A stretch of DNA of 54,287 bases, taken from a virus. Lineage: Duplodnaviria > Caudoviricetes. The number at the start of each line of letters is the position of its first letter. Position 1 is the stretch's first letter. The stretch is taken from the IMG/VR virus record IMGVR_UViG_3300017987_000113, positions 1-54,287 of that record; one strand, written 5' to 3'. Of this stretch, positions 1 to 54,287 are shown piece after piece. The position numbers were made by a program, and so were the translations under genes. The notes under the pieces are model-generated. The model worked only from the letters and a program-made list of their open reading frames with translations. It had not been told where the DNA came from and ran no database searches.

Positions 1-259
1 TAGATCCATTATCGTTAGGATCGGTGTAGATATCTATTACCCGGTGAACATTACAAGGAAGTTTAGCTGCATAGTTGGTTACAACCAAAGGAACTTGCAG
101 GAATAAAAACATATTGTCCACATCTCCCAGATAATCTGTTTCCACCTCCTGACACCATTCCATTACATCATCAGGGTGAAATTCTTTTTGCTTTATATAC
201 CTGGTTAACCTTGCAAGTATATTTAAGTGATCAGTGTATTTAGAGTTGTCGTAATTCAT
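1..259 (-). CDS. Partial (3'-truncated) crAss-like tail ring/tubular protein
   Basis: Manually translated ORF MNYDNSKYTDHLNILARLTRYIKQKEFHPDDVMEWCQEVETDYLGDVDNMFLFLQVPLVVTNYAAKLPCNVHRVIDI... runs off the window. Its position after an IHF-like gene matches crAss gene order. Confidence 0.5.
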   Translation of the reverse strand, partial: MNYDNSKYTDHLNILARLTRYIKQKEFHPDDVMEWCQEVETDYLGDVDNMFLFLQVPLVVTNYAAKLPCNVHRVIDIYTDPNDNGS

Positions 260-776
260 ATTTTATCTTTTTCTGAGGTGCATAACGGTGGCCGTTATCA
301 ATCTCGATGTAAAGACGCTTTCTCCATCTTCGGGTAAACCGTGTATAGTACATCTTTCCTATCTTCTTATAAGAGTAGTTCGAAAGAAGTATCCGGGGAG
401 CAAAGTTTAGTCCTTCAGTCATTATATTAAACCGGTAGTTAGGACTATCAAAATCGTAATTAATCCCTATGGTAAGTTTGGCAAAGCTGTTATATGGAAA
501 CACAAAAGTCTCATTGTGGTATATAACATCTTTCATCATTCTATCAAGAAAAGCATATACTACCTCTGTAACTACTTTCTGCCTTAGTGATTTTCTGCTT
601 CTCTTATAATGCTTGGTCTTACCTTCTACCAGATTCCCGATCAGCTCCTCCCAGGATCCAAAGTTGCGGTTTACCTTATACAAAGAACTTTCATCATTTA
701 ACAAATCATATATATCTACCTGATCATATTCTTGAAGGTGTGGCTTAAACTTCCGGTTGCCCTGGCTGTTTTCCAT
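240..776 (-). CDS. IHF/HU-like protein of the crAss-like structural module
   Basis: Basic protein with VVTEVVYAFLDRMMKDVIYHNETFVFP..FAKLTIG segment resembling HU/IHF; syntenic with crAss IHF-like genes. Confidence 0.5.
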   Translation of the reverse strand: MENSQGNRKFKPHLQEYDQVDIYDLLNDESSLYKVNRNFGSWEELIGNLVEGKTKHYKRSRKSLRQKVVTEVVYAFLDRMMKDVIYHNETFVFPYNSFAKLTIGINYDFDSPNYRFNIMTEGLNFAPRILLSNYSYKKIGKMYYTRFTRRWRKRLYIEIDNGHRYAPQKKIKYELRQL

Positions 777-1230
777 ATCCTTTCGATCTTTTCATTATTC
801 TGTTCTGCTCTTTAATCTTCTGTATGGCCTGTTTATAACGTCTGTCGTTAATATCAATCTTGTAGGTGTTATCTATCGGCTGACCGAATACATCTCTTGA
901 GGTCTGTATCATGTCCGGAGTCTTATCCTCATACTTCTCCCTGGCATACTTGTCTTTGTTCTGCCATTCTTCAGGTATCTCCGGATTATAAACGACACAG
1001 GCGTAATCAGGTATCCAGAAATACTCATCATCCACATAAACCTTATAATGGATCATTTGCTGTTTCTGGTATGTTACGGCACAATCCTCACACTGATTAA
1101 CAATCATCTGAGTATCCGTATAATCGTACTGTCTGTTAACCAGGAACCACTGGTAGTTATCTTCACTACCTTTCATCCTGATCGATTCATACATTACGAT
1201 TCTTCCTATTACCACTTCCCCATCGGACAT
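745..1230 (-). CDS. Hypothetical protein
   Basis: 161-aa ORF co-oriented and overlapping its neighbours. Confidence 0.6.
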   Translation of the reverse strand: MSDGEVVIGRIVMYESIRMKGSEDNYQWFLVNRQYDYTDTQMIVNQCEDCAVTYQKQQMIHYKVYVDDEYFWIPDYACVVYNPEIPEEWQNKDKYAREKYEDKTPDMIQTSRDVFGQPIDNTYKIDINDRRYKQAIQKIKEQNRIMKRSKGYGKQPGQPEV

Positions 1231-1478
1231 GCTGATTTATAACTCCTTGTTTTTGTTTCTATAGGACACTTACATTTAGTGCAGCCTATGTAAGAGACCT
1301 TTTTCAGAACAGGGATACGCCTGGTAACTGTAATTCTATCGCAGTAGAAACAATCCGAGCATATCTTAATTCTTCTGTGGGCCTCTTTTTCAACATTTGG
1401 GTTTTCAAATATGTAATTTCTCCAGCCTGCTATTATCTGCCTAAGACCTTCGGCTTTCTCCTTTACATTTAATGCCAT
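1209..1478 (-). CDS. Small Cys-rich (zinc-binding) phage protein
   Basis: CxxCxxC...CxxCxC...CPxxKW pattern. Confidence 0.6.
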   Translation of the reverse strand: MALNVKEKAEGLRQIIAGWRNYIFENPNVEKEAHRRIKICSDCFYCDRITVTRRIPVLKKVSYIGCTKCKCPIETKTRSYKSACPMGKW

Positions 1479-1481
1479 TTC

Positions 1482-2171
1482 CTATTGTTTACTGGTTCTT
1501 ACATTTTCTCCCAGTGTCATCATCGGTTCTCTCAGGGCATCATTAATATGATCCCTGGTCAGGCCGTATGCAGATAACACCTGCTTTAATACCAATAACT
1601 GTAACTTGTTTACTGAGGGTACAGGATAATCATCTTCAGCATCATAATTACAAGCTGTAAGCGGATCATTTAAGATCGCTACCATTGTAAGAAACTTTGG
1701 AGATAGTGAGGGCAGGTTCTTTAAAACAGCCTGTTCTCCGACAACAGTATATAGAGGATTATGGCCCGTGTACCTGTTTCCTGCAGAAGCTATATATCCG
1801 GATAAGGTTTTGCGTACAAAGTTATTTCTTGTGCCGAACTTATCAGTACCCAGATATTTTATGTTCTTCCATTCTATCTTTGTTACAAGAGTAGGCAGAT
1901 TAACATAATAAAACTTCTCATTAGACTCAATAGTAATACCGTCAATGGTACACTCAGAAGCAGATTCACACTGTACTTCCAGGCAATCCACAATCTGATA
2001 GTATTCATCGGACATTTTCTTATTATCGAAATCTTCTCTTATCAGAGAGGCACGCATAATATCCATCTGATCTTCTATAAACTCAGGATCAAGTAAGCTA
2101 TCATCTGTTAGCTTTAGACCCTCAAGCTGAAGAATGATGTTATCTCTTATTTTGTATTTAGGATTTGCCAT
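1482..2171 (-). CDS. Virion structural protein (crAss-like ring protein)
   Basis: Size and position downstream of MCP and auxiliary capsid gene in the conserved crAss block. Confidence 0.55.
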   Translation of the reverse strand: MANPKYKIRDNIILQLEGLKLTDDSLLDPEFIEDQMDIMRASLIREDFDNKKMSDEYYQIVDCLEVQCESASECTIDGITIESNEKFYYVNLPTLVTKIEWKNIKYLGTDKFGTRNNFVRKTLSGYIASAGNRYTGHNPLYTVVGEQAVLKNLPSLSPKFLTMVAILNDPLTACNYDAEDDYPVPSVNKLQLLVLKQVLSAYGLTRDHINDALREPMMTLGENVRTSKQ

Positions 2172-2183
2172 TGGTGTGTTATT

Positions 2184-2218
2184 AAAAGAAAGAGAAGACA
2201 GCCCGAAGGCTGCCTCTC
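2184..2218 (-). terminator. Intrinsic terminator
   Basis: GAGAGGCAGCC-TTCG-GGCTGTCTTCTC followed by TTTCTTTT on minus strand, after gene 2236-3675. Confidence 0.8.
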
Positions 2219-2235
2219 AATCTTGTTAGTTTCGA

Positions 2236-3675
2236 TTACGGGCCAATTACCGGACAGAACGCTTCTATCAGATCATCAAAAGATGAATCCGGTATAGCCG
2301 GATCTGAATCCATCCAGTCATTAGAATCCCAGAGAAGGTCATCGACCAGGCTCTCAAGGATATAAATTTCAATACTTCCTCTGAACAGGTTCAGGTGGCT
2401 CGCACCCTCACTAAGCGAATCAACGTGATCACAGGTTGAAGTAAGGATATACTTGACGTATCTTTCACCGTCAATAGGTTCATTCCTTCTGTAAGTCATA
2501 TTGGAAAGCATACCATTCTGAGGAACGTGCATAAACACCCTGAATACATCATCAGACGTAAGATACGGGAATCTTCCAAATGGATCTTGCACAAGCCCTA
2601 CCAGTAAAATACTTGAGCCTGCAGGGAATGTTACCCTGATAGAAAGATCATCGAATTCCTGCACACCTGTTACCCAGACATGGTATCCGTCAACATTAAC
2701 AGCACGAAGACCGATATCTGCATCATTGATAGAATCTACAAGGTCGTCAATATCTGCTTCAGAAAAACTATCTCCAGATCCATCCTGGAAGTAAATATCC
2801 ACATCTGCTACTGAATCATCAGTACAATCAAGCATAAATCCGTAGCATCCTTCAATACCAGCTACAAATGAATTATCATACTTAACGTGGAACTGAACGT
2901 TCACATCTTTCTGCCTGATAGCAATCTTTCTCCAGGTTATACTTGTATCGGTGCCAGCTTCAACCGTGAAGTTAGCTCCCCCTACAGGAGAAATAAGATA
3001 AAACTCTGTATCAGTAGCACCAGGAAAAGCAGTGATCTCGCCGGCAAGCTGAACATTGATAGCAGTAACAAAATCACTGATTCCGGTAACAGCCGGGGTA
3101 CTGTGATCGCCTGCTACTGTAATGGTAATAGTGTTTCCGTTACTGTTAATAACAAGCGTACTCTCATCTGTAGCATCATCATCACTGATCAGGTACATTC
3201 TTCCGGCCTCCACAATCGCATCCTCATCATCAAAGATCTGTTTCAGGATTGTATCCTCCATCAGAAGTACATCTTCTTCACTCATCGTTCCATCGCTGCA
3301 TTCCTGAACATTATCAAGGACACTACCATAAAAACGATTGGTAGGGTAGTAGTTATCATTAAGCACACCGGGATCTCTCACGGTACCCTCAATGGTAATT
3401 CCGTATTCGTAGTTACAATCCTCGCAAGGGCAAAGATCGTTAATAGTAAGCAGTTGGCATTTGATTGAACCATCATCCGGCTCAATCTTCTCTCTGGTAA
3501 TACACCCAGTCATGTAACACTCCATTTCAAGGCCTACACCAAGAGCATGAAACTTAAAGCCTGGTCTGAAATAGCTGCCTTGCAAAGCGATTAACATATC
3601 CTGAGATATGCCAAAGTCTGAAGCCGCTAATGTATTAAAGAGCAGCTTCGGGATAGGTTTTGATAAATTTCCCAT
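2236..3675 (-). CDS. Probable auxiliary capsid/decoration protein
   Basis: Acidic 479-aa protein in the crAss capsid block, followed by a terminator (consistent with high copy number). Confidence 0.45.
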   Translation of the reverse strand: MGNLSKPIPKLLFNTLAASDFGISQDMLIALQGSYFRPGFKFHALGVGLEMECYMTGCITREKIEPDDGSIKCQLLTINDLCPCEDCNYEYGITIEGTVRDPGVLNDNYYPTNRFYGSVLDNVQECSDGTMSEEDVLLMEDTILKQIFDDEDAIVEAGRMYLISDDDATDESTLVINSNGNTITITVAGDHSTPAVTGISDFVTAINVQLAGEITAFPGATDTEFYLISPVGGANFTVEAGTDTSITWRKIAIRQKDVNVQFHVKYDNSFVAGIEGCYGFMLDCTDDSVADVDIYFQDGSGDSFSEADIDDLVDSINDADIGLRAVNVDGYHVWVTGVQEFDDLSIRVTFPAGSSILLVGLVQDPFGRFPYLTSDDVFRVFMHVPQNGMLSNMTYRRNEPIDGERYVKYILTSTCDHVDSLSEGASHLNLFRGSIEIYILESLVDDLLWDSNDWMDSDPAIPDSSFDDLIEAFCPVIGP

Positions 3676-3690
3676 GATTTATAATTTATT

Positions 3691-4521
3691 TTATTTAACT
3701 GTTTGGTTATTCTGTCTTAAAGATTGTTCTGCAAGATAGGACTGATACCTGGGATCGCCAGAACCTTCAAGATAAGTACGCACTGCGATAGCTACTATAT
3801 CTCTGCGATATAGTGGGTGTATCTCACAATTAATACTTCCATAGCCATTAACATACGGATCAACATCTACTGCAGGAGTAAAAGTACCATGGTCTCTGCC
3901 CGCTACAAATTCATCATCATCATACCATATTTTGCGGGGATACCTCAGATATTCTAACCGGAAACTGTGCCCAGTGGCACCACCGGTATATAAATAAATA
4001 AGGCCACCTTTGATATCGTACTTAATTCTTCTGTTAGTAGCTTTCTTATAATGATTGTGTTCTTCGGCAGTTCTGGCATCAGAACGGATTAAATCCAGTT
4101 CCAGCCAATCACTAATACCCGATTGCTCACAATTATCATCATCTCCGTAGTTAATTTTAAACGAAACTCCCAAAGCTCTTATATACCTTGGATAGTTCTG
4201 TGTAGTCTCCTGATCATTCGGAATGTCGGCATCAGGATCCAAAGGCAGTGTGAACACGCTCGGATTGCCGGCACTCTCAGGTGTGATAGGATATAAAGTT
4301 ATTCCTTCATGCACACATACTCCATCTGTTATAACGTGGATCGCTTCCAGTTTATCTATGTTTTCTTGAGTAAGATCGGTGAAAGGAATGTTCTCTCTTA
4401 TCCATATATCCTGAGCATCATTGATCAATCGATTAAACCTATCCGGAGGCACTGTATCTGTTTTATAGTTACGGATACCATCCAAAAAGGCATAATAAAG
4501 CTCTTGAGTCGTTAATAACAT
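3691..4521 (-). CDS. Virion structural protein (crAss-like ring/adaptor protein)
   Basis: FNRLINDAQ N-terminus, YLRYP motif, CEIHP...IVAIAV C-terminus typical of crAss ring proteins; synteny. Confidence 0.6.
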   Translation of the reverse strand: MLLTTQELYYAFLDGIRNYKTDTVPPDRFNRLINDAQDIWIRENIPFTDLTQENIDKLEAIHVITDGVCVHEGITLYPITPESAGNPSVFTLPLDPDADIPNDQETTQNYPRYIRALGVSFKINYGDDDNCEQSGISDWLELDLIRSDARTAEEHNHYKKATNRRIKYDIKGGLIYLYTGGATGHSFRLEYLRYPRKIWYDDDEFVAGRDHGTFTPAVDVDPYVNGYGSINCEIHPLYRRDIVAIAVRTYLEGSGDPRYQSYLAEQSLRQNNQTVK

Positions 4522-4523
4522 GG

Positions 4524-5630
4524 CTATATAAGATTAACTGTAAAATCAATAAGAAGATCACGGCCAGCTCCCTCAAAGAGTTTCTGGGCATGAGCTTCTG
4601 TTACACCATTTTCAATAGCTATAGCAATTAGCTTATCATCATCTTTAGTTCTTGACATCCTCGATTTCAGCTGTCCTCTTTTTGCATTACGCACTTTAAC
4701 CTGGTTCTCTAAAATAGCTTTCTCCTTAGCCTTTTCTTCATCAACACCTTCAACACTGGTTTCCGGAATATCATCGGGAAGGGTCTTTACTTTATCGTGG
4801 TACTGTTTAGCCCACTTGGTTACAAAGGTTTCGTTTTCCTTTCTATCCATAAAGCGAATGACTTCTTCTACCGTAGCACCTAAGAACCTGCCACCATCAA
4901 AAAAGTTACCCTCTTTACGCTGAATGATCTTATTAGTTTCCAACTTGAGTATATAAAGAATCTGTTTAGAATCTTTGCTATAACTCTTAATAACATCATA
5001 CGGGTGCTTTTCACAAGCCACAAGGATCTTCTCCTCTAACTGCAGCTTTGTTAAAACATCAACGTTTACATTAAAGCCCGGGACACTATAGTTTAGGAAA
5101 AGAGCCACATCGACCAGAGATCGTGCTGCTGTCTGTTCCCTAACCAGTTTCTGAGCTTTGAAGATTGTATCTTTTTTGGTTACATATTGCCTTGCTTCCT
5201 GTTCCTTATCTTCAATATAAAAATAATGTGTACCCTTTTTAACTTTGTCTTTAGAGGGTGCAACAACTCTCCTCTGCAGTTGATAGAAGTCATATAGAGC
5301 TTTATCCTTCGGAGCTACATAACTTCCATCTTCATATCTGCTGAGGTTAAGTCTTTTTAAATGAATAATCGGAACGGGATTTTCAGGGTTAATAATATAA
5401 GGAAATTTCTTCTTCTTATCTTCACTCAGGTCTACTTCGCCAATCATTTCCTTAATAGTCAGGTTGCCAATAGTGCTTGGGTCTTCCGGATTAATGTGCT
5501 GGCCCGTGATGTAAGTATTGGCTCTTTCATCAAGAACGGCAACAGCCGGATAAGGAGATTTCCTGTACCTGGGGTCAACTGATATGACCCGTACAACTTT
5601 TTTAGTTATTCCTGTGCTTTTCATTGTCAT
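4524..5630 (-). CDS. Conserved crAss-like protein downstream of MCP
   Basis: 368-aa ORF directly after MCP. Confidence 0.55.
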   Translation of the reverse strand: MTMKSTGITKKVVRVISVDPRYRKSPYPAVAVLDERANTYITGQHINPEDPSTIGNLTIKEMIGEVDLSEDKKKKFPYIINPENPVPIIHLKRLNLSRYEDGSYVAPKDKALYDFYQLQRRVVAPSKDKVKKGTHYFYIEDKEQEARQYVTKKDTIFKAQKLVREQTAARSLVDVALFLNYSVPGFNVNVDVLTKLQLEEKILVACEKHPYDVIKSYSKDSKQILYILKLETNKIIQRKEGNFFDGGRFLGATVEEVIRFMDRKENETFVTKWAKQYHDKVKTLPDDIPETSVEGVDEEKAKEKAILENQVKVRNAKRGQLKSRMSRTKDDDKLIAIAIENGVTEAHAQKLFEGAGRDLLIDFTVNLI

Positions 5631-5647
5631 AAATTAAATAGTTAATA

Positions 5648-7126
5648 CTACTGTGATCCCTGGTCTTCAAGTGTAAGGTACACTGAATCGCTCTGAACAG
5701 GGCGGAAGATTTTCTGGATCTTATTCCTGGAAATGATACCGGTCTGGAAAAGTACATGCTTATGTGAACCATCAACTGAGGTAGCCATTTCACCACCTTT
5801 ATCAATACCACTTACTGTACCGGTCTTAGGAGGCCTGAGCTGTACAAGCTCTACACCTTTATCGCCACCCTGAGTATTGCCCAGAGGAACAAAAATACCA
5901 TCCCAAGATCCTTTTCGTGTACCATCATCAAGATACATAGAAGCTCTTTCCTGGCTATCAAGCCAACGGTACCTTTTAGGTATGATCCTTACACCGTCAA
6001 CCTCATAGTAGCTATAGGTGTTGATAACACCCTTTGAAGCACCATCGCCTACTACGTTGTTATTCTGAGTAACAAACCCAGCATCACGTAATGCCTGTGA
6101 GAAACCAGAAACAGCTTTACGGCCACCCAGGAATACAATTTCCTGTAGACCATCCATACCGGCTCTGATATCAGCATCTTCCATAAGCGATTCAATGAAC
6201 TTCATTGTCCATTTGTTATAAGGATATTCATATGCACCGTCATTCTGGTGTATAACACCCTGACCGGCCATAACCTCACGGTTTTTCTTATCCTTCATCA
6301 ACACTTCACCATCCATACTGACCGTACCTTTACCCCAAATCATCCAGTATTCGTGATACTGTGCTGCACGTTTCATCATTTCATTCTGAGCATGGGTAAG
6401 GAAAGTCTGCTGGCCATTATGGATAGTCCATAATTTATCTTCTTTCATAGCGGCAGCTGTACCTGACCAGGAATATTTCAGCCTTTGAAGAGTCATGTAA
6501 GCGTGGCCCCAACCATCGAAGGTATATTTCTCAACACCTGTTTCGGAGAAGTCATGGATATCCATTGTTGATACGACTCCGATCTCATTGCCTTCAGCAA
6601 GCAGTGAAACATCTACGAAGTCTTCTTTTACGGTGGTAATCAGCTTTACTTCATATCTCCACGCATCACCGAATTCTACAGGAGGATTATCGTCATAAAT
6701 ATAAAGCTGTGTGTCGTTGTCGTTAAGTTCAAGGATCTCTTTTGGGCCCGCCCAGTTACTATCACAAAAGATGTAAAAGGGTGTCTGGTTAAAACCAGGC
6801 TGTGTCGGGTAGGTAGGAGAATAAAAAGTAGCACCCACATCAGGGTTACTTCTTATACGCAGTTTGCGTTTATCTGAACTCTTAATAGCGTACTGGACAT
6901 GATTCGACTTTACTACACGGTAGTTTTTATTTACCATGCCATCGAAAAGCCCGGTAGTCTTCATCCCTTTCACATTAAGAAGCGACGTAAGAGGAGATTC
7001 TTCCTCTTTCCACAACTCAAAAACTGTAGGGAGAATATCAGCGTTTGCTACGGCAGCGTCCATTAGACTGTGAGAGGATATAGACTCATTTGCAATATCT
7101 CTCGGCTGCCCCGGTAAATATCTCAT
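5648..7126 (-). CDS. Major capsid protein (crAss-like, HK97 fold)
   Basis: 492 aa; motifs such as WRYEVKL, TLQRLKYSWSG, G.G...Q and MATSVDG; TerL-portal-scaffold-MCP order. Confidence 0.85.
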   Translation of the reverse strand: MRYLPGQPRDIANESISSHSLMDAAVANADILPTVFELWKEEESPLTSLLNVKGMKTTGLFDGMVNKNYRVVKSNHVQYAIKSSDKRKLRIRSNPDVGATFYSPTYPTQPGFNQTPFYIFCDSNWAGPKEILELNDNDTQLYIYDDNPPVEFGDAWRYEVKLITTVKEDFVDVSLLAEGNEIGVVSTMDIHDFSETGVEKYTFDGWGHAYMTLQRLKYSWSGTAAAMKEDKLWTIHNGQQTFLTHAQNEMMKRAAQYHEYWMIWGKGTVSMDGEVLMKDKKNREVMAGQGVIHQNDGAYEYPYNKWTMKFIESLMEDADIRAGMDGLQEIVFLGGRKAVSGFSQALRDAGFVTQNNNVVGDGASKGVINTYSYYEVDGVRIIPKRYRWLDSQERASMYLDDGTRKGSWDGIFVPLGNTQGGDKGVELVQLRPPKTGTVSGIDKGGEMATSVDGSHKHVLFQTGIISRNKIQKIFRPVQSDSVYLTLEDQGSQ

Positions 7127-7168
7127 ATCTTTTTAATTTAAGTGAGAATAAAAAATGTTTACTCCATA

Positions 7169-8230
7169 TTAAACCAACCTTGAACGGTCTACCGCTTTCG
7201 GTGCCGCTGGTGGCCCTGCCTGTTCCTTTGGAGTTACGCCTAACTTTGTGCTAATATCCTTCTTTATGGATTCCTTCATATCACTGATCTTCCCACGCAT
7301 TTGTTTTTCTCCGAGCCAAACCAGCGGTGCGAGCTTTAATATAAACTCATCATTGAATATTAATTCTTCGAACTTATTCATCCGTGTTTTGGGATCTCTT
7401 GTAAACATTGCCGGAAGATCTTTTATGAATTGAGCCCTATCTGCTTCGCTAAACTCTAAGCCCATAAAAGATTTCTCATTAGCTATAGTTTTTATATGAT
7501 CAGCTATAAGCTGCTGATTATCCTGTTCTGATTGCTGGAACCTCTGTATTTCTGCCTGCTGTGCAGCCTCTCTTTGCTTTGCACCTTTGGCATCGAGTTG
7601 CTTCTGCCAATCTTCCTTCATGGCGTTGGCCTCTCTATCCAGCTCTATACGGTTTTTACTGGAAATATACTCTGAAATATCTTCCTCTGTATATCCGTTA
7701 GGGTTTTCTTCAGTCTGGCCGTTAGTCTCCCTGAGATAAAATTCCAGAAACTTATCTGAGGGTAAACCAAGAACAGAAATTTCCTGGCTCTGTTGAATCA
7801 ACCATTCACTCCTGTTAAAATCTTCTCCCTGGCTGGCAGTAACATAATTCTGAATGAAAGGATCATTTAGAATCTCTGCCTGGGGAGGTCTTACATTGTT
7901 TTCGATAGCTTCAATGATAAGATCTGCCTCTGTTCTGCCTTCCGGAATATTACCGCTTGTTATAGCTTCCGGAATAACAAAAGGAGTTTCTTCTGTGCCA
8001 TACTTCTTAGAAATAGAATCCCATATAGGATTAACCGTTACTGTTTCCTGTGTCTCTGTAGTCTGCTGTGTTTCGGTAGTCTCTTGCGTTTGTGTTTCAG
8101 TAGTTTCTTGTGTTTCTACTGTTTCCACGGTCTCTATAGTTTCTGCCGTTTCCGGCTCTACTAAAGAATTATGATCCACCGCTGCAGTCTCCTGAGTTTC
8201 TTCTGTTGCATTTACATCATCTGGTACCAT
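7169..8230 (-). CDS. Putative scaffold protein
   Basis: Acidic low-complexity N-terminus (ETQETT repeats) and coiled coil; lies between portal and MCP. Confidence 0.55.
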   Translation of the reverse strand: MVPDDVNATEETQETAAVDHNSLVEPETAETIETVETVETQETTETQTQETTETQQTTETQETVTVNPIWDSISKKYGTEETPFVIPEAITSGNIPEGRTEADLIIEAIENNVRPPQAEILNDPFIQNYVTASQGEDFNRSEWLIQQSQEISVLGLPSDKFLEFYLRETNGQTEENPNGYTEEDISEYISSKNRIELDREANAMKEDWQKQLDAKGAKQREAAQQAEIQRFQQSEQDNQQLIADHIKTIANEKSFMGLEFSEADRAQFIKDLPAMFTRDPKTRMNKFEELIFNDEFILKLAPLVWLGEKQMRGKISDMKESIKKDISTKLGVTPKEQAGPPAAPKAVDRSRLV

Positions 8231-8292
8231 TGTTCATTGTTTTAGATTAATAATTATGTAAAATTATAATATAAATATAGTCATGTCAATTT

Positions 8293-10953
8293 TTAATTAT
8301 CAACTAAGTGTTCTTTTCGGCCCATTGTCTGTGCCTTCTTATCTTCCACTTTTATCTTCTCCATAGCCTCTGTATGCTTTTTATCATCTGTGTCCTTTTG
8401 CACCTGAAGCTGTGCAAAATTCATTACCTGCTGCATCTGTAATTCTATAGCACGTAGTTTTTCCTGAATGGTCTGGTGCTTATCCTGGTTCTTAAGCATA
8501 TTGCTTTCGGTTTTATCTTCCGTAGCAATTTCCATAAGACGAAGGTTCTTATCAACATCGATTTCGTATTTCTTCAATGCCTGGTTCTGTCTCTCAAGAT
8601 CCTCTGAACGTTTAGCCTGAGCATCATCTAAATCAGCTTTATACTTTTCTATCTGTGCTCTCTGTTCTTCAAAGAATTTCTTATACTGATTATCCAGCTC
8701 TATCTTCTCACGCTGCAGCTCTTTTTGATTGTGCTGTTCCTGCTGTGCCATTTTAGCAGCAAGTTTCTGAGACTCCTCTGTAAAGTACTCCAGCTTAACC
8801 TGCATCTCTGCCAGGGATTCTGAAGTCCACATTGTAAGAAGATCCAAAAACGGTAACTGCCCCTTTTCATTCTGACGAATAGCAAACTGCTTCAACTCTT
8901 CCATTGTCCTTAGCTGTTTGTTATTATCACTTACCAGTACCTCAAAATCTGCATTAAGCAATTTACCTTTAGGTATCTTAACAAGATCACGGTTAAGGTT
9001 GGCATCAAATACTTCGAAATGTTCATCTTCAGACATTCCGTATTTTATCTTCAAATTGATAAGCTGGGTAAGTGCCCGGGCCTCTATAGTATCATGGTCG
9101 TAATAAAGGATCTCTGTAATAAGCTCAGACATTTGTTGAGACTGCTGATTGGTTCCTACTTTATCAGTAGATACCTGCTGGCCCAAACGTGGTCTGGAAA
9201 TGCCCATGGTTTCACCGATCTCATTATCTATGCTTACCAGGATATTGTCCAGAAATTGAATAGCCTGGCTAATGGTATGATCATATCCGGGAAACTGATT
9301 AAAAGAGGTATCTCTACGCCGGCCATCTTCATCAGTACTGGAAATGTACCAACGGCCCATTTTCATCTGATACTCCCACTCATCTCTTGACAGATCAGGA
9401 GGCTTTTGAGACATATCCATAATGTTTCCACGGGTTCCGGAGACAGCCAGCATCAGCTCTCTGTGATAACTTACGATCTTATATAGCTTCTGAAGGTCTT
9501 TCGTACTCCAGATAAGACTATACGGCCTGTGGGTAATGCTATTGTAAGTATATCCTACTACCGGCAGTAAAACATCTCTCCAGTTATCCTGAGTTCTTGG
9601 CTGTATCACATCTTTACCATAATCAAGGAATATATCATAATCAATAATAACAGCTTTATAGCGATCATCAATGTAATAGGTCTCAACCTTATCTCCTTTT
9701 TTCTTACTAAAGGTCTCTACTCTTTCTTTCGGATAATATTCTGTTTCATCTTTCTTGTTAAAGTAATAACCGTTATCATAAAAATACTCAGAAGAATCGA
9801 TCAAAATTTTATCTTCCGGGATATAGTGGGAAAATACTTTACCAGGCTCATGTTTATTTTTAGAAATCTTCCGGAATACTTTCCTTTCAACCTTATACCA
9901 GATCTTATACACCCTAATACCATTACCGTTGGCATTTTCTTTTGTTCCGGCATATACATTCTCAGCAAGCAGGGCTCCCATATCCGGAGTAGCTACAAAG
10001 TCAGCACCATCATCTATATTCTGCCAGTAACGCTGTTCAAGTGCTTTAAGCTCATCATCAGAAAGCATATCTCCATAACTCTTAACAATATTGTCATAGG
10101 TCATAACTTCTTCTGTCATTACCCAGGGGCCTTCCTGCACCCACTCTACTGAATCTGTAGCAGGGAAATATACTTTGAGGGTGTCCAGTGCCTCGAAACG
10201 GGGATTTTTCTCTCCGGGAATATGATCTACATAATAAAACTCTTTTCCGGTAACACAACAGTTGATAAAACTACGGGTACTCTTTCTGGAAATGTTCAGT
10301 TCCCTTCTCAGATCATCGACTTTCTTTTGAGCAAGGATCTCCTCTACCTGTTTTTTACTTGCACCTTTTAAAGACTTAATCTTACGAAGTTCTTTATCGG
10401 TAAAATACTGTTCTTCTTCGATAGTAGACTTCATAAACTCTATCTGATTGTTTAGCTGTGGCATCATCTGACGTAACTGTTCCTGACGCTGTGCCTCTTC
10501 TTCAGACTGTGCTTGTTTTTGTAAAAACTCAGACACCTGGCGTTGTTGCTGCTCAAGCTCTACAAACTTTGTAGAAAGGATAAAGTGCCTCATTTTGAGC
10601 TTTTCATCAATAATATCTAAATTATTGTGTATCTGTTTTGAATACTTACGTTCCAAAGAGGCCTTATCTACAGTAGTAACATCAAAAACAAAAGGCCTGC
10701 GGGTCTGCTGGCTGGAAAGCAAGTTGATCTTAGGTCTCTGCTTACCCACATTACGAACCCTGGCCGGCAGATCGAAGTCTCCTACTTTAGTCAGATATTC
10801 AAACTCCGTATCATCCTGGTATTCGTTATACATATTCCAACAATCAATATCCCGTTGTCTTTGATTAGAGGAGGCCATAGCCATGTCTCTTATCTCAAAG
10901 GCCCGATCCTTTCTCCAGGATTTAGTGATTTTTTTATTCCTTAGCTTAGCCAT
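8293..10953 (-). CDS. Portal protein
   Basis: 886 aa with C-terminal coiled-coil barrel and GISRPRLGQ motif; adjacent to TerL. Confidence 0.85.
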   Translation of the reverse strand: MAKLRNKKITKSWRKDRAFEIRDMAMASSNQRQRDIDCWNMYNEYQDDTEFEYLTKVGDFDLPARVRNVGKQRPKINLLSSQQTRRPFVFDVTTVDKASLERKYSKQIHNNLDIIDEKLKMRHFILSTKFVELEQQQRQVSEFLQKQAQSEEEAQRQEQLRQMMPQLNNQIEFMKSTIEEEQYFTDKELRKIKSLKGASKKQVEEILAQKKVDDLRRELNISRKSTRSFINCCVTGKEFYYVDHIPGEKNPRFEALDTLKVYFPATDSVEWVQEGPWVMTEEVMTYDNIVKSYGDMLSDDELKALEQRYWQNIDDGADFVATPDMGALLAENVYAGTKENANGNGIRVYKIWYKVERKVFRKISKNKHEPGKVFSHYIPEDKILIDSSEYFYDNGYYFNKKDETEYYPKERVETFSKKKGDKVETYYIDDRYKAVIIDYDIFLDYGKDVIQPRTQDNWRDVLLPVVGYTYNSITHRPYSLIWSTKDLQKLYKIVSYHRELMLAVSGTRGNIMDMSQKPPDLSRDEWEYQMKMGRWYISSTDEDGRRRDTSFNQFPGYDHTISQAIQFLDNILVSIDNEIGETMGISRPRLGQQVSTDKVGTNQQSQQMSELITEILYYDHDTIEARALTQLINLKIKYGMSEDEHFEVFDANLNRDLVKIPKGKLLNADFEVLVSDNNKQLRTMEELKQFAIRQNEKGQLPFLDLLTMWTSESLAEMQVKLEYFTEESQKLAAKMAQQEQHNQKELQREKIELDNQYKKFFEEQRAQIEKYKADLDDAQAKRSEDLERQNQALKKYEIDVDKNLRLMEIATEDKTESNMLKNQDKHQTIQEKLRAIELQMQQVMNFAQLQVQKDTDDKKHTEAMEKIKVEDKKAQTMGRKEHLVDN

Positions 10954-10956
10954 ATC

Positions 10957-13008
10957 TTATATCGTTTGGAATGTACCATTTACAAATTTATAAGCCCTGT
11001 AAGGCCGTTCAGTATTCTCTTTCTTATGTCTGATTACTTTTATATGCTCCTCATCTTTTTGTAAAACTTCAAGTAGTGCTGCAGTAATTGTTATATCACA
11101 ATTATACTTCTTACCTGAAGGATCATATCTGTACTTTGCAAGAGCCGTTATCAGCTCTACATCATCCATCTTTTGAATGTTCTCATAAGTAAGACTTTCA
11201 GAAAGCAAAGTTAACCAATGTATTTTAGTTGAAGGATCGATGCCATATTTGTTAGAAGCCTTGCTCTTTTTAATCATAGCTGCAGTAACAAACTCCGGCC
11301 TTTCTTTCAGCATATAACCCAGGCCATGCTGTATGTACCAGTCGATCACCAGTATCTTTGAAAACTCTATAAGGTTTATCGCATTATACATAACACACAA
11401 CATTGCAGTATGCTCATAGAATTTCTCTTTACCGCCTTCAGCTGTTCCTGGCCTCTCAGTAATCCGGGCAACGTGTTTGTTGTAAGTATGATTGGCATCG
11501 AGAAAACCTTTCTTTATCTGGCAGCTACCCATTGATGTTGAGGTGTGAGCCTCATCCTGATCATAGGAGTCAGTAGCAGCACCATAAAGATTCTTATAAA
11601 CATTACCATCCTCATCAAGTTCCGGAAGTTCATAGATAGTGGCAAATCCATCCGGATCATCTTTCCATGTAACACCGGCCCATGGTTTTTTAGGGTCTAT
11701 CCAGTCTATACTTATTTTGCGTTCTCCTGTAGCACCTTTATGATTATTCAGCCATGCTTTTCTCTCATTGAGCATTTGTACCTTAGCCTCTCCGAAGAAA
11801 CCACCGCTTGAGATAAGGAAAGCTTCTGAGGCATAGATAGGATTCTGAGTGGTGAAGATGTATTTCTTCTTAGGCTTTTTAAGTGCTGCATACTCAGCTC
11901 TGATCTTTTCTATACTCTCTTTCCTTAAACTATTGCCGTCTTTGTCAATAACCCTGAACATCCATTTAGGAGTAAAGTGTCCAACTCTTGAGGTAGTATC
12001 TACGCCTTCAGGTTCATACTTATTCTCAAAAGAAAGGATATTTTCTTCATCCGGATCATAATGTCTCTGTTCAAGATCCTGGGCCCCCTCTTCCATCTCT
12101 CCACCTGTGCCTATATAGATCTGGTATCCTGTCTTTTCATCCTCTGCATATATTGAAGGCTTAACAAACTCCGCTACATCTAAAGACCAGCCTTTTTTAC
12201 CCTTTCCGATCTCCTCATACCATACCAGATAAGGTGAGTAACGTGAGGCTGTCTGTGGCTTATCCTTAGCCGTCAATGCCCTGATCTCTGAAGCAGTCTT
12301 TCTGCTTTTCTTTACTGAGGAGCTGTCTCCACCTATTGCTCTCTGCAGGTAGAACTGTGTATTGATAAGATCATCGAGCCCTCTTTCGCAATTTTCGAAG
12401 GTATGCTCTGCGTCTGTAGCTTCTCCACCAACAATAACATTTACGGAAGCAGGTATGAAGGTGTAGTTGTATCCGATAATACCACCTGCTCCCTTTTCCG
12501 AGAAACCCAACTGGCGACCTTTCAGTTCTTGTGAATCCTTACTCTGCTCCTCCATCATATACCACCTACGGAAAAAGAAATAATCCAGGTCTAAGAAACG
12601 GGGAACAATAACATCTTTTACCTTCTGATCCTTTTTCTTAGCATAAATCTTCCAGAAGTTCAGATAGAAATACTGTCGACCTGTAAGGTGTACCCTACCA
12701 TCTTTAAAGACAATATCGTACTGTGGTACATAACAATCGTTACCTGACCATATAGCATCAATACCGTCAATGTAAGCATCTCCACCTCTCTCAATAGCAT
12801 TTTCAAAGGTTATACCATTCATACAGCGATCATACTGTTTCTGCCACCAATCATCATCGATATAGATATTGTGCTCATTCATGTAAGCTACACGCTCTTT
12901 GGCTGAGGTAGGGATACCTTGAGGATCGTGATGAAACAAATCATCTTCCCAGGGTAGGTCGATCTTATTAGCCACTGGGCTAAATCTATGTGTGTCTACA
13001 AATCTCAT
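10957..13008 (-). CDS. terL: Terminase large subunit
   Basis: LTGRQYFYLNF, KGRQLGFSE (Walker A-like), YEEIG (Walker B), GTGG and the nuclease motif ATDSYD. Confidence 0.92.
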   Translation of the reverse strand: MRFVDTHRFSPVANKIDLPWEDDLFHHDPQGIPTSAKERVAYMNEHNIYIDDDWWQKQYDRCMNGITFENAIERGGDAYIDGIDAIWSGNDCYVPQYDIVFKDGRVHLTGRQYFYLNFWKIYAKKKDQKVKDVIVPRFLDLDYFFFRRWYMMEEQSKDSQELKGRQLGFSEKGAGGIIGYNYTFIPASVNVIVGGEATDAEHTFENCERGLDDLINTQFYLQRAIGGDSSSVKKSRKTASEIRALTAKDKPQTASRYSPYLVWYEEIGKGKKGWSLDVAEFVKPSIYAEDEKTGYQIYIGTGGEMEEGAQDLEQRHYDPDEENILSFENKYEPEGVDTTSRVGHFTPKWMFRVIDKDGNSLRKESIEKIRAEYAALKKPKKKYIFTTQNPIYASEAFLISSGGFFGEAKVQMLNERKAWLNNHKGATGERKISIDWIDPKKPWAGVTWKDDPDGFATIYELPELDEDGNVYKNLYGAATDSYDQDEAHTSTSMGSCQIKKGFLDANHTYNKHVARITERPGTAEGGKEKFYEHTAMLCVMYNAINLIEFSKILVIDWYIQHGLGYMLKERPEFVTAAMIKKSKASNKYGIDPSTKIHWLTLLSESLTYENIQKMDDVELITALAKYRYDPSGKKYNCDITITAALLEVLQKDEEHIKVIRHKKENTERPYRAYKFVNGTFQTI

Positions 13009-13643
13009 CTGTTACCGAAAGCCCCCTGCTCAAGTAATGTTGCTGAACTCTTACGCCTTTTGGTCTCCTTATTCTCCTTAATAATCTTCAGGCGAATCTT
13101 CTCCTCAAGGTCTAATAGCTCATTGGCACGTTTTAAGGCATCCATCTTCTCTTTAGAATTATCCATCTTTTCATCAATGTCCACTTCTACACTACGCTGT
13201 ATCTCCTTCTCTCCGTCAAAAAGACTTACCTCTACTGTTTTCTTAACCTTAATATCCTTATGGAAAGGAATATTTCTTATATGTTGTTTCAGGGCAAGCA
13301 TATCCTGTTTAATACCTTCATAGAACCACTCCGAAGGAGTATATTGTTCATTGACGTATCTTTTTATCAGTGCCTTTACCCTTTCATTGCTCTCAAATTT
13401 ATCCGGATCAATATCGTTCATCAGGTCTTTACATACCTTCTTTCTCCTGACCGGCAGACTGCTGTTAGAGAATATATGATCCTTTTTATAAACATGGTAA
13501 ATATAAGTTATGCACTTATTGAACCAGGGCTTGTTATCGCCACGTTTGTCGGAATTGTATAAGTCCTGTACTTCTTCCAGCAACATACCTTCCGGAGTAC
13601 AACTTACTTTTTCCGTTACCTCATCATAAACTAAAAAACTCAT
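13005..13643 (-). CDS. Hypothetical protein upstream of TerL (possible small terminase)
   Basis: ORF track gives 13005-13694; the ATG at 13643 overlaps the upstream stop (ATGA) and is the likelier start. Confidence 0.5.
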   Translation of the reverse strand: MSFLVYDEVTEKVSCTPEGMLLEEVQDLYNSDKRGDNKPWFNKCITYIYHVYKKDHIFSNSSLPVRRKKVCKDLMNDIDPDKFESNERVKALIKRYVNEQYTPSEWFYEGIKQDMLALKQHIRNIPFHKDIKVKKTVEVSLFDGEKEIQRSVEVDIDEKMDNSKEKMDALKRANELLDLEEKIRLKIIKENKETKRRKSSATLLEQGAFGNR

Positions 13644-14341
13644 TTTATTATTGCTATACCTGTTACTAATCCTGCAAGGCCCAAGTAAACCCACTTGACT
13701 GCCTTTTGCCTTTTACTGTCCTTTTTATAAATATCCCGCTGCGTCTGTGTAAGATGTAGCTGGTCTGCTAAATTCACATTCATAGAGTCTGCTACGTGCA
13801 GCATCATATCCTTATACGAAATTAAACTCTCATAGTTATTTATCAATCCCTGGGCTTCATAATACAGTTCTGTCATTTCCGTAAGCTGCTCCATACAATG
13901 TTCTCTTTCCTGTATTTTAACCACTGCATCTCTTATGGCCGGCATACGGATCAATACCGCTTTATGTGTAGTATCCTCGATGTAACCCAGCTGTGCATAA
14001 AGTTTAGGAATAAGCAAACTATCATGCAGAGTTTTTATACTGTCAATAACAATATTATGAACAGCCACCAGCTCTGAATATTCTGCCTCCATCCTTTCTA
14101 TCTTAAATTTACGCTCATTTGCTATACCCTTCACGCTATCAGCGACGATCTCCAGCTCCGAGTACAAAGATACCAGAGAGCTATAATCATCTCTTAAATC
14201 TGAGAGTGTATCATTAATCTGATCAAGTCTGAACTTATCACCTTTTCTCAAAGAACGCTGGTTAAGATATCCGGCAGTTAATATAGTAGATACTATAAGT
14301 AAAAGAAGAATCAATATTGCTATTATCTTATTCTTGCTCAT
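13640..14341 (-). CDS. Membrane-anchored coiled-coil protein (spanin-like)
   Basis: N- and C-terminal hydrophobic segments around a coiled coil; within lysis block. Confidence 0.5.
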   Translation of the reverse strand: MSKNKIIAILILLLLIVSTILTAGYLNQRSLRKGDKFRLDQINDTLSDLRDDYSSLVSLYSELEIVADSVKGIANERKFKIERMEAEYSELVAVHNIVIDSIKTLHDSLLIPKLYAQLGYIEDTTHKAVLIRMPAIRDAVVKIQEREHCMEQLTEMTELYYEAQGLINNYESLISYKDMMLHVADSMNVNLADQLHLTQTQRDIYKKDSKRQKAVKWVYLGLAGLVTGIAIIK

Positions 14342-15951
14342 CGCTGTATTGCTTTTATTAATTGGGATCCGAATGCTTTATAACCGGCTACTGATCTTTG
14401 AAGAAGGCCTGGGGGCTTTTTATCTCTGGGCTCCTCTTTCTTTTTCTGTTCCACAAGCAGTCTCTTTTGATAATCATCAATATCCATATTAGGAACCTCA
14501 TCCTTATAGTCCGGCCTGAGTACAGTATGTATCTTCACGCCTGTTTTATCAGACAATGCCATTTGGCCCGGAGGCACATAGCTACGGTAGGCTCTGCCTT
14601 TATAGTTAGGTTTACCTCTGCGATTCAGCCCTTCCTGTACGTGGATATTGTGCATAACATAAAACCCACCGTCATTGTTTACTCTCTCGATATAACCAAC
14701 ATGAGTAGTACCTGAGCCTTCTTCATCAGCCCTCTCCTGATAATTGGATCCGGGATAAAACATTGTAACCACATCACCAGGCTTAAAATCATATTTGCCA
14801 CCTACCTTACGATTGATCTTATCATTACGGTTATAGCGATACTCTCCTCCTGCAGCAAGAATATTGTCTCTGTACTCCCAGGCATCGCCTTTGATCCCTA
14901 CAGTCTCCTTCCATACATCTTGCTTCATGGGAGGCTGCATAGCCATATACAGATTATTCTCTGCAAACTCCGCACACTGTCCTTCCGGACACTCCCCGAT
15001 CAATCCAGTCTTTCTTACATTCTTGTACTGGGATCCTTTCCACTGTGAAGCTTCGATGCCTCTTGGAAAATCACTCATCATTACCAATGTAGGAGAACGT
15101 CTTTCGCCTTTAGGGTTTCGTAAAGTATTGCTATCATAGTTGATATAGTCCTTCTCTGTAAAAGGCTCTCCGGTAGTTGAGGTATATCTTCTTTGGAAAC
15201 GGCCATTATCCACCATTACAAGGGTAGCCCTTCCGTATGTATTAATATACTGTTCTACCTGTGCAGCACGTTCCTGCGGATTGGTAGAATACAAAAACTT
15301 TGGATTTTTATAATTACGATCAGTAATAAGAATCTTCCCTTCCCGGGTAGGAACATAATTATCTACTGCCTCTCCTTTGTTATAAGTGGTAAAGCGGCCT
15401 TCTTCGACACCGGCACTATCAATATCCTGAGAATACTGAACCGGAATAACAACGCTGTTCTCCGGAATACGGTTTCTTCTGCCTATAACAAAGCTGCTGT
15501 CGGCCATATTAACACCATAATACAAACCCTGATCATCTTCCGGAACATTGGCAATGTTTATACTCTGATCAGTATCATAACCACCAAACAAAATCTCATT
15601 AGCCGGCATACTGGGCATTTCCCCCTGGTGTCTTATACCAAACTTGTACGGCTGGTTGAGATCCATCTGCAGGGCTCCACCTTTATAAGAGGTTCTTTCC
15701 TTACTCCTGCCTGTTAAATGATCAATAGGAATAGGCCTGCGGGGTATATTTTTCCCGAAGAAAGGATTATTAGCCATAAAATCCAGGTTAAACTGTAAAG
15801 CCTCAGCTCCGTTTACCTGAAAACCCGTTCTGTCTTGAGCTACTTGAACGGGCTGATAATAGTCCTTCTTAGGCGGGTCGCTATGTAATGTTACTAAAGC
15901 CATATAAAACGCATACCTTTTATCATTCCTGAATCGATCAAAGACTTGCAA
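14338..15951 (-). CDS. Multi-domain protein with C-terminal CHAP/NlpC-P60-like peptidase
   Basis: GQCAEFA...GDAWEY...KPGDVV...THVGYIERV catalytic Cys/His pattern. Confidence 0.65.
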   Translation of the reverse strand: MQVFDRFRNDKRYAFYMALVTLHSDPPKKDYYQPVQVAQDRTGFQVNGAEALQFNLDFMANNPFFGKNIPRRPIPIDHLTGRSKERTSYKGGALQMDLNQPYKFGIRHQGEMPSMPANEILFGGYDTDQSINIANVPEDDQGLYYGVNMADSSFVIGRRNRIPENSVVIPVQYSQDIDSAGVEEGRFTTYNKGEAVDNYVPTREGKILITDRNYKNPKFLYSTNPQERAAQVEQYINTYGRATLVMVDNGRFQRRYTSTTGEPFTEKDYINYDSNTLRNPKGERRSPTLVMMSDFPRGIEASQWKGSQYKNVRKTGLIGECPEGQCAEFAENNLYMAMQPPMKQDVWKETVGIKGDAWEYRDNILAAGGEYRYNRNDKINRKVGGKYDFKPGDVVTMFYPGSNYQERADEEGSGTTHVGYIERVNNDGGFYVMHNIHVQEGLNRRGKPNYKGRAYRSYVPPGQMALSDKTGVKIHTVLRPDYKDEVPNMDIDDYQKRLLVEQKKKEEPRDKKPPGLLQRSVAGYKAFGSQLIKAIQR

Positions 15952-16514
15952 TGATCACTTTCGATAAACTGAACATAATGGGTCTTTAAATCTATATCAG
16001 TAGTGAAATCATCAATAAGTATTGTCTGAGGAGTTTCTCTTAATATTTTACTTCCTATAGGCAGACCAAGATACAACTGGTATAAACTCCACAACTTTCC
16101 ATGAACTTTCATCTTAGGGTTTGTTACCTGAAGGCTTTTTTCAAGAAAGTGCCTGTACTCTCTGCTAAAGACCAGGGCAAATATTTCCGGTTTGCGATAA
16201 AAGAAACCTATATCACCTTTGTAGGTAAATATCTGCCTTATACATTCATCTGAATAAATAACATCTCCCAGTAGAATAATAGACCTTTCATCGTTTTCTG
16301 TAACAGTTAGAATATCTGTTAGCAGGGCTGTTTGTTTATAGTCCAGGCAGATCCCGTCTTTATCAACATGAGGTTTTCTTACAACTGAAATACCACCTGA
16401 CTGGTTCTTTATCCTATCAAGGATAGTACAGCCACCAATATCCAGAAGCCACTTATTCTCGGCCCCATATCTTCTATGAGAGCCGGCACACATTATGTAA
16501 ACATTTGTTACCAT
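15894..16514 (-). CDS. GT-A fold NTP transferase (LicC/MobA-like)
   Basis: IMCAGSHRRYG...KWLLDIGGCTILDR, LLGDV and TTDID motifs. Confidence 0.75.
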   Translation of the reverse strand: MVTNVYIMCAGSHRRYGAENKWLLDIGGCTILDRIKNQSGGISVVRKPHVDKDGICLDYKQTALLTDILTVTENDERSIILLGDVIYSDECIRQIFTYKGDIGFFYRKPEIFALVFSREYRHFLEKSLQVTNPKMKVHGKLWSLYQLYLGLPIGSKILRETPQTILIDDFTTDIDLKTHYVQFIESDHCKSLIDSGMIKGMRFIWL

Positions 16515-17062
16515 ACAAATCGTGCAACCTGATAAATCTGATCAATCGGCCTATGCCTTATAAACACCCCGTCTCCTTCTCTTGATCCTCCGGCATTGGT
16601 ATTGCCTTCCAGTGTCATTACCAAACCCTGTTCCGGGAGCCAGGCAAGAATAAACCCAACATGGGCTACCCTGCCTTTACTTCTGAAATAGATTCCAAAA
16701 GCATCTCCGAAACGTGGAATATAGTAGGTAAACTCTCCTTTCTTATAGATCGTAGTACCGGAAATAAACCAGCTGGGAGACCATGGAGTACCACAATAGC
16801 TAACATCAATCTGTTCATATCCCCACATAATGAAGATAGAACACCATGCTACACCCGGATTAAGTTCAGTAACCTCAAAATACTTGTCTATCTCCGGGCC
16901 GGTATTCCAGCCAGCCTCAGTATTGCCTACCTCTTCCAGTAAAAGCTCCCTTAAATCATTAAGGGCATCTAAAGTGTTGGCAGGATGATAGCTTTGTCCA
17001 CCAGATATTGTAGGAAAAGCAAGGCTACATACAAACAAGATATAAATAATACTTTTCTCCAT
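16508..17062 (-). CDS. CHAP-domain endolysin
   Basis: N.GP.IDKY, WCSIFIMW, HVGF, EGNT..GGSREGDGV motifs; hydrophobic N-terminus. Confidence 0.85.
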   Translation of the reverse strand: MEKSIIYILFVCSLAFPTISGGQSYHPANTLDALNDLRELLLEEVGNTEAGWNTGPEIDKYFEVTELNPGVAWCSIFIMWGYEQIDVSYCGTPWSPSWFISGTTIYKKGEFTYYIPRFGDAFGIYFRSKGRVAHVGFILAWLPEQGLVMTLEGNTNAGGSREGDGVFIRHRPIDQIYQVARFVW

Positions 17063-17373
17063 TTTGCTGTGTCTATTACTGTACCGTTTTCAAATGCTGC
17101 TTTAAAGGTCTGATCCTTTGAACTCCATATTTTAGGAAATACCAGGCGAATAATAACCCACGCCCAGAAGTTAAACCAGGTAAACTTTAATGTTCCGAAA
17201 AACATATGCTCGATATAAGAGAAAGACATTCCACCCAGCGAAGGATCAAATATCTTACCTATAGGAACAAACCAGAACCACAACAACGCCATAACAAATA
17301 AAGGTGTAAACTCATTGAACAAGTACCACCACTTCCATGACGCTAACTTTTTTAAGAAATTCCAAAACCCCAT
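16969..17373 (-). CDS. Holin-like membrane protein
   Basis: About three hydrophobic segments; directly upstream of the endolysin. Confidence 0.5.
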   Translation of the reverse strand: MGFWNFLKKLASWKWWYLFNEFTPLFVMALLWFWFVPIGKIFDPSLGGMSFSYIEHMFFGTLKFTWFNFWAWVIIRLVFPKIWSSKDQTFKAAFENGTVIDTAKWRKVLFISCLYVALLFLQYLVDKAIILPTL

Positions 17374-17388
17374 GATTAATTGTTTTTA

Positions 17389-17982
17389 TTATAAACCTAC
17401 TTTAATGGATTCTCTGATAATCTGAGAAAGAATATCCTGAACAAACTCAAGCAAAGTCCTCTTAAACCGATCTACCCTGGAATTATAAAGATTATCATTC
17501 TTAATCTCTATAACCTTAGCAATAAATACTCCTACCACCGGTTTAAGATATTCATTAAGGTTAGCCTTCATACAATCATTTCCCACTTCATCCAGCTGAT
17601 CCCTGAGTTTTTTTGAAAGAGACTCAAAATTACCACGGATCTCCTGACAGGAAACATCTTCAAAGCCTATCCCTACCACATAAGAAAAGAAAGCCTTAGC
17701 TGAATAACCCTGCAGGTTAATCAAAGCCATAACCTTTTCATCTTTTATGTAGTATAGCGAATCTCTTACCATTTCGTCGATCTCTTGCTCTATATCTGCT
17801 TTTTCAAGTATTTTCTTTAACTGTTGATTATCAAAATCTACGGTCTCTCTAAGACTTTTAACATCAGTTTTCACAATCTTCAGACCCTTATTTATGGTTG
17901 ATAAATACCAACCTCCTCCTACCGTAACTATTGCTGTTAGGCCAGCTGTTACGAACTCCGAAATAATCTGCATACTTGCCAT
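17389..17982 (-). CDS. Hypothetical protein with N-terminal TM segment
   Basis: 197-aa ORF. Confidence 0.6.
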   Translation of the reverse strand: MASMQIISEFVTAGLTAIVTVGGGWYLSTINKGLKIVKTDVKSLRETVDFDNQQLKKILEKADIEQEIDEMVRDSLYYIKDEKVMALINLQGYSAKAFFSYVVGIGFEDVSCQEIRGNFESLSKKLRDQLDEVGNDCMKANLNEYLKPVVGVFIAKVIEIKNDNLYNSRVDRFKRTLLEFVQDILSQIIRESIKVGL

Positions 17983-18022
17983 ATTTAGTTAAGTATTGAT
18001 TGGGTAAATAACTAAATACTCC

Positions 18023-21000
18023 CTATTTTGTCCACTCATCTCTGGAGCCTATTGTATTAACCTCTATATGGGCATCGATCTCATGTAAAGCTGCATCTTC
18101 ATCATAGGTATCAGCTGCATCGCCAGCATCTCTGAATAACCTACAAATAAGCATACAGCTTATAGTCAATCCTGTTCCTGATATACCTGAAAATGACGCC
18201 ACCTGGTGCTTCTTAGCCGTACCGTCAGCTGCATCATTAACATAAATAAGAGTAGTATTGCCGAAAGTACCATCTACATTGGCTACGGTATATTCCAGGC
18301 CCCAGCGTACTGTACCGGTATCTGTATCCATGGGCGACCAGTGTACGTGCATTTCAATGTCAGTACCCTCTTTATAAGCATGAGGGATCTGCATCTCAAA
18401 ATATACTTCCTCTTCAGTATTCTTATTAAACAGATAAGTATAAACTCCCTGAGAAGGCGTACCGCCACCATCATCCATGAATTTTGCAAAGTCGGGTGCA
18501 TTTGCAGATCCACGGTTAGTCGCAGAAAGCGGAACCCTTACATCTTCCCAGTATGTTTCAAGCAATGTAAAATCACCTTCAACAGTAGTATCTCCTGTAA
18601 TGGCTATCTGGTCTCCATCGATCTTCAGGCGTGAAGCCATTGATGTGCCGTTATGCACTTGAATATCGAGTTGAGAATCCAGATTAGGTGAAGCCCAGGT
18701 AGATCTACCGGAAGCAATAATCTGTATTCCTGTATATTCATCATCCCTATCATCATGTCCTCTGAATTGTAATACTCCTAAATAATCTCCACTTACTACA
18801 CGGTCATAACGGTTAAACCATAACTCTGAAGCAGAAGCGGCTGTTGTATCGTTGCTTGTCAACTCTACAGTAATGTTCCTGGTTGAACTTGTAGAACCGA
18901 ATATTTCTATAACATCTGAAGCTGGTGCATTTATCTTTGCCCTGTTAGAAACGGCCCCTGCAGTACCACCAAGGATAAGATAATTACTCGCAATAACCCT
19001 GGCATCTCCATTAACATCGAGTTTAGCATAAGGAACCTGTGTTCCTATACCTACAGAAGATCCGGTATCACTAATTTGCTTACTATAAAAGGCTGCCCAA
19101 ACATTTGCCAGAGCACCCAGGTTAATAGAATCAGTTGTATCAGGATAAAAAGCAGGATCATTGGGAGCAGGTGTAGTATCAAGGTTTATCCTGTTAAGAT
19201 CAACAGCATTATCAATCAACACCAGGCTCTCTGTAGTGGCATTACCTCCGTATATCTCTCCCTCTACCGTAAGATCATCATTGATAGTTACCATTCCGGT
19301 AGAAAAATCTCCGTGAATTAAAGGAGTTGCAGTATTAGAATTGGCTATATATAACTTATTATCTCCCGTTTCATTTGCACCTGCATAATAACCGATAAAC
19401 ACATTGCTTGATCCTGTAGTTGTAGATCCGGCCCAAGCTCCAAGAAAAGTATTATTACTTTCTGTAACCATATCGGTACCGGCATTATATCCAACTACTG
19501 TATTATAGCTCCCAGCCGTAAGAGCATCAGAAGTAGTTGCACCAATAGATATATTTCCACTGGAAGCATCTGCAGAAAGCAGAGCATTATGACCAATAGC
19601 TATATTATTACTCCCTGTTTCTAAATTTATCAATGGACTAAAACCAATGGCTATATTATATCCTGCAGTAGTATATTTTGTTAAAGCATTATGACCAATT
19701 CCAATATTAGCAGATCCGGTTGAGGTTCCACCAATATCCCCTTTTCCTGATTGTGATCCTATAAATACATTTTGACTTCCTGCTGTAGCATACCTCATTG
19801 CTTCATAACCAAAAGCACAATTATCCTGACCCGTTGTGCTGTAAACCATACTATCATGGCCAACGGCTGTATTTCTTAAACCCGTTGTTAATGAATACAT
19901 ACTATTGCGACCTATAGCAATAGAAAGATCGCCTGTAGCAGTATATAATGCCTGAGAGCCTATAGCGATATTATAGTCACCAGAAATATTAGTATGAATA
20001 GTATTATAACCTATAGCAACATTATGCGTACCATCTGCTGTATTAAACAATGATTGAAATCCTATTCCTGTATTAGAAGTTCCCGTAGTAAGGTTTAAAA
20101 GTGCTCCTGCACCAATAGCAATAGCTCTGCCAAAATTAGATGTTGTAGAAACCCCATGCCCGGCATTACTGCCAAGTAAAACATTATCATTTCCAGTTGT
20201 TAGTTCACCTCCAGCACCGACACCTACAATAACATTACTTGCCCCGGTTGTAATATCATAACCGGCCTGGTATCCAATTATAGTATTCTGCAACCCCGTA
20301 GTAAGACTAAACCCCGCCTGATAACCAAGCCCAACATTTCTGTCTGCGTCAGAAGTAGCCGTAACACCCATTCCAGCTTGATCACCTAAAAATACATTAT
20401 ATTGCCCCGTCTGATATCTCCCGGCATAACTACCAACATAAACATTATAAGAAGAAGCTGTATTCTCATATCCGGCATTCTTGCCAATAACTACATTGCC
20501 ATTGCCAGAAAGCAAGGAATAAGCAGCATCGTGACCAACTATTACATTAGAACCACCTATTGTTAGATCATGCCCAGCATTGTGCCCAGCTGCAACATTA
20601 TTAGTGCCACCTAAACATGATACCATAGAATGATAACCAATAGCAGTATTATAAGATCCGGTTGTAATAACACTTAAGACCTCATAACCAACAGCAACAT
20701 TGCTCCCTGCGGTATTTGTTCCTGATGCTCCTCTTCCTACATTAGATCCTATATAAACATTGGAACCTGCCGCTGTATATTGACCTGCAAAAGTCCCTAT
20801 CATCACATTCTCTGTCTGAGTAGTTAAGACTATTCCTGCCTGGCGGCCTATAATAATATTATTTTCGCCAGTAGTTACTGAATAAGCACTTTGAAAACCA
20901 ATCGCAATATTACTATCTCCATCAGTAAGACTCTGTAATGCAAAAGAACCAATAGCTACTGTATAAAGATAACCTGCACCTACAGATCCTTGTCCTGCAG

Positions 21001-22714
21001 TCATTCCTATTATTACATTATTATCACCTGTTGCATTTTGTCCAGCTCCACTACCTACATAAGTATTTGAAATACCTGTTGTTGTATTAATGCCTGCCTG
21101 ATGCCCAAGATAAGTATTTGAATTACCTGTTGTAATATTTGCTCCGGCCTGTGAGCCAAGTACCGTATTAAAATTACCAGAAGTAATATCAAGAAGTGCC
21201 TGGTATCCTACTGCAGTATTATTAGCAGCCGGTACTGTTCCGGAAACGCCTTTACCTGCCTGATGCCCAATAAATACATTATGGCTGGACTCCGTATAAT
21301 AACCTGCCTCAAAGCCAATAGCAATATTATTATTGCCGGTAGTAACAGAAACAAGACTACTGGCTCCAAAAGCAGTATTATAACTACCAGTTGAAACATT
21401 GTATCCCGCATTTGTACCTACCAATGTATTGTAACTACCAGACCCAGCAGTACTGGAGCCTGATCCTGCACCAACGGTTGTATTAGCAGCTCCGGATGCC
21501 CTGTTCCGAGAAGATCCAAGACCCACCGCAGTATTACTGTAGCCTGCAGTAGAAGCATATAAAGCCTCATGGCCCAGAGCTGTATTAGAACTCTGTGTAG
21601 CATTAGAATACAAAGCCTGGTATCCGATAGCTGTATTTTGTGTGCCGCTTGTATTGCTATTCATTGCATTAATACCAACTGCAGCATTAAAATTATTACC
21701 ATCATCACTTGTACCGGAACCTGATCCAAGATAAACACTCGATACATCTGAGACAGCATCCGAAAGATCATCTATTGCTGAAGCACCGCCTCCGCCACCG
21801 GCACCAAGATCAACAGTAGATCCGTTTATCCTGGCATACATACTTGTAGTAGTAGTCCATATATCTCCGTTCTGAGGAGCAGAAGGAGCTGTACCATGTG
21901 CAATATTAAGGCTTGCTCTTGATGTAGTAGAAGCAGAACAAAGCACCCGATCTCCAAAACTTACTTCTCCAGCCTGGGTTGATATAGCATAATTTTGTGC
22001 AGTTCCTCCACTTACATTTCCGATTAAAAGACCATAATTTTGTGTAGATGTTCCAGTTACACTTCTGATATAAACACCATAATTATTTACACTGCCACCT
22101 GTTATGTCTCCGATACGTACTCCTGTATTGCCCAATGTACCAAGGCTAAAATCTTCTATCCAGACACCATAAGCATTATCGATGGCAGATGTTCCACCAT
22201 TAGAATTTTCCAAACGTACACCAGAATAAGTATCTGCTGTCATTGTGGTACCGGGAAGAATAACAAGATTTGATTTTAATCCGGCCATAGTTCCATATTC
22301 GGAATCTGTCAGATTAAAAATAACACCAAACATTCCACTGGCCATATTTAAAACACCCCCTCCGGTATTATAAACCACTCCACCAGCTCCGGCTGCTTCA
22401 TATATCGTCGTAGGTACTGTATGATTAATAATACCATAATTAGTTGACACTATAAAATCCATATCATCAACACCAGCTGTTGTTGCATAATATAATGCAC
22501 CTGCAGCACCTTGCAATCCCGTTCCAGTACCAGGAGAAATTATAGTTACATCTGATTTAATCCCTGCATCTGCCAATGATACTCCACCAGGAATAGGTGT
22601 AAATACTCTTTGATGTTCGATAAGCCCATTGATACCTTTTTCATACTCGGAGCCCACCTTTAAAAACGAAAAGGTATTCTTTCTGTGAATACCTGTACCT
22701 CTTTCTTGTTTCAT
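18023..22714 (-). CDS. Tail fibre/adhesin with long YadA-head-like (N-x-A/F-I-G-x-x-A) repeat region
   Basis: Dozens of ~14-aa NxAxGxxA repeats; Gly/Thr/Asn-rich; VGIGT motif. Confidence 0.75.
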   Translation of the reverse strand: MKQERGTGIHRKNTFSFLKVGSEYEKGINGLIEHQRVFTPIPGGVSLADAGIKSDVTIISPGTGTGLQGAAGALYYATTAGVDDMDFIVSTNYGIINHTVPTTIYEAAGAGGVVYNTGGGVLNMASGMFGVIFNLTDSEYGTMAGLKSNLVILPGTTMTADTYSGVRLENSNGGTSAIDNAYGVWIEDFSLGTLGNTGVRIGDITGGSVNNYGVYIRSVTGTSTQNYGLLIGNVSGGTAQNYAISTQAGEVSFGDRVLCSASTTSRASLNIAHGTAPSAPQNGDIWTTTTSMYARINGSTVDLGAGGGGGASAIDDLSDAVSDVSSVYLGSGSGTSDDGNNFNAAVGINAMNSNTSGTQNTAIGYQALYSNATQSSNTALGHEALYASTAGYSNTAVGLGSSRNRASGAANTTVGAGSGSSTAGSGSYNTLVGTNAGYNVSTGSYNTAFGASSLVSVTTGNNNIAIGFEAGYYTESSHNVFIGHQAGKGVSGTVPAANNTAVGYQALLDITSGNFNTVLGSQAGANITTGNSNTYLGHQAGINTTTGISNTYVGSGAGQNATGDNNVIIGMTAGQGSVGAGYLYTVAIGSFALQSLTDGDSNIAIGFQSAYSVTTGENNIIIGRQAGIVLTTQTENVMIGTFAGQYTAAGSNVYIGSNVGRGASGTNTAGSNVAVGYEVLSVITTGSYNTAIGYHSMVSCLGGTNNVAAGHNAGHDLTIGGSNVIVGHDAAYSLLSGNGNVVIGKNAGYENTASSYNVYVGSYAGRYQTGQYNVFLGDQAGMGVTATSDADRNVGLGYQAGFSLTTGLQNTIIGYQAGYDITTGASNVIVGVGAGGELTTGNDNVLLGSNAGHGVSTTSNFGRAIAIGAGALLNLTTGTSNTGIGFQSLFNTADGTHNVAIGYNTIHTNISGDYNIAIGSQALYTATGDLSIAIGRNSMYSLTTGLRNTAVGHDSMVYSTTGQDNCAFGYEAMRYATAGSQNVFIGSQSGKGDIGGTSTGSANIGIGHNALTKYTTAGYNIAIGFSPLINLETGSNNIAIGHNALLSADASSGNISIGATTSDALTAGSYNTVVGYNAGTDMVTESNNTFLGAWAGSTTTGSSNVFIGYYAGANETGDNKLYIANSNTATPLIHGDFSTGMVTINDDLTVEGEIYGGNATTESLVLIDNAVDLNRINLDTTPAPNDPAFYPDTTDSINLGALANVWAAFYSKQISDTGSSVGIGTQVPYAKLDVNGDARVIASNYLILGGTAGAVSNRAKINAPASDVIEIFGSTSSTRNITVELTSNDTTAASASELWFNRYDRVVSGDYLGVLQFRGHDDRDDEYTGIQIIASGRSTWASPNLDSQLDIQVHNGTSMASRLKIDGDQIAITGDTTVEGDFTLLETYWEDVRVPLSATNRGSANAPDFAKFMDDGGGTPSQGVYTYLFNKNTEEEVYFEMQIPHAYKEGTDIEMHVHWSPMDTDTGTVRWGLEYTVANVDGTFGNTTLIYVNDAADGTAKKHQVASFSGISGTGLTISCMLICRLFRDAGDAADTYDEDAALHEIDAHIEVNTIGSRDEWTK

Positions 22715-23481
22715 TATGAGTTAGATTTAATTCCGATTATTTCAATTTGAGCTATCGTACCACCTCCATCATCAACATCTTCTGCCATGGTCTGTAAGGA
22801 AATGTAAGGAGTGCCACCGTCTGTAGAGAATACTACTTTGGTGTACTGATCTTCATCTGTGAATTCCTCGATATACTGGGAATCCTCTCCCATACCGTAG
22901 TTAGTTCCTCCGGTAGTATGCCTGGACATGATCCTTAAGTGTACTCCTGCAGAATCATTGATCACTAACCTGCAGTATAAGGTAAGGGTGTTGTAACCTG
23001 TCATATCAATCTGGGATCCGGCAGTGATATACACTCCGTCAGCTGCACCGACATTGGCCAGGGATCGGATAGTAGAAGGTGCTGAAGCACCACCGCCAAG
23101 AGCTGCCAAGATCTGTGTAAGCAGTGTATCATCATCTGCTATAGCCACCCTTAATGTTCCTATTGTGGAATTACCCTGGTCAGTAGCAATCGGATTACCG
23201 CCTAACTGTGCTACATCGACGCTTGCGGCCACACCGCCGGAAGAGCCTATGTAGGTTCGCATATCTTCAATTACTGCGTCAATGGTTGTGGGAGGAGCAC
23301 CGTCATAAAGGGAAAGATCATCGAAATCGATTATGTACCGGTTCTGCGGGCCCTGGGTTCCGGAGATAACAATTTTATCACCCCAGCGTTTAATGCTTCC
23401 TATCTGCAGAAAGAACTGGTTGGTGTATTTGTTATTCCTTTGTTCTATCCGGAAAGCATTGCTTAATATTTCTATTTGCAT
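22714..23481 (-). CDS. Putative tail/structural protein
   Basis: 255-aa Gly/Thr-rich ORF coupled to the fibre gene. Confidence 0.5.
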   Translation of the reverse strand: MQIEILSNAFRIEQRNNKYTNQFFLQIGSIKRWGDKIVISGTQGPQNRYIIDFDDLSLYDGAPPTTIDAVIEDMRTYIGSSGGVAASVDVAQLGGNPIATDQGNSTIGTLRVAIADDDTLLTQILAALGGGASAPSTIRSLANVGAADGVYITAGSQIDMTGYNTLTLYCRLVINDSAGVHLRIMSRHTTGGTNYGMGEDSQYIEEFTDEDQYTKVVFSTDGGTPYISLQTMAEDVDDGGGTIAQIEIIGIKSNS

Positions 23482-23780
23482 TACGTCATGGAATTTAGGT
23501 TTTCAATAAACTCTAATACCGCAATATGTCCTTGCTCTGCTACCTCCCATGGTATAAGTTCATTCTTGTGGAATTTAGCTGTTACCAGCTCTCCCTCTTT
23601 ATTCCACCAATGGCATTTAACACCCATAAGGTGCATTTTAGTTTCCTTTTCATCAGGATTGTGAGAGTTTGGCCTTTCTACAAACTTTTTTATGAAGTCT
23701 TCGACAAATAGCTTTTGGGAGAGATGTTCTTTGTGTGCTACTTCCCGGCCTACCTTAATCCAGTTTCTTTCGTATTCCAT
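23481..23780 (-). CDS. Hypothetical protein (SH3-like)
   Basis: 99-aa ORF with VKCHWW...FH..EL pattern. Confidence 0.55.
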   Translation of the reverse strand: MEYERNWIKVGREVAHKEHLSQKLFVEDFIKKFVERPNSHNPDEKETKMHLMGVKCHWWNKEGELVTAKFHKNELIPWEVAEQGHIAVLEFIENLNSMT

Positions 23781-23785
23781 GCAGA

Positions 23786-23818
23786 CAAAGATAATAAAGA
23801 ATATATACTAAAAGCAAA
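23786..23818 (-). promoter_or_regulatory. Bacteroidota sigma-A-type promoter
   Basis: TTTG-N21-TATCTTTG on minus strand, a few nt upstream of the ATG at 23780. Confidence 0.75.
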
Positions 23819-23993
23819 TGTGTGTTTTCGGTATGTGTTGGTAGGAATTTAGTTACCTGTTCCAGAGCGAAGCTGGTAAATAGAAGAGGAAAAAGCAAAC
23901 CCCCCTTTCCCCCCTTACCGCTTTTAGCTTACTGTTCCGTCGCTTGCTGGCAATTCTCCCGGGTACTCAAACAACCCCCCTAAACAAGAGTAT

Positions 23994-24140
23994 AAGAAAA
24001 CCCGGCTGTCAGGAGAAGGGTGCCGGGCTAACTTTAAAAAACATGAGTAAAACTATGGTATCTTACTACTGATACCGATTTGATATTCAGTATCTTTTAT
24101 TTTCCCTTCTCCTGGACTTTATATAAACCTACTAAGATCA
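23994..24140 (-). ncRNA. Candidate leader/attenuator RNA
   Basis: Downstream of TATCTTTG (24144-24151); ends in CCCGGC-loop-GCCGGG-TTTTCTT; the loop is complementary to 24104-24114. Confidence 0.45.
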
Positions 24141-24143
24141 CCA

Positions 24144-24151
24144 CAAAGATA
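24144..24151 (-). promoter_or_regulatory. Bacteroidota -7 promoter element
   Basis: TATCTTTG on minus strand. Confidence 0.6.
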
Positions 24152-24192
24152 TTCCTATAAAAATAGCAAAGTCAACAAAAGTTTTCAACAGT

Positions 24193-24226
24193 AAAAGAAA
24201 AAGCCCCGGCAAAAACCGGAGCTTTT
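24193..24226 (-). terminator. Intrinsic terminator (possibly bidirectional)
   Basis: AAAAGCCCCGG-CAAAAA-CCGGAGCTTTT flanked by A/T runs. Confidence 0.65.
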
Positions 24227-24303
24227 ATAATCGGAAAAACGTTGAAGCCGAATTACCGAGCTTAGAACAGCAAGCTGATTGCAAATATATAACAACAGTC
24301 TAC

Positions 24304-24642
24304 CTATCCCAAATTTTTAAGTTTGCAATGAGCAAGCATCTTCTTAGCTTCAGTAAGTGCTTTTAAGTACCTACCCCTTGCCTTCTCTGCCTTTGGGATA
24401 TTCCGGGCCCTTGTTAATAGCCTGTTAATATCTTTTTCAGACTCTTTGTAGCTAAACCAGGGTTTTTGCTCTGCTTTGCTTTCTTCTGCCTTCTTCTTAG
24501 CCTCCTTTAATTTAGCTATTGGGCCGGTGGCTTTTGGTTTTTCGGCTGCCTTTGTTTCCTTTTCAGGAACCTTTCCTTCGGTTGCTGAAGGATCGGGTGT
24601 TACTTTAGCACCATCAGGTGCATCTTCTTTTTTAGTTGTCAT
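24304..24642 (-). CDS. Hypothetical Lys-rich protein
   Basis: 112-aa ORF. Confidence 0.6.
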   Translation of the reverse strand: MTTKKEDAPDGAKVTPDPSATEGKVPEKETKAAEKPKATGPIAKLKEAKKKAEESKAEQKPWFSYKESEKDINRLLTRARNIPKAEKARGRYLKALTEAKKMLAHCKLKNLG

Positions 24643-24661
24643 AATACAAAATTAGTTTAAG

Positions 24662-25231
24662 TTAAACATCACGAGAATAAGCGAGAATATCAAACTTCTT
24701 AGCCTGGAAATAACCTACACCGTTATACAGGAACAGATCATTTACAACCTTTACATCACTCATAAACTTAGGCTCTCTTGTAAGGAAAACCCTGTCTCCG
24801 GCCTTCATGCCGGTCTGCTCTGTTACCTGATCGGATATAGCTACGATTATACCCTGATGTGGGTGCTGATCGAAACTTCCGGGCTTCTTAAGCATATCTC
24901 CTGTGGCGGAGCGTAAATCGCTGATATTAGTAGGGATTACTGGAATCATTGCAATAATGATATTATTCTCAATAGGCTTTATGTCTGTGAGAATATCCGT
25001 GGGAACATATTGGAAGCTGCCTTTAAAGTCAGGACACTTGCCTTTTACATATTCATTGAAAGCTTTTCCGATACTGTCTGCCTCGGTCAGTTTTTTGTAG
25101 ATCTCAGCCGTAACATAGTAGTAGTGATATACTGCATTGTTGTTAAACTCTACCTCCAGGATCTCATACTTGGGCAGATAGCCCACGGACTTGATCATAC
25201 TGCTTTCTGTCGGTTGTCTTTTCATATACAT
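24662..25231 (-). CDS. KTSC domain fused to GroES-like domain
   Basis: N-terminal SSMIKSVGY...LEVEF..AVYHYY.V...Y..L..ADSIGKAFN..VK (KTSC); C-terminal GIIVAI...MKAGDRVF...DILA (Cpn10-like). Confidence 0.7.
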   Translation of the reverse strand: MYMKRQPTESSMIKSVGYLPKYEILEVEFNNNAVYHYYYVTAEIYKKLTEADSIGKAFNEYVKGKCPDFKGSFQYVPTDILTDIKPIENNIIIAMIPVIPTNISDLRSATGDMLKKPGSFDQHPHQGIIVAISDQVTEQTGMKAGDRVFLTREPKFMSDVKVVNDLFLYNGVGYFQAKKFDILAYSRDV

Positions 25232-25252
25232 TTAATATTAATGGTTAATAAA

Positions 25253-25864
25253 CTATTGCTTTATCGCCACATCTTGCTCAACGGCTTCACTGGGAGGATC
25301 TCCCGGGTCTTGTTTATCATCATCATCGATGGGGATTGTCTGCTGTGCCTGCTTGTCGTAATACAAAAATTCATAACACTCCGAAATAATATTGTTCACT
25401 ATATCATGGATCTGGTGCGGCTGGCTTTCATCAATATCTCCTGAGAGCCATATAGCATTTGTATTCAAGGCTACTTTCTGGCCGTTGTCTACCTCATAAA
25501 CAGAAGTAATAACGACCTTGCGTTTATCATCCTCTCCTGAGAGGGCGATGCCGGTAACGGTGATCTTATCCACAATACTGTAGTACAGATCCTCAATATC
25601 CATGTTTTCGGTTTTCAGAGCCACAAAGCGTATCTTATCCAGCCTGAATGTTTTCGATACAAAAGGCTTTAACAGTACCAGCAGTCCTGTAAGATCAGGA
25701 TGCGGAGTTCTGTCCGATTTGCGGCTGTGTGTAACCGTGTAGGTTTCATCTGAAGCTGTTTGCTTTGTAACAAAGTTCAGCTCCAGGCCACCCTTAGACG
25801 CAAGGTGCTTGACCTTGGTAAGAGTGAATTGACTTGGTGATGGGTTTTTCATAATCATAAACAT
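25253..25864 (-). CDS. Hypothetical phage protein
   Basis: 203-aa ORF with PHPDL and VTGIALSG motifs. Confidence 0.65.
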   Translation of the reverse strand: MFMIMKNPSPSQFTLTKVKHLASKGGLELNFVTKQTASDETYTVTHSRKSDRTPHPDLTGLLVLLKPFVSKTFRLDKIRFVALKTENMDIEDLYYSIVDKITVTGIALSGEDDKRKVVITSVYEVDNGQKVALNTNAIWLSGDIDESQPHQIHDIVNNIISECYEFLYYDKQAQQTIPIDDDDKQDPGDPPSEAVEQDVAIKQ

Positions 25865-25880
25865 TTAATTATACATTGGG

Positions 25881-26132
25881 TTAATTATCATCCTTAACAA
25901 ATATATTGCCTCTCTCAAAGAGAGCCTGTAAGAACCACTTGCGATAGTCCTGGTATTCCTCAACAGTCTCGCTGCGTTTGCTTTCTGATCCGTCTTTATT
26001 GAGTGTTACCACCCTTTTGCGGATGGTATGCTCTGCCAGCCGGCTGCCGTGTTTGTCTCTCCAATAGATAACAGTGCCCAGCTTAAGCTCTTTAATGTCC
26101 GTAACCTTACGGTAGCCTTTGGGTGTATCCAT
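25881..26132 (-). CDS. Hypothetical protein
   Basis: Co-oriented and tightly packed. Confidence 0.55.
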   Translation of the reverse strand: MDTPKGYRKVTDIKELKLGTVIYWRDKHGSRLAEHTIRKRVVTLNKDGSESKRSETVEEYQDYRKWFLQALFERGNIFVKDDN

Positions 26133-26133
26133 A

Positions 26134-26319
26134 TTACAAATCCTCTACAATAGGGATAACCTTATCATAACGGCCAAAACGATCACGCTTGGGCTCAAGG
26201 GCGTAACCAATAATTTCGTATTCCGGAAATACATTGGAGATAACCCTGCCCCGGGCATCGATAACATAACGCTCCTCCTGATTAGAAAATCTGCTCTGTA
26301 TGATTTCTTTCTTACTCAT
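26134..26319 (-). CDS. Hypothetical protein
   Basis: Co-oriented and tightly packed. Confidence 0.5.
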   Translation of the reverse strand: MSKKEIIQSRFSNQEERYVIDARGRVISNVFPEYEIIGYALEPKRDRFGRYDKVIPIVEDL

Positions 26320-26322
26320 AAC

Positions 26323-26718
26323 TTAAAAAGGTAAATCATCGTCGTATTCTTCTACTTCTACTTCTGCAGCCTCCCCCTCTGCCTTTAATGCTGTCTGTGT
26401 ATCATCCTTTTTTTTGCGGCCGGTAGCCGTATTTATATTCCATACCTGCAGGGTGGTAAAGTTCAGCTCCTCGCCTTCGGGCTTCTGCCACATCTTGCCA
26501 CGTATGAAAAATTCTACCTCTACAAATTCCTCAAGTGCAAACTGATCTATCATGTCGCACCTCTCGTTGATAAGCTCAAACTTAATATGGTCTATAAAGT
26601 CTTGCTTGTTGTGCCTGCGTTCCATTCTCAGGATAAAATCCCGCTTCTTAAACTTTGTCCACTCTCTTGGTTCATTAATCTTGTGAACGTACCCTTTTAC
26701 TTTGAAACTTCCCTTCAT
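26323..26718 (-). CDS. DUF3127-family OB-fold ssDNA-binding protein
   Basis: FKKRDFIL, IKFEL, VEVEFFIRG..W, FTTLQVWNI and acidic DDDLPF tail; start taken at MKGSF. Confidence 0.8.
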   Translation of the reverse strand: MKGSFKVKGYVHKINEPREWTKFKKRDFILRMERRHNKQDFIDHIKFELINERCDMIDQFALEEFVEVEFFIRGKMWQKPEGEELNFTTLQVWNINTATGRKKKDDTQTALKAEGEAAEVEVEEYDDDLPF

Positions 26719-26881
26719 TTTTCCGTGTTTTTGGTTTTTGGTTAATATAATCGTAGACAAGCCCCTGCAAAACCTTGCTCATGGTTATACCCCTGCGTTT
26801 GCACAGGAACATGAAAGCCTGCTTGTGAGGGCCCGGCAACCTGAATTCAATACTGCTGTCATTAATCTGTCTGTTCATCAC
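26675..26881 (-). CDS. Ribbon-helix-helix DNA-binding protein
   Basis: IEFRLP...KQAF..LCKRRGITMSKVLQGLVYDYI. Confidence 0.6.
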   Translation of the reverse strand: MMNRQINDSSIEFRLPGPHKQAFMFLCKRRGITMSKVLQGLVYDYINQKPKTRKNEGKFQSKRVRSQD

Positions 26882-27013
26882 TGCTTACATTTAATTGTTT
26901 ATAGTTATCCTGGTACCGCTTTGCATGGTCTATGAGTGCCTGGTTAAAAGCCTTCATGGCCTCTGCACCCATAAGCAATACCAACTCTCCATTTTCATCA
27001 TAATACATCATAA

Positions 27014-27184
27014 TCAATCCTCCAGCACCTCGCAGTCCACATCTTCAACCTGATCGCCCAAAGAAGCCTGTATCCTTAACAAGCCCGGCCAGTACTGCTC
27101 ACCATTCTCATCAATGTAAATAGTCCTGACCTCCTTTATTTGCTGCGTAGTCGCCCTGCCTATGCTCCGATATCTGTACTTCAT
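27014..27184 (-). CDS. Hypothetical protein
   Basis: ATG at 27184 lies downstream of the promoter at 27243-27250. Confidence 0.45.
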   Translation of the reverse strand: MKYRYRSIGRATTQQIKEVRTIYIDENGEQYWPGLLRIQASLGDQVEDVDCEVLED

Positions 27185-27242
27185 AATAAATAACTTGTAG
27201 TCACTACAACACCCCACTACATCTGCCACATTTTCATAACCG

Positions 27243-27250
27243 CAAATATA
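27243..27250 (-). promoter_or_regulatory. Bacteroidota -7 promoter element
   Basis: TATATTTG heading the leftward arm. Confidence 0.6.
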
Positions 27251-27290
27251 TATAAACTGTCCGGACAAAACAACAAAAACTTATTAACAA

Positions 27291-27443
27291 CCACCCCCCT
27301 AACTCAATAAGACTCCCCTCCGTACTTAGACTACCACCCCCTGCCAGAAACACCCCCCTGCTCCATATATAAACCCCCTATCCCTATTTATATACCACCC
27401 TTTTTACACCCTTGCCAGCCACCCCCTGATGACCCCCCTGTCC
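27291..27443. repeat. Cluster of C-tracts ((C/A)ACCCCC(C)T-like) at the strand-switch point
   Basis: About ten runs of 3-6 C within ~150 nt of an otherwise AT-rich genome. Confidence 0.75.
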
Positions 27444-27509
27444 TTTTGCAGAAATCAAATCAATCTGCATGAAATCATTTTTATTTATTAATTACTAAAT
27501 TTTATTATT

Positions 27510-27830
27510 ATGCCAGAAACATTTAACAGGCCAGAACCGAGGAGACTCGCAACGTTCGAACCAAACATGGAACCAACAACTCTCGAGCATGAGAGTGATG
27601 GTAGGAATGCTGATTATCCTGTCTACCGCAAGGTAGCTGAGGAGACTGAGTGGAAAAGCTTGATTCGTGTGAACTTACCAGCAGTGTCCGCATTGCAGGA
27701 AGTACATGCAGAAGAGCCAATCCTTATCAACAACGAAGGTGAAATTGCTGGCGTCAATGAAGAATGTAAAATCAATCCTGAAGTTACATTCACATCTGAC
27801 GGTATCGGCAACCTGCAGTTAGCATCCTAA
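27510..27830 (+). CDS. Hypothetical protein
   Basis: AT-rich leader, own terminator, first gene of the rightward arm. Confidence 0.65.
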   Translation: MPETFNRPEPRRLATFEPNMEPTTLEHESDGRNADYPVYRKVAEETEWKSLIRVNLPAVSALQEVHAEEPILINNEGEIAGVNEECKINPEVTFTSDGIGNLQLAS

Positions 27831-27847
27831 TTATCCGAAAGGAATAC

Positions 27848-27876
27848 AAAGCTGGTGTAACAGCCAGCTTTTTTTT
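27848..27876 (+). terminator. Intrinsic terminator
   Basis: AAAGCTGG-TGTAACAG-CCAGC followed by T8. Confidence 0.75.
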
Positions 27877-28115
27877 ATCGTGCTCCACCGACGGAGGCTA
27901 TGAAGGAGCTTGGAAACAATATCCTTTACCCAATCTATGTAAGAGTAGAATGCACTGGTAACGTAACCTATCAGTGCTTTCACTCTTGCTCTGCCCACCA
28001 AGGATAGGAGTGTTATCATCTATAGGGGGATATCACATACTGGTCTATAGTAATATATTAACATATATTAACTACGTGAGGTGTATTATAACTGGTTGAT
28101 GTTGGTTAGGACAGC

Positions 28116-28337
28116 TTATTTATTTTGATTTGGCTGTTTTGTGTGTTTATCGGGGTAAATTACCAAGTGATTTCTGATAAATACCTGGTGTCTGCATAAC
28201 ATGGAGGTGCAGATGTTGTTTGTGAAGTAGTGAAGTATCTTGTGTACTTGTTGTTTGGTAAGGGATCTATACAGTATGGGATCTTTTTGTTTAAGATAAT
28301 TATAGGTGTGATCTACATAGTCCTCTGTGTATTTCAT
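28116..28337 (-). CDS. Small HU/IHF-like protein
   Basis: LTKQQVHKILHYFTNNICTSML..HQVFIRN pattern; TATCTTTG promoter at 28342-28349 directly upstream. Confidence 0.45.
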   Translation of the reverse strand: MKYTEDYVDHTYNYLKQKDPILYRSLTKQQVHKILHYFTNNICTSMLCRHQVFIRNHLVIYPDKHTKQPNQNK

Positions 28338-28350
28338 ACTACAAAGATAT

Positions 28351-28479
28351 AAAAAGGATAGATAGGGTCAACGTAACCCGAGGCAGGCGTGTCCGGTGGA
28401 GATTTAGGTTCGAATCCTAACAGTCCAGGAAGCTGGCTGTAGAATAAAGGCATTTCGCTACCATTGTCTATCCTTTTTT
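28351..28479 (+). ncRNA. Candidate structured RNA with tRNA T-arm-like hairpin
   Basis: Closing stem AAAAAGGATAGATA/TGTCTATCCTTTTT; internal TTAGG-TTCGAAT-CCTAA and ACAGTCCAG-GAAG-CTGGCTGT. Confidence 0.5.
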
Positions 28480-28482
28480 CCC

Positions 28483-28821
28483 TTGAACACTAATAAACTA
28501 AATATAGGAGACATTACAATGCTTAAAACTTTAATCACAATTACACCTAATGATGAGGTAACAGATCCTTTTGCATGGACTAATCAGATTACTACCTGGG
28601 TTTTGAATGAGCAAACTATTAATATGCTTGGTTACTCCAAAAGAGAGGTAGAACTGTATAACTATTATGTAGGATGCCTTAAAGTATTTGTTAGTGCAGA
28701 GTTGCATGAACAATTTATTACTACCTTAAATGAGGCTTCTGGTTGTGATTTCAGGTATATGATCAAGCACCTTACACCTGCTGAATGTAAGCTCTTAAAG
28801 AGAATGAAAGCATACGCATAA
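28483..28821 (+). CDS. Hypothetical protein
   Basis: ORF track; true start is probably the internal MLKTL. Confidence 0.55.
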   Translation: MNTNKLNIGDITMLKTLITITPNDEVTDPFAWTNQITTWVLNEQTINMLGYSKREVELYNYYVGCLKVFVSAELHEQFITTLNEASGCDFRYMIKHLTPAECKLLKRMKAYA

Positions 28822-28846
28822 TAACCAATTAACAGGAGATACAACA

Positions 28847-29173
28847 ATGAGTATAACTAAAGCTGTAAAAACAGAAGATCATTTAGGTAATCAAGTGCCT
28901 GTAAATCCCTGGAAATTGGGTATGGATATTCAGTGTTCACAGGACACTGCTCTAATCAGGACAGGTGAAATACATACTGTCCTTTTTAATAAAGGCAGGT
29001 ATTTTGAAACAACTATCCATGATGCTAATTTAAGGCGTTATATCGCACAAGCTATCAAGTCTAAGATAAAGTATAAAACTATGATAGTTGACAGCTGGAG
29101 AAAGCTCGAAGCTTTTGTTAAAGCTATGAATAACAAAGGATATTATATAAAGATAAATATTGACTGGATTTAA
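28847..29173 (+). CDS. Hypothetical protein
   Basis: 108-aa ORF. Confidence 0.6.
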   Translation: MSITKAVKTEDHLGNQVPVNPWKLGMDIQCSQDTALIRTGEIHTVLFNKGRYFETTIHDANLRRYIAQAIKSKIKYKTMIVDSWRKLEAFVKAMNNKGYYIKINIDWI

Positions 29174-29194
29174 ATTAAACTAATACATAAAGCC

Positions 29195-29290
29195 ATGGAA
29201 AAAGAAACGTTACTTAACGGACTAACATTTTTACTGATAGCACTGCTTGTTATTACTTCCGCAATAGCAGCTGTTGCTTTCTGGTTTTAG
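29195..29290 (+). CDS. 31-aa single-TM peptide
   Basis: MEKETLLNGLTFLLIALLVITSAIAAVAFWF; AAAGCCATG start context shared with neighbours. Confidence 0.45.
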   Translation: MEKETLLNGLTFLLIALLVITSAIAAVAFWF

Positions 29291-29412
29291 GCAGTGATAC
29301 GGGCCACGTAGGTATAAGTATCCTGCCTGGACTGATCACTAACCACACACAATATTTTTTTTTACAAGGTAATGATGGGCAGTCTTAGGACTGCTCTATT
29401 GTTACCACAACA

Positions 29413-29649
29413 TTGTTAGTTATGAATAAGAAACATCTTAGAGATATTTGTAAGATAGGACAGGGTAAGCTTTGTTGCAGATACCTGGTAGTAGGTGGCA
29501 AGGGCTTTGAATGCTCTAAGCATACCGATACTAAAACATATATTGATGCCAGGGTAAAGGCTAAGAGTATGAATGCTCGGGGAGATAACTGTAAAGGATA
29601 TCCTGCTGAAGAATCAATCAGAGTACTTAATAATGATCCAGCTGAATAA
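29413..29649 (+). CDS. Cys-rich hypothetical protein
   Basis: CKIGQG..CCRYL....GFEC...ARGDNC. Confidence 0.6.
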   Translation: MLVMNKKHLRDICKIGQGKLCCRYLVVGGKGFECSKHTDTKTYIDARVKAKSMNARGDNCKGYPAEESIRVLNNDPAE

Positions 29650-29662
29650 ATAAATTAAAGCC

Positions 29663-29833
29663 ATGAGAAAGCCAAAAAAACATTTCACTGAGAGAGACCA
29701 AAGCAGAAGGTGTGTTGTCTGCAGAAGGCCTCTAAAATTAAATCTATTAGCTACCAGACCTGATGCTACACACTGCTACAAGCACTGGAAGGAGCTTAAA
29801 TTATCTAACTCTAAAAAACATTCAAAGCCATGA
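29663..29833 (+). CDS. Small zinc-finger-like protein
   Basis: Manually translated: RCVVCRRPLK...HCYKH; AAAGCCATG start. Confidence 0.45.
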   Translation: MRKPKKHFTERDQSRRCVVCRRPLKLNLLATRPDATHCYKHWKELKLSNSKKHSKP

Positions 29834-30306
29834 AAGAAAAAAGAGCAACATTATTTATCATTTTTGCAGTAAATGTGATCCTGATAACAACATTGGTGAT
29901 CATATATTACACAACACCTCTGGATAACCTGCTTACCTATGGTCGGACAGGTGCATTCTGGGTGTTGCTTACCATTGAATTGATCATCCTGGGTGTAACC
30001 TTGCCATTTTGGGGAACATTATTATTCTACAGAATCAGACCTCCTAAACTCAGTGATCTGTATAAAGAGTTTGGGCAGGTAATGACTGTATACTTCAGCT
30101 TTATGATCGTACAGCTTTTGGTGATTATAATATTATGGGATGTTAAGTATTCCTTTAACCATGTAGTTCCTGATCGATTATACTGGTTTATGCACGATAT
30201 TAACTATCATGCCGGTATCGCACTGATATGTTCAGTTGCTATCCTTATGATCGCTATTTACAGAGGCACAAGACGTACTATTCCAAAAGAGACAAGCTAT
30301 GACTAA
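29830..30306 (+). CDS. Four-TM membrane protein
   Basis: Four hydrophobic segments. Confidence 0.65.
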   Translation: MKEKRATLFIIFAVNVILITTLVIIYYTTPLDNLLTYGRTGAFWVLLTIELIILGVTLPFWGTLLFYRIRPPKLSDLYKEFGQVMTVYFSFMIVQLLVIIILWDVKYSFNHVVPDRLYWFMHDINYHAGIALICSVAILMIAIYRGTRRTIPKETSYD

Positions 30307-30514
30307 GCCTATGCAAATTGTAAAGGGCAATCGTATTGCTTTTGACTCTGCAGACAACAGAGTAAGGGGAACAGTTACTTATGTAGGTAGCTATTATTTT
30401 TATTTAACCCTTGAGACTACCTTTACAACCTGTGCTACGTGGAAACCAGGTGAAAGCAAAATGTTTACTTTTAATTCTATAACTAATCTTAAACAATTAA
30501 AACCAAAGCCATGA
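30299..30514 (+). CDS. Hypothetical protein
   Basis: Coupled ORF. Confidence 0.5.
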   Translation: MTKPMQIVKGNRIAFDSADNRVRGTVTYVGSYYFYLTLETTFTTCATWKPGESKMFTFNSITNLKQLKPKP

Positions 30515-30642
30515 AAAAACTTATTTTTCTTTTTCTTATTATCTGTATGCTTGCATTGATGAGCTGTCAGAGTAGCCGGTGTACTACCGGGTGTCTTACT
30601 CCGGAACACAAAAGATTTCAAACATCACACTGCAGAAGATGA
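30511..30642 (+). CDS. Small lipoprotein
   Basis: MKKLIFLFLIICMLALMS-C lipobox-type signal, 43 aa. Confidence 0.55.
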   Translation: MKKLIFLFLIICMLALMSCQSSRCTTGCLTPEHKRFQTSHCRR

Positions 30643-30854
30643 TACCTGAAGATAGTTTCCTATTGCTTATAGGAGGGGGAGTACTGCTATTGCTGTTTCT
30701 CTCCTTCCTTCAGTTTATCAAGCTGCCCTGGCGTAGAACATCTACAGGCAGACGTACTGATAAAATCGAATGGCTGGTTGTTACCTGCACATTACTCTAT
30801 ATTTTCATATCAATATTTTTGAGGTTAATACAAATAGCAAAGCAGATATTATGA
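30579..30854 (+). CDS. Two-TM membrane protein
   Basis: Two hydrophobic segments; real start probably MIPED. Confidence 0.5.
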   Translation: MYYRVSYSGTQKISNITLQKMIPEDSFLLLIGGGVLLLLFLSFLQFIKLPWRRTSTGRRTDKIEWLVVTCTLLYIFISIFLRLIQIAKQIL

Positions 30855-31069
30855 ACTATAAATGGAACTGGAAAAAGTATATTCTCTATACAATCAGTAT
30901 GCTGGTTATTGTTATGGCTCTGGGCAACTTTATGAGCCTGTATGCAGACCGTGATGAGCGTGGAGCTGCTTTAGGGTATCTGATCATTGCAGTTATCGTA
31001 GTAGCCTTTATATGGCTCTTAAGGTATGCTATTATAAAACATAAACAAAAGAGACCACCAAAAACTTAG
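30770..31069 (+). CDS. Two-TM membrane protein
   Basis: Two hydrophobic segments; real start probably MNYKW. Confidence 0.5.
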   Translation: MAGCYLHITLYFHINIFEVNTNSKADIMNYKWNWKKYILYTISMLVIVMALGNFMSLYADRDERGAALGYLIIAVIVVAFIWLLRYAIIKHKQKRPPKT

Positions 31070-31266
31070 GTGTTGTTGTAAATACTTGCCGCAGTGAAGA
31101 AAGTAACTGAAAGATACTGGTTAGGTTTTAAACCGAGCAAGCATGAGTAGGGTTTAGGCAGTCATTAAGGAGTACCTGCAAAGGATACTTAGCAAGACAG
31201 AACGTTTTAACAGCCAAAACGGTGTAGATGTACTGGTGGCCACAGAGGATCTACCAACAACACTTA
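31067..31266 (+). ncRNA. Candidate ~200-nt multi-stem RNA
   Basis: TAGGTGTTGTTG pairs with CAACAACACTTA; inner hairpins CCT-GCAA-AGG, CGTTTT/AAAACG, GTAGAT/ATCTAC. Confidence 0.5.
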
Positions 31267-31306
31267 TGATATTCCAAACCAGGCTGACTAAGTGGAGTTA
31301 GCTGTT

Positions 31307-31343
31307 AAGAGAGGGGTGAAGTATAGTAACCTCTCTCTTTTTT
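31307..31343 (+). terminator. Terminator-like hairpin
   Basis: AAGAGAGGGGT...ACCTCTCTC followed by T6. Confidence 0.6.
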
Positions 31344-31351
31344 AAACTTAT

Positions 31352-31456
31352 AGATCTGAGAGGCCGAGCAGACGAGGCCAAGAACACTCTGCAATAATGG
31401 TGTCTATGAAACAGTGCTGAGAGGCACAGACGGCCTGGCACCCTCAGATCTTTTTT
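31352..31456 (+). ncRNA. Candidate ~100-nt structured RNA
   Basis: AGATCTGAG/CTCAGATCT and AGGCCG/CGGCCT nested stems; GTGCT-GAGA-GGCAC GNRA hairpin. Confidence 0.5.
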
Positions 31457-31520
31457 ACGAACTTTAGCACTCCGAAAGGAGATCATATTTTTTTATTCAT
31501 AGTTTTCAGATTTTAAGTTT

Positions 31521-31553
31521 AAGGAGGCAGTATAGTTACTGTCTCCTTTTTTT
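31521..31553 (+). terminator. Intrinsic terminator
   Basis: AAGGAGGCAGTA-TAGT-TACTGTCTCC followed by T7. Confidence 0.75.
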
Positions 31554-31599
31554 ACGTCTTCAAGTTAATTTAATATATTACAAACCAAAATTATCTATT

Positions 31600-32235
31600 A
31601 TGTTATTAACTATTCCTAAAATTAAAAGCTTGGAGTATAGGTTTAAGATACGTAGTATCTCACCATACCTCCAGCACAAAATGAATGATCAAGACCTTCA
31701 AGAGTGGCTTGAGCACAGGGGTCATATCATCGAAAACAAAAGACAAAACATTCCTCACGAAATAATGGCTGATTTTCACAGCTATATTGATGAGGATGGT
31801 AAGTATTACTTTCCGACAAAACATCTCAAGCAATCGCTTGTTGGTGCCGGAAGACTGACTAAAGGAAAGGTAGGTAATTCTACACGATCACTCACAAATG
31901 TTGTAGCTGGTATGTGGAGAATAAAACCTGAAAGAATTTATATCGGTCACTGGGATAGTATTATGATTGAATCTGCAATAAATCACAGTGTAAAGGCCAG
32001 GGTGTTACCTATAAGACCTCAATGGGATTGTCTGGAATTTGAATTCTTCTTAACAGTAATGAACGACACTATGACAGATAAAACCGTCGTAAAGATCGTA
32101 CAGGACTCAGGACTATTTCAAGGGATAGGAAACTACCGGCCTGAACACAAGGGAGAGTTCGGTATGTTCGAGATTGTAGAAGCTGAAAGGCTGACAACAA
32201 AAGCAAAAGGAAGACCTAAGAAAACAGCTGCTTAA
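31600..32235 (+). CDS. Stand-alone RAMP/Cas7-like protein (Vipr-like RNA-guided effector candidate)
   Basis: N-terminal strand FKIRSISPYLQH, GKYYFPTKHLKQSLVGAG, IRPQW and C-terminal Gly-rich loop GLFQGIGNYRPEHKGEFGMFEI, characteristic of RAMP folds; no other cas genes nearby. Confidence 0.75.
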   Translation: MLLTIPKIKSLEYRFKIRSISPYLQHKMNDQDLQEWLEHRGHIIENKRQNIPHEIMADFHSYIDEDGKYYFPTKHLKQSLVGAGRLTKGKVGNSTRSLTNVVAGMWRIKPERIYIGHWDSIMIESAINHSVKARVLPIRPQWDCLEFEFFLTVMNDTMTDKTVVKIVQDSGLFQGIGNYRPEHKGEFGMFEIVEAERLTTKAKGRPKKTAA

Positions 32236-32241
32236 TAGCAT

Positions 32242-32272
32242 AAAGGGGAGGCTTTAATAGTTTCCCTTTTTT
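32242..32272 (+). terminator. Hairpin plus T-tract between RAMP gene and array
   Basis: AAAGGGGAGGCT-TTAAT-AGTTTCCC followed by T6. Confidence 0.6.
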
Positions 32273-32274
32273 GA

Positions 32275-32845
32275 TGTAATGTTTTGTGGTGTTGAGTACT
32301 TTAAAGCAACGTAGCGTATGGTGAAGTCCAGTTAAGCGAAGTATTGTATGGTTGAGTGTTTTTAACTTCATGTATGGTATTGTGAATTACAGCACCGTTT
32401 GGCGAAGTAGGGTGATGTATAGTATTTTGTGGTGTAATAAAGTAAAGTTCCGTCCTGTTATGCTATGTGCTGTACGGTAGGGTTATGTATTTTGAAGTCC
32501 AGTGAAGTTCTGCATAGTGATGTAATGTATAGTATTTTTATGTTATGTTATGTGGAGCAATGTAAAGTGTGGTTGTGTGTCGTATTTTTAACGTATTGTA
32601 TCGTCAGCTATAGTATGGCAGGGTTAGGTAAAGTTAAGTTAAGTGTTTTATGGTTATGTGAGGTATTGTAAGGTGTCGTTCTGTTAAGTTTTTTATAATA
32701 CTTCTTGTAGGGTGAGGTCTTGTACTGTAACGTAAGGCAAAGTAAAGTGTTTTATTGCTGAGTCTTGTGTGGTGTGGTAAGGTAAAGCAAAGCATTTTAT
32801 CGTGTAGCGGAGTATTGTCAAGTAAGGTAAACTATAGTATTTTTC
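32275..32845 (+). repeat. Non-coding 5-nt-periodic NGY-NN array, about 11 T-tract-delimited units (putative guide-RNA array)
   Basis: e.g. AGCAA CGTAG CGTAT GGTGA AGTCC AGTTA AGCGA AGTAT TGTAT GGTTG AGTGT TTTT; roughly 100 pentamers with near-invariant G at position 2 and pyrimidine at position 3. Confidence 0.9.
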
Positions 32846-32867
32846 AAATTTAAAATAAAACAAAAAA

Positions 32868-33218
32868 ATGAACAAATTTAAAGAATTAATTATCAAGAGT
32901 GGCCCTGAGATAAAAGCTCAAAGGGCACAAACGCTGGCAGATGCTACCTTCAGAAAGCAAACAGCATTAGTGAACAAACTGAAAGATGAACTGGCAGAGA
33001 TAGATCTGCAGATCGAGCAGATCACAGATATTGCACCTACCAATACATACAGTTTGAAACCTGGAGGCAAGTCCTTTGATCCTTCTAAATGGGTTGAGGA
33101 GTTACACAGGCTTAAACGTGAAAGGTATAATACCGAGATCGATTTAAGCATTGCTGTTGAAACACTGAACAGCTGGTTTGGAGAAATCCCTAATGTTACA
33201 ACAGATCAAAAGGCATGA
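32868..33218 (+). CDS. Hypothetical coiled-coil protein
   Basis: 116-aa ORF directly after the array. Confidence 0.65.
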   Translation: MNKFKELIIKSGPEIKAQRAQTLADATFRKQTALVNKLKDELAEIDLQIEQITDIAPTNTYSLKPGGKSFDPSKWVEELHRLKRERYNTEIDLSIAVETLNSWFGEIPNVTTDQKA

Positions 33219-33718
33219 AGGTTTATCTGGCTAAATCTAACAAAAGCTCTGTCCAGGATATAATCTTTTTAAATGATTTATTCCGGAAATACAATATTGA
33301 GGTTGTTGAGCATAAAGGTGGAACATATAGCTATCTTCCTATTAAGAAAACTGATTACCTGTTTTTAGTAGCACCGGCAAACAATGTTACTTATAGATAT
33401 GAAGGCACAAAGCTACATACAGGGAAAGGCACAGGATCCGAAGTTAAGTATTTTCGTGAGCGTGTAGATATGGATAATGCTTATGCTTTAATACCAGGCA
33501 CTACTTTGGTTTATCCCATTATTCACATTCAACATTCGGATGCAGAAGAATGGGCAACAGATTTTTATAAGTTGACCTTAGCTGATATTTCTTTAAAGGA
33601 AGCTGATTACAAGCGTATGTTTCACCAGATTTCTTCACGCAAAACAACTGAACAAAAACAACCTGAGTCAAAGAAGAATATAATCGACTTTAAGGATATT
33701 GATTTTAGCGATTTATAG
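33215..33718 (+). CDS. Hypothetical protein (possible nucleoside deoxyribosyltransferase/TIR-like fold)
   Basis: MKVYLA..., TDYLFLV and GKGTGSEV pattern; weak similarity. Confidence 0.4.
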   Translation: MKVYLAKSNKSSVQDIIFLNDLFRKYNIEVVEHKGGTYSYLPIKKTDYLFLVAPANNVTYRYEGTKLHTGKGTGSEVKYFRERVDMDNAYALIPGTTLVYPIIHIQHSDAEEWATDFYKLTLADISLKEADYKRMFHQISSRKTTEQKQPESKKNIIDFKDIDFSDL

Positions 33719-33720
33719 TT

Positions 33721-33728
33721 TATATTTG
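33721..33728 (+). promoter_or_regulatory. Bacteroidota -7 promoter element
   Basis: TATATTTG with TTG 19 nt upstream. Confidence 0.65.
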
Positions 33729-33860
33729 TATTCTCTTGTATAAACAATAAAGAACAAAACCATGATCATCTTAACCCGGAAAGCCCTTGGAAGGAGGAGC
33801 ATTCTTAAATATCCCAATCCCGGGGAATAATTAATACTTCATTTTGAAAAGATTTAGTTG

Positions 33861-33894
33861 AGGGGGCTGCCGGTTATCGGCGGCTCCTTTTTTT
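33861..33894 (+). terminator. Intrinsic terminator
   Basis: GGGGGCTGCCG-GTTAT-CGGCGGCTCC followed by T7. Confidence 0.8.
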
Positions 33895-33915
33895 ATTAAC
33901 TTTAAAACAACAGCC

Positions 33916-34233
33916 ATGAGACAAGTTAGCTTTTTATCTGAAAGATTCTGGAGAGAGGATTTCTTCAACTTCAATGTAGAAGATAAGAAATACCTGGCAA
34001 AGTTCTTCAAGCCCTTCAGAATAACCGTTCAGGTAGATATAGTCAATAACACCTGCCACTTGACTATCAACGGTGTAAAAGACAAAATAGGAAAAATATA
34101 TAAATTTGCAGGTAGAACAGGTATGCGTAAGCTGGAAGAAATACTGAGCAGAAACAAAACAGCTACTATTATCCGTAATAACACAACTCCACAAATTATT
34201 AAATACTTACTGGTATGGGAAGAAAGCCACTGA
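33916..34233 (+). CDS. Hypothetical protein
   Basis: ORF track. Confidence 0.6.
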   Translation: MRQVSFLSERFWREDFFNFNVEDKKYLAKFFKPFRITVQVDIVNNTCHLTINGVKDKIGKIYKFAGRTGMRKLEEILSRNKTATIIRNNTTPQIIKYLLVWEESH

Positions 34234-34655
34234 AATACTATGTATCATTATCACAAGGCGGTACAAAAGCAAATCTGAGTAACTTTCCGGAACTGGAAAA
34301 ATACCTGGTACAGCATAATGACGCTGTAATGCACAATATTGAGCAAATGCGTAAACCTAAAGACAAGAGGTTTATCAGAAACCTCAGCGTATTTTATTCT
34401 CATTTTCAAGAATTGGTACAGCCTATTAAAAGACTGGATAATGTAAAAGATCCATGGGTAATGATTATATGGATCACCAGTCTTGAGCTTATGCGAATAA
34501 CCAGGCAAAAGAAATTATTCTACTTTACATGTCCTGAGTGTGGGCATACTACTCCTGAAACTAAAGCCAAACCTGATATCGAAAGATCTATTGTCAGATG
34601 CAGGGAATGTGGCTGTTCAAGAATACAATCATATTTTACTAAAACCTTTAAATAA
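34215..34655 (+). CDS. Hypothetical protein with C-terminal zinc ribbon
   Basis: CPECG...CRECG. Confidence 0.6.
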   Translation: MGRKPLKYYVSLSQGGTKANLSNFPELEKYLVQHNDAVMHNIEQMRKPKDKRFIRNLSVFYSHFQELVQPIKRLDNVKDPWVMIIWITSLELMRITRQKKLFYFTCPECGHTTPETKAKPDIERSIVRCRECGCSRIQSYFTKTFK

Positions 34656-35304
34656 TAAAAAAATGATAGACAAAGGAAAAAACATTCTGGCCATTATAAT
34701 AATTGTACTGAGCTGTGGATTTCTGTTCTACTGGAACTGGATGATAGCACTGCCGGTTACTTTTATTACAATCACACTACTGTTAATACACATTGACAGA
34801 ATAAACCTTATAGCAAAAGCTTTTCTTCAGGTTGACGAAATAATAGCTGAAAGTATCGAAATGATTAAAGATAATAAGGAAGAACTCTTTTCATATATTG
34901 ATGCAGAAACTGGTCAATTAAGAAATGATTTTGAGTCTAATATCCTTGAATCTGCTGAAACTACAACAAATAATATACAGTGTGTTATAGATAAGCAAAA
35001 AACACATCTTAATATCTTAAGAGAACAATCAATAAAACAACTTCTTAGCCTTATTTACTTGCAGCTGAGTCCTGTTAAGATAGTTAAGGAGGGTATATGT
35101 CCACATTGCCAGGGAACGTTGCTTATACAGGCTAAATATACCAAAGGAGAGAAACTTTCTAATACTGGTTATCTATGCCTGGATTGCGGTAAAGCAAGCA
35201 ATACACTTAAAGAAATTAAATATGGAAAAACCGACACTGGAAAAACTAACACTGTTAAACGTAAATCCAAATCTGCTAAAAAGGATGAAGGAAAATCCGG
35301 ATAG
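34540..35304 (+). CDS. Membrane protein with C-terminal zinc ribbon
   Basis: Two TM segments and CPHC...CLDC; real start probably MIDKGK. Confidence 0.6.
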   Translation: MGILLLKLKPNLISKDLLSDAGNVAVQEYNHILLKPLNNKKMIDKGKNILAIIIIVLSCGFLFYWNWMIALPVTFITITLLLIHIDRINLIAKAFLQVDEIIAESIEMIKDNKEELFSYIDAETGQLRNDFESNILESAETTTNNIQCVIDKQKTHLNILREQSIKQLLSLIYLQLSPVKIVKEGICPHCQGTLLIQAKYTKGEKLSNTGYLCLDCGKASNTLKEIKYGKTDTGKTNTVKRKSKSAKKDEGKSG

Positions 35305-35458
35305 ATATATAGTTGTCTGCAGAGACACTACAATCTATGTGGTATATAATGCCTACATCAAAATAGGAGAAACAACAAAGCCTGATCTAAACATCAAAGC
35401 ATGGAAGATCGAGGGTGACGTAATACATTTATTTCATTTTGAAAAAGTAACAGCATGA
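35222..35458 (+). CDS. Hypothetical protein
   Basis: ORF track. Confidence 0.5.
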   Translation: MEKPTLEKLTLLNVNPNLLKRMKENPDRYIVVCRDTTIYVVYNAYIKIGETTKPDLNIKAWKIEGDVIHLFHFEKVTA

Positions 35459-35958
35459 GCCAAATTATAATCGATGAAAAAGAAATTATTGAAGCCTGGG
35501 AAAGTAGCCAGGCAGCAAGACAAGTCCTTAATAAACTCTTTCCTGCAGTACTCAAAGAACATAATGAAAAACTGGAGACTGAAGAAAGATGCAGGCGTAT
35601 CAGACTACTGCCTGGAACATTAATAGCCCGTATGTCAGGAGAAAAGTTCAAGCTATATATGGTTGTTAATGATAAGGATTTAGGTCATTCTTCATACCGT
35701 GTGGTTAACTTAACTAATGGGTATGTATGGAAAACAGTTTTCACCGGATCAACCGATACTATCTCTTTATATGAATTAGATCAGGGTATGCGTAAAACCG
35801 GCCTTAGAGTAAAACATTTTATTGTTTTTACCAAAGGTGTATGGAAGCAAATGGTATTACAATTATTAGGATCCAAAACTACATATTCAGAAATAGTATT
35901 TAACCAGGAATTGTTTACAAGTTATGCCCAAAATTTGTCAAAAAACCTCATGCGATAG
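35455..35958 (+). CDS. Hypothetical protein
   Basis: ORF track. Confidence 0.6.
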   Translation: MSQIIIDEKEIIEAWESSQAARQVLNKLFPAVLKEHNEKLETEERCRRIRLLPGTLIARMSGEKFKLYMVVNDKDLGHSSYRVVNLTNGYVWKTVFTGSTDTISLYELDQGMRKTGLRVKHFIVFTKGVWKQMVLQLLGSKTTYSEIVFNQELFTSYAQNLSKNLMR

Positions 35959-36445
35959 ATTTGTTTTTTCTCATGGCTACTGCAAGGTTCACCAGTATCT
36001 CCGCAAGGATGATAAGTGGGTTAAGCAGTTGCAGAAACGCAAGCAGGCCGGTACCAACAGTAGGTCTACCCAATCTGGCCGGTCTGTCTTGCCTTCTGTA
36101 TCCAAGAAACAACAAATTATAAATAATAAGATCCATGATAATAAACAAGATCTCATTCGAGCCAATGGCCAAACCTGTTTCTTTTGCGGAGGGTTTGCAA
36201 ACGATTACATGCACATTTTTCCAAAAAGCCTCTTTCCGGAATACGTCACAGAAAAGTGGAATGGTGTTTTATCCTGTAGAGATCACCATACCATATTCGA
36301 CGATTACCCTGGCCAACGCCACAAGCTACAAAACATTATGTTCTTACTTGAATTAATATTGTGTGTAGATATAAGGTACTATTTCAGGTTTATTGAAAAA
36401 ATGGAGGTTAAACTGGATCTTAGTAAATATATTGACGATGAATAA
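35924..36445 (+). CDS. HNH/NinG-like nuclease
   Basis: CFFCG...HIFPK...N...CRDHH..FD. Confidence 0.65.
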   Translation: MPKICQKTSCDRFVFSHGYCKVHQYLRKDDKWVKQLQKRKQAGTNSRSTQSGRSVLPSVSKKQQIINNKIHDNKQDLIRANGQTCFFCGGFANDYMHIFPKSLFPEYVTEKWNGVLSCRDHHTIFDDYPGQRHKLQNIMFLLELILCVDIRYYFRFIEKMEVKLDLSKYIDDE

Positions 36446-36899
36446 ACAACAGATAAAAGACGAATTTATCAACGCTTGTGAAATATTGGAAACAATGTAT
36501 AATCATAGGTGGCATGATGCTAAAGAATGTCCATTATGTCCGATAGCTATAAAGCACAGAAATATTTTTCTTCAGAAACATGAAAGAAACTACAGCCAGA
36601 TATGCAAATTTTGTATTCATGCACGCCATGATAAACCAGAATTTGATCCATGCTTAAGCCAATATACTTATAGACTATATGCACTAAATAATGCTCATCA
36701 CCTCAGAGAGCAGTTTTATTATGATCTTATACCTATACTGAAAGAACTGCCAGCAGAACGCTTCTATGGTGGGCATACGGCTACACGTTTTCCTGAGATA
36801 TATCGATTAGACTTTAAACTTTATCAAGATGTTATTACAAATCTTTCTAAACAGTCCTTATTCAAAAAGCCGGATAGAGGAAAGCCTTCTAAGCAATGA
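36393..36899 (+). CDS. Cys-rich hypothetical protein
   Basis: CPLC...CKFC...C. Confidence 0.55.
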   Translation: MKKWRLNWILVNILTMNKQQIKDEFINACEILETMYNHRWHDAKECPLCPIAIKHRNIFLQKHERNYSQICKFCIHARHDKPEFDPCLSQYTYRLYALNNAHHLREQFYYDLIPILKELPAERFYGGHTATRFPEIYRLDFKLYQDVITNLSKQSLFKKPDRGKPSKQ

Positions 36900-37083
36900 A
36901 GAAGTTGCTCAAATACTTGAGGAGATAGCTCACCAGGTAAGAGAAGGCAACAGGCACAGACCAGATCATAACCTGGATTCTCACAGCGGATTAGAAGAAG
37001 TACTTGAGGCAGGTGTAGGCTGGACAATTTATTATAAACCATTAAAAGATGTCAAAATTCCAAAAAGAAAAAAGACTCAATGA
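36829..37083 (+). CDS. Hypothetical protein
   Basis: ORF track. Confidence 0.45.
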   Translation: MLLQIFLNSPYSKSRIEESLLSNEEVAQILEEIAHQVREGNRHRPDHNLDSHSGLEEVLEAGVGWTIYYKPLKDVKIPKRKKTQ

Positions 37084-37255
37084 GCTTACGGAAAAAATAT
37101 ACCGTATAGCTAATACTCAAGGCTATGATGATGCCTTTGATATAATAAAAAATGAATTAATAGAATTCGAAAAAGATATTCTACCACCGGAAGAACCAGA
37201 TCCGGATGCTTATAAAAGAGACGAAGAAGATAAAACCTATGTCGCAGGATGTTAA
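37049..37255 (+). CDS. Hypothetical protein
   Basis: ORF track. Confidence 0.5.
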   Translation: MSKFQKEKRLNELTEKIYRIANTQGYDDAFDIIKNELIEFEKDILPPEEPDPDAYKRDEEDKTYVAGC

Positions 37256-37628
37256 AAAAGAAGTTTTTCTTCAGGAATTTTTCAATATTAATCCTGCAGG
37301 AGATCCTGAGAAATCCTTTAAGTTAATCAATAAAATTATTTCCAGACAAGAGAAAACCTTTGAGAATGAACTGATAACTTTTAAATATATCGTAAGCAGG
37401 TATAAAGAATATTGTTCCTGGTGGAAAGAAGAATACGGAGATGTTGAAGGTCGGTTTATAAAAAAGGATAGAGAGCTGCTTGAACCGTATCAATACCTCA
37501 GCACTGGAGCCTTTAAAAGAGCTTATAATACAAATCCTACTAACAGGAATTATTATTTATTCCTGAATCATACTCCCAAGCAGCTTAAATCAAGTCTGAA
37601 AGAATTTTTAAAGTCTATAAAGAAATAA
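37206..37628 (+). CDS. Hypothetical protein upstream of helicase (possible initiator/loader)
   Basis: Y..Y...W......RFIK.....PYQYL pattern recalling phage replisome-organiser C-termini; position. Confidence 0.4.
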   Translation: MLIKETKKIKPMSQDVKKEVFLQEFFNINPAGDPEKSFKLINKIISRQEKTFENELITFKYIVSRYKEYCSWWKEEYGDVEGRFIKKDRELLEPYQYLSTGAFKRAYNTNPTNRNYYLFLNHTPKQLKSSLKEFLKSIKK

Positions 37629-37630
37629 TT

Positions 37631-39034
37631 ATGGCTAAAAGAAAGAGAGATTTTTCATTTGAGCATGGCAGGCTACCTCCACAGGCGATAGAACTGGAAA
37701 ATGCTATTTTGGCTGTAATGATAAACTTTCCACAATTTATTGAAGAAGTAAAGTTTCTGCTAAGACCTGAAATATTCTATAAAGATCACAATCAAGTCTT
37801 ATGCAGAGAGCTGTTAAAGCTATATGCTAAGAATGATAGTTTCGATATTGCCAATATTATTAATCATCTGAAAAGAGAAGGACAGCTGGAGATTATAGGC
37901 GGCCCTTATTATATTACACAGCTCAGTAGCAGTATGATTAATCCTATGAATATCCGGTATAATACCATGATAGTCTTTCAGCAGTATCTTAAAAGGCGTA
38001 TGATAAATAAATTCGGAGAGCAAGCAATGGAGTGTTACAATGATATTGCCGATCCTTTCGATATTATGGATAATGTGGAAAGCTTTTTACATGAGATAGA
38101 TATATTCAGGGAGATTAAAAGCAGTTCTACCGTAGAACAGACTGTTAAAAGAACATTCAGGGATATATTTATTCGTGGAGAAGGAAATATTAAAACCTTT
38201 TATAGTACCGGCAACAGGCGATTTGATAATATTTTGAAGATATCGCCAGGCAATATATTTCTTATAGCTGGTGCTTCAGGTGTAGGTAAAACTAAATTCT
38301 CTACAAGACTTTTAAGACAGCTTTTACTCAGGCATAAGGATATTAGCGTGATGTGGTACTGTATGGAAGATCCGGATGATAAGATTATCCGTTGCTTTAT
38401 AAGCCAGACAGTATTGCTAACCGACAGCCAGTTGCTCAGTAAGAATTACAAGCTAACTCAAGATGATTTGCACCTGATCGTACAGGCCCGCAATGAATTC
38501 GATGATTATGATATAGATTTCGTAACCAAAAGTGATACTATCAAAAACATAAAAAAGAACTTCATTACCTTCTGTAAAAAAAGAAAGAAAAAGAAGAATA
38601 TGAATATTCTGGTTATTGATAATATTATGAAGCTGGCCGACAATCGTATTATAAGAAATCAAAATGAGGCAGATGATCATATAGCTGCTACTATACAGTC
38701 TATAGAAGAAGATACCCGTGATTATCGTAGCCTTATCATACCACTGCACCACTTTACTAAAGATACAGTAGCCAGAACTAATTTAAAAGAGGCATTCAGG
38801 CCCACCAGGGATCATTTAAGAGGTTCCGGAAGGTATTTTGATGCTGCTACTCAGGTAGCATTTATAAACAAGCCTGGCGTCTTTGAAAGGCTCGTATCGG
38901 ATATGCCCAGCTTTAAAAATGAACTGGAGTATTTATTTATTACAGAAATAGCTAAAAACAGAAACGATAAGTTGGGTATAGTACGGTGGTGGGCAGATTT
39001 TGGATATAATGTATTTCAAGAAATGGAACTATGA
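37631..39034 (+). CDS. dnaB: Replicative DNA helicase, DnaB family
   Basis: N-domain LPPQAIELENAIL, LRPEIFYK.HN; Walker A AGASGVGKT; VIDN; LRGSG; IAKNRN. Confidence 0.9.
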   Translation: MAKRKRDFSFEHGRLPPQAIELENAILAVMINFPQFIEEVKFLLRPEIFYKDHNQVLCRELLKLYAKNDSFDIANIINHLKREGQLEIIGGPYYITQLSSSMINPMNIRYNTMIVFQQYLKRRMINKFGEQAMECYNDIADPFDIMDNVESFLHEIDIFREIKSSSTVEQTVKRTFRDIFIRGEGNIKTFYSTGNRRFDNILKISPGNIFLIAGASGVGKTKFSTRLLRQLLLRHKDISVMWYCMEDPDDKIIRCFISQTVLLTDSQLLSKNYKLTQDDLHLIVQARNEFDDYDIDFVTKSDTIKNIKKNFITFCKKRKKKKNMNILVIDNIMKLADNRIIRNQNEADDHIAATIQSIEEDTRDYRSLIIPLHHFTKDTVARTNLKEAFRPTRDHLRGSGRYFDAATQVAFINKPGVFERLVSDMPSFKNELEYLFITEIAKNRNDKLGIVRWWADFGYNVFQEMEL

Positions 39035-39312
39035 AAGAACTCCGGAAGAATATTGTTGAGATAGTAGGTTTTAATATGCCTGCTGAAAGAGCTGAACTAC
39101 TTGCAGATTCAATTTTAACTATAATAAAAAACACATTAATGACTGAAATGACGCTTAAACATGGTGAGATTTTAAGTGAAGCTATGGACAAAATAATGGT
39201 ACTTGGCATAACTAAAGACCAATTTACAGCTATTGGCAAGATTATGTCTGATATTATTATTGATACCAATAATGCTACCGCTGAACATCTTGCTAAAACA
39301 GTAAAAACTTAA
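39031..39312 (+). CDS. Hypothetical protein
   Basis: ORF track. Confidence 0.55.
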   Translation: MKELRKNIVEIVGFNMPAERAELLADSILTIIKNTLMTEMTLKHGEILSEAMDKIMVLGITKDQFTAIGKIMSDIIIDTNNATAEHLAKTVKT

Positions 39313-39322
39313 AAAAGAAAAA

Positions 39323-40096
39323 ATGGCAAGCAAAAAAAGATCACAACAAGAAGATTTAATTTCTATACAGAAGTTTTATCTGGCAGCCTGGGATTTAGTA
39401 ACAGGTAAAATTAAAGAGAAACTTTCTCTGACAGAACTCGCAGAAAAGCCGGAGATAAATATGGCTACTCGCTACATTACCGGTCTTAAAGAAAAAGGAT
39501 ATATCAAGCAGGTAAAAAGAAACTCCTATGTTATGGATCGCCTGGTTGCTTTACCACCTGATGAGCATGAAGCTCGCAGAGTTGCAGATGATGTATATTG
39601 GTATGTTCAGGTGCGACAGAAAACTGGCAAAAAGGCTAACGATATAAAAGGTAATCCGGATCAAACTACATTGTCTTTAGATGAAAAGAGCCACCAGAGA
39701 TGGAGTAAAAATGAAGAGAAACAACTAAAAGAACATATTGAAGCTGGATATACTGCAGTTACAATAGCCTCATCATTAAACAGGAGTATCGATTCTGTTA
39801 AAGCTAAAGCAACCCGTATGGGTATTTATTCATTTTCTAAAAAGGATCCGGAACCCACTACTTCAGAAAAAACTGAAGAACCTACATCTAAAGAACATCG
39901 TGATAGGTATGAATTTGAAAGTGAAACATTCAATGTTAATAATCTTAATAGCTTGATTGATGTTTTTAATAAAAAAGGAGAAGAAGGCTGGTGTGTTATT
40001 GCTATAACTGAAACAAAACAAGTAGGAATAGACAACAACAATCAACCGTTTGTTCACAGAATATTATTCGTAATTTATATGAGGAAAAAAAAATGA
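39323..40096 (+). CDS. Multi-domain DNA-binding protein (wHTH plus SANT/HTH-like)
   Basis: LSLTELAE...LKEKGYIK; RWSKNEEKQL...IASSLNRSIDSVKAKA. Confidence 0.6.
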   Translation: MASKKRSQQEDLISIQKFYLAAWDLVTGKIKEKLSLTELAEKPEINMATRYITGLKEKGYIKQVKRNSYVMDRLVALPPDEHEARRVADDVYWYVQVRQKTGKKANDIKGNPDQTTLSLDEKSHQRWSKNEEKQLKEHIEAGYTAVTIASSLNRSIDSVKAKATRMGIYSFSKKDPEPTTSEKTEEPTSKEHRDRYEFESETFNVNNLNSLIDVFNKKGEEGWCVIAITETKQVGIDNNNQPFVHRILFVIYMRKKK

Positions 40097-40338
40097 GCGA
40101 ATTAACAATATATATAGATGAAAGCATAGTTTTACCTGATAATGATCAGTGGCAAAATCGCTTTGAAGTTAAATCCGAAACCAGCAACAGAGTTTATATT
40201 GTTTCTCAGCATAAGATCAAAAAACATTGGGCCTGTTCTTGCCCAGGCTGGAGAAGGCATCGTAAATGCAAACATTTAAGAGCTATTGGTGTACCAAGCC
40301 ATGAAGTTCCTTATGAAGCAAGAATATCAAAAAAATGA
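40093..40338 (+). CDS. SWIM zinc-finger protein
   Basis: WACSCPGW....CKH. Confidence 0.8.
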   Translation: MSELTIYIDESIVLPDNDQWQNRFEVKSETSNRVYIVSQHKIKKHWACSCPGWRRHRKCKHLRAIGVPSHEVPYEARISKK

Positions 40339-40880
40339 TATATCTGGTTACAGGCATGCCACGCTCTTATACAAGCATGGTAATGCGATTTCTATATGAC
40401 AATGGAGGGTATTGTCCGATTCAGGAAGAAAACCCGGATACTAAAGGAGAATACCCTAATTATGAAGACCTGCTCTTAAATAGTTTTGCCGGTGATCAAA
40501 ATCTATATGATCAGGTAGAAAAACACTTGCAGCAATATGATGATTATAGCAGAAATACTATTCTGAAGTCTCCGCTTATAGGTTTAAGATTACCTCAGAT
40601 AAGCAGAATGGATATCAGGAATGGTATATCTGTTATTTATGTTTTAAGGGATTTATATACCTGTATTAACAGTAACATCAATAAGAATAAAGGAAACTAT
40701 CAGGGATATGCTGTATTAAATCAACAGTTATATCTTTCAATTTCTTACTGTCCGTTTCCAATATATGTGCTGCTTTCAGAAAGACTGCTCGGTAAAAGAG
40801 AGCATACTGCAAAAACATTATTAAAGTTCTGTGGATTACACCCCAGAAATATTACTTACTCTGGAATAAAGTCAAATTAA
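40335..40880 (+). CDS. Sulfotransferase-like P-loop protein
   Basis: [12 protein letters not shown] (5'-PSB-like), LKSP and IYVLRD...S. Confidence 0.65.
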
Positions 40881-40891
40881 CAGTTATCTCT

Positions 40892-41188
40892 ATGGGATTC
40901 TTAGACGGTTATAAAACATACGATCCAGAAAGAGAAGGCTATGGAAATTCCCGCCAGTGGCGTAGAGAATTCTTTCACAGAATGAGTGAAGAAGATGCTA
41001 TAGGTATTTTGGATGATGATGATCCTTATGTTGTATTAGGTGTGCCACGAAATGCTACTAAGCAAGAAATTAAAAAAGCTTATCGCAAACTGGCTATGAA
41101 GTGGCACCCAGATAAGAATAGAGGCAATGAAAAATATGCGGAGAAAATGTTTAAGAAACTTAATGCTGCATACTCTTTAATCGGATAA
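40892..41188 (+). CDS. J-domain (DnaJ-like) protein
   Basis: DPYVVLGV...[18 protein letters not shown]...F..LN.AY. Confidence 0.92.
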
Positions 41189-41380
41189 TATTTTGTATAT
41201 TTAATACTGGAAACCAGATGAAAATGTTTATTGATACAGAGAAAAAAGAAATAACCTTCATCGGAGAAGGCCTAACAGAGTTTATGCGTAAATCCGGTGG
41301 AAACTGCATAATGATAGATAATAGCTATAAGCTGTTATCTGCACCTGCAACTGGACTATTTACTTACGAAACAGAATAAC

Positions 41381-41668
41381 ATGGGAAAAATGAAAGAGAT
41401 CTATATGATCTTACACTCAAGAGATCCGGATTTACGGCCACCAACGGCGGATGAACCGTTATTAGAACACTATATATACGGATTAAAAGATAAGACAGAC
41501 GGCAAATATGCCCTGATGCTCAACACTCAGACTCAAGTAGTCTTTATTACACATAATCCCAAAAAGCCATCGAAGAAATTTCCCCATCTTAAGGTTTTAG
41601 GAACAGCAGATACTAAGAAAGAATTAGAATGGTTAAAATCACTTCTTAAACATGTAAAATACCGATGA
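41381..41668 (+). CDS. Hypothetical protein
   Basis: ORF track. Confidence 0.55.
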   Translation: MGKMKEIYMILHSRDPDLRPPTADEPLLEHYIYGLKDKTDGKYALMLNTQTQVVFITHNPKKPSKKFPHLKVLGTADTKKELEWLKSLLKHVKYR

Positions 41669-41892
41669 TAATAGAAACCTTAATCGTTAAAAGTGCGAAA
41701 GATTTATATTCACATGATCTGGATCTTGCTAATCCGGATATAAGTGGAATTACGAAAACTAAAAAACAGCAAAAAATAAAAGATATTCATTATCCTGGAT
41801 TTATAATTCACTATACCAGCGGACACAATGTTACAGTATATGATCAGCGTAATCTATGTGAGTTATGGAAAAAGGTAAAAAACCAAAAATAA
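41665..41892 (+). CDS. Hypothetical protein
   Basis: ORF track. Confidence 0.5.
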   Translation: MIIETLIVKSAKDLYSHDLDLANPDISGITKTKKQQKIKDIHYPGFIIHYTSGHNVTVYDQRNLCELWKKVKNQK

Positions 41893-43328
41893 TGGCAAAA
41901 ACATTTGATATCAGCTTAGACCTGAAAAATTACAAACTATTAAAAGATAAGGAATTTAATCTAAAAGGATTTAATGTACTTATCGTAGAGGGGCCTAACG
42001 AATCAGGTAAAACCTCTCTGAGAACAATGCTCAAGGAACAATGGACAGCCAGGAGCCTGACAGAAGAACCATTGACAACCGGTGAAGAACAAGGTACGGT
42101 AAAAGCTACCATTCCTGATAAACACGGTAATCCGATAACCATTATCCATAACTTTAATAAGTTCGATCAGAAAGGATCTTTCTATGCTATTGATGAAGAC
42201 GGCAAGCCTATTAAATCAGCAGGTAAGATAAGAGAGCTTTTAGGAGGCATAGAGATGCTTTCTATCCATGAGATATGGGAACATACCAAAAGCCTGCCAG
42301 GTATCCGTAAACTGCAGGATAACTTCCTTATGAAGTGTCTTACGGATGAGGAGATAAAAAAGCTCGACGCTATTGACAGCAGGATAAATCCTAACAGTGG
42401 TACAGCATTCTTAAACCGTAGGGATCTTGCCCGTGATAAAGTAAAACTATTACAGGCTGTAGAAAGTATAACAATTACCGAAGAACAGCAGCAGCAACTG
42501 GAGATTATTGAAAAGGTAGAAGCCAATGTAAAAGAGATAGAAACAGAACTGCAGCAGGTTGACCTGGTAGGGAAAGATATTGAACTGATACAACAGGCTA
42601 TTAAAACCCTGGCTGATGAAAAAGCAGCTATTCCTGATGATATTGTTGGTGAAAAAGCACGGCTCGAAAGATGGATTACCAGGCGTGAGGAAGAAATTAA
42701 GAAAGCGGAAGAAGATATCCGTAACTGGAAAGCTGAAATTGAAAGCAGTCAGAAAGAACTTGAAGTAGTTGAAGAAACAGCTAACAAAAGAATCGCTGAA
42801 ATAGACAAGGAGATAGCTATAAAACAGCAAAAAGTACCTAAAGACGTTGTAAGTAAAGATGCCCTGGAACAAAGACTTGCGAAAGGTAAAGCATTTCTTG
42901 AAGAAACTATAAGGATTAAAACTTTAGCAGAAGAAAAGAAAAGCAAGCAAGAGGAATTAACTAAGGTTACTGAGCAATGGAAAGAAGCTGATGAATCTAT
43001 AAGACTGGACAGAGAAACTAAGGCAGATATCCTGGCTAAAAGTAAACTGCCCGGAGGAATATCTATGGAAGAGGATGATATTACTATCAATGGCCTGCCT
43101 CTGAGGGAAAGTCAAATATCAGAAACTACTGTTAAGGTTGCTTTTATTGAGCTGGCCTGTCAGATCAGTGAAGGAAAGCTCATCGATGGTGGCAGTGCAA
43201 GTGATTACGGACATGAGCGATTAAAAGCTATTTCCGATATAGCCGGTAAGTATAACAAGCTGCTGGTACTGGAAAAGGTTAATGATGATATCGGAGAGGT
43301 AAGAATTGTAGGGTATATACATGAATAA
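41865..43328 (+). CDS. SbcC/Rad50-like coiled-coil ATPase
   Basis: LKNYK, Walker A EGPNESGKTS, long coiled coil. Confidence 0.75.
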   Translation: MEKGKKPKIMAKTFDISLDLKNYKLLKDKEFNLKGFNVLIVEGPNESGKTSLRTMLKEQWTARSLTEEPLTTGEEQGTVKATIPDKHGNPITIIHNFNKFDQKGSFYAIDEDGKPIKSAGKIRELLGGIEMLSIHEIWEHTKSLPGIRKLQDNFLMKCLTDEEIKKLDAIDSRINPNSGTAFLNRRDLARDKVKLLQAVESITITEEQQQQLEIIEKVEANVKEIETELQQVDLVGKDIELIQQAIKTLADEKAAIPDDIVGEKARLERWITRREEEIKKAEEDIRNWKAEIESSQKELEVVEETANKRIAEIDKEIAIKQQKVPKDVVSKDALEQRLAKGKAFLEETIRIKTLAEEKKSKQEELTKVTEQWKEADESIRLDRETKADILAKSKLPGGISMEEDDITINGLPLRESQISETTVKVAFIELACQISEGKLIDGGSASDYGHERLKAISDIAGKYNKLLVLEKVNDDIGEVRIVGYIHE

Positions 43329-43521
43329 TATGGCTGATAAAGTTATAATAAGAGAAGTTATAATTAAGGTTAAGATAAATCCTGATACACAATTTGCTAA
43401 TTTAAGTGTTACTCACAATAACCTATCTCCTCTTGAAGCTATAGCATATTTGGAACACGCAAAAAATATAATAATAACCGGGAGTAAAGGCGAAAGAACA
43501 ATGCCTCCTTCCATAAACTAA
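43321..43521 (+). CDS. Hypothetical protein
   Basis: ORF track. Confidence 0.5.
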   Translation: MNNMADKVIIREVIIKVKINPDTQFANLSVTHNNLSPLEAIAYLEHAKNIIITGSKGERTMPPSIN

Positions 43522-43526
43522 ATAAC

Positions 43527-44093
43527 ATGGGAACAAAATCAAAAGTAGTATCCTCCAAGCTGATAGATACCTGGCCAGCTCAGGATGGTGGAAACATGTG
43601 CACCTTCGAAATAGAATTTGAAGATGGTACAAAGGGTAATTATTACATTTCTGAACAGTATAAAGGTAAAATGCCTTTTACCGTAGGCAGAGAGGTAGAA
43701 TACACATCTTCCAAAAACCAGAAAGGAGATGTTAAGATTAAATATGTTAAACCTCCGCAAAAAGGCAGATCTTCTTATAATGATCCGGTAGCTGTTAGAA
43801 AGACAGCTATGAGTGTAGCTCAGTCTGCAGCTATAGATGCACTGATTCATATCGATCAGTTATCTGTAAGCTATGCAAGGTCTACAGCTGAATACTTCTT
43901 TAAATGGATCGTTAAAGTAGCTGAGGACAGAGATACTGTATCTATCCGCTGGAATAAGGTGTTAGATGCAGTAAAAATGATGCCTGCATATATTACCGTG
44001 AAAGTAAGCGAGCCAGATGATATTAATCAGGAATTGGCTAAGGTGCTTAAAAATGCTGAAGAATTTTATAACCAGGTACAGGCTGTAACATGA
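43527..44093 (+). CDS. Putative OB-fold ssDNA-binding/recombination protein
   Basis: Beta-rich N-terminus (FEIEFEDG...FTVGREVEY) and helical C-terminus; lies between ATPase and nuclease. Confidence 0.4.
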   Translation: MGTKSKVVSSKLIDTWPAQDGGNMCTFEIEFEDGTKGNYYISEQYKGKMPFTVGREVEYTSSKNQKGDVKIKYVKPPQKGRSSYNDPVAVRKTAMSVAQSAAIDALIHIDQLSVSYARSTAEYFFKWIVKVAEDRDTVSIRWNKVLDAVKMMPAYITVKVSEPDDINQELAKVLKNAEEFYNQVQAVT

Positions 44094-45184
44094 AAGCTGA
44101 TATATGGGATACGTTTCCGGACAGAAAGAAAACTAAACCGGAAGAAACTAAACCAGCTGGGCCGATACCTCCGAAAGAACCAACAGATAAAGCTATTGCT
44201 GATACAGCAGAAAAGCCAAACATTGTTATTAAGAAAAAGGAGAAGCGACAGTTTTTCCTTACCCAGACTCTTACTAAAGAGATTAATAACCATTATGGTG
44301 AAAAGAAAGAAGTCTGTGCCCGCAAGATACGTGGTATATATATCACCGGAGAATACAAAAAGCCTAAAACTCCTCCTATGAATGAAGGCCATTTCTTTGA
44401 AACATTATGCCTGGGATCTGGCAGAGGTGGTAAGAGAGTAACTGAATTGCCCAAGCATAAGAGAACTGGTAAGAAACTTATCAATCAGGAACGCTTAGAG
44501 ATGCAAGCAGCACGTTTTCCTATTCTATGTGAAAAACATATGATTAATGTTATTCCTGGTGTTAATACTCAGGTTCCGATAACCCGTAAGCTGAAAGATG
44601 GAATCTACTGCAGAACAGAAATGGATATATTTCCTACTACAATAACTGTTTTCAATGAAGAAACAGGGAAGTGGGTCTTATCACCTGCAGTAATAGATCT
44701 GAAAGCTACTGGAGATATTACCAATACACATGGAGATTGGTGCTGGGGATCACCCTCTTTTATAGATCATGCTCAGGGAGACATGACACACTGGCTGATC
44801 AGAGAATTTGATTATGAACTGAATGCTCAGATGAATCCGGAATTTGAAGAAAGGATAGGATATAAAAACGTCTTTACCGATTTTATACAGCAGGTTATCA
44901 AGGAGGATATGGTAAGGTTTTTCTATATGGTTTTTGGTTATAAAGTAGCTGACCTTACAGATCAATTCAGGCTGTTTGAAAGAACTTATCGGGATCCTGG
45001 CAATAATAATAACAACCGACCTAAAGAATGGATAGAACGCATGAAAAGCACTATCCGTGAACTCCACTATATGAAGGAGGCCAACTGGCCTTTTAATGCT
45101 TCTGAAGAACTATGCAAGAATTGTCCTCTCAGCTCTGAAAATGGAGGGGATTGTAATGACTATAACAAAATAACACAAGTATAA
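44090..45184 (+). CDS. PD-(D/E)XK exonuclease (RecB/Cas4-like)
   Basis: M..G..FE, TEMD, VIDLKATG, Q..., C-terminal CKNCP...C plus N-terminal C. Confidence 0.7.
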   Translation: MKADIWDTFPDRKKTKPEETKPAGPIPPKEPTDKAIADTAEKPNIVIKKKEKRQFFLTQTLTKEINNHYGEKKEVCARKIRGIYITGEYKKPKTPPMNEGHFFETLCLGSGRGGKRVTELPKHKRTGKKLINQERLEMQAARFPILCEKHMINVIPGVNTQVPITRKLKDGIYCRTEMDIFPTTITVFNEETGKWVLSPAVIDLKATGDITNTHGDWCWGSPSFIDHAQGDMTHWLIREFDYELNAQMNPEFEERIGYKNVFTDFIQQVIKEDMVRFFYMVFGYKVADLTDQFRLFERTYRDPGNNNNNRPKEWIERMKSTIRELHYMKEANWPFNASEELCKNCPLSSENGGDCNDYNKITQV

Positions 45185-46080
45185 TGGAAACATTTGATTT
45201 TACTAAAAAAGAAAAAGTAAAAACTATTGATTATGGATTGCTGCAACAATCAGCAAAACTTCTGGATGCTTCCCGTATGCCTCCACGTAACAGGCCACTG
45301 GAACATTATGAACTTATTGATCAGGTAGGAACACTGCTTGATAAAAATTCTCTGGACGTTACACTGCAAGATATCTGGGTATCTTATGCAGGAGCACGTT
45401 TTTCAGAAAGTGCCTCTACAAAACAGGCAGACGGAGATATTGATCGCTGGCACTTTAACCGGCTGGTAACTATGTATAAGATCAACAACGAGGCTAACGA
45501 TAATGATACTGGTGCTGTAGCTATCGGTTATACGGAAAATGGTATTCAGATAGCCTGGGGCACTCAGGTAAATATTTGTCAGAATATGAGTATTTTCGGC
45601 AACTGGGTTATCAGTACCTATGGCAAGAATTCTATTCAGGACTTAGCTAAGATATTTACGATCTTAAATGCCTGGGCACAGCGTTTCAGTATTAAAAGGG
45701 AGTTTGACCATATGATCTTTAACGAAATGTCTACTGTAGATTTTGGAGAGCTGGCAGCTACCAATGCTATCGGAGAATTATATACCAATGCAGTACATAA
45801 TGTTATTGATAAAAAGATTGAAGCTCCCCTGAATACCGACCAGATTTCTGCTATTACAAAGATGTATATTAAAGAGCCTAACAAGGATAATATCAGCCTG
45901 TATGATTTTTATAATTATGGCACCAATACCCTAAATCCTGGTGCGAAGAAAATAGATATATCTGTTATCTATGATCGTAATCAGATGTTTGGATTGTTCT
46001 TGCTTAATATGTTTGGTATAAGACAAAAGATTGAGCAAGATCAGCGTTTCGACGAACTTTTATATCATAATCAGTTATAA
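45184..46080 (+). CDS. DUF932-like protein
   Basis: H.ELI, IQIAWG..V.IC.N motif, LYDFYN..T. Confidence 0.55.
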   Translation: METFDFTKKEKVKTIDYGLLQQSAKLLDASRMPPRNRPLEHYELIDQVGTLLDKNSLDVTLQDIWVSYAGARFSESASTKQADGDIDRWHFNRLVTMYKINNEANDNDTGAVAIGYTENGIQIAWGTQVNICQNMSIFGNWVISTYGKNSIQDLAKIFTILNAWAQRFSIKREFDHMIFNEMSTVDFGELAATNAIGELYTNAVHNVIDKKIEAPLNTDQISAITKMYIKEPNKDNISLYDFYNYGTNTLNPGAKKIDISVIYDRNQMFGLFLLNMFGIRQKIEQDQRFDELLYHNQL

Positions 46081-46230
46081 TGGATCACACCAAAATCAGC
46101 GTTGTAAAGTTTAGGGGTCTGGAATGGTATTACTATCCGGATTCCTTTACTTTACATTTATGCTCAGATCCTACATACAGTGTGCCATTAACCGTAGAAG
46201 ATTATTCAACAATACAAAAACAAATAGATA

Positions 46231-47643
46231 ATGAGTGAACAAAAATTTGGAAAGTACAAATGCTCAGACTGTGGCCATGTTTATGATGATATAGGCGAAG
46301 GTCGTTGCCCTAAATGTAAAAGTACCGAAATAAGGCTAAATACTACTAAAAAGGATGAGCCTAAAAAGAAAGAAATCAGAGAAAAAGTAGAACAGCCAGA
46401 TATGTTTGGTAGCCAGGAAACAATACTGAAAAAACCTGTAACTAAAAAGGGTGCTTACAGAATGTACTTATGTGCTGAATGCGGTGCCATTATAACTGAA
46501 CAGCAAAAGCCTGATACCTGTCCTGTAGCTGGTTGCAGCAGTACTACAATTTATCCTTTAACTTCTGATAATAAAAAGAAGGTAATTGATAGTGGTGTTA
46601 AACCGTGGAAATATGAAGATGGTATGGTTAAGCCTGGTGAAAAGCAAGAATGGATATGTGATAAGTGCCATACTTTATTTAAAGCAGAAAAGCATATTGA
46701 AACATGTCCTTTTGAGGGTTGCAATGGAGGTACAAGTATATGGACTCAGGCTAATATAGACAGGCATATAGCTTCAGGTAAACCTGCATTTAAAGTTAAT
46801 AAAGAAACCGGTGAAGTAACCGATATACTTAAAGGTAAAACTTTAGGTGGTGTCGGTGTAGATCCTAAAGAGATACCTGATGAAGTTTCTGAACCAGATC
46901 CAGATCCAGTTAAGGATGATAGCTGGAAACTTGAAAAAGACAAAGCTATTAAAGATGATACTCCGGATGAATCAACAGAAAGTGCAATTGATACTACAGA
47001 GGAAACAGTGGATGATGAACCAGTGGAAGAAAAATCCTATGAACAAATAGTAAAAGAAAACAATGAACAGGCGGGTGATGAAAATATTACTATAGGTGCT
47101 GATAGCGTAACTGAAACAACTACCGGCTCCGGATTAGCTATATCACATAAGGGTAATATGAACTTCTTTACACAAATGGAGAAATACCTGGGCAAAGGAT
47201 TAAAGTCTATTACTATTACTGTTCAAAAGAACCTTAATGAACTTACGGTTGTCTTTCTTCCTGTATCTGCAGCTGATGATCCTGCTACACACAATTTTAT
47301 TCCATTAACCTTTACTGATACTGCAGAAAAACTGGACAGCGATTTCTTAGATGATATTGCCTCTCCTATGGAGAAAGTAACAGATTTCTGTAACAATGTA
47401 AAAGCTTTTGAAGACCAGCTTAAAGAAAAAGAGAAACAAACTAAAAAAGCTAAGGATGAGAAAGAGAAAAAGGAAAAAGAATACAAAGCCCTTATATCCA
47501 AAGGCGATAAAGCCATGGAAGCGAAAAAATACCAGGATGCTCTCGGACACTACGGAAAGGCCAAAAGCATTAAGGATACAAAAGAAGTTAAAGAGAAAAT
47601 TGATAAAGCCAGCAAAGGTGGCCAAAATACTATGAACCTATGA
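46231..47643 (+). CDS. Zinc-ribbon repeats fused to PRTRC system protein E-like domain
   Basis: Three CxxC...CP motifs, acidic linker, then MNFF...LTVVFLP....DPA...IPLTFT.TAEKLD..F...I..P..., ending in a TPR-like helix pair. Confidence 0.7.
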   Translation: MSEQKFGKYKCSDCGHVYDDIGEGRCPKCKSTEIRLNTTKKDEPKKKEIREKVEQPDMFGSQETILKKPVTKKGAYRMYLCAECGAIITEQQKPDTCPVAGCSSTTIYPLTSDNKKKVIDSGVKPWKYEDGMVKPGEKQEWICDKCHTLFKAEKHIETCPFEGCNGGTSIWTQANIDRHIASGKPAFKVNKETGEVTDILKGKTLGGVGVDPKEIPDEVSEPDPDPVKDDSWKLEKDKAIKDDTPDESTESAIDTTEETVDDEPVEEKSYEQIVKENNEQAGDENITIGADSVTETTTGSGLAISHKGNMNFFTQMEKYLGKGLKSITITVQKNLNELTVVFLPVSAADDPATHNFIPLTFTDTAEKLDSDFLDDIASPMEKVTDFCNNVKAFEDQLKEKEKQTKKAKDEKEKKEKEYKALISKGDKAMEAKKYQDALGHYGKAKSIKDTKEVKEKIDKASKGGQNTMNL

Positions 47644-48113
47644 TAATTACAATAGACGTAAGCGAACTTCATGTTTCAAGTGGAGAGCTTGAAAAACAAC
47701 TTATAAAAACTATCAAAAGAGAGGTTGTTGCTCAGATAAAAAAAGACACCGAAAAACAGATAGAAGATACTATCCAAAGAGTTGTAAAGGAAGATGTAAG
47801 AAAAACTATTTACCGAAAAGCACAACGATTTGTTGCAAAAATATTAGACACTACCAAATTCTCAAAAGATGGTTATAGCGATTCAAAAAGAGAATTAAGC
47901 CTGGAAGAATATATTGAGCATAAAATTCATGCTGATCGAAACTGGAATAGTCCAAAAGAACATATTGATAAAAGGGCAAAAGAAATTGCTGATGAACTTA
48001 AAAAGAGATATGATCTTCTGTTTGCTACCCAAATAGTATCTAAGCTTGAGGACAAAGGATTGTTAAAAGAAAATGTAAAACAATTAGTTGATACATTAAA
48101 TCAGAAAAAATGA
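47640..48113 (+). CDS. Hypothetical protein
   Basis: ORF track. Confidence 0.6.
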   Translation: MIITIDVSELHVSSGELEKQLIKTIKREVVAQIKKDTEKQIEDTIQRVVKEDVRKTIYRKAQRFVAKILDTTKFSKDGYSDSKRELSLEEYIEHKIHADRNWNSPKEHIDKRAKEIADELKKRYDLLFATQIVSKLEDKGLLKENVKQLVDTLNQKK

Positions 48114-48811
48114 AAACATCAGCGGTAAAAAATATATTAGATTCTATCATACAAGATTTTGCTCACAGAGGAGTACCTTCAGCTTTAGGAGATTTTATAA
48201 AAGAACAGGCCTATATAACTGGTGGTTGTATTCCTTCTATGTTAATGGGTGAATTTGTCAATGATATAGATGTTTACTTTAGAAAAGATCCTAAATTAGC
48301 AATTAAGAAAAGCAATTTTACAGAAAAGACAAAACCTATATCTGATACTGAAAATGCTCTTACCTTTGAATTTAAACGTGGAGAACATACCTATATCATT
48401 CAGCTTATAAAAGGTTTTTATGGATCTCCTCAAGGTATTACTGATAGCTTTGACTGGGCACATATCAGATCTTATTATGATGTTAAGAAAAAGATACTGG
48501 TAGTACCTCCTGAGACTTATAGATTAATTACTGACAAAGAATTGATCTATACCGGAAGTGATTATCCATTAAGCAGCTTGCTGCGTATCCGAAAGTATAT
48601 GAAGAAAGGCTGGACAATGGATATTGTAGAAGGTATTAAGATAGCTATAGATATTCAGAAGGTAAACTTTAAATTACGCAAAGAGCTGGAAAGACATATT
48701 AATGGAATAGATCCTATGTACTGGACAGAGATAAGCGATAGTTTAAAACCTAAATATAATAGCTTGGAAGACCTCTGGATGGATTTGTGTAAATTTAAAC
48801 TTGATGAATAA
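48110..48811 (+). CDS. Pol-beta-superfamily nucleotidyltransferase
   Basis: YITGGC...NDIDVYF, FDW, R.RKY.KKGW. Confidence 0.75.
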   Translation: MKTSAVKNILDSIIQDFAHRGVPSALGDFIKEQAYITGGCIPSMLMGEFVNDIDVYFRKDPKLAIKKSNFTEKTKPISDTENALTFEFKRGEHTYIIQLIKGFYGSPQGITDSFDWAHIRSYYDVKKKILVVPPETYRLITDKELIYTGSDYPLSSLLRIRKYMKKGWTMDIVEGIKIAIDIQKVNFKLRKELERHINGIDPMYWTEISDSLKPKYNSLEDLWMDLCKFKLDE

Positions 48812-49085
48812 GGAAGATTTATATACCATTATCGTGAAGCCTAAGTCCTCTTGTGATGCCTGTGAGCTTGATCTTAAAAAATTATGGACAAAACGTAATT
48901 TTAAGGCTATAGAGCAACTAACTGGACATGATATGACCAACAGGTGTATTAAGTGCTTTAAGCCCTTAAAAAGCCCTAAATCGATCCGTATGTGTATGGG
49001 GCCCACCTGCAGGAAAAAGTTTAAAGCCGATTACTGGAAACTTAGGCAAATTGATATGTTTAAAGAAGAAGAAAATGACCAATGA
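48801..49085 (+). CDS. Zinc-finger protein (DUF6011-like)
   Basis: RCIKCFKPLKSPKSI...MGPTC. Confidence 0.65.
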   Translation: MMNKEDLYTIIVKPKSSCDACELDLKKLWTKRNFKAIEQLTGHDMTNRCIKCFKPLKSPKSIRMCMGPTCRKKFKADYWKLRQIDMFKEEENDQ

Positions 49086-49311
49086 AGAACAAAGACTAAA
49101 CCGTGTAGAAGCTATCTTTACGGAACTCAGAGAGAGAAAGGCATTTGTTGAGTCTCCTGATACACATAAATACCAGGTACGATCTTATGAGACCGTACAT
49201 TGTACCGATGCTTTATATCATAATTTAACTGACAGAGAGATAGACTTTCTTAAGAATTTTAATAAAGTAAGAATAGCTGAATTAGAACTTGAACTTAAAA
49301 AACTACTGTAA
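49051..49311 (+). CDS. Hypothetical protein
   Basis: ORF track. Confidence 0.5.
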   Translation: MICLKKKKMTNEEQRLNRVEAIFTELRERKAFVESPDTHKYQVRSYETVHCTDALYHNLTDREIDFLKNFNKVRIAELELELKKLL

Positions 49312-49835
49312 TGAATACTGACTTATCTAACAAACTTTACCATGACAGGAATGATCTGAAAATGATTATCGATCATATAGAAGCTAATACATCTGAAGGT
49401 ATAGATGGAGAAGAACTGTTTAAAGCTATAAAGCAGGTACATGGACATCTTGTAGAACTATCCGAATATCAGGTAAGACCTACACCACCTGAAGATGCAG
49501 CCCGTGAAATAGAGAAATTTCTTAACTCAACCGGAGCTGATATCCTAACTATTACTGATAAGCTGGCTAACAGAACACACCCTACGCTACAGCAATCATT
49601 TACCAGAATGGTGTTTATGTTTATCCTAAAAATGGCAGAGAAAAACTATTTTGACGGAAGAAACAAAGGTGCTGTTCAGGAATGCAGAACTATGCTTAAT
49701 GCCTGGCGGGAAAAGAAAAAGCAGGAAGAGATTAAAGTTATGATTGAAAGAGGATCATCACCTGAGCGTGCAGCCGAAAGAGCTGAAGAATATATTGAAC
49801 AAATGTATCCACACAACTATTTAGCACATATTTAA
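49311..49835 (+). CDS. Hypothetical protein
   Basis: HPTLQQSF.R and DGRN motifs. Confidence 0.6.
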   Translation: MNTDLSNKLYHDRNDLKMIIDHIEANTSEGIDGEELFKAIKQVHGHLVELSEYQVRPTPPEDAAREIEKFLNSTGADILTITDKLANRTHPTLQQSFTRMVFMFILKMAEKNYFDGRNKGAVQECRTMLNAWREKKKQEEIKVMIERGSSPERAAERAEEYIEQMYPHNYLAHI

Positions 49836-49836
49836 A

Positions 49837-50043
49837 ATGGCAAAACATCAGAAACTTGAAAGAGTATTCCATTTTGATGGAACAGATTATCCGGATATTA
49901 ATCCCACGTTACCTCCGGAAAAGATTATTGAACTGTACTCAGCTACAGTACCGGCAATGACTACTGCTTCAGTAGGAAAGTCCGAGGTAAAAAAAGATAA
50001 GCTGGTATTTAATATTTCCAAGACTGCTAAAACAAAAGGATAA
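49837..50043 (+). CDS. PRTRC system protein C (ubiquitin-like)
   Basis: LERVFHF....PD.NP.LPPE.I..LYS...P.MTTA.V...TKG C-terminus. Confidence 0.85.
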   Translation: MAKHQKLERVFHFDGTDYPDINPTLPPEKIIELYSATVPAMTTASVGKSEVKKDKLVFNISKTAKTKG

Positions 50044-50110
50044 TGCTACCCAGGGAATACTATAAGTATATTACCGAGAAAGATGATAACAAGAAACATT
50101 ATCGTGAAAC

Positions 50111-51217
50111 ATGGCAAGACGAGCAAGCAATAGGAGCAATTCTAATGGAAGAAAAAAACCAGTTAGAAGAAAGACAGCTGCTACCAAGTTCAGAGATTCC
50201 ATTAATTCCTTAGACTTAAGAGGCAGTATAAATATACCAATAGGCGATGCCCAGGCAATAGATATTCTCAGAGATGTAGGATATGACCTGCAGGAGTATT
50301 CTGATGCCTATTTAGGCACTCAATTATTCGATAGGCATACAAAGCCTTCACAATTTTTAGCCTACCTTCTTCGCTGTATGTCTGATCAAGTTAACCACCC
50401 ATGGATGCTTTATGAAAAATATGGAAACTCCGGATCTTATGAGCTAATCTATTATGTAGATACAGAATATTGGGATTGGCCTAAGCTGGCTCCCTTACAC
50501 TGGATAGAAGAAGTATATAAAAGAAGCAGAAGCCTATTTGGTGTTGTCTTACGCTTATTAAGATACCTGCATGCAGTAAAATATATACCAATGTGGTGGA
50601 GTAATATCTCATGGCAGATACATGATGAATGGAAAACAAAGGTTAAAGAGTCTTACTATGAAGAACCGACACTTTCAGAATTAAGAGCTGAAGTAGAAGA
50701 AATGAAAGGATTTCCTGCTAAGATCGAAAAGACTATTAAGGATGAAAACTTTAATATGATTAACTGGTGGGAAAGAAAGGCTATAAAAGAAAGAATAGAT
50801 AGAATGAGGCCCAAAGGTTCATTTATGAATCTTGTTAAAAAGTGGCTGTTAATGACCTTTGAGTTGATGGATTGTCTGGATTACAGAGATTGGTATCAGC
50901 CTGATATCGATTATGATGTATCTGCTTTAAACAGGCACTATAATGATGAAAGAGCTGACCCATTAGATCTGGTAGGTTTTTGTTGGAAGAATGATGATAA
51001 TTTTACTTCAGAACTTCAGTATATTATGGAAAATAACCAGGACTATGGATATTTCCGAAGAACTCTGCAGATACCAGATTTACAAAACTTAGACAAGTAT
51101 AATGAACAATATAATATTTATGAAAATTTCTTTAAACTAACACACGAAATAGCCGATGTTTATAACGAGGAGCTCAGTATCCGTAACGGAACCAAAACTC
51201 TTATTGATCGTTTATGA
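50111..51217 (+). CDS. Probable PRTRC system protein F-like
   Basis: Position between C and B; size. Confidence 0.5.
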   Translation: MARRASNRSNSNGRKKPVRRKTAATKFRDSINSLDLRGSINIPIGDAQAIDILRDVGYDLQEYSDAYLGTQLFDRHTKPSQFLAYLLRCMSDQVNHPWMLYEKYGNSGSYELIYYVDTEYWDWPKLAPLHWIEEVYKRSRSLFGVVLRLLRYLHAVKYIPMWWSNISWQIHDEWKTKVKESYYEEPTLSELRAEVEEMKGFPAKIEKTIKDENFNMINWWERKAIKERIDRMRPKGSFMNLVKKWLLMTFELMDCLDYRDWYQPDIDYDVSALNRHYNDERADPLDLVGFCWKNDDNFTSELQYIMENNQDYGYFRRTLQIPDLQNLDKYNEQYNIYENFFKLTHEIADVYNEELSIRNGTKTLIDRL

Positions 51218-51896
51218 ATCTTCTTCTATGTACTCTGACAATCCGGAATATATGGATGCAGAAGAAATGGAAGATAAATACTACATAGAACTGGCTACAA
51301 TAAGAAACGGCCAGATAGGTGAAGCAAAACCTATATCCTCAGAAGGTATAAGAAATATCCGAAATGTGTTTGCACCCAAAGGATATGAATTTATAAGATC
51401 CGGAACTCTGATAAACAGAAACCTGATTTATTTTAATACCAGTCCTGCAGACAGATTGTATATCTGGCACAGACCCGCACAACCAACACACTTTAATCAT
51501 GTTAATGAGAAGTTTTGTGGTATAGTTAATATGCCTAACCTTCTTTTTGTAATGGCTAAAGGAAGTCTTTCTGTATATGCTGTAAAAACCAGCAATATAA
51601 AAGCCTCTACAAAATTATTCTTTTCACCCTTACCTAACAATATGGGAAACAAAATATGTATGGGTACAGCAAGAGGCAAGAAGTCTGAAACTGATATAAT
51701 GAAATATATTACATCCTGGGAAGATGCTTATCTGAAAAGTAATTTCTCTGATCATGGTGCAGATATAAAAATGCTTACAGAAATCGTAGGCAGCAAAAAA
51801 CCTTTTCCTACAAGCAAGCTAAAGCCTGTTAAAGATTTAACCGTAGAAAAACTTATACGAAAAAATGAGACACTACATTACTTCAGAACTGATTAA
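51156..51896 (+). CDS. PRTRC system protein B (prokaryotic E2 family D)
   Basis: W..PAQ, MPNLLF, LSVYAVK, LFFSPLPN....ICMG, WE..Y..S.FS. Confidence 0.8.
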   Translation: MFITRSSVSVTEPKLLLIVYESSSMYSDNPEYMDAEEMEDKYYIELATIRNGQIGEAKPISSEGIRNIRNVFAPKGYEFIRSGTLINRNLIYFNTSPADRLYIWHRPAQPTHFNHVNEKFCGIVNMPNLLFVMAKGSLSVYAVKTSNIKASTKLFFSPLPNNMGNKICMGTARGKKSETDIMKYITSWEDAYLKSNFSDHGADIKMLTEIVGSKKPFPTSKLKPVKDLTVEKLIRKNETLHYFRTD

Positions 51897-52638
51897 TTCT
51901 GTTAATCCTATTACGGTAACTATGGTAGGAGCTGGTGGTACCGGATCAGAACTGGTAAATAAATTAGCCAGGATGAACCATGCTATGCTCAAACTGGGCC
52001 AGCAAGGATTAAAGCTACAACTTGTAGATGATGATATTGTTACTGAAGCTAATGCAGGCAGACAACTGTTTACAGAAAGTGATATAGGCTATAATAAAGC
52101 CTCAGTACTTATAAGCAGAATAAACCGTTTCTATGGATTTGCATGGAAGGCTATACCAAGCAGAATACTTAATGTCGATCAGGTAATAGCTCACCGGAAT
52201 AATATTCTTATTACTTGTGTAGATAAAGCTGTTACCCGTAAGCTATTTGCCCGGGGCGTAGGTAAATATCCTAATAACAGTAATTATGCCCAGCCTCAGC
52301 GTACAGGGTATTACTGGTTAGATACTGGTAATGACAGAGACACCGGCCAGGTAATATTAGGTACGATAAATTCTATCGAGCAACCGGAATCTGAATATGA
52401 AACTGCAGATCGTTTACCTAACGTGGTAGAGGAGTTTCCTGATATGAAGGATAGCAAGAATGATGGGCCCAGTTGCTCTTTAGCAGAAGCCCTGGAACAG
52501 CAAGATCTCACTATCAATAATATGGTAGCTTCATGGGCATACTCTTTACTGTGGTCTATGCTAAACAGATACTATCTGGAATACAGAGGAGTATTTATTA
52601 ATCTTAATACCATGCGTACAAACCCTATCGCTATATGA
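51865..52638 (+). CDS. PRTRC system ThiF/E1-like protein
   Basis: VGAGGTGS, DDDIVTEANAGRQ.F, ITCVD...R, YWLDTGN...GQVILG, PSCSLAEALEQQDL.IN. Confidence 0.92.
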   Translation: MRHYITSELINSVNPITVTMVGAGGTGSELVNKLARMNHAMLKLGQQGLKLQLVDDDIVTEANAGRQLFTESDIGYNKASVLISRINRFYGFAWKAIPSRILNVDQVIAHRNNILITCVDKAVTRKLFARGVGKYPNNSNYAQPQRTGYYWLDTGNDRDTGQVILGTINSIEQPESEYETADRLPNVVEEFPDMKDSKNDGPSCSLAEALEQQDLTINNMVASWAYSLLWSMLNRYYLEYRGVFINLNTMRTNPIAI

Positions 52639-52868
52639 GTGCTAAACATCAGTGGATACTTATAAGCTTTGACTCTTTTGAGACTATGTTCGAATTTATG
52701 AAGAAAACAGTACCCAAAAGCGTTAAGCCGGTAAAATCAAAAGAAATAAAAGAAATGTGCAATTTCCCCTATGAAGATGATAAACTATATATAACACATA
52801 CTTACGTAGGAGGCATTCACTCAGTAAAAATTATAATTAAAAATCAAGACAATGAAGAAAATCGCTGA
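52635..52868 (+). CDS. Hypothetical protein
   Basis: ORF track. Confidence 0.5.
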   Translation: MSAKHQWILISFDSFETMFEFMKKTVPKSVKPVKSKEIKEMCNFPYEDDKLYITHTYVGGIHSVKIIIKNQDNEENR

Positions 52869-53418
52869 CAGCAAAACTATGCTGGTAAATTATGTAGACC
52901 TGGAAGAAGGTAATTTCTTTCAGGCCTGGTCAATCGCTAATGCTCATCCTTCACTGGAAAAACCATTGATAATGGCATATGCTTACAGTCCGGAAGACTT
53001 TCCTCCTGCAGTTGTAGCTACTTTTGATAGTGCAAAGGATCTGCTGGAGTCCTATATGTGGACAGATGCTTCTTTAATCGCTATTATTGATCCTCAGCTG
53101 AAAGATGTAATGAGGGAAGAATTACCAGATCTGTATGAACGCTGGTTAGAATTACAACATGATCCCGTAATAACTAAAAACAAAAAATCTATGAAAGAAA
53201 TTAAATTAGAAGACTTCAGAGTAGTTGGCAATATAAATGTCAATGAAGAACAAATGAAAGATGTTAATTTTCAGGTAGCTGCTTTTGCTAATGGTGACAA
53301 TATATCACAATTTATGATGCTACAAGGAAATATTATGCTATACATGGTTAAAAAATCTAAAACTGAAATACAGGTTTATCTTTCAGAAACAACCAGGCTA
53401 CACTATAAAAAATTATGA
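52852..53418 (+). CDS. Hypothetical protein
   Basis: ORF track. Confidence 0.55.
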   Translation: MKKIADSKTMLVNYVDLEEGNFFQAWSIANAHPSLEKPLIMAYAYSPEDFPPAVVATFDSAKDLLESYMWTDASLIAIIDPQLKDVMREELPDLYERWLELQHDPVITKNKKSMKEIKLEDFRVVGNINVNEEQMKDVNFQVAAFANGDNISQFMMLQGNIMLYMVKKSKTEIQVYLSETTRLHYKKL

Positions 53419-53930
53419 AATACGAGGAAGGACTTTTTGAAAGATTAGCTAAAGAAGGTTTCTCTATTGGTTTCTGGAAGGATATGTATAATGATAATGA
53501 TGAATGCGATCCGGAAGAAGCTAAAGAATGGTTATATTCTAAATGGGATCACGATATCTCAGATGGTATAAACTATGACGGTACTGCAGAGATGTTTGCT
53601 AAAACCTTAAAACTGCCTAAGAAAATGACCGTTACCTATGAGTGGGTAATGAAACAGGTATATAAGGAGAGTGTTTTTGTAAGCCTGGCCAAGTACTGTG
53701 CTAAACTGGTTAAAAAACATAGCATTGATGTATATCCTACCTCTTATGGTATTGGTGTATCTGTTATCTATAACAGAAACAGAGTAGAGCAGGTTAAAGA
53801 AGTGGAAGAAATATTACACCGACTTGATATTGACTATACCAATGAATTTTCAGATGCCCGATGGGTTTACCGGTTTAAGATATCTAAATCACAATCTAAT
53901 CTTGAAAAACTAAAAAAATTAAATGGCTAA
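53415..53930 (+). CDS. Hypothetical protein
   Basis: ORF track. Confidence 0.6.
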   Translation: MKYEEGLFERLAKEGFSIGFWKDMYNDNDECDPEEAKEWLYSKWDHDISDGINYDGTAEMFAKTLKLPKKMTVTYEWVMKQVYKESVFVSLAKYCAKLVKKHSIDVYPTSYGIGVSVIYNRNRVEQVKEVEEILHRLDIDYTNEFSDARWVYRFKISKSQSNLEKLKKLNG

Positions 53931-54287
53931 AAAATTAAAACATATATGTGAGTACTGTGGTTATAAAAATGATACTGTAGGCATATGCAAAAACTGCGGT
54001 TTCTTTATTTATGGTATGAGCTGGAATGAAGATATGAAACATGAAGAAACTGAAGCTGCCAGAGATATGTTTGCGGCTAATATGGCACCGGTACTATTTA
54101 CCGAAGCTATTAAATTATCATTAAAACAAGCTGCTCGGGGGCCTCTTCCTGAAGTTACAGATAAATACCTTAATAGCATAATAGCTAACACTGCTAAACA
54201 AGCATACAATTATGCTGATGCATTAGTAAAAGAAAAATTTAAGCGTATGGCAGAAAGAATGGAAAGACCCAGTGTAACTTTAGAAGA
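53923..54287 (+). CDS. Partial protein with N-terminal zinc ribbon
   Basis: MAKKLKHICEYCG...CKNCG...RDMFAA...AYNYADAL; open to the window end. Confidence 0.6.
   Translation, partial: MAKKLKHICEYCGYKNDTVGICKNCGFFIYGMSWNEDMKHEETEAARDMFAANMAPVLFTEAIKLSLKQAARGPLPEVTDKYLNSIIANTAKQAYNYADALVKEKFKRMAERMERPSVTLE

Follow-up and report, generated by a model that had tools for sequence, protein, structure and literature searches.

The window analysed here, a stretch of 54,287 nucleotides, comes from an uncultured crAss-like phage that probably infects Bacteroidota, and its genes include those for a Crassvirus major capsid protein (E 3.9e-20), a crAss ring protein, a portal and a DnaB helicase. On the + strand it carries a 211-aa ORF that we call vipr (31600–32235), which starts with ATG and whose stop codon ends at 32235. 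Forty nucleotides after the stop, the first G-Y pentamer (32276) opens a tract of pentamer repeats that runs on the same strand to 32844. An original prediction made from the letters alone had read this pair as a RAMP-type protein with a non-coding tract of ~570 nt located 40 nt past its stop codon, and the tract indeed measures 569 nt. In the same vein it had noted the absence of cas genes and of a CRISPR array. No Cas family was matched by the seven ORFs neighbouring vipr at E ≤ 0.1 or by 50 further ORFs at E ≤ 1e-5, in a scan that took in 58 ORFs (the window has 83 ORFs of at least 90 aa), and Tandem Repeats Finder detected no CRISPR-like array in the window. The context is the one expected of systems of the Viral Interference Programmable Repeat (VIPR) kind, i.e. 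a viral genome without a CRISPR array and, among the 58 ORFs, without cas genes. Family matches of the genes next to vipr all stayed below the cut-off; the presence of a vap accessory gene was assessed by sequence comparison, and a tblastn search of 16 related loci (E ≤ 1e-3) brought up no relative for any of the ORFs that flank vipr in the window.

The vipr gene product

The assignment of the 211-aa protein to the Vipr family of Cas7-like RAMPs draws on the ORF itself, profile searches, an AF2 model and Foldseek. The translation contains all the motifs originally singled out as RAMP hallmarks (SPYLQH, YYFPTKHLKQSL and GIGNYRPEHKGEFGMF). Neither Pfam nor NCBIfam holds a model matching the ORF, and its single match in PHROGs is phrog_4652, of unknown function. 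Searched against the PDB with phmmer, the protein has as its top match chain 36pp_D, 'SUSP1 Vipr protein', a weak single-sequence similarity (E 0.014) that aligns residues 16–188 with residues 7–186. A profile built from 82 homologues retrieves the same chain at E 1.1e-26, with profile positions 1–185 on chain residues 1–191 of 202, and this is the sole PDB match of the profile at E ≤ 1. By profile comparison the vipr product is therefore homologous over its full length to the Vipr protein of SUSP1, whose structure is solved; a Vipr-like nature had been proposed originally. The family comprises 528 representative clusters at E ≤ 1e-3. Mapping of residues onto SUSP1 Vipr places the G-loop at G175-I-G-N178-Y-R-P181 and the thumb arginine at R139; G175, G177, R180, P181 and R139 are conserved.

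An AF2 prediction from the single sequence had a pLDDT of 31, and the alignment-based model was used in its place (pLDDT 94.2, pTM 0.87). With this model Foldseek matched 90 PDB chains at E ≤ 1e-3, with E values down to 7e-7; among the matches listed, the best belong to CRISPR complexes of type VII and type III (Csm, Cmr) and to Cas7-11. They include 6ifn_E, the Cas7 chain that served as query in the VIPR authors' account. The predicted fold of the vipr product is that of Cas7/Csm3 (RAMP) proteins, in agreement with the original reading. Compared with Cas7 backbone subunits (type III Csm3, 6ifn_E; type VII Cas7, 8z4j_J), the model shares their RRM core, glycine-rich loop and thumb, at TM-scores of 0.45–0.52, a Foldseek probability of 1.00 and a sequence identity of 7–16%. 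Along RNA, Cas7 proteins polymerise in steps of constant length, 6 nt in their case as against the 5 nt of the repeat found here. Of the features of class 1 CRISPR-Cas only the Cas7 fold is found, while the repeat-spacer array and partner cas genes are missing from the window: the locus differs from Cas7 effectors in lacking a repeat-spacer array, Cas5, Cas6, Cas10, Cas1-2 and a second RRM, and probably also in a guide that, by analogy with SUSP1, would be non-contiguous.

The pentamer tract

A hairpin with a T-run after it (32244–32272, + strand; the fold of 32236–32280 has −16.4 kcal/mol) separates the array from the stop codon of vipr. The hairpin was missed by the terminator scan because its loop exceeds the length allowed there, and it may be a terminator, an attenuator or the 5′ boundary of an array transcript. 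The array proper (32276–32844), on the vipr strand, was delimited by lag-5 statistics, a parse into pentamers and T-run boundaries, the last T-run closing at 32844, and comprises about ten guide units, whose pentamers read N-G-Y-N-N. Over 32270–32845 the identity at lag 5 is 0.503, while 1000 shuffles gave a mean of 0.298 (sd 0.019) and a maximum of 0.356; it is 0.43–0.47 at lags 10 to 30 and 0.21–0.29 at the remaining lags. When 100-nt windows were moved across all 54,287 bases, the mean plus 3 sd was passed only by 32231–32881. Similarly, GYNNN runs of at least five pentamers all fall within 32276–32831 on the + strand, and outside the tract there are only seven runs of four, spread over both strands. 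The 5-nt periodicity of the original prediction is hence well founded, but it is not strict as had been claimed, since the register slips by 1 nt at three places in the array.

Across 115 pentamers the G position holds a G in 69, and the position after it holds T in 71 and C in 12. The base 5′ of the G position is T in 42, A in 34, G in 31 and C in 8 of the pentamers, and in the parsed units a G precedes G-Y in 21 of 94. The constant triplet handle originally proposed has to be replaced by a constant dinucleotide, G-Y, plus a variable base, so that three of the five positions vary. With a G before G-Y in just 31/115 pentamers, the array departs from the canonical GGY/NN (YNNGG) repeat of VIPR. 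Stop codons occur among the three variable bases in 4 of 70 cases, and by our own arithmetic about 4 are expected from base composition; given this lack of avoidance they are not in-frame sense codons. Spurious ORFs of 42–68 aa cross the tract. Folding of the array is unexceptional (MFE z −0.67 against shuffles), no Rfam model scored near its gathering threshold over 30500–33500, and contigs from four runs carry identical DNA with zero variants. The seven runs associated with this DNA include no RNA run.

The units, all on the + strand, span 45–88 nt with 6–11 pentamers each. Unit 1 (32276–32363) has two G-Y runs (5 and 11 pentamers) separated by a single non-G-Y pentamer (32301–32305) and ends in T5; it is possibly two guides. 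Unit 2 (32364–32428), whose register is +1 relative to unit 1, has runs of 3 and 7 pentamers and ends in GTATAGTATTTT. Its register is kept by unit 3 (32429–32493), with 10 consecutive pentamers, and by units 4 (32494–32539) and 5 (32540–32589), with 8 and 9 pentamers. The register shifts by +1 in unit 6 (32590–32649), which has 11 pentamers, one of them irregular; unit 7 (32650–32694) has 8 pentamers and a T6 end. A 14-nt non-periodic leader precedes the 9 pentamers of unit 8 (32695–32753), where the register shifts by −1, and unit 9 (32754–32798) follows in register with 8. Unit 10 (32799–32844) contains 6 pentamers, one irregular pentamer and one final pentamer, and ends in TATAGTATTTTT. 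None of the units has a structured 3′ tail; they end with one or two near-constant pentamers and T4–T6. Since most guides share one 5-nt register, we infer that the array gives rise to a single precursor or a small number of them. The guides are bounded by a T-run together with a U-rich pentamer instead of a structured tail; Vipr would coat the G-Y pentamers and leave the bare U-rich punctuation to be cut or to terminate transcription.

Pairing of gene and array, and the G-loop residue

A tract next to a RAMP-like gene could also be a DNA element (an origin, bent DNA or a protein-binding iteron field) or else a coding repeat in decay, adjacent to an unrelated gene, and the short ORFs crossing the tract as well as its position at the opening of an early + strand gene block would be compatible with this. 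The related loci speak strongly against it. We fetched 16 close loci together with the close-clade alignment, 13 viral contigs and 3 genome contigs. In the IMG/VR loci a lag-5 tract touches the vipr homologue in 13/13 cases and occurs nowhere else within 5–8.5 kb, and in the genome contigs it adjoins the homologue in 3/3, one of them (L016) containing one extra, separate 100-nt window above threshold. More distant relatives in named phages have a pentamer array beside the gene in 4/4 cases. That homologues would be flanked by 5-nt-periodic arrays was borne out in all 16 close loci and all four distant ones, i.e. in 20/20, with the array either 5′ or 3′ of the gene. In five whole genomes of relatives, G-Y runs of at least seven pentamers adjoin vipr only, with one exception. 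All-against-all clustering of the 16 loci leaves vipr as the sole common gene, so the gene and the tract stay together while the other neighbours all differ. The motif is confined to one strand, which is in every case that of vipr, and a 5-nt step suits neither the DNA helical repeat nor a reading frame. Moreover, the homologous SUSP1 tracts are described as sequenced RNAs that co-purify with Vipr (10.64898/2026.04.26.720920), and the RNA-contacting residues of the protein covary with the repeat, as set out below. We consider a DNA element or decayed coding repeat extremely improbable. The tails vary among the relatives, with hairpins in some and tRNA-like minihelices in one.

According to the SUSP1 Vipr structure report, D177 hydrogen-bonds G1 of the handle, R138 and W178 hold G2 and R179 holds Y3 (10.64898/2026.04.26.720927). 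The G-loop residue covaries with the repeat type. Loci of the G-Y type have G-x-G-S/N-[YF]-R-P in 17/17 cases, and in L016, for example, the base before the G is itself a G in only 4 of 81 pentamers. In the four canonical GGY loci (UmaThurman, Ecliptus, Cy-LDV1 and LESphi2) the fourth G-loop residue is D or E, and a G precedes G-Y in 113/117 of their pentamers. A quick tree places the vipr ORF inside a clade of 14 (SH-aLRT 100) with 12 S/N, 2 A and no D/E. That the first handle base is free agrees with the loss of D177 of SUSP1, whose place is taken here by Asn178 and in relatives by Ser.

Place among VIPR systems, code and targets

The VIPR systems invoked in the original prediction exist in the literature, in four 2026 preprints that already include non-canonical repeats. 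The locus represents a less common form, with two of the five bases fixed, and opens no new category. VIPR is classed there into seven types, I–VII, and the system of Escherichia phage SUSP1, with Vipr and vrRNAs, is of Type II (10.64898/2026.04.26.720920, 10.64898/2026.04.26.720927; PDB 36pp). With the latter the locus has in common a homologous full-length Vipr of Cas7-like fold, the residues contacting G2 and Y3 (R138/R139, W178/Y179, R179/R180), a basic residue beside the skipped base (K33/R40), pentamer-repeat RNA genes downstream of vipr on its strand, and residence in a phage without cas genes or a CRISPR array. It differs in that GGY is fixed in SUSP1, with D177, whereas here G-Y alone is constant, with Asn; SUSP1 has 9–16 repeats per ~100 nt transcript, as against 6–11 pentamers per unit of 45–88 nt, and its clade has a pseudoknotted 3′ tail where the units here close with a T-run after one or two constant pentamers. 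In addition, the guides here abut, most of them in one register, no conserved vap gene was found, and the phage is crAss-like with a probable Bacteroidota host. The absence of the GGY handle does not exclude membership, because YNNNG, NNNGG and NNNNG repeats as well as 'staggered' arrays are counted as VIPR (10.64898/2026.04.26.720920) and WGT/NN or TGH/NN motifs are reported in 21 clusters (10.64898/2026.10.21.760802). The repeat found here is Y-N-N-N-G in the frame of these authors and, as a fixed trinucleotide, comes near WGT/NN; as in their non-canonical arrays, a Vipr-like fold lies beside the array and guides have ~10 repeats. The preprint sections consulted state neither a link between an Asp-to-Ser/Asn change and a freed first base nor an in-register punctuation by T-runs. 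We regard it as very likely that the locus is a VIPR system. Its best overall explanation, a VIPR system of an uncultured crAss-like phage with a SUSP1-like mechanism, is in our opinion likely.

Such a mechanism would run as follows. Vipr, a single-RRM RAMP related to Cas7, would assemble into filaments on about ten short vrRNAs encoded by the + strand of the tract. If the analogy with SUSP1 holds, each pentamer would carry one Vipr protomer, the G and the pyrimidine being flipped into protein pockets formed by R139 and Y179 for G and by R180 for the pyrimidine; in this clade the first G of the GGY handle is free. The two bases after the pyrimidine would be offered for pairing with double-stranded DNA that bears the same dinucleotides with one skipped base between them, and binding would repress transcription without a nuclease. 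A non-contiguous code, silencing and an inter-phage role have been described for VIPR (10.64898/2026.04.26.720920; 10.64898/2026.04.26.720927). It is on this homology that the original proposal of one protomer per pentamer and of nuclease-free DNA binding aimed at competing phages would rest. By the same analogy, the two-base, one-skip code is probably used here too, and competing phages or other mobile elements are the somewhat favoured targets.

The searches that we ran yielded no convincing target for the guides; the collection scans used exact one-skip patterns only and were of low power. The second run of unit 1 (10 pentamers) had no match in IMG/VR or in the metagenomes, and the long guides of the relatives L004 and L010 had none in IMG/VR. 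Nine pentamers of unit 3 had one IMG/VR match, rated as chance; its tenth pentamer is mismatched and its skipped base is off the wobble position. The same guide had 10 matches in the metagenomes, in ~5 sequence groups, which is roughly the number expected by chance; the top one (20/20) falls within a bacterial gene for a Y-family polymerase, where the skipped base occupies codon position 2. None of the ten loci is shared with a second guide, and these matches were likewise rated as chance. Comparison of the guides with the window and the 13 loci under seven pairing rules gave no signal above permuted guides, except that 5-nt rules trivially match the arrays themselves. The guides of six phages (the window and the five whole genomes) gave 0/34 at p < 0.05 under 0, 1 or 2 skipped bases, with no excess of matches to one another's genomes.

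The guides might instead regulate the phage's own genes, for instance the timing of late genes. Unit 7 (32653–32692) matches 15 of 16 guide bases at 13815–13838, an unconfirmed site that lies in antisense orientation within a structural-module gene of 233 aa and in which the skipped bases are all codon third positions; when the order of the pentamers was permuted, a score of 15 was attained 7 times in 4000. Unit 4 matches 14/16 at 33662–33685, in the gene two ORFs downstream, a score reached by 9/300 permutations. However, with nine guides tested the family-wise odds for unit 7 are just ~0.02, and its match counts the constant last pentamer; once this pentamer is dropped no guide of the six phages is significant, whether tested on its own genome or on those of the others. 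A search for relatives of the 233-aa gene, in which conservation of the site could be followed, found none. The VIPR authors, in the part of their work dealing with the question, find no self-targeting at a match of at least 80%. Self-regulation appears to us a distinctly doubtful reading, well behind the silencing of competitors.

The lack of a GGY handle, of a structured tail and of a conserved vap gene means that the code could differ from that of SUSP1. Three bases per pentamer might contact the target, as triplets or as triplets plus a skip, or the freed base might tune affinity. Three of five pentamer positions do vary, the G1-reading residue of SUSP1 is not retained, exact two-base one-skip searches gave no convincing target, and in 29 aligned pentamers of paralogous guides there are 7 differences at the freed position versus 4 and 4 at the two others, a count too small to decide. 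On the other hand, His26, which corresponds to H17, the second G1 contact, is kept, so that the base may remain buried, and its A+T content of 61–71% fits an unconstrained position. The freed base equals the skipped base in 2/8, 0/9 and 5/10 of matches that are themselves at chance level or unconfirmed, which is near chance, and the search for contiguous triplets, which the patterns used include, came up empty as well. A code of this kind is in our view unlikely. An equally improbable further proposal is a stripped-down VIPR with a grammar of its own, in which the lost G1-reading aspartate frees a third base and alters or widens the code, guides lie on a continuous 5-nt lattice with a single U-rich pentamer as punctuation, and maturation proceeds without a ribozyme, tail or accessory protein. 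If true, this would rank as the smallest programmable DNA binder in nature, made of one 211-aa protein and 45-nt guides.

For the VIPR reading that we prefer, the significance lies in several directions. VIPR systems have been put forward both as viral forerunners of the CRISPR RAMPs and as programmable DNA binders of compact size. The locus adds a clearly bounded case from a crAss-like phage of marine or sediment origin; hosts and conflicts of crAss-like phages are poorly known. The association of an acidic fourth G-loop residue with GGY, and of Ser or Asn with N-G-Y, could allow the repeat type to be predicted from the protein alone and could help in engineering the handle. Should the code be confirmed, the compactness of the system, with no accessory gene, guides of 45–88 nt and up to ten of them in 569 nt, would make it attractive for multiplexed repression.

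A Vipr-family gene and its pentamer tract

The vipr gene of the window occupies positions 31600..32235 on the + strand, from an ATG start to a stop codon that ends at 32235, and its 211-aa translation contains the RAMP motifs quoted in the original prediction. Pfam and NCBIfam gave zero family matches for this ORF, and its PHROGs match is a family of unknown function. A single-sequence search against the sequences of solved structures returned the Vipr protein of Escherichia phage SUSP1 (36pp_D) as the top match, with a weak E of 0.014 and residues 16-188 aligned. An exhaustive HMMER search placed the protein in a family of 528 representative clusters (E <= 1e-3), and a profile built from 82 full-length homologues matched 36pp_D end to end at E 1.1e-26, with nothing besides it in the PDB at E <= 1. 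Folding the protein without an alignment gave no confident model; the alignment-based model was confident (pLDDT 94.2, pTM 0.87) and retrieved 90 PDB chains by Foldseek at E <= 1e-3. Among the matches listed, type VII and type III CRISPR complex entries and Cas7-11 lead, and 6ifn_E, the Cas7 chain that served the VIPR authors as query in their structural search (10.64898/2026.04.26.720920), is also present. Taken together, the Vipr-profile match and the Foldseek matches of the model identify the 211-aa protein as a RAMP of the Vipr family, in agreement with the Cas7-like assignment made beforehand.

The pentamer tract (32276..32844, + strand) begins, as had been noted, 40 nt past the stop codon, carries a G and then a pyrimidine every five bases and has a T-run at its 3′ end. 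Its periodicity is far beyond chance, lag-5 identity over 32270-32845 being 0.503 against a mean of 0.298 (sd 0.019) and a largest value of 0.356 in 1000 shuffles, with identities of 0.43-0.47 at further multiples of five up to 30. In a 100-nt scan of the whole window, 32231-32881 was the sole region above the mean + 3 sd for lag 5, and all GYNNN runs of at least five consecutive pentamers in the window fall within 32276-32831 on the + strand. The period of five described earlier therefore stands, but not its strictness, since the register slips by one base at three points. The proposed handle of a constant triplet has to be abandoned, as just two positions (G then Y) are constant. Over 115 pentamers, G occurs in 69/115, and the next position is T in 71/115 and C in 12/115; the base before the G position is T in 42, A in 34, G in 31 and C in 8. 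As also claimed, a Pfam scan of 58 of the window's ORFs found no cas gene, and a search of the window for a CRISPR-like repeat found none.

The window is a crAss-like phage fragment, 62% complete by the record's estimate, in which the - strand carries the structural genes, up to about 27 kb, and the + strand the early genes. Its markers are a Crassvirus major capsid protein, a ring protein and a DnaB helicase, and its portal distantly resembles those of crAss-like and Flavobacterium phages. Metagenome runs of sediment and seawater from three studies have contigs with the same DNA; the window's own source may be among them. The closest Vipr relatives in named assemblies lie on Bacteroidales and Draconibacterium MAG contigs, and the putative host likely belongs to the Bacteroidota. 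The + strand block also carries a PRTRC-like module at 46231-52638, with PRTRC system protein E (E 1.5e-23), prokaryotic E2 family D (2.5e-17) and a ThiF-family E1-like protein (7e-14).

The gene-array pair in relatives

Thirteen IMG/VR loci contain Vipr relatives of 26-47% identity, with a lag-5 tract adjoining the gene, either at its 3′ side or on both flanks, and no other region over threshold in 5-8.5 kb. Three genome-contig loci, from a Bacteroidales MAG (46% identity), a Draconibacterium MAG and a Korobacteraceae MAG, are alike, the Bacteroidales locus having one extra isolated 100-nt window over threshold. The suggested check for 5-nt arrays beside homologues was thus positive in 13/13 IMG/VR and 3/3 genome-contig loci. 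In the genomes of five relatives, complete or nearly so, G-Y runs of at least seven pentamers occur only next to vipr, bar one in the whole record of locus L010 (G002:C1:43887-43926, - strand). This run of eight G-Y pentamers, on the opposite strand to the array and ~0.9 kb past it, is the sole off-array run of such length among six phage genomes. The neighbours of the window's vipr have no relative in any of the 16 loci, and vipr was the sole gene shared when all ORFs were clustered. Since only vipr and the array are common to the loci, the module is, at the sequence level, this pair without a conserved accessory gene.

The Vipr clade of the window comprises at least four array architectures. 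In L010:4632-5370 the guides are set apart by a repeated ~48-nt spacer that hardly varies from unit to unit and may hold one promoter per guide; the guides of the IMG/VR locus L002 have hairpin-containing spacers instead. On the Draconibacterium contig (L017:3590-3995) the same ~45-nt element follows each of three G-Y vrRNAs, forming an 11-12 bp stem with a 7-nt TTCGATT loop (-16 to -19 kcal/mol) that resembles a tRNA acceptor/T-arm minihelix. ARAGORN and Rfam made no tRNA call on this element, which could bring in RNase P or RNase Z for array cutting; the available text of the VIPR papers mentions hammerhead but not tRNA-like spacers (10.64898/2026.04.26.720920; 10.64898/2026.04.26.720927). 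Three related phage loci have a tmRNA gene (90.8 bits in Rfam) and tRNA genes at most 1-1.5 kb from the VIPR module (L002:5023-5541, L008:5427-5803, L016:4780-4854). Arrays also adjoin the Vipr homologues of Ecliptus, Cy-LDV1 and LESphi2. In Gordonia phage UmaThurman (NC_031249.1; L019:2081-2501) a canonical GGY/NN array directly 3′ of the Vipr homologue gp39 is recorded as a protein-coding gene (gene 40, hypothetical protein, 2128-2451), which is probably a misannotated vrRNA array.

Guide maturation and candidate targets

T-runs of 4-6 bases cut the window's array into units, about ten in number, that measure 45-88 nt and contain 6-11 G-Y pentamers. The closing pentamer of the units, G-Y-N-T-T, is near-constant and leads into the T-run, often with GTATA in front of it; the common guide ending in relatives is GTTTA-GTATA-GTTYT. 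Consecutive G-Y runs are spaced by a multiple of five bases in 9/12 cases in the window, 8/8 in the IMG/VR locus L008 and 11/14 in the Bacteroidales locus; the guides therefore make one lattice, with a U-rich pentamer as punctuation. Vipr might coat the G-Y pentamers of a precursor, leaving the bare U-rich punctuation to be cut, or transcription might terminate or initiate at every T-run; we would give neither route more than an even chance. The predicted structure of the array shows no excess over shuffles (z -0.67), and a hairpin-plus-T-run element (32244-32272, -16.4 kcal/mol) lies between the vipr stop and the array. The 490-nt non-coding stretch 5′ of vipr (31070-31560), from which the 5-nt periodicity is absent, has three hairpin-plus-T-run elements (about 31307-31345, 31407-31457 and 31521-31555) and an MFE z of -3.7 against shuffles, and could encode small RNAs or be a stack of terminators. 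GTATAGT, which closes two guides, occurs in two of its hairpin loops, and 4/11 of the window's GTATAGT sites lie within 31321-32533.

A local target search under the published rule and alternatives gave nothing above permuted guides. Exact patterns from four guides (two of the window, one each of L004 and L010) had 0 matches in IMG/VR for three and 1 chance-like match for the fourth. In metagenomes, one guide had 0 exact matches, and the 9-pentamer pattern of unit 3 had 10 in about five sequence groups, about as many as expected by chance on a rough estimate. The top match (20/20) lies in a bacterial DinB-like polymerase gene (metagenome locus L044), where the skipped base is the second of the codon, and none of the ten metagenome loci showed convergence of the window's other guides. 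These blanks carry little weight because the collection scans take exact matches only. Within the window, pairing two guide bases per pentamer and skipping one DNA base, unit 7 matches 15/16 at 13815-13838, within and antisense to a 233-aa gene, with the skipped bases at the wobble position (7/4000 permutations reach 15/16), and unit 4 matches 14/16 at 33662-33685, with the skipped bases at codon third positions. Both self near-matches are suggestive and are not robust once the constant last pentamer is dropped.

The G loop and the relaxed repeat

The system invoked beforehand, a RAMP and GGY/NN RNAs with a gapped DNA target, exists: VIPR was described in 2026 (10.64898/2026.04.26.720920; 10.64898/2026.04.26.720927; 10.64898/2026.10.21.760802; 10.64898/2026.10.15.759431). 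As the papers' available text has it, Vipr binds vrRNAs of 9-16 YNNGG repeats with a single protomer on each repeat, GGY being flipped into the protein and NN paired with DNA so that every third DNA base is skipped; this silences transcription, and the natural targets lie in satellites and prophages (10.64898/2026.04.26.720920; 10.64898/2026.04.26.720927). Seven types are distinguished, with alternative repeats NNNGG, YNNNG and NNNNG and with arrays that include staggered and ribozyme-interspersed forms (10.64898/2026.04.26.720920), and motifs such as WGT/NN are reported in 21 clusters (10.64898/2026.10.21.760802). In the VIPR authors' frame the window repeat is Y-N-N-N-G, the published non-canonical YNNNG, and this kind of system is thus already known. 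Compared with SUSP1-type VIPR, the system is marked by an Asp-to-Asn/Ser covariation, by in-register T-run punctuation, by an array without a 3′ tail and by the lack of a conserved accessory gene.

In the SUSP1 cryo-EM structure, G1 is contacted by H17 and D177, G2 by R138 and W178, and Y3 by R179 among others (10.64898/2026.04.26.720927). In the 36pp_D alignment H17, D177, R138, W178 and R179 correspond to H26, N178, R139, Y179 and R180 of the window protein. All 17/17 loci of the window's clade with G-Y arrays have the G-loop G-x-G-S/N-[YF]-R-P, and a G precedes G-Y in 4/81 pentamers of the Bacteroidales locus, 7/33 of the Draconibacterium locus and 21/94 of the window. The canonical GGY arrays of UmaThurman, Ecliptus, Cy-LDV1 and LESphi2 go with D or E at the S/N position in 4/4 cases, and a G precedes G-Y in 113/117. 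Among the 82 aligned homologues this position is D in 34, S in 25, A in 12, N in 3 and others in 8. A quick maximum-likelihood tree, rooted for drawing only, puts the window protein in a 14-member clade (SH-aLRT 100) with 12 S/N, 2 A and zero acidic residues at this position, and has the character changing several times across the whole family. We read the change from Asp to Asn/Ser as a loss of G1 recognition, which would explain why G-Y alone is fixed in the repeat; the base so freed may be buried, neutral or engaged in pairing. The interpretation originally proposed is supported, with the locus as a VIPR system in a G1-relaxed form.

Follow-up and report, generated by a model that had tools for sequence, protein, structure and literature searches.

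The locus described here raises the question whether a tract of degenerate 5-nt repeats in a phage genome is composed of separate guide RNAs, whose limits are marked by short runs of T, and to which RNA-guided system such guides would belong. The stretch analysed, referred to as the window, is the whole 54,287-nt Caudoviricetes record IMGVR_UViG_3300017987_000113 of IMG/VR, whose carrier phage is classified as crAss-like by Pfam, based on a predicted Crass_capsid protein (E 3.9e-20) and on a match to tail ring protein 2 that lies slightly above the cut-off. Within this record, a 633-nt gap between the plus-strand ORFs 31600-32235 and 32868-33218 is occupied from 32273 to 32845 by pentamers, the first of which starts 38 nt past the stop codon of the upstream ORF, designated vipr.

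Pentamer array and its division into units

A dynamic-programming parse of positions 32270-32860 resolved this plus-strand array (32273..32845) into 116 N-N-x-G-Y pentamers, of which 96/116 have G at position 4 and 114/116 have T or C at position 5 (T 101/116, C 13/116), while the three other positions (N, N and x) are variable. The third variable position x is T in 42, A in 39, G in 23 and C in 12 of the 116 pentamers, hence without a fixed G, and when read from the pyrimidine the repeat becomes Y-N-N-x-G, i.e. YNNNG. Pairs of G-Y placed 5 nt apart were counted 83 times in the array, as compared to 27.2 +/- 4.6 (maximum 39) in 300 dinucleotide-preserving shuffles, and the median over every remaining 573-nt window of either strand of the record is 4. 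This DNA clearly contains a genuine array. Using a looser scan of both strands, no second array was found in the record, and one 6-of-8 site at 26908-26952, without the closing motif of the units, was returned. The RNA structure of the array is weak (z -2.5), and blastn of positions 31500-33600 against the phage collection gave no match.

Eleven T-rich pentamers (ACTTT, GTTTT, ATTTT or TTTTT) divide the array into 11 units, all on the plus strand. Unit 1 (32273..32302) contains five pentamers followed by ACTTT and is short, being either a leader or a truncated unit. Unit 2 (32303..32363) has 11 pentamers and ends in GTTTTT, whose extra T introduces a +1 register shift, unit 3 (32364..32428) has 12 pentamers, two of them degenerate (AACTT and GAATT), followed by ATTTT, and unit 4 (32429..32493) has 12 pentamers, one of them degenerate (GTAAT), again followed by ATTTT. 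These are succeeded by unit 5 (32494..32538) with eight pentamers and ATTTT, unit 6 (32539..32589) with nine pentamers and ATTTTT, again with a +1 shift, unit 7 (32590..32649) with 11 pentamers and GTTTT, and unit 8 (32650..32694) with eight pentamers and TTTTT. Unit 9 (32695..32753) begins with an ATAA insert, after which ten pentamers run from 32699 to a terminal GTTTT, and the array is completed by unit 10 (32754..32798), with eight pentamers and ATTTT, and unit 11 (32799..32844), with eight pentamers and ATTTTT.

The closing motif of these units, G-Y-N-Y-T-T-T, is present 11 times in the array, corresponding to 19.2 per kb as compared to 1.38 per kb elsewhere on the plus strand (14-fold), with successive spacings of 60, 66, 65, 45, 50, 61, 45, 59, 45 and 45 nt. 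When 11 marks were placed at random on 115 pentamer slots, all gaps fell inside the observed range in 0/100,000 placements. The segmentation into about 11 T-closed units, which had been claimed in the initial annotation from the letters of the DNA, was indeed validated by this density and this spacing. The unit starts given there lie within 1-2 nt of the parsed ones, and the four unit endings quoted, AGTATTTT, AGTGTTTT, CGTATTTT and AGCATTTT, are all present, as are the further endings TGTATTTT, AGTTTTTT and AGTACTTT; the strings of variable dinucleotides listed for individual units were correct apart from one dinucleotide dropped each in units 2 and 6. The pentamer preceding the T-run is semi-conserved (ATAGT, TAAGT, AAAGY). 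The T-rich pentamers themselves stand in the 5-nt register, with 7/10 spacings divisible by 5 (a chance of about 9e-4 when p = 0.2 is taken for each), and the remaining 3/10 junctions are off register through one extra T or the 4-nt insert, the units abutting with 0-4 nt in between.

The neighbouring Vipr protein and the first scaffold base

The gene preceding the array, vipr (31600..32235, plus strand), encodes a 211-aa protein, to which neither Pfam nor PHROGs assigns a functional name (phrog_4652, function unknown). A three-sequence profile, composed of this ORF and two relatives, matched PDB entry 36pp_D, 'SUSP1 Vipr protein', over positions 1-185 with E 5.5e-14, and the single vipr sequence aligned with the same entry at E 0.014. 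The same profile retrieved 3292 representatives at E<=1e-3 from a representative library of 1.84 billion proteins, and a word-index protein search returned 2 proteins only. The window Vipr is also 42% identical (E 2e-53) to an ORF located between two such arrays on the phage contig L065. An AlphaFold2 model obtained from 24 relatives reached a pLDDT of 90.9, as compared to 63 from 3 sequences, and its top Foldseek matches in the PDB were type VII Cas7, Csm3, Cmr4 and Cas7-11, with 96 matches at E<=1e-3; no Vipr entry was among these matches in a structure library that ends on 8 April 2026. By its profile matches and modelled fold, the ORF at 31600-32235 is a Vipr homologue, namely a Cas7-like RAMP, and it is the predicted partner of the array.

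A strong terminator-like hairpin with 12 pairs followed by a T-run is located just upstream of vipr (31521..31548, plus strand) and probably closes the preceding transcription unit, and a terminator scan found no hairpin within the array. This arrangement fits either a single transcript with vipr and the array or a start of transcription between the two. Downstream of the array, two plus-strand ORFs of 116 aa and 167 aa with unknown function (32868..33718) gave no significant Pfam or PDB match, and their homologues adjoin the array in just 1/95 related loci (L210), so that a role as accessory genes is possible. No recognisable vap accessory gene, which is typical of VIPR loci though not universal, was found at the locus, and searches for related loci with each flanking ORF alone yielded nothing useful.

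In SUSP1 Vipr, as far as outlined in the preprint, one protomer is bound per repeat, the base G1 is recognised by H17 and D177, R138 and W178 hold G2, the pyrimidine is accommodated in a pocket with R179, and the filament is capped by a 3' pseudoknot (10.64898/2026.04.26.720927). The vipr ORF of the window is intact and the RNA-contact residues are kept, with H17, R138 and R179 of SUSP1 corresponding to H26, R139 and R180, and W178 being replaced by Tyr (Tyr or Phe in the subfamily). The G-loop of the window protein reads G-I-G-N-Y-R-P...G..G, and the aspartate D177, which hydrogen-bonds G1 in SUSP1, is replaced by Asn178 in the window and by Ser in most relatives. Loci with Asp contain G at x in 65-80% of their pentamers (5/5 loci with a clear G-Y array), as compared to a mean of 15% (range 0-45%) in the 74 Ser loci with a clear G-Y array and 25% in the window with its Asn, a correlation without phylogenetic independence, since the Ser loci form in essence a single clade. 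At the level of sequence, the free first scaffold base agrees with the loss of the G1-reading aspartate, and the Asp-to-Asn/Ser change accompanied by the lost first G offers a simple hypothesis for how Vipr may set the repeat grammar.

Related loci and published VIPR systems

Related loci were collected from an alignment of close Vipr relatives and consist of 15 viral loci together with the 80 best among 127 from metagenomes, which with the window make 96 sequences, the Vipr proteins of the relatives being 35-47% identical to that of the window and some contigs being duplicated between collections. Using a simple caller, x-G-Y arrays were found in 91/96 of these sequences with this Vipr subfamily, and the five array-less ones comprise two short fragments and a set of three contigs whose Vipr is identical. 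In the same set, 148/150 arrays lie on the vipr strand, a co-orientation that is our own count and not a published criterion. When both strands of 15 phage records (1,049,170 bases) were scanned, 22/24 array calls adjoined vipr, and an unbiased (GTNNN)x8 scan led to loci with 25 Vipr-like ORFs. Vipr is present in 14/14 other phage genomes, of which 0-1 have any of 15 other window proteins, and since they have no other tested gene in common with the window phage, these 14 phages are not its obvious competitors.

In the subfamily loci, 182/282 unique G-Y pentamer runs are 7-12 pentamers long, and the logo of their ends consists of A (.53), W, A (.71), G and T, succeeded by W and by a stretch of four positions at which T reaches.55-.61, past which T pentamer the G-Y period restarts in phase. 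This closure is observed in three layouts, with units abutting each other (window, L143 and L129), with units followed by a conserved non-periodic spacer of 30-55 nt (L138 and L141), or with solitary units of 9-11 pentamers in short intergenic gaps (L159, L168 and L177). Two of the loci, L129 and L144, whose Vipr proteins are 96.8% identical, have one identical 11-pentamer unit in common, bounded by T-rich pentamers, the rest of their units being different or just partially similar. As judged from sequence comparison, this shows that the unit closed by a T-rich pentamer is a module of this system. The adjacent Vipr homologue, the conservation of the closure in the subfamily and the unit common to L129 and L144 thus bear out the earlier proposal of an RNA-guided system in which each unit is a module with the size of a guide.

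VIPR (Viral Interference Programmable Repeat) systems were introduced in 2026 bioRxiv preprints (10.64898/2026.04.26.720920 and 10.64898/2026.04.26.720927). Vipr, a minimal RAMP consisting of an RRM core, a G-loop and a thumb, is described as a small early-branching RAMP related to Cas5/6/7, and the vrRNAs as containing 9-16 (or 10-12) YNNGG repeats, in which GGY is fixed and NN is hypervariable, with the NN dinucleotides reading dsDNA and one base being skipped per repeat, usually the codon wobble position (10.64898/2026.04.26.720920). Alternative repeats listed in the Methods of that preprint are NNNGG, YNNNG and NNNNG, the vrRNAs are presented as discrete molecules (<=100 nt), individual vrRNAs are said to arise from staggered arrays, and sRNA-seq confirmed only the ribozyme-interspersed and single-vrRNA architectures (10.64898/2026.04.26.720920). 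Additionally, 21 non-canonical clusters including WGT/NN are mentioned in a further preprint (10.64898/2026.10.21.760802), and dsDNA binding is stated in the preprints to occur without a PAM. The code of dinucleotides separated by skipped bases, which the initial annotation had put forward for the array, is the same as the published vrRNA code, with its 9-16 or 10-12 pentamers and its skip at the wobble position.

The window exhibits the VIPR features of a Vipr RAMP, 5-nt repeats in which a fixed scaffold is combined with variable bases, tracts with the size of guides, and a phage carrier. The canonical GGY scaffold is absent, with G at the first scaffold position in just 23/116 pentamers, and in place of the invariant ~40-nt 3' pseudoknot tail of type II, a single T-rich pentamer stands before the next unit. 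As the preprints accept YNNNG and WGT/NN, the departure from GGY excludes only the canonical form and not the VIPR family, and both the GGY scaffold and the pseudoknot tail are clade features that are already relaxed in the preprints.

The SUSP1 type II VIPR (PDB 36pp) resembles the window in being phage-encoded, with a small Cas7-like vipr adjoining intergenic arrays of 5-nt repeats, about 8-12 repeats per guide and conserved H17, R138 and R179. It differs from the window in having GGY/NN instead of x-G-Y/NN as its repeat and Asp instead of Asn as the G1-reading residue, in its ~40-nt pseudoknot tail, instead of which the window has only a ~10-nt closure of A-W-A-G-Y and W-U-U-U-U, and in having four vrRNAs as compared to eleven abutting units; moreover, no vap1-like gene was recognised in the window, and the identity between the two Vipr proteins is low, as reflected in the single-sequence E-value. 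When compared by text and legends, the YNNNG and WGT/NN arrays are like the window in that G-Y alone is fixed, the base before it being mostly A or T (81/116 in the window), and in having ~10 repeats per unit and a Vipr-like fold nearby. In staggered vrRNA arrays, the end of one vrRNA is likewise the start of the next, but the legend of fig. S18 gives overlaps of 1 nt (10.64898/2026.04.26.720920), whereas a whole T-rich pentamer stands between window units. The Cas7 filaments formed on crRNA in class 1 CRISPR systems share the RAMP fold, the binding of one protomer per fixed nucleotide count and a thumb that flips bases out at a regular period, but the period of the window is 5 nt and not 6, and direct repeats of 23-50 nt with spacers are lacking. 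A CRISPR array was rejected on the grounds that Tandem Repeats Finder reported only two short period-5 stretches in the array region, Rfam at gathering thresholds gave 0 matches over the whole window, and no other RAMP or Cas domain was matched on comparison of the 66 window ORFs with Pfam. A TIGR-Tas array, with a period given as ~18 nt (10.64898/2026.10.21.760802) and a Nop-domain Tas protein, was also rejected, the period of the window being 5 nt and the neighbour a RAMP.

Putative guide units, target searches and alternative explanations

Searches for targets were performed with the units read as gapped guides. Exact one-skip patterns of ten or eleven dinucleotides gave 0 matches for units 2, 3 and 4 in the viral collection and 0 matches for units 2 and 4 in the species-genome collection, and the pattern of the unit common to L129 and L144 gave 0 matches in the viral collection. 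In mismatch-tolerant local searches with a skip of 0-3 and up to 227 subfamily guides, best-match distributions were the same as those of shuffled guides, inclusion of x produced no excess over shuffled guides, and no self-targets above shuffles were found in the window's own genome. The enrichment of gapped matches over shuffled controls that would follow from the guide reading was hence not observed, in local databases of 0.15 Mb, 0.73 Mb and 1.05 Mb (15 phage genomes) that are tiny as compared to those of the preprint and too small to refute this reading, which gains no support from them either. Given the small size of these databases and the coverage of 3/11 window units by the exact scans, the null target result amounts to a blank and not to a refutation.

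The composition of N1N2 is closest to that of sense codon positions 1-2 (-3.863 vs -3.920 bits per dinucleotide), which is a weak and compositional signal. A depletion of stop triplets in N1N2x (171 vs 240 +/- 12) was discarded as evidence, since it mostly reflects avoidance of TAG/CTA and TGA is not depleted. Substitutions between related units, taken at a 70% similarity threshold, number 216 at N1, 212 at N2 and 198 at x, and this position-wise comparison is uninformative because most pairs at 70% are chance similarities.

Taking the whole explanation together, the locus is probably a VIPR guide-RNA array in a crAss-like phage, with about ten full units and one short one, bounded or cut at the U pentamers. 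The plus strand would be transcribed and, by homology to SUSP1, Vipr would polymerise along the RNA, each pentamer receiving one protomer that grips the fixed G and the pyrimidine and leaves the two bases following this pyrimidine available for pairing with dsDNA as NN-skip-NN. A full unit comprises 8-12 pentamers, closed by the semi-conserved A-W-A-G-Y and then by the W-U-U-U-U pentamer, at which the filament would end because no G-Y is present there for a protomer to hold. The A-W-A-G-Y pentamer could serve as a minimal 3' handle replacing the SUSP1 pseudoknot, and the exposed U-rich stretch as a site of cutting or trimming by host nucleases, so that each unit would become a separate RNA, cut or bounded at its U-tract, in a ribonucleoprotein of its own with about 45-65 nt. 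By analogy, such ribonucleoproteins would silence competing mobile elements.

A more specific proposal, tentative and rather doubtful as it stands, is that in this Vipr subfamily the structured 3' tail has been replaced by the in-register, protein-free W-UUUU pentamer, with one transcript divided into about eleven short filaments set by the G-Y grip alone, as a punctuation needing no ribozyme, hairpin or dedicated nuclease. As a further, likewise tentative possibility, the freed base x may join target reading, which would convert the code from NN-skip to triplet. Counting the last one or two pentamers as the handle leaves some units with 6-7 guide dinucleotides, and the register is kept over 7/10 unit junctions, which separate ribonucleoproteins do not need; both observations speak against the array of separately bounded guides, as do the blank target searches and the lack of a recognisable vap gene.

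The kept register could instead be understood if the VIPR guide RNA remained uncut, i.e. if one long transcript carried a near-continuous filament, in which U pentamers act as flexible protein-free hinges between guide segments acting together, e.g. on neighbouring sites of one target. The resumption of the G-Y period in phase after the T pentamer in the family logo is in agreement with such a transcript, as is the absence of any hairpin, ribozyme or Rfam element between units. This remains an unlikely explanation, since solitary intergenic units and units with non-periodic spacers end in the same closure, close relatives exchange units singly, the register is broken at three junctions, and the vrRNAs in the published descriptions are discrete and short, including the individual ones from staggered arrays.

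Considerably less probable still is that each unit is a small gene of its own, with the T-run stopping transcription and the next unit having its own promoter, without any processing. The solitary units of relatives do stand in intergenic gaps with the same T-run end, and the conserved 30-55 nt spacers in L138 and L141 could hold promoters. Between the window units, however, the 0-4 nt are too few to accommodate a promoter, the T-runs are not preceded by a stem, and a sigma-70-type scan gave no excess over shuffles (10 sites as compared to 6.4 +/- 2.7), a comparison to be read with the provision that phage or host promoters may differ from the sigma-70 type.

A DNA-level feature instead of a guide array, be it a pentanucleotide microsatellite that has diverged, a region for protein binding or replication priming, or a functionless decaying remnant, would be in line with the blank target searches and at first sight brings to mind T7-type primase pentamers and the 5-nt spacing of TRAP, but is scarcely credible in view of the strand-specific coupling to vipr (148/150 arrays) across phages without any other tested gene in common, the fixed G-Y beside three varying positions, the conserved unit closure and the intact vipr ORF with its RNA-contact residues. 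Binding by TRAP-like rings on 5-nt spaced triplets and T7-type primase pentamers, as well as a coat filament with 5 nt per subunit and an anti-Shine-Dalgarno sponge, all of them analogies considered at the outset, were dropped after the Vipr homology was recognised.

The array of Vipr-bound guides, bounded at U pentamers, therefore remains the preferred explanation, and since VIPR has already been described in 2026 preprints, it constitutes a further VIPR example and not a new kind of system. The main texts of the discovery preprint and the satellite preprint on VIPR, exclusive of their supplementary taxon tables, contain neither 'crAss' nor 'Bacteroid', and 'crAss' is also absent from the language-model VIPR preprint; a crAss-like example may already be contained in the supplementary taxon tables. 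Modestly new are the tail-less, in-register array of eleven units, the conserved A-W-A-G-Y / W-U-U-U-U closure and the Asp-to-Asn/Ser change. This finding would place an unusually large VIPR array, with about 11 guides, in a crAss-like phage, and might represent a compact natural design for multiplexed guides, of 45-65 nt each and without a structured tail.

Distribution of the vipr-array module, and other genes of the window

Upon comparison of 16 window proteins by tblastn (E<=1e-5) with 14 viral records carrying the same Vipr subfamily (G001-G014), the Cas7-like Vipr homologue was the sole protein matched in all 14 genomes, with DnaB matched in one of them and the remaining 14 of the 16 tested proteins giving no match in these records at this threshold. 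Since Vipr is the only tested protein common to all 14 genomes, the vipr-array module is distributed across unrelated phages. Downstream of the array, window 32868-33718 (+) contains ORFs of 116 and 167 aa, whose homologues (33% and 31% identity) are found at 3598-4177 of L210, a locus with a Vipr relative, just upstream of its array. Such homologues are absent beside the array from all other loci among the 95 related ones (15 viral and the best 80 of 127 metagenome loci). These ORFs may constitute a clade-specific accessory pair.

Genes in the replication-side block of the window match the Pfam entries PRTRC system protein E (46231-47643, +; E 1.5e-23), DUF6011 (48804-49085, +) and ThiF family (51865-52638, +; E 7.2e-14), and together look like a ParB-related/ThiF-related-cassette-like set in a crAss-like phage. 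Tandem repeats occur at 8048-8125 (18/24 nt) and at 21988-22084 (a 45-nt unit, 2.2 copies), the latter within a 1563-aa ORF (18023-22714, -).

Variant arrangements in related loci

In four metagenome loci (L159, L168, L171 and L177), vrRNA units are dispersed rather than gathered in one array, as lone units of 9-11 pentamers each, spread across 4-6 kb, occupy several short intergenic gaps around vipr and end in ..AGTATAGA(A/T)TTTTT or ..AAAGTAAAGAATA. More distant Vipr-like ORFs, in viral loci L037, L047, L052, L062 and L079, L045/L046, and L024, adjoin 5-nt arrays with other fixed bases and differ in their G-loops: GIGSGRT or GIGSRRT with the AcAnn array, GIGVWRP with the G-A-C type and GIGAGRP with GTC/NN. 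These arrays are similar to clusters that 10.64898/2026.10.21.760802 lists as CAC/NN and GAC/NN.

Pentamer register across unit boundaries

Within the array (window 32273-32845), the 5-nt register is kept over seven of the ten unit junctions, and the family logo, an alignment of the ends of 282 unique G-Y pentamer runs, likewise remains in phase past the unit boundary. Such a continuous register is a feature that separate guide RNAs would not need, and may reflect array growth via duplication in whole pentamers or protein assembly along the entire transcript.
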